16,223 nucleotides of DNA from an uncultured archaeon. GTDB lineage: Archaea > Asgardarchaeota > Lokiarchaeia > Sigyniarchaeales > SOKP01. The notes under the pieces were generated by a model. The model was not told the origin of the DNA. It did not search any database and saw only the letters and a program-made list of their open reading frames with translations. This document shows, in pieces, positions 1 through 16,223 of this stretch (its first letter is position 1; every line of letters starts with the position of its first letter). The stretch is taken from positions 1 through 16,223 of the forward strand of contig CAZGJX010000094.1 of assembly GCA_964525635.1 (NCBI GenBank). Direction: 5' to 3'. The position numbers and the translations under genes were made by a program.

Positions 1-174
1 TGATAAAATAAGAAACTATTTAAAAAAGTGATTTTTAAAATTTACATAACTTAAGATACTAATTTTAAAAATAATTATATTGTAATTATTTTTTTATATT
101 CAATATTTTCCCTAATTGTTTTTTATATGAATTTGTATAATAATATACATAATTGATTTTATAGTTGAAAAATA

Positions 175-2478
175 ATGAATTTAATGAGAAAAAAAAATTT
201 TTTGATATGTATTATTTTACTTCTACTTTTACCATTTATTTCTTTTAATAATGCCTTCATTAATAATAAAGATAATATTAATGACTCTTTATCAACATCT
301 CAAAGCACTACTATTAAAATAGAAAATGTGACTATCATCTCTGATGGATATAACGATGTATATTGGAATGATGATCGAAGTGAATATCCATCAATTGCTA
401 CAGATAGTTCTAGTACAGTTCATGTTGTTTGGCAAGATAATACAGAAGGACCTTGGAAAGACAGTATTTGGGATTCAGAAATTATGTATGCGAAGTATGT
501 AGAAGGAGTAGGTTGGTCAAATGTAACAATAATTTCTGATAATGAAACCTATTGGAACATTCATACAAGTGAAAATCCTTCTATTGCAGTAGATAATTCT
601 GGTACAGTTCATGTTGTTTGGGAAGATAATACAAATGGTCCCTGGGGCAGTAATACTGTGATCATGTATACTTCTAATGATGGTTCAGGATGGTCAAATG
701 TAAAAGCTTTTTCTGGGGATTATGGCTCCCTTAATCACCCTGACATCGTGGTTGATGGATTTGGGACAATCCATATTGTATGTGATGGTTTTATTACTGA
801 TTTCGAAATTATGTATTTTAATTATACAGATAATTTAGGATGGTCGACTCCTGTTGTAATTTCTGATGATGAGACCAATTGGAATGACGGGGGGAGCCTA
901 CTTCCTACAATTGCAGCAGATAGTTTAGGAACAATACATGTTGCATGGTCTGACAATACAGAGGGGGATTGGAGTTATGATAATGAAATATGGTATACAT
1001 CTAATTCTGGTTCAGGATGGTCAAATGCGACATTAATCTCAGATGATAATACAAACTGGAATAATGGTTATAGTTTTAATCCATCAATAGCTGTAGATTA
1101 TTCTAATAATGTTTATATAGTATGGGATGACGAAACCATACAACCAGGTGGACCAGATGTTGAAATTATGTATGCAAGTTATATAGATGGCATAGGATGG
1201 TCAAATGCAACAGTTATTTCTGATGATAATACAAATTGGAATAATGGTTATAGTGGATCTCCTAAAATTACAATAGATAACTCTAATAGAATACATGTTG
1301 TATGGTATGATACCACTGAGGGATTCTGGGGATATGATAGTGAAATAATGTACATATCATCAGATAATGGTATAAATTGGTCAAACATAACCATTATCTC
1401 TGATGATGAAACTCATTGGAATAATGGATTTAGTGAATTTGCTGATATTATTGTTGATGAATTAGGATTTATACATATTGTATGGATCGATAATACAGTA
1501 GGAGTATGGGGTAATGATATAGAGATTATGTATACAAGATTAGAGAATATTGACACTATAGAACCAGTTTTAGATCACCCTAATGATGTAGTTTATGAGG
1601 AAGGCATGGTAGGTAACAGTATAAATTGGACTGCGATAGATCTTAATCCTTTAAATTATACAATATTTCTTGATACTAATCCTATCCACAATGGAACTTG
1701 GATCTCAGGGATACCAATTAATGTAAGTATCGATGGATTATCAGCTGGATCATATACATATACTCTTGAAGTAGCTGATATATCAGGTAATAATGCAACT
1801 GATTCTGTTAATGTATTAGTCACACCCCCAGCAATTCCAAGTTTAAGCAATCCTAATAATATTGAATTTGAACAAGGAATAAGTGGATATAATATTTCTT
1901 GGATAGCAACAGATATAAGTCCATATAATTATACTATTACAAGAGACGGTATTTTTGTAGAGAATGGAACATGGACATCAAATTCTCCAATTGAGATTGA
2001 GATTGATGGCTTGCCTGCAGATTCCTATACATATATAATTATAGTTGAAGATCTTTTAGGTAATAATAATACTGATTCTGTTGATGTTCTAATTTGGCCA
2101 GCTGCAGATCCAGTTTTAAATCTTCCTTTAACTATAGGATATACTGAAGGTGAAACTGGCAATAACATTAGTTGGTATGCTATTGATTTAACTCCAGGAA
2201 CATATACAATTACTCGAAATGGAAGTTCAGTGGATAGTGGAACATGGATTTCAAATACTGAATATAACACTAATATTGATGGTTTGGAATCAGGTATCTA
2301 TCTCTATACAATAACAGTAAGCGATCAATTGGGGCGTACGGATACAGGAAGTGTGTTGGTGACTGTTTCACCTACTAGTAATGGTGATAATAAAATTCCA
2401 TTTGGAAATTCATGGATTCTTTTTAGTAGTATAACTATAATAGGATTAATTATTTCTATAAAGAAGAGAAAACTATAA
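175..2478 (+). CDS. Cell-surface glycoprotein: signal peptide, 7-blade BNR/Asp-box-like beta-propeller, three 91-aa Ig-like domains, C-terminal Loki-CTERM/PGF-CTERM-like anchor
   Basis: Basic then hydrophobic N-terminus (MRKKNFLICIILLLLLP; the start could be 184). Seven ~60-aa repeats NxTxISD..WN...S..PxIxxD..GxxHxVW.D....EIMY.....GWS, one with the Asp-box SSDNGINWS. Three Ig-like repeats. Tail IPFGNSWILFSSITIIGLIISIKKRKL (motif, TM helix, basic residues). Confidence 0.88.
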   Translation: MNLMRKKNFLICIILLLLLPFISFNNAFINNKDNINDSLSTSQSTTIKIENVTIISDGYNDVYWNDDRSEYPSIATDSSSTVHVVWQDNTEGPWKDSIWDSEIMYAKYVEGVGWSNVTIISDNETYWNIHTSENPSIAVDNSGTVHVVWEDNTNGPWGSNTVIMYTSNDGSGWSNVKAFSGDYGSLNHPDIVVDGFGTIHIVCDGFITDFEIMYFNYTDNLGWSTPVVISDDETNWNDGGSLLPTIAADSLGTIHVAWSDNTEGDWSYDNEIWYTSNSGSGWSNATLISDDNTNWNNGYSFNPSIAVDYSNNVYIVWDDETIQPGGPDVEIMYASYIDGIGWSNATVISDDNTNWNNGYSGSPKITIDNSNRIHVVWYDTTEGFWGYDSEIMYISSDNGINWSNITIISDDETHWNNGFSEFADIIVDELGFIHIVWIDNTVGVWGNDIEIMYTRLENIDTIEPVLDHPNDVVYEEGMVGNSINWTAIDLNPLNYTIFLDTNPIHNGTWISGIPINVSIDGLSAGSYTYTLEVADISGNNATDSVNVLVTPPAIPSLSNPNNIEFEQGISGYNISWIATDISPYNYTITRDGIFVENGTWTSNSPIEIEIDGLPADSYTYIIIVEDLLGNNNTDSVDVLIWPAADPVLNLPLTIGYTEGETGNNISWYAIDLTPGTYTITRNGSSVDSGTWISNTEYNTNIDGLESGIYLYTITVSDQLGRTDTGSVLVTVSPTSNGDNKIPFGNSWILFSSITIIGLIISIKKRKL
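325..1545 (+). repeat. Seven intragenic beta-propeller blade repeats (~150-195 nt each)
   Basis: Recurrent GGxTGGTCAAAT (GWSN) and GAAATxATGTAT (EIMY). Blades 5 and 6 share ISDDNTNWNNGYS exactly. Confidence 0.85.
1552..2370 (+). repeat. Three tandem 273-nt (91-aa) Ig-like domain repeats (1552-1824, 1825-2097, 2098-2370)
   Basis: Exact 273-nt period. Consensus P.L..P....Y/F.EG..G..I.W.A.D..P..YTI...G..V..GTW.S......IDGL....Y.Y...V.D..G...T.SV.V. Confidence 0.88.
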
Positions 2479-2515
2479 TTCTCTTTTTCTATTTTTTTTC
2501 TTTTATATTCTTTTA
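2479..2515 (+). terminator. Archaeal oligo-T terminator tract
   Basis: TTCTCTTTTTCTATTTTTTTTCTTTT directly after the stop codon. Confidence 0.5.
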
Positions 2516-2563
2516 GAGTGTACTATCATAACCTAAAGGTTATAGCATCCTATGAGTATATAA

Positions 2564-3070
2564 ATGCTACTATTATGCACTAATCTGTTTTTTGTAGAAC
2601 AATATTCTATTTTAACCAGAAGGAATGAGTATACTGAAAAAGAATACAAATATGCATTGGATAAAAACAACCCTATAATAGCTTTTTTATATGAAAATCC
2701 TAATATCCTTCCCGCAAGAAGAACAGACAAAGTTGATGAGAAAAGGAAAAAATTAGAAGAATTCAGGAAATTTACTGGTAGAAAAATGGTGAAACATTTG
2801 AAAAATGCTCACGATTTAGGTTCTGTTATTATTCATAGTTTAATAAAGTTAATTAAACAACACCCTGCAATTGGTTGGGTTAAAACAGATAAATTACCAA
2901 AGGAAGATTCTACAAATGAAATCAATAAATTATGAAAAACTATTGAGAAACTAACAAGAGAACTAGAAAATGAAAGAATGAAACCTCCAAAAGGAATAGA
3001 GACATATACTTGGGGTTATTGTTTCTTTGAATTAAAATATTCTATTCAGACCGATTTCCTTCATGGTTAA
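2564..3070 (+). pseudogene. Truncated DUF4062-family gene remnant with an internal TGA
   Basis: YTEKEYKYALDKNNPIIAFL..NP..LP and SLIKLIKQHPAIGWVK match the C-terminal half of DUF4062 proteins. The N-terminal FISST-type motif is absent. The frame continues after TGA 2933-2935 as KTIEKLTRELENERMKPPKG to TAA at 3070. Confidence 0.7.
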
Positions 3071-3252
3071 TAATATAAAAAAATTATTTAAATTTAAATA
3101 TAATTAAAATTATAAGGAAAAAATAATAATTTTCTGATAATTAAATATAAAAAGAGTTATATTTGATAGAACTTAATAGAGTGAAAAATTTCGAGAAAAA
3201 ATAATTATAAATTTAATTATTATTCTCTCTGGAATATTTCAAATATATTTAA

Positions 3253-4305
3253 ATGAGTGAAAATATGATAGAGATAGAAATTATTGTTTTAACTAATAAC
3301 ATTGTCAAACCCTTTCAAAACTTTCATAAAAAATTCAATTTAGATTTTATAAAATCTAATAAATTATTAATTACTAAAAGTTTAGCTGAGCATGGGTTAG
3401 GATTTTTAATTAATATTTATGAAATGGAAGATCAAACAAAAGATAAAAAATTAATAAAAAAATTTATTTTTGATACAGGAGGTTTGAATTTAACATTTTT
3501 ATATAATCTGCATGTTATGGGGTATGAAATTGATGATATTGATATGATAATATTATCTCATTGGCATTATGATCATACTGGAGGGCTTTATAGAATTTTA
3601 TTGGAAAAAAAAAAAGAAGTTCCTATTTTTTGTCATGAATCTGCTAATTTTGAAAGATTTTTTATAAAATCTGATGATGTTTATAACTCAGATCTTTATG
3701 GAAAAACAAAAAAAGAAATAACCCCTTTATTAGAACAGTCTAAAGTTATAGATCAGGAACCAATTAATTTGAATAAAATATCAGAATTGAACGGAAATGT
3801 TAAATTTATTAAGAAAAATCATAATTTCCTAAATTTAAATGATTTAAAAATCACTATTAGTGGTGAAATACCTCGAAAGCATGAAGATGAAGACTTTTCG
3901 AATTTTTATTCAATTCAAAATAAAGATATTTTAGAGGTAGATAAGATACTTGATGATAAATGTTTAATTTTTGAATTAGAAGATAAAATTATTGTATTAA
4001 ATGGATGCTGTCATTCAGGTCTAAAAAACACCTTGGATTTTGTTAAATCTAATTTCAAAAAACCCATAAGTCATATTATTGGAGGTTTCCATATGGCAAA
4101 TATTCCAGAATCTAAAATTAATAAAACGATAGATTATTTGAAGAATTTTCAAGTTTATGATAATACATTGTATTTATTTCCAATACATTGTTCTGGAACA
4201 GAAATACTTAGAAAACTCTATTTAGATGACTTAAATCATCCTAAAATGTTAAATATAAAATCCTTTGAAGTCAGTGTAGGAACTAGTTTTGTCTTTCATA
4301 CTTAA
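3253..4305 (+). CDS. Metallo-beta-lactamase-fold hydrolase, COG1237 (MJ0301-like) family
   Basis: Motifs AEHGLGFLI, FDTG, SHWHYDHTGG (HxHxDH), DD, GCCHSG, GGFH, HCSG. Confidence 0.88.
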   Translation: MSENMIEIEIIVLTNNIVKPFQNFHKKFNLDFIKSNKLLITKSLAEHGLGFLINIYEMEDQTKDKKLIKKFIFDTGGLNLTFLYNLHVMGYEIDDIDMIILSHWHYDHTGGLYRILLEKKKEVPIFCHESANFERFFIKSDDVYNSDLYGKTKKEITPLLEQSKVIDQEPINLNKISELNGNVKFIKKNHNFLNLNDLKITISGEIPRKHEDEDFSNFYSIQNKDILEVDKILDDKCLIFELEDKIIVLNGCCHSGLKNTLDFVKSNFKKPISHIIGGFHMANIPESKINKTIDYLKNFQVYDNTLYLFPIHCSGTEILRKLYLDDLNHPKMLNIKSFEVSVGTSFVFHT

Positions 4306-4320
4306 TTCATAATTGATATT

Positions 4321-4860
4321 TTAGAAACTATTACCCTCAAGTTTAAGTAATTTCCTTTTTATATCTTTTTGCCAGGATTCTTGATTTTTTCCCATAAACC
4401 CTCCTAAATTTCTATTTTTTCTTATTACTCGATGACAGGGGATAATCAAAGGGAAAGGATTCCTTTTTAAGATATTTCCTATTGCTCTGTAAGCTTTTGA
4501 ATTTATATTTTCTCCAATTTCAGAATATGTAGTAATTTGTCCATATTTCACATTATTTAAAAGCCAATTAATTACTTTTTTAGAAAATTCAGTTTTAAAT
4601 TCCGTCTGAATTGGCAAATCGATGTGTAAATTTATAATTTCTTTATATAATTCAATTTTCTCTCCAGATAAATATCTATTTAAGATTTTTATTAAGTTTA
4701 CTATTTTTTTTTCATGTAACAAATCCTTCTGAGTATAGAAATGATTAGTTTTTTTTATTTCATTGTAAATTCTTATTTTTTCTTTAAAAAATCTTATAGA
4801 ATTTAATATAAATTGATTTTTACCATTTCGTTCAAATTTAAATAAGATAAAAATATTCAA
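4321..4860 (-). CDS. ogt: Methylated-DNA--[protein]-cysteine S-methyltransferase (MGMT)
   Basis: YGQITTYSEIG, AYRAIG, NPFPLIIPCHRVI (active-site PCHRV), LGGF, KRKLLKLEG. The TTG start is uncertain. Confidence 0.93.
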   Translation of the reverse strand: MNIFILFKFERNGKNQFILNSIRFFKEKIRIYNEIKKTNHFYTQKDLLHEKKIVNLIKILNRYLSGEKIELYKEIINLHIDLPIQTEFKTEFSKKVINWLLNNVKYGQITTYSEIGENINSKAYRAIGNILKRNPFPLIIPCHRVIRKNRNLGGFMGKNQESWQKDIKRKLLKLEGNSF

Positions 4861-5067
4861 TGATTCTGATTTAAAACAGAAAGTTAAGAAGAGTGATCAC
4901 CTTAAATTTCTTAATAATATTTAAAAATATTAAAATTGAATATTAAAATCGTTAATTATATAAAATAATTCTCTAATATTAGTTTAAATAAATCATTATT
5001 AATAATAAGCTAGGATTCTTTTAAATAAAGAAAATTATTTAATATAAAGATTTAGAGAAGAAGTGTT

Positions 5068-6048
5068 ATGGCAAAAGATTTAAAAGATATGATTGATGGT
5101 ATTGAATCTTCAGAGGAAAAAGTTTCTAAATTAGAAGAAAAGGTCACTCGATTAACAGAATTAGTGCAGAGACAAAAAAAATTATTATCTGACCAAGAAC
5201 AAATGATAGAAGTCTATAAAGAGAAAGTTTCTTCAGATATGGACATACCTCCAGATATTATAAAATTAAAAGAAATAATAGGAACTCAGCGTGCACAACT
5301 TAAGGAAAAAGACATGGAAATAGAACATTTAAAAGGAACTAATGCCCAAATAGAAAAAGAATTGGAAATGTATCAACAACAATCAAAACCATTAGAAGAA
5401 CGATATTCAGAATCTTTTGGAACAATTGGTGAATTAAAGGCTGAAATTATTACAAAAGAAGAACGAGTAAAAGATTATGAAGCAAAAGTAAAAGAGTTAA
5501 AAGTTTTTTCTGATAAATTGAAAGAAGATTATAAAAATGAAATAAAAGAAATGAGAAGAAATTATCAGGAAGAAATAAATGATCTAAAAACAAAAATACA
5601 TGAAATGGAATCTTTTCTGCTTAGTAATGAATTGATTTCTACTGAAAAGTCTTTAGAAGCGAAGGATTTTAAAGCAAGTTTTCAAGATGTTAAAAAAAAA
5701 TATGATGAATTTATTCATAAAATTGAAGTATTATCAAATGAAAATAGAGAAAAGGAAGCAAAAATAAATCAATTAAAACAAGATACTCAGAGCCTCAGAG
5801 AATTTAGAGATGGAAATATTGATAAAATAGATCAATATAAGAACCTTAAAGTACTAATGGAAGGAGAACCTCTCTTTAAAGCGTTTCTTATTATAAAGGA
5901 TGTAGGTGGAAAAGGATTATCCCTTGAAGATTTGAAAAGGGCTTTGGGTTCTCCTATTGTTATGGTTAAGAAATTTGTACAAACCCTTCAAGATCATCAA
6001 TTAATAGAAGAAAATGAAAATGGTAGGCTAGTTGTAAAAAAGATTTAA
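5068..6048 (+). CDS. Long coiled-coil protein with a C-terminal winged helix-turn-helix
   Basis: About 260 aa of E/K/L/I heptad-like sequence, then FLIIKDVGGKGLSLEDLKRALGSPIVMVKKFVQTLQDHQLIEENENGRLVV (helix, HTH, wing). No Walker A motif. Confidence 0.78.
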   Translation: MAKDLKDMIDGIESSEEKVSKLEEKVTRLTELVQRQKKLLSDQEQMIEVYKEKVSSDMDIPPDIIKLKEIIGTQRAQLKEKDMEIEHLKGTNAQIEKELEMYQQQSKPLEERYSESFGTIGELKAEIITKEERVKDYEAKVKELKVFSDKLKEDYKNEIKEMRRNYQEEINDLKTKIHEMESFLLSNELISTEKSLEAKDFKASFQDVKKKYDEFIHKIEVLSNENREKEAKINQLKQDTQSLREFRDGNIDKIDQYKNLKVLMEGEPLFKAFLIIKDVGGKGLSLEDLKRALGSPIVMVKKFVQTLQDHQLIEENENGRLVVKKI

Positions 6049-6169
6049 CAACAATTTGATACCTATGTAAATAAGGAAAAATACTTTTTATTATCTCACT
6101 ATAAATACCAATTTAAAATAAGATTTATAAATAATATAATTAATTGGCAGGATTTTTACTCTATAAAAA

Positions 6170-6547
6170 TTATACTTTAGCTAATTCATTATAAAGTTCT
6201 GGGAGAACACTTCTAAATTCACCATTTTCAATTCGATCAAGTATGGACGCTGCTATTTTCTTTAATATTTCCCTATACTTGTGAGATTTTTCATCACGCC
6301 GAAGTAAAAGTGCTACTACATGATTTTCAACAGAAATATGCTCATCTCCCACTCCTGAGAAAAAAGAAACAACTTTATTATTTTTCAATGAGATAGAAGC
6401 AAATCCAGGTTTTAAAGATTGATAACGATGAGAGCTATATACTTGTGTTAATAAGTTATTTGTGATTTTTAAATTATCTGGATAAAATCCTTCATTAATA
6501 GGCCCTATTTCATTATCCCAACGTATAACCAAGATTCCTATTGGCAT
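6170..6547 (-). CDS. Stand-alone longin/uDENN-like domain protein (Asgard eukaryotic-signature type)
   Basis: GILVIRWDNEIGP...FYP is the typical uDENN/longin N-terminal hairpin (hhhxxF/WDxxxGPxxxxxYP). Beta-beta-alpha-beta-beta-beta-alpha pattern over 125 aa. AAGGTG SD 6 nt upstream. Confidence 0.72.
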   Translation of the reverse strand: MPIGILVIRWDNEIGPINEGFYPDNLKITNNLLTQVYSSHRYQSLKPGFASISLKNNKVVSFFSGVGDEHISVENHVVALLLRRDEKSHKYREILKKIAASILDRIENGEFRSVLPELYNELAKV

Positions 6548-6960
6548 TCAAAACACCTTAATTTAATGTCTGTTATTTATTATTGTTTTTTATATTATAA
6601 AGCATCAATAATTATCATAATTATAAATTCTCAGCTTATATACTTATTTAATTGTTAGTTTGTTGATATATACAATTTGTTTGGGAATTAGTCTTAATGA
6701 TAAGAATTATTAATAACTTTATGTTTGTATTAAGTTAATATGTTTTTGTTATTTATTTTTTTTTATTTTCATATTAGTTCATAAAAAGTTATCAAAAAAT
6801 TTCATTAAGAAAAGAAATATTTAATAAATTTCAAAGATAAATATTTTAAAATAGAACCAGAAGAGTTCATATTTTTAAGTTATATATAATAGTTGCCTTT
6901 ACATTTTTAATATTAAAAATAATATCTTGAAGAAATCAGAATCAAAAGGATGATATTAAA

Positions 6961-8844
6961 ATGCAAAATGATGATGATCCATATAATTTAATGGATAGAA
7001 AAGAAGAAAATCTCAAAGAAGAAGAAGAGAAGGAAGAAGTTAGTGAAGAATTGCCTACTTATTTACAAATTCCAAATCAGAATCGTTTAATCTCTAATAA
7101 TATGCTATTTATTATACCAAGTTGGTCTGATTTAACTGGGTATAACACACTTGGTAAATATGCTAACAAGGATGTTGCTCAAATTTTAACTGATATTGTT
7201 ATCTTTTTTGGATGTGTAGAGTGTTCAATTCAAACAGAAAGGGGAACTTTACATATTATTTTTGGTCTAGGAAATTATTATACCAAATTTGGACTTAGAC
7301 ATGAGACTGAAATACAACTTGGAAAATATATAATAGATAATAAACGTCTAACATGTTTAGTTTTATCTGATTTTGTATATGATTATATAGCAACTTCTTC
7401 AAATATAACTTTAGAAGATGATAAAGATGTCATCGTTGCTGAAAGTGTTATAAAAATCCCAATAGATCTCTCTTTTAAGAGTGAAGGACAACAAACCATG
7501 ATTAAAGGAATAATTATGAGGAATGTATTTATTCCATATAAAGATATCATATTAGAAACTATGGATAAAATTAAATCTTATGGTAGTTATAACATAGAAC
7601 AAGATGGGCATTTAATTTTAAATACAGATTTGAATAATTTCAATAAAATTATAGTATCTAGTAAATTAAATAGTTATACTAATGAGCAATATATGAAACA
7701 AACAGCAGGTATCAATGAAATCACTTACGGAGCAGATGAATTTTTAAGTAAAATTCTATCTCCTATTGAACTTAATAAAATTAAACAAAATATCAATAAT
7801 CTCAAACAAGTATTTTCTACAACTGATTTTGATCCTATGTATCCATATTCAATGTTACAAAATGCTTCTGTACATTTAAAATCTAAAACAATTCCTTTAT
7901 CAATGCGAGAATCATCAGCTAAAGTTGGACCAATTCAAAAAACATCAATTCTATTTTCCGCGGAAAACCGTGTTCATTCACTTGTAGGATGGCCAAGAGA
8001 GTTAGAAAGAAAGGAAAAACCAATAGTTGAAAAAATTTCTTCACCTCAACCAATTATGTATCAATCAAACATAAAACAAGCAGAACCATCCTCCTATGAA
8101 CAAAGTACTACACCATTAATTCATCAAGAACCTACCAGAAATGATGAACAATTTCAATTAAGAATGGAAAAATCGGAAAAAGTAGAGATTAAAACCCTGC
8201 CAATTCCACCGATGGATAACCTTGAAAATATCCTTATCTATATCAGAGATGTTATTGAGCAAAATTTCGATATGCCTTCGATTGGTAGAGCTTTTGGTTT
8301 AGCTAGAGATAATCTTAAAATTTTATATCCAGTTGAACATCATAAAATAAAATGGGAATTGAGTAAATTCCAAAATATTTATGAGAAAAAAGAGAGATTT
8401 ATGGGAATTTCTCCTAAAGATAAGAAGGATATTTTAGAGAGAATGAATAAATGGATTAAAGATATCGAAGAAGAAAGAAGAAAAGAGCAAGAAAGATTGG
8501 AAAGAGAAAGATTAGAAAGAGAACGTAAAGAGAGAGAGGAAAGAGAGCGTTTAAAGCGTAATAGAATAGAGGCTGAGAAAATGGAAAGAGAACGATTGAA
8601 GCAAGAACAATATGAGAAAGAACGACAAATAAAAATACAAAAAGAACAAGAAAGATTAGAACAGGAAAGAAGACAAAAAGAAGCTATAGAAAAAGAAAAA
8701 CAGGAATTAAAAACGGTTAAAACTCAAATAAAATTAGAGAATAAGAGAAAAAAGCAGGAAAAAAAATTAGAAAAAAAAAAGAAAAAACTCGAAAAGAAAA
8801 AAAGAAAAGAACAAGAACGATTAACTAAGTTAAAACATCAATGA
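6961..8844 (+). CDS. Hypothetical protein: globular N-domain, P/Q/S linker, helical domain, ~125-aa E/R/K charged helical tail
   Basis: 627-aa open frame in AT-rich DNA. AAGGATGA SD-like element upstream. Tail EEERRKEQERLERERLERERKERE...KKLEKKKKKLEKKKRKE. Confidence 0.8.
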   Translation: MQNDDDPYNLMDRKEENLKEEEEKEEVSEELPTYLQIPNQNRLISNNMLFIIPSWSDLTGYNTLGKYANKDVAQILTDIVIFFGCVECSIQTERGTLHIIFGLGNYYTKFGLRHETEIQLGKYIIDNKRLTCLVLSDFVYDYIATSSNITLEDDKDVIVAESVIKIPIDLSFKSEGQQTMIKGIIMRNVFIPYKDIILETMDKIKSYGSYNIEQDGHLILNTDLNNFNKIIVSSKLNSYTNEQYMKQTAGINEITYGADEFLSKILSPIELNKIKQNINNLKQVFSTTDFDPMYPYSMLQNASVHLKSKTIPLSMRESSAKVGPIQKTSILFSAENRVHSLVGWPRELERKEKPIVEKISSPQPIMYQSNIKQAEPSSYEQSTTPLIHQEPTRNDEQFQLRMEKSEKVEIKTLPIPPMDNLENILIYIRDVIEQNFDMPSIGRAFGLARDNLKILYPVEHHKIKWELSKFQNIYEKKERFMGISPKDKKDILERMNKWIKDIEEERRKEQERLERERLERERKEREERERLKRNRIEAEKMERERLKQEQYEKERQIKIQKEQERLEQERRQKEAIEKEKQELKTVKTQIKLENKRKKQEKKLEKKKKKLEKKKRKEQERLTKLKHQ

Positions 8845-9013
8845 AATAATTAAAATTTTTCATTCTTTTTTATAATAATCTAAGAAGAATAATTATATCT
8901 CAATTAGGATAATTAAATTGTCTTTGAGAATATTGAGAAAGAAAAATTTAAATTAAAACCATAATTCTTGAATAATATCAAAAGTTTACTAAATTTAATA
9001 TATAGTTAAATAA

Positions 9014-9030
9014 AAGAATAAGATATATAC
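9014..9030 (+). promoter_or_regulatory. Probable BRE/TATA promoter of the tRNA gene
   Basis: Purine-rich AAGAATAAG followed by ATATATA about 30 nt upstream of G9058. Confidence 0.5.
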
Positions 9031-9057
9031 ATTAAAAGAAAAAAAATATTATACTTC

Positions 9058-9265
9058 GGAGGGATTACCGAGAAAAGCAATTATATAAATTTTTTTCGGG
9101 ATCCTGGTCAAATTTAGACTTGAACAGTAGAATAAGGCCAAAGGTCGCTTAAAAAAGGGTCAAGACCGATTAAAGGTGCTGGACTTAAGATCCAGTGGCG
9201 AAGGCCTTCGTGGGTTCAAAAAAGTTCTGAGAAATCCTCATTCTTGGAGAATCCCACTCCCTCCA
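9058..9265 (+). tRNA. tRNA-Leu(TAA): tRNA-Leu(UAA) with three introns; exons 9058-9072, 9103-9111, 9174-9220, 9252-9265 (85 nt mature, CCA not encoded)
   Basis: Acceptor GGAGGGA/TCCCTCC (7/7 pairs) with discriminator A. D-arm ACCG-AG|CCTGGTCAA|A-GGT. Anticodon arm CTGGA-CT-TAA-GA-TCCAG (TAA at 9186-9188). Long variable arm GGCGAAGGCC. T-arm GTGGG-TTCAAA|T-CCCAC. Each insert has BHB-like geometry. Confidence 0.9.
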
Positions 9266-9558
9266 TATTTTTCTCATTAGTAAATGATCATTCTATTACT
9301 TTACAAATTCATTTAATAGTAATTATTATTTTTTACTATAAAAATTAACAACTTTTTCCTTTAAATTTATAAAATATTTATTGTATCAATTAAACGTATT
9401 GTTAAGTAAACAGATAACTTTAAAAGTGGAAATTATATAGTTCATATAAGACTAAGAATATAAATTTTTGATTAATAAAAAAAAAAACAACATTTATTAT
9501 TAAAATAATTAATAAATTAGATTTTTTATTTAGGAATATAAAAAAGTTGAGTTAAAAT

Positions 9559-9720
9559 ATGACTATTAATTTTAATCCTGAGACTCACTTATTACCTTGT
9601 CCATTTTCTATAAGTTGTATTTTGCCAAAAAATGGAGATATTTGTAAATTTCCAAATTATAAGGAGTGCTGTGAGTATCAAATTAAAGCAAAAAAGATAA
9701 AAACTTATCCTATATATTAA
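9559..9720 (+). CDS. 53-aa Cys-rich microprotein (C-x5-C-x8-C-x7-C), not in the ORF track
   Basis: Translation MTINFNPETHLLPCPFSISCILPKNGDICKFPNYKECCEYQIKAKKIKTYPIY*. Clear paralog of the next ORF. Confidence 0.78.
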   Translation: MTINFNPETHLLPCPFSISCILPKNGDICKFPNYKECCEYQIKAKKIKTYPIY

Positions 9721-9933
9721 ATAATCTTAACAAAATCAATTTTATTTATGATTTTTAAATTTTGTTATTATATATAGAAATGAATGATTAATTATTAAAG
9801 ATACAAATAACTTTCAAATACAAGAATACTAAATTTTATAGAATATGTTTTAATTAAATTGTAATTTATTAAATATTCTCTTTTTTAAATGAAAATTAAA
9901 ATATTTAATCATTATGATAAATTTGGTGATTTT

Positions 9934-10083
9934 ATGACAGTTAATTATAAGAGGAACAACATACTTTTATGCCCATTTTTAGGAAGTTGTATCTTACCTC
10001 AATTGGAAACTATATGTCGATATCCTGAATGTAAAATCTGTTCAGAATATCAATCAAAAGAAAAATTTATAAATAAACGATAA
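9934..10083 (+). CDS. 49-aa Cys-rich microprotein, paralog of 9559-9720
   Basis: MTVNYKRNNILLCPFLGSCILPQLETICRYPECKICSEYQSKEKFINKR*. GGTGA SD at 9925-9929 and the MT[IV]N alignment support ATG 9934 over 9889. Confidence 0.8.
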   Translation: MTVNYKRNNILLCPFLGSCILPQLETICRYPECKICSEYQSKEKFINKR

Positions 10084-10279
10084 AAAAGATAACACATAGA
10101 AATCTCTGTTTTTAAAATGAAAAATTTTTTAGAAAAAGAAAATTTTTTCAATAAATTAAAGATTAGACCTATTTCTGTTTAAATATGCCTAAATTTATCA
10201 AATTGATTATAGTTTGAATTTTTTATTTCATTTATGTTAAATTATTAATTATTTTAGAGCAAAACCTAATTATTTTTAG

Positions 10280-10320
10280 TTTTCCTACTTCTCCTATGAG
10301 GAATAGGAAAAGTTTAAATA
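10280..10320 (+). promoter_or_regulatory. Palindromic putative operator abutting the BRE/TATA box of the cellulase gene
   Basis: TTTTCCTA (10280-10287), a 16-nt partly symmetric spacer, TAGGAAAA (10304-10311), then TTTAAATA (10313-10320). Confidence 0.55.
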
Positions 10321-10383
10321 TTTATTATCCATAGACATATTTAACAAATTTTCTTTTTTTCTTTGAAATACTTACAAAAAATC

Positions 10384-10401
10384 AGATCTCTCGTGAGATC
10401 T
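10384..10401. promoter_or_regulatory. Perfect inverted repeat AGATCTC-tcgt-GAGATCT in the cellulase leader
   Basis: 7-bp arms with a 4-nt spacer, about 40 nt before ATG 10441. Confidence 0.4.
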
Positions 10402-10440
10402 AAAGACATTTTTATAGAAATAATAAAAAAGTGTAAAATT

Positions 10441-13005
10441 ATGTCAAAAAATAAAACAAAAAACCTATATAGAATTCTAAGTATTAGTCTCCTACTTTTT
10501 GTTCCATTGATTTTTGGTTTTTCAAATAGATTTATCAATATTAATTCAACCAATACTAATATTCCAATCATATCTGCTGTTGCACCACCTCCTCCCTTTC
10601 TTCGAGGACTGAATTTTGGCAATACATTAGATGCACCAAATGAAGGAGATTGGGGGATTGTTATGCAAGAAGAACATTTCGATCTTGCCAAAGAAGCTGG
10701 TTTTGAATGTATTCGGATTCCCGTTAGATTTTCTACTCATGCAGAAGATACAGCTCCATATACAATTGATCCTGTTTTTATGGAAAGAGTAGCTTGGGCA
10801 GTTGATAATGCTTTATCTAGAGATATGATCGCAATCGTGGATATGCATCATTATGAAGAAATTCATACAAATCTTGCTGGACATAGGGATAGATATCTTG
10901 GAATGTGGGTACAAATTGCAGAATATTTTCAAGATTATCCTGATGATCTTTATCTTGAATTTTTAAATGAACCATATGGTGATATTGATATTGGTGTATG
11001 GAATGAATTAGTTCAAGAAACATATGATATATGTAGAGCAACGAATCCAACAAGAACACTAGTAATCGGAGGTCAGGCTGATAATATATTTCAAATGGAA
11101 TATTTAGAACTTCCTGATCCTAATGATAGAAACATTCTTACCACCTTTCATTTTTATACTCCATGGCAATTTGCTATCACTGGAGATATAGATTGGTATG
11201 GTACTGATGAAGAAAAGGCCGTAATTGAATCTGAGTTGGATTTTGCGGCTCAATGGGCTGCCGATCATAATTTACCAGTATTAATGGGTGAGTTCGGATC
11301 GAATCCATTAAATGAAATGGATCAAAGAACGAATTGGGGTAATTTTGTTAGAGAAGCTGCTGAAGCTAGAAATATCTGTTGGACTTATTGGCATTTTCAA
11401 GAATTATATGACCTTGAAGCAGAGGCATGGCATCAAGAACTATTGGATGTACTAGTTCCTGAACCTCCTTCACCTCCTCCTAGCACGCCAACGGGTTTAA
11501 CTGCAGATGCTTTAAGTCCGACCAAGATAGATTTGAATTGGAATGATAATCCAGAATCATCAGTTACAAGATATAATATTTATCGTAGTACTACAAGTGG
11601 ATTTACACCAGATCAAAATAATCTCATAGATGAAGCAGAGACTAGTGATTATTTAGATATTGGACTTAATCCAGATACAATATATTATTATAGAGTGACT
11701 GCGGTAGATGCCTATCGACAAGAAAGTGATCCTTCAAGTATAGTAAGTGATACAACACTTTCACCAGATTCTAATCCCCCAGCAACGCCTACAGGTCTTT
11801 CGACTACTGCAACCAGTTATAATCAAATTGATCTTAATTGGAATGATAATTCTGAATTAGACTTACTAAAATATAGAATCTATCGAAGTACTTCAAGTGG
11901 ATTCACACCTGATAACAATAATTTAATATCAGAAACATTATCTAGTGAATTTATTGATTGGAATCTGAATTCTGAAACCACCTATTATTATAGAGTTAGT
12001 GCTGTTGACGATAGTAATAATGAAAGTCCAGCAACATCTCAACAAAGTGCAACAACTCTCGTAAGACCTGCGGCAAATATAAGAGTACAATATAGGTGTG
12101 GAGATACAAATGATGAAACTGCTCAAGTTAGACCATATATAAATATATACAATGATGATGCTGAAGATCTGCTATTTTCAGATATTACTGTAAGATATTG
12201 GTTTGATTCAGAACATCATTACAGTAATATTCTCAATGAAATTGATTACGCTGTTGTTGGATCAACTAATATCCAATCAACTTTTGGATCAGAGGGAGAT
12301 TATGACTATCTTGAAATTGGATTCGATTCTTCTTTAGGAACTGTTTATTCAGGATCAAATACAGGTGAAATCCAAAATCGATTTCATACATCGGATTGGC
12401 TATTATTTGACCAAACCAATGATTATTCATTTGATCCTTCGAAAACTAGCTATGCAGATTGGGAAAGAGTAACTGCCTATTATCAAGGTGCAATAGTCTG
12501 GGGTATAGAACCCTCTGGAGAGGATTTAACTCCACCAACCATCACAAGTCCAAATGATATTAATTACATTGAAGGAGATACTGGAAATAGTATTAGTTGG
12601 ACAGCAAATGATATGAATCCAGCAACTTATACAATAACGATAGATGGTACTCAAGTTCAGAGTGGATCATGGAATTCTGGTGTACCAATTAATATTAATG
12701 TTGATGGATTAAACTTAGGTAGCTATACATATATAATAGTAGTCTCTGATCAATCTGGACTCACAACAACAGACAGTGTAATTGTTACAGTATCCCAAAG
12801 TGCTGAATTCCAAAATGGTGATGTGAATCATGATGGTAATGTTGATATCATTGATGCTCTTATGATTGCTCAATATTATGTTGGTCTTGATCCTCAACCA
12901 TTTTATCCCGAAGAAGCAAACGTGGATGATAGTGGAGCTATTGATATTGTTGATGCATTAATGGTTGCCCAAGCATATGTGGGCCTAATTGAACTACCTT
13001 CCTAA
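10441..13005 (+). CDS. Secreted modular endoglucanase: GH5 (Thermotoga Cel5A-like), 2x FN3, CBM3, Ig-like, dockerin
   Basis: Signal peptide. GH5 ~10600-11460: RGLNFGNTLDAPNEGDWG, RIPVR, DMHHY, NEP acid/base Glu at 10969, HFY, GEFG nucleophile Glu at 11290. FN3 repeats start at 11476 and 11776. CBM3 ~12076-12513 (VQYR..TVRYWF..EIQNR..QTNDYSF..VWGIEP). Ig-like 12523-12795. Dockerin 12817-13002 (GDVNHDGNVDIIDA..ANVDDSGAIDIVDA). ATG 10441 is preferred to TTG 10363. Confidence 0.93.
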   Translation: MSKNKTKNLYRILSISLLLFVPLIFGFSNRFININSTNTNIPIISAVAPPPPFLRGLNFGNTLDAPNEGDWGIVMQEEHFDLAKEAGFECIRIPVRFSTHAEDTAPYTIDPVFMERVAWAVDNALSRDMIAIVDMHHYEEIHTNLAGHRDRYLGMWVQIAEYFQDYPDDLYLEFLNEPYGDIDIGVWNELVQETYDICRATNPTRTLVIGGQADNIFQMEYLELPDPNDRNILTTFHFYTPWQFAITGDIDWYGTDEEKAVIESELDFAAQWAADHNLPVLMGEFGSNPLNEMDQRTNWGNFVREAAEARNICWTYWHFQELYDLEAEAWHQELLDVLVPEPPSPPPSTPTGLTADALSPTKIDLNWNDNPESSVTRYNIYRSTTSGFTPDQNNLIDEAETSDYLDIGLNPDTIYYYRVTAVDAYRQESDPSSIVSDTTLSPDSNPPATPTGLSTTATSYNQIDLNWNDNSELDLLKYRIYRSTSSGFTPDNNNLISETLSSEFIDWNLNSETTYYYRVSAVDDSNNESPATSQQSATTLVRPAANIRVQYRCGDTNDETAQVRPYINIYNDDAEDLLFSDITVRYWFDSEHHYSNILNEIDYAVVGSTNIQSTFGSEGDYDYLEIGFDSSLGTVYSGSNTGEIQNRFHTSDWLLFDQTNDYSFDPSKTSYADWERVTAYYQGAIVWGIEPSGEDLTPPTITSPNDINYIEGDTGNSISWTANDMNPATYTITIDGTQVQSGSWNSGVPININVDGLNLGSYTYIIVVSDQSGLTTTDSVIVTVSQSAEFQNGDVNHDGNVDIIDALMIAQYYVGLDPQPFYPEEANVDDSGAIDIVDALMVAQAYVGLIELPS

Positions 13006-13039
13006 ATTGATTGTCGAAAAAATAAAAAACTCTAAAATA

Positions 13040-13072
13040 GCATTATTATTATTTTTTTTTTATATTTTATTT
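13040..13072 (+). terminator. Oligo-T terminator after the cellulase gene
   Basis: Run of about 10 T at 13052-13061. Confidence 0.45.
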
Positions 13073-13169
13073 CAACAAATTATTTAAATATTCGTAAAAA
13101 GATATATTATCTAATATCCAATAAAAATCAATATAATGAATAATAGAACTAAATATAAAGGTTTAAAAT

Positions 13170-13730
13170 ATGAAATGTCCTAATTGTGGTATAGAATTAT
13201 ATGACATAAATAAAAAGTATTGTCCTGATTGTGGTAGTGAAATTAATCTCTCTTCTAGCTCTCAATTTATAGACAAATCGGAAGAAAAAAAGATATCAGA
13301 ATTTAATAATCTTATTGAAAGTTATGCTAGAGAAGGAGAGGACATTCAGGATATATCTCCAAAAGATTTTCCATTTTCAGTAAAAGCTAGAAATTTAGCA
13401 ATTTATGCATTTATTTTACCATTGGTTTCAGCTGTTTTTTATGTTATCAATCTACTTCAATCAGCAATTTATATTAATGCGGTTTCTACAAATTCAACTT
13501 TTAAAATTTTTCCTATTACATTATTTATTGCAATAGGTTGTCATATTCTTGCAATAATTTGTTTCTATATATCTTTTAAGTATTTAATAAAAGCACAAAA
13601 ATGTGAAAAGAAAAATCGGTATGAAAAAAAAGCAAGTGTTATGATATGGACTGCACTTTCAAATATTATAGGAGGTTTTATAGGTGTGGGTATAATGTAT
13701 GTTTTGTTCGTAATAATATATTTAAATTAA
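13170..13730 (+). CDS. Zinc-ribbon + 3-TM membrane protein, copy A
   Basis: CPNC-x11-CPDC, charged linker, three hydrophobic helices, family motifs FKIFP, H in TM2, KAQ..E.KN.YE. Confidence 0.85.
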   Translation: MKCPNCGIELYDINKKYCPDCGSEINLSSSSQFIDKSEEKKISEFNNLIESYAREGEDIQDISPKDFPFSVKARNLAIYAFILPLVSAVFYVINLLQSAIYINAVSTNSTFKIFPITLFIAIGCHILAIICFYISFKYLIKAQKCEKKNRYEKKASVMIWTALSNIIGGFIGVGIMYVLFVIIYLN

Positions 13731-13849
13731 AATAAAATAGGTTTTTCTCATATAATTTTCAAAATATTTAAATAGATATAAGAATATATGAATATATATA
13801 TATATCTCAAATAAATCATAAAAATAAAAAATCAGAAAGTGATAAATTT

Positions 13850-14440
13850 ATGAAATGTCCATATTGTAAGGCACAATTATTTAAACCAGATCAAGAATTT
13901 TGTCATAATTGTAAAAATAAAATCAAAATATCCAATATCCTTAAACAAACAATAGAAAACACTGAACAAATTAAACAAACTAAAGAATTAAAAGATTTAA
14001 GAACATTCGAAGATTTTGTAGAATTTCATGATAAAAAAAAGTCAAAAATTCCATATTCAATAAAATGCGCAAGATTTGCTTTTCTCGCAAACTTATTACC
14101 CTATATTGCAATAATTTTCTATAGCATTGGTGTAATGCTATCACAAAATAGCATTGAAGAAATTCCTGATGGTAAAATATTTAAGATATTCCCTGTTCCA
14201 TGCATTATTGCTGGTGTATCCCATATAGCGGGAGTTCTCTCTGGATTTCTATCTTTAGGATATCAATCAAAAGCACAATATAAACTTGAACCAAGAAATA
14301 TATATGAGAGAGCAGGAGGTGTTTTTGCATGGATTGGTCTTTTAGGTTCATTAATGGCTCTTATAATTCTCATAACGCTGAATGTTTTCTTTAATATAGT
14401 GATTAATAGAGGAGGAGAAATAACAATCATATTTGGTTAA
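13850..14440 (+). CDS. Zinc-ribbon + 3-TM membrane protein, copy B
   Basis: CPYC-x11-CHNC, FKIFPVP, HIAG, KAQ..EPRNIYERAG..WIGLLG. Confidence 0.85.
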   Translation: MKCPYCKAQLFKPDQEFCHNCKNKIKISNILKQTIENTEQIKQTKELKDLRTFEDFVEFHDKKKSKIPYSIKCARFAFLANLLPYIAIIFYSIGVMLSQNSIEEIPDGKIFKIFPVPCIIAGVSHIAGVLSGFLSLGYQSKAQYKLEPRNIYERAGGVFAWIGLLGSLMALIILITLNVFFNIVINRGGEITIIFG

Positions 14441-14492
14441 TTTTATAATTGAATGAAGAATTATAAATTTTCTCACCCATTTTCGTTTATAT

Positions 14493-14723
14493 AATCCTTC
14501 TACCCACTTTTTTTTATCTTTTCCTTGTTCTTTAACGCATGCGAATATGTTGGGTAGATTTTATTTCTTTGTTTTTATATTAGTAATATAAGTTAAATAT
14601 GGAATTATGGGAATGAAAAATTTATATGAGAAAATTGGAGATATAATTTCCTGATTTGATCTTTTCACTTGCGTACTAATTCTTATTAGAGGCGGAGTGC
14701 TGAATGTTTATTTAAATAGATAG
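14493..14723 (+). pseudogene. Degenerate C-terminal remnant of a further zinc-ribbon/TM paralog
   Basis: One frame reads ..FPCSL..*..KNLYEKIGDIIS*FDLFTCVLILIRGGVLNVYLNR*. It aligns without gaps to KNRYERAASVLVWIGLLGSLTITAAVGVLN, with TGA at the conserved Trp. Confidence 0.62.
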
Positions 14724-14848
14724 AAAGAAAATTTCAAAATTATTTTATTCAGTGTGTATGGTTTTTTCCAAAATATTTAAATACATAGAAGAATATATAG
14801 TTATATAAATCCAATAAAAAAATAATAATATATAATAGAGGGTAATCT

Positions 14849-15409
14849 ATGTATTGTCCTAAATGTGGTGAAAAATTATATGACAAATATCAAAAGTATT
14901 GTCATAATTGTAGTAGTGAAATTGATCTCTCTTCTAACTCTCAACCTAAAAATGAAGTTTCAGAATTATTTGATCGTATTGAAGATTAAAATTATGATAA
15001 GGATAAAACTGAGAGTATAGAACCTAAAATGAATTCTATCGAATTTTCAATAAAAGCTAGGACCTATGCATTTTTAGCGTTTTTTTTACCATTGATTGCA
15101 GAAGGTTTTTATCTTTTTAGCTTCTTTCAATCAGTATTTAGTATTGATACAAGTTCTACAAATCCAACTTTTAAGATATTTCCTGGTTCATTGTCAATCG
15201 CTATAGTTATTCATATTATTGCAATTCTTTCTGGATTTTTATCTTTAAAATATATTAATAAAGCACAAAAATGGGAAAGAAAAAATAGGTATGAAAGAGC
15301 TGCAAGTGTATTAGTATGGATTGGACTGTTAGGTTCCTTAACAATTACAGCAGCTGTTGGCGTATTAAACATGGTTTTCCATACTCAATTAGTCCAAATA
15401 GGAATTTAA
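14849..15409 (+). pseudogene. Copy A': zinc-ribbon/3-TM paralog broken by one in-frame TAA (14987-14989)
   Basis: MYCPKCGEKLYDKYQKYCHNC..RIED*NYDK.. continues in frame into ORF 15029-15409. Total length is 561 nt, the same as copy A. GAGGGT SD-like element upstream. Confidence 0.82.
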
Positions 15410-15529
15410 AATTAATATCATTTCAAATGTAATTTTTTTTATATTAATTATTTTAAATATAGGTCTGAGTATATAATTAAATAGAATTCAATAAATTATA
15501 AGAATAATATATAAGAAAGTAATAAAATT

Positions 15530-16163
15530 ATGAAATGTCCATATTGTAAGGCATAATTATTTAAACCAGATCAAGAATTTTGTCATAATTGTAAAAATGA
15601 AATCAAAATATCCAATAACCTCAAACATACAATAAATAATACGCAACTAGAAATAAAAAGTTCTCAAAAGACTGAAAAAATAAAAGAATTAAGAACATTT
15701 GAAGATTTTAATGAATATTATGATAGGGAGCCGAAAAAGAAAAAAAATCATAATTTAAAATATCGATATTCAATAGATAGTGAAACTTTTGCTACTCAAG
15801 TATTTTATATTTTTCTTTTTGTTGAAATTATTGCCTGTATTATTAGTCTTATATTATTAATAAGCAGTATTTAAGTTAATTCTGAGGGTAATTTATTTAA
15901 AATTCTTGCTGTTCCCTGCATTAACGCTGTCGTCTCTCATGTAGTTGGAATCATTTCTGGACATATATCTTTAGGCTATAAATCAAAAATACAAGAAATA
16001 TTTGAATCTATAAAAATATATGAAAGAGCAGGAGGAGTTCCCTCATGAATTGGTCTTTTAGGAGCATTAGTAGCGCTTTTTTTTGTTATAATACTGGGTT
16101 GGTTTTTTTAATTTTATAACTCGTTATTCTGGAGAAATATAGATGATCTTCGATTATTTTTAA
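15530..16163 (+). pseudogene. Copy B': pseudogene paralog of 13850-14440
   Basis: First ~85 nt nearly identical to copy B. Stops at 15554 (CAA>TAA), 15872 (TAA) and 16046 (TGG>TGA). Apparent +1 slip in the T-run near 16109, after which N...SGEI homology resumes. Confidence 0.88.
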
Positions 16164-16223
16164 TAAACCTTGACTTTCAAAGATAGGATATAGTTAATTT
16201 TTATTTTTATTTTTAAATAAAAT

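Follow-up and report, generated by a model that had tools for sequence, protein, structure and literature searches.

In three complete Asgard genomes, 92-95% of the tRNA genes carry introns, often several to a gene and often at non-canonical sites (PMC11291895), and a census of 90 Asgard genomes records up to five inserts in a single gene (Goswami et al. 2026, bioRxiv 10.64898/2026.10.13.758758). As set out in the census passages that deal with gene finding and splicing enzymes, inserts in the D arm are the class that tRNAscan-SE misses most often, and a permissive two-subunit form of the splicing endonuclease EndA is widespread in Asgard genomes (Goswami et al. 2026). An (alpha-beta)2 EndA equipped with an L1 loop has been found in Asgard archaea and tied to relaxed BHB splice motifs (Kaneta et al. 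2018, PMC5829648). The two accounts of interrupted Asgard tRNA genes (PMC11291895; Goswami et al. 2026) centre on Atabeyarchaeia and Jordiarchaeia/Freyrarchaeaceae, with Freyrarchaeaceae, Jordiarchaeaceae and Atabeyarchaeaceae as the intron-rich families, whereas the host considered here is most likely Loki-type. In the Thermoproteales, up to three BHB introns per tRNA are on record (Sugahara et al. 2007, 2008; reviewed in PMC4033280 and PMC4090602), and nested introns with an obligatory splicing order have been reported for some archaea (as cited by Soma et al. 2013, PMC3728597).

The gene described here occupies positions 9058-9265, on the plus strand, of a stretch of 16,223 nt referred to as the window, which is contig C94 of a genome of 4.45 Mb in 245 contigs rated 100% complete. 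It is very likely to be a functional chromosomal tRNA-Leu(UAA) gene of an AT-rich, Loki-type Asgard archaeon, with a precursor of about 210 nt that contains four introns, all away from position 37/38, and that is spliced by EndA and RtcB to an 85-nt class II tRNA. The published interrupted Asgard tRNA genes, in the accounts given of their structure (PMC11291895; Goswami et al. 2026), share with it an Asgard host, several non-canonical introns of about 16-35 nt per gene, D-arm inserts missed by annotators, BHB or relaxed BHB boundaries, a two-subunit EndA and repeated intron gain along the tree. The window gene is a well-supported new example of a kind already in print, heavily interrupted Asgard tRNA genes having been published in 2024 and 2026. 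Modestly new are a pair of abutting introns, the order-wide age of the D-loop intron and a co-resident intron-less paralogue. In the passages of the published Asgard accounts that treat intron arrangement, neither tandem nor abutting introns are mentioned, nor is an intron-less paralogue in the same genome, and the census, according to its description of scoring, enters each contiguous insert once, so that an abutting pair of this kind would count as one.

Joining 9058-9072, 9103-9111, 9174-9220 and 9252-9265 on the plus strand gives an 85-nt class II tRNA, which ARAGORN calls tRNA-Leu(taa). These coordinates, the exons and their product had been put forward in a preliminary description of the DNA and are correct to the base; the absence of any intron at 37/38, also claimed there, is borne out, the sites being 15/16, 21/22 and 59/60. 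Its count of three introns holds in so far as there are three insert sites, with a D-arm insert among them, relative to compact Leu tRNAs, but its treatment of the 62-nt insert as one intron gives way to two abutting BHB introns, and hence to four intron units. The four exons measure 15, 9, 47 and 14 nt, with inserts of 30, 62 and 31 nt between them. GC content is 56.5% in the joined 85-mer against 27% in the window, the exon pieces being GC-rich and the inserts AT-rich. As drawn by ARAGORN, its cloverleaf consists of a perfect 7-bp acceptor stem, a 3-bp D stem, as is typical of class II tRNAs, a 7-nt anticodon loop CTTAAGA with U33, a long variable arm, a 7-nt T loop TTCAAAT and the discriminator A73. 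It is collinear without gaps with the uninterrupted tRNA-Leu(CAG) of the same genome (contig C35; 58.7 bits with the Rfam tRNA model), 60 of the 85 bases being identical. The preliminary description had also remarked that UUA is heavily used in the window, and this codon indeed accounts for 164 of the 324 Leu codons (51%) in its ORFs.

Exon 1 (9058-9072, plus strand) supplies tRNA positions 1-15, that is the 5′ strand of the acceptor stem, U8-U9, the 5′ strand of the D stem, A14 and G15, and is identical in three relatives of the same genus. Exon 2 (9103-9111, plus strand) holds the D-loop positions 16-21, including G18 and G19, in 9 nt that are nearly invariant in the family. Exon 3 (9174-9220, plus strand) covers positions 22-59, with the 3′ strand of the D stem, the anticodon arm with UAA, the variable arm, the 5′ strand of the T stem and most of the T loop, and exon 4 (9252-9265, plus strand) adds positions 60-73, comprising the end of the T loop, the 3′ strands of the T and acceptor stems and the discriminator A73, with no encoded CCA. 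An A/T-rich, TATA-like box at 9020-9031 (plus strand), about 30 nt upstream of the tRNA 5′ end, is a putative archaeal promoter, and the block is partly kept in the three genus relatives. A run of five Ts at 9268-9272 (plus strand), just 3′ of the gene, is a likely archaeal transcription stop within a T-rich stretch kept in the genus. Two further upstream sequences conserved in the genus, TTGAATAATATCA and GTTTACTAAAT, were considered as a tRNA promoter motif and rejected: they have 8 and 7 copies in the genome, respectively, and the other copies of TTGAATAATATCA do not precede tRNA-like sequence.

On the unspliced DNA, ARAGORN finds no tRNA, even in intron mode, and Rfam returns no match at its gathering threshold, so that the gene escapes these finders, as had been predicted for it. 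A permissive Rfam scan picks up exon 3 alone, as a partial tRNA match of 17.3 bits against the RF00005 gathering threshold of 29 bits; a gene that carries four inserts is expected to miss that threshold on genomic sequence. Other weak Rfam matches within the introns (SNORD52 at E = 0.36, on the intron 3 minus strand; algC at E = 2; snR82 at E = 3.4) are far below gathering and are attributed to chance, and no C/D-box RNA is evident on the plus strand.

Evidence that the joined exons form the unit under selection comes from relatives. Forty related genomes were searched with the locus, and the 85-mer was aligned to each match by a purpose-written spliced aligner that uses sequence similarity only, and no structure. 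Three genomes of the genus have the same four exons, with introns at the same sites, and their exons are identical at 84 of 85 positions, the sole change lying in the loop of the variable arm. Identity within the genus is 60-67% for intron 1 (18-20 of 30 nt, its hairpin being kept), 68-84% for intron 3 and 58-75% for the 60-nt flanks. Once the inserts are removed, ARAGORN reads a tRNA-Leu(UAA) of 85-86 nt at each of the 20 family loci (19 relatives and the window gene), with no cloverleaf lesion in any copy; over the order as a whole, it calls tRNA-Leu(UAA) at 25 of the 26 loci with a UAA anticodon other than the window gene, after removal of the aligned inserts. Among the 16 distinct 85-mers from the 20 family loci, which made up the covariation set, five of the seven acceptor pairs show changes on both sides (pair 3-82, for instance, occurs as A-T, T-A and C-G), and these five have no mismatch; two T-stem pairs and all three pairs of the variable arm covary as well, with 0-1 non-pairs per position. 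Exon 4 pairs with exon 1 in the acceptor stem and with exon 3 in the T stem, so that the covariation of these stems argues for selection on the joined product.

The inserts themselves come and go at fixed points. Introns 1, 2a and 3 are missing in many relatives, whose exon sequence runs uninterrupted at exactly those sites; most other genera are without introns 1 and 3, and several relatives are continuous through both of these sites, among them locus L009, which has the D-loop intron only. Presence and absence at such exact positions, read from the alignments, is the pattern expected of introns. In the tRNA-Leu(UAA) genes at three loci, L004 (G002:C50), L020 (G022:C17) and L118 (G004:C1), an extra intron of 28-30 nt follows mature position 52, within the variable arm, and in L004 and L020 this intron has a perfect central helix, TGGC/GCCA, of class HBh′. 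With the variable-arm intron of L004, genome G002 has five intron units in its tRNA-Leu(UAA) gene. The intron states at this one locus across the family constitute a compact natural record of intron gain and of growth at a fixed site, in a series that begins with a 16-nt mini-intron, passes through an intron of 28-38 nt and ends with an abutting pair of 62-65 nt, the introns at 15/16, at 59/60 and in the variable arm being present in some states and absent in others.

Splice motifs were assessed by coding the Marck-Grosjean rules for BHB geometry in the form in which the 2026 Asgard census gives them. Under these rules, a 3-nt bulge on the 5′ side is preceded by four exon bases, which pair with the four intron bases that precede a 3-nt bulge on the 3′ side; in each bulge the cut is placed behind the second base, and the outer helices have at least 2 bp. 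The coding was checked on the canonical intron of the tRNA-Leu(UAG) on contig C9 of the same genome. With intron length held fixed, the register given in the preliminary description is the best BHB register at each junction, and the helices claimed there, ACCG/CGGG, GGTC/GATT and TTCA/GGAG, are all present with 3-nt bulges, the first and third with an A.G mismatch. Intron 1 (9073-9102, plus strand, 30 nt, position 15/16) is bounded by a relaxed BHB, with three of four pairs in its central helix, bulges AG|A and AT|C and a 4-bp stem in the intron hairpin. Intron 3 (9221-9251, plus strand, 31 nt, position 59/60 in the T loop) is likewise relaxed; its central helix also has three of four pairs, the T stem serves as a 5-bp outer helix, and there is a 3-bp helix on the intron side. 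Two relatives, L006 and L008 (G57), have the full helix at the intron 3 site, TTCG/CGGA, with 4/4 pairs. Among 20000 shuffled versions of each intron, the observed central and intron-side helices were matched by 44 for intron 1, by 364 for the whole of the 62-nt insert and by 169 for intron 3, and the BHB match is far above chance.

Letting each cut move on its own gives introns 1 and 3 registers with 4/4 pairs, at the price of a D loop longer by 2-6 nt or a T loop longer by at least 1 nt. Preference goes to the boundaries given above: with them the loops are as long as in relatives without introns 1 and 3, and standard tRNA numbering does not allow for more nucleotides between G15 and G18. 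The cuts of intron 1 could move symmetrically by 1-3 nt, as had been anticipated, and the register of intron 3 is ambiguous to a like extent. The acceptor stem and the helix of intron 1 are seen in the minimum free energy fold of the whole precursor (Turner energies), from which the BHB helices of introns 2 and 3 are missing, and the BHB conformers of introns 1, 2a and 3, evaluated locally, lie about 4.5-10 kcal/mol above the local minima.

The 62-nt insert in the D loop splits at 9141/9142 into intron 2a (9112-9141, plus strand, 30 nt) and intron 2b (9142-9173, plus strand, 32 nt, position 21/22), which adjoin with no exon between them and are each a complete hBHBh′. The central helix of intron 2a is GGTC/GGCC, with 4/4 pairs, and both of its bulges are AA|A; that of intron 2b is GGTC/GATT, also with 4/4 pairs, accompanied by AA|A bulges and a 4-bp intron-side helix GGTC/GACC. 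No equally good split was found in 20000 shuffles of the insert. All nine relatives with a D-loop insert of 46-65 nt split likewise, with GGCC or GGCT as the central partner and varying bulges at the internal site (AAA, ATA, AAT, TTA, AGA and TTT). Relatives with inserts of 16-38 nt are without the 2a split, inserts of 28-38 nt corresponding to 2b alone, and in two relatives the insert is a mini-intron of 16 nt, whose GACC is the segment that pairs with the exon.

The alternative that survives best, and which we regard as possible but doubtful, is that the 62-nt insert is one intron removed in a single step, its internal GGCC-AAA-GGTC site being an evolutionary leftover that is never cut. Taken by itself, the whole insert does qualify as class hBH, having GGTC/GATT as its central helix (4/4 pairs), a pair of AAA bulges and an exon-side helix of 2 bp, and endonucleases of the Aeropyrum pernix type cut hBH and bulge-helix-loop substrates (PMC3241643); it has, however, no intron-side helix at the 5′ bulge (h′ = 0), while each of its halves is a complete hBHBh′ of a quality that no shuffle attained. 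Selection cannot separate the one-intron from the two-intron route, as both give an identical mature tRNA, yet the internal site is kept in the nine long-insert relatives despite sequence change, and the short inserts are the 2b half alone. Two abutting introns are therefore the reading adopted here.

The two units can be removed in more than one way. The 3′ end of intron 2a imitates the end of exon 2 (GGCCAA compared with GGTCAA) and the 5′ end of intron 2b imitates the start of exon 3 (AGGTC compared with AGGTG), so that either unit could be cut first or the pair removed in one step, and every one of these D-loop splicing routes leads to the same mature tRNA. In the unspliced transcript, intron 2a has its full hBHBh′ and intron 2b has three of four central pairs and its 4-bp intron-side helix, with the end of 2a as a stand-in exon; removal of 2a raises the central helix of 2b to 4/4 pairs. 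The motifs of introns 1 and 3 draw on separate segments of exon. The ordered multi-site splicing claimed in the preliminary description is accordingly not required, every unit having a BHB-like motif in the unspliced transcript, and an order is still possible. In the nested archaeal introns, as they are cited by Soma et al. (2013), two units likewise share one site in the precursor, and the removal of one improves the motif of the other, as it does for 2b here, but 2a and 2b abut without either enclosing the other, and their order is not obligatory.

A D-arm intron is present in all 27 tRNA-Leu(UAA) loci examined, and a core within intron 2b, GGGTCAAGACC, occurs exactly or with 1-2 changes in 26 of them, with a weaker remnant in the remaining one (L114), across at least three families of the order. 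From this distribution the D-loop intron is old, and 2a a later addition at the same junction; the core is old and order-wide, with introns 1, 2a and 3 as later, lineage-restricted gains. Intron 2b (9142-9173; orthologs L002-L020 and L111-L119) is nearly as conserved as the exons, with a change at 1 of 32 nt in the genus, and far more so than introns 1 and 3. Such conservation suggests that its structure is tightly constrained, or that the intron or its excised form has a function.

The genome contains a second gene for the same tRNA. A compact, intron-less tRNA-Leu(UAA) of 81 nt at C146:7382-7462 (minus strand) scores 57 bits with the Rfam tRNA model and is also called by ARAGORN. It sits in an array of five intron-less Ser/Leu tRNA genes (G000:C146:5782-7574, L024/L025), an array kept in all three genus relatives and weakly matched outside the genus; the 311-nt stretch that holds the paralogue is about 80% identical within the genus, and the ARAGORN read-outs of the array tRNA-Leu(UAA) differ at several positions among the genus copies. 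The preliminary description had asked whether the window gene is the only Leu-UAA gene of the genome and had counted an intron-less copy elsewhere as half of what would speak against it. That copy exists, and conservation argues against the window gene being a pseudogene. A second Leu(UAA) gene of the window type was not found in the genome, the similar locus at C9:19681-19826 (G000, plus strand) being a tRNA-Leu(CAA). This tRNA-Leu(CAA) gene has two anticodon-loop introns, after positions 32 and 38, and is miscalled by ARAGORN as tRNA-Phe(aaa) with a 47-nt intron.

Given the intron-less paralogue, the window gene may not be essential. It is nonetheless quite improbable that it is a decaying relic and that the compact array copy, present on C146 and kept in the three genus relatives, is the working tRNA-Leu(UAA). 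The near-invariance of the window gene's exons (84 of 85 positions identical across the genus, against 58-84% for its flanks and for introns 1 and 3) argues that selection maintains it; its stems are kept by compensatory changes with 0-1 non-pairs among the 16 distinct sequences, none of the 20 family copies has a cloverleaf lesion, and of the two genes it is the array copy, at about 80% over its 311-nt stretch, that is the less conserved. A chance resemblance or an assembly artefact, for which the blank ARAGORN and Rfam searches of the raw DNA are the sole point, is hardly credible in view of the same four-exon arrangement in three independently assembled genomes of the genus, the variant forms in 25 of 26 further loci of the order and the rarity of comparable motifs and splits in the shuffle tests.

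Two more compact arrays, with 22 tRNAs between them, lie on contig C54 (19098-20390 and 25170-26273, L023) among LRR and WD40 genes, and are almost wholly intron-less, ARAGORN placing short introns in two genes (Phe and Arg-UCU). Together, the C146 and C54 arrays come close to a full decoding set; most of the other tRNA genes of the genome are interrupted. An interrupted gene and an intron-less paralogue within one genome offer a natural comparison for the use of interrupted tRNA genes.

How intron 2a came to adjoin intron 2b, each imitating an exon end required by the other, can be addressed by a speculative proposal to which we attach rather little probability: a BHB intron arrived precisely where the endonuclease already cut, for instance when cleavage and ligation ran in reverse and the product was copied into DNA. 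As a further part of this proposal, the genus draws one tRNA from two sources, the interrupted chromosomal gene and the intron-less array gene, which might serve different conditions or cover for failures of splicing. If true, insertion at an existing cut site would be a concrete clue to the unsolved origin of archaeal tRNA introns.

The enzymes that such a gene would call for are encoded in the genome. Two tRNA_int_endo genes are present, for a 202-aa protein on contig C18 and a 204-aa protein on contig C105. The C18 protein matches the A. pernix EndA catalytic subunit (3P1Z_B) over its full length (E = 4e-37) and keeps the equivalents of K44 and R46 in the loop, of the triad Y125/H133/K164, and of R157 and W183, residues whose roles in the A. 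pernix enzyme have been described (PMC3241643; Hirata et al. 2011). In the C105 protein, Phe and Ala replace the catalytic Tyr and His, a loss that points to a structural subunit. The resemblance to A. pernix EndA (PDB 3P1Z) extends from the residues of the catalytic subunit to a second, catalytically dead one. Judged by these residues, the EndA of this genome has the (alpha-beta)2 architecture with the L1 broad-specificity loop, and the retention of the loop K/R and of the triad agrees with the broad-specificity endonuclease that the preliminary description had inferred to be needed. RtcB is encoded on contig C119 (E = 3e-166). The relatives of the EndA alpha subunit are in MAGs nearly all labelled Promethearchaeota (Asgard) or Promethearchaeia, Loki_b31 among them, with some Hod-, Hermod-, Thor- and Odin- labels, which upholds the Asgard lineage earlier thought probable; a Loki-type host is the most likely placement.

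In the mechanism we propose, a precursor of about 210 nt would be transcribed from 9058-9265 on the plus strand, and each intron would fold with the four exon bases that precede its 5′ cut into a BHB or relaxed BHB. The two-subunit EndA, with the C18 protein as catalytic and the C105 protein as structural subunit, would cut within the bulges, RtcB would ligate the exons into the 85-nt class II tRNA, and CCA would be added after splicing, giving a tRNA presumably used in translation.

The accounts of the Thermoproteales introns cited above describe a system alike in its non-canonical sites, including the D and T arms, and in its (alpha-beta)2 EndA with a Crenarchaea-specific (L1) loop. They also describe one that differs in belonging to another phylum with thermophilic, GC-rich hosts, and in having related introns that recur in many tRNA genes, a sign of transposition. 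A search of the present genome with blastn-short for copies of the four introns returned AT-rich chance matches of at most 19 nt and one imperfect 23-nt match of intron 1, and with no intron copies in the genome, transposition in the style of the Thermoproteales was discarded.

Across the whole genome (G000), the Rfam tRNA model detects 47 tRNA genes, 27 of them in compact arrays and about 20 dispersed. With about 20 dispersed genes detected in a genome rated complete, many further tRNA genes are probably hidden by multiple introns. Inventories made with standard tools therefore undercount tRNA genes in Loki-type Asgard genomes, which, like the published Atabeyarchaeia and Freyarchaeia ones, hide essential-looking tRNA genes behind several non-canonical introns. 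At G000:C42:11878-12458, ARAGORN calls a tRNA-Gln(ctg) with a 491-nt intron; the call may be spurious, or the tRNA gene may contain a large insert. Downstream of the tRNA-Leu(UAA) gene in the window, at 10363-13005 on the plus strand, an ORF of 880 aa contains GH5 cellulase, fibronectin type III, CBM3 cellulose-binding and type I dockerin domains, a cellulosome-style architecture that is unusual in an archaeon.
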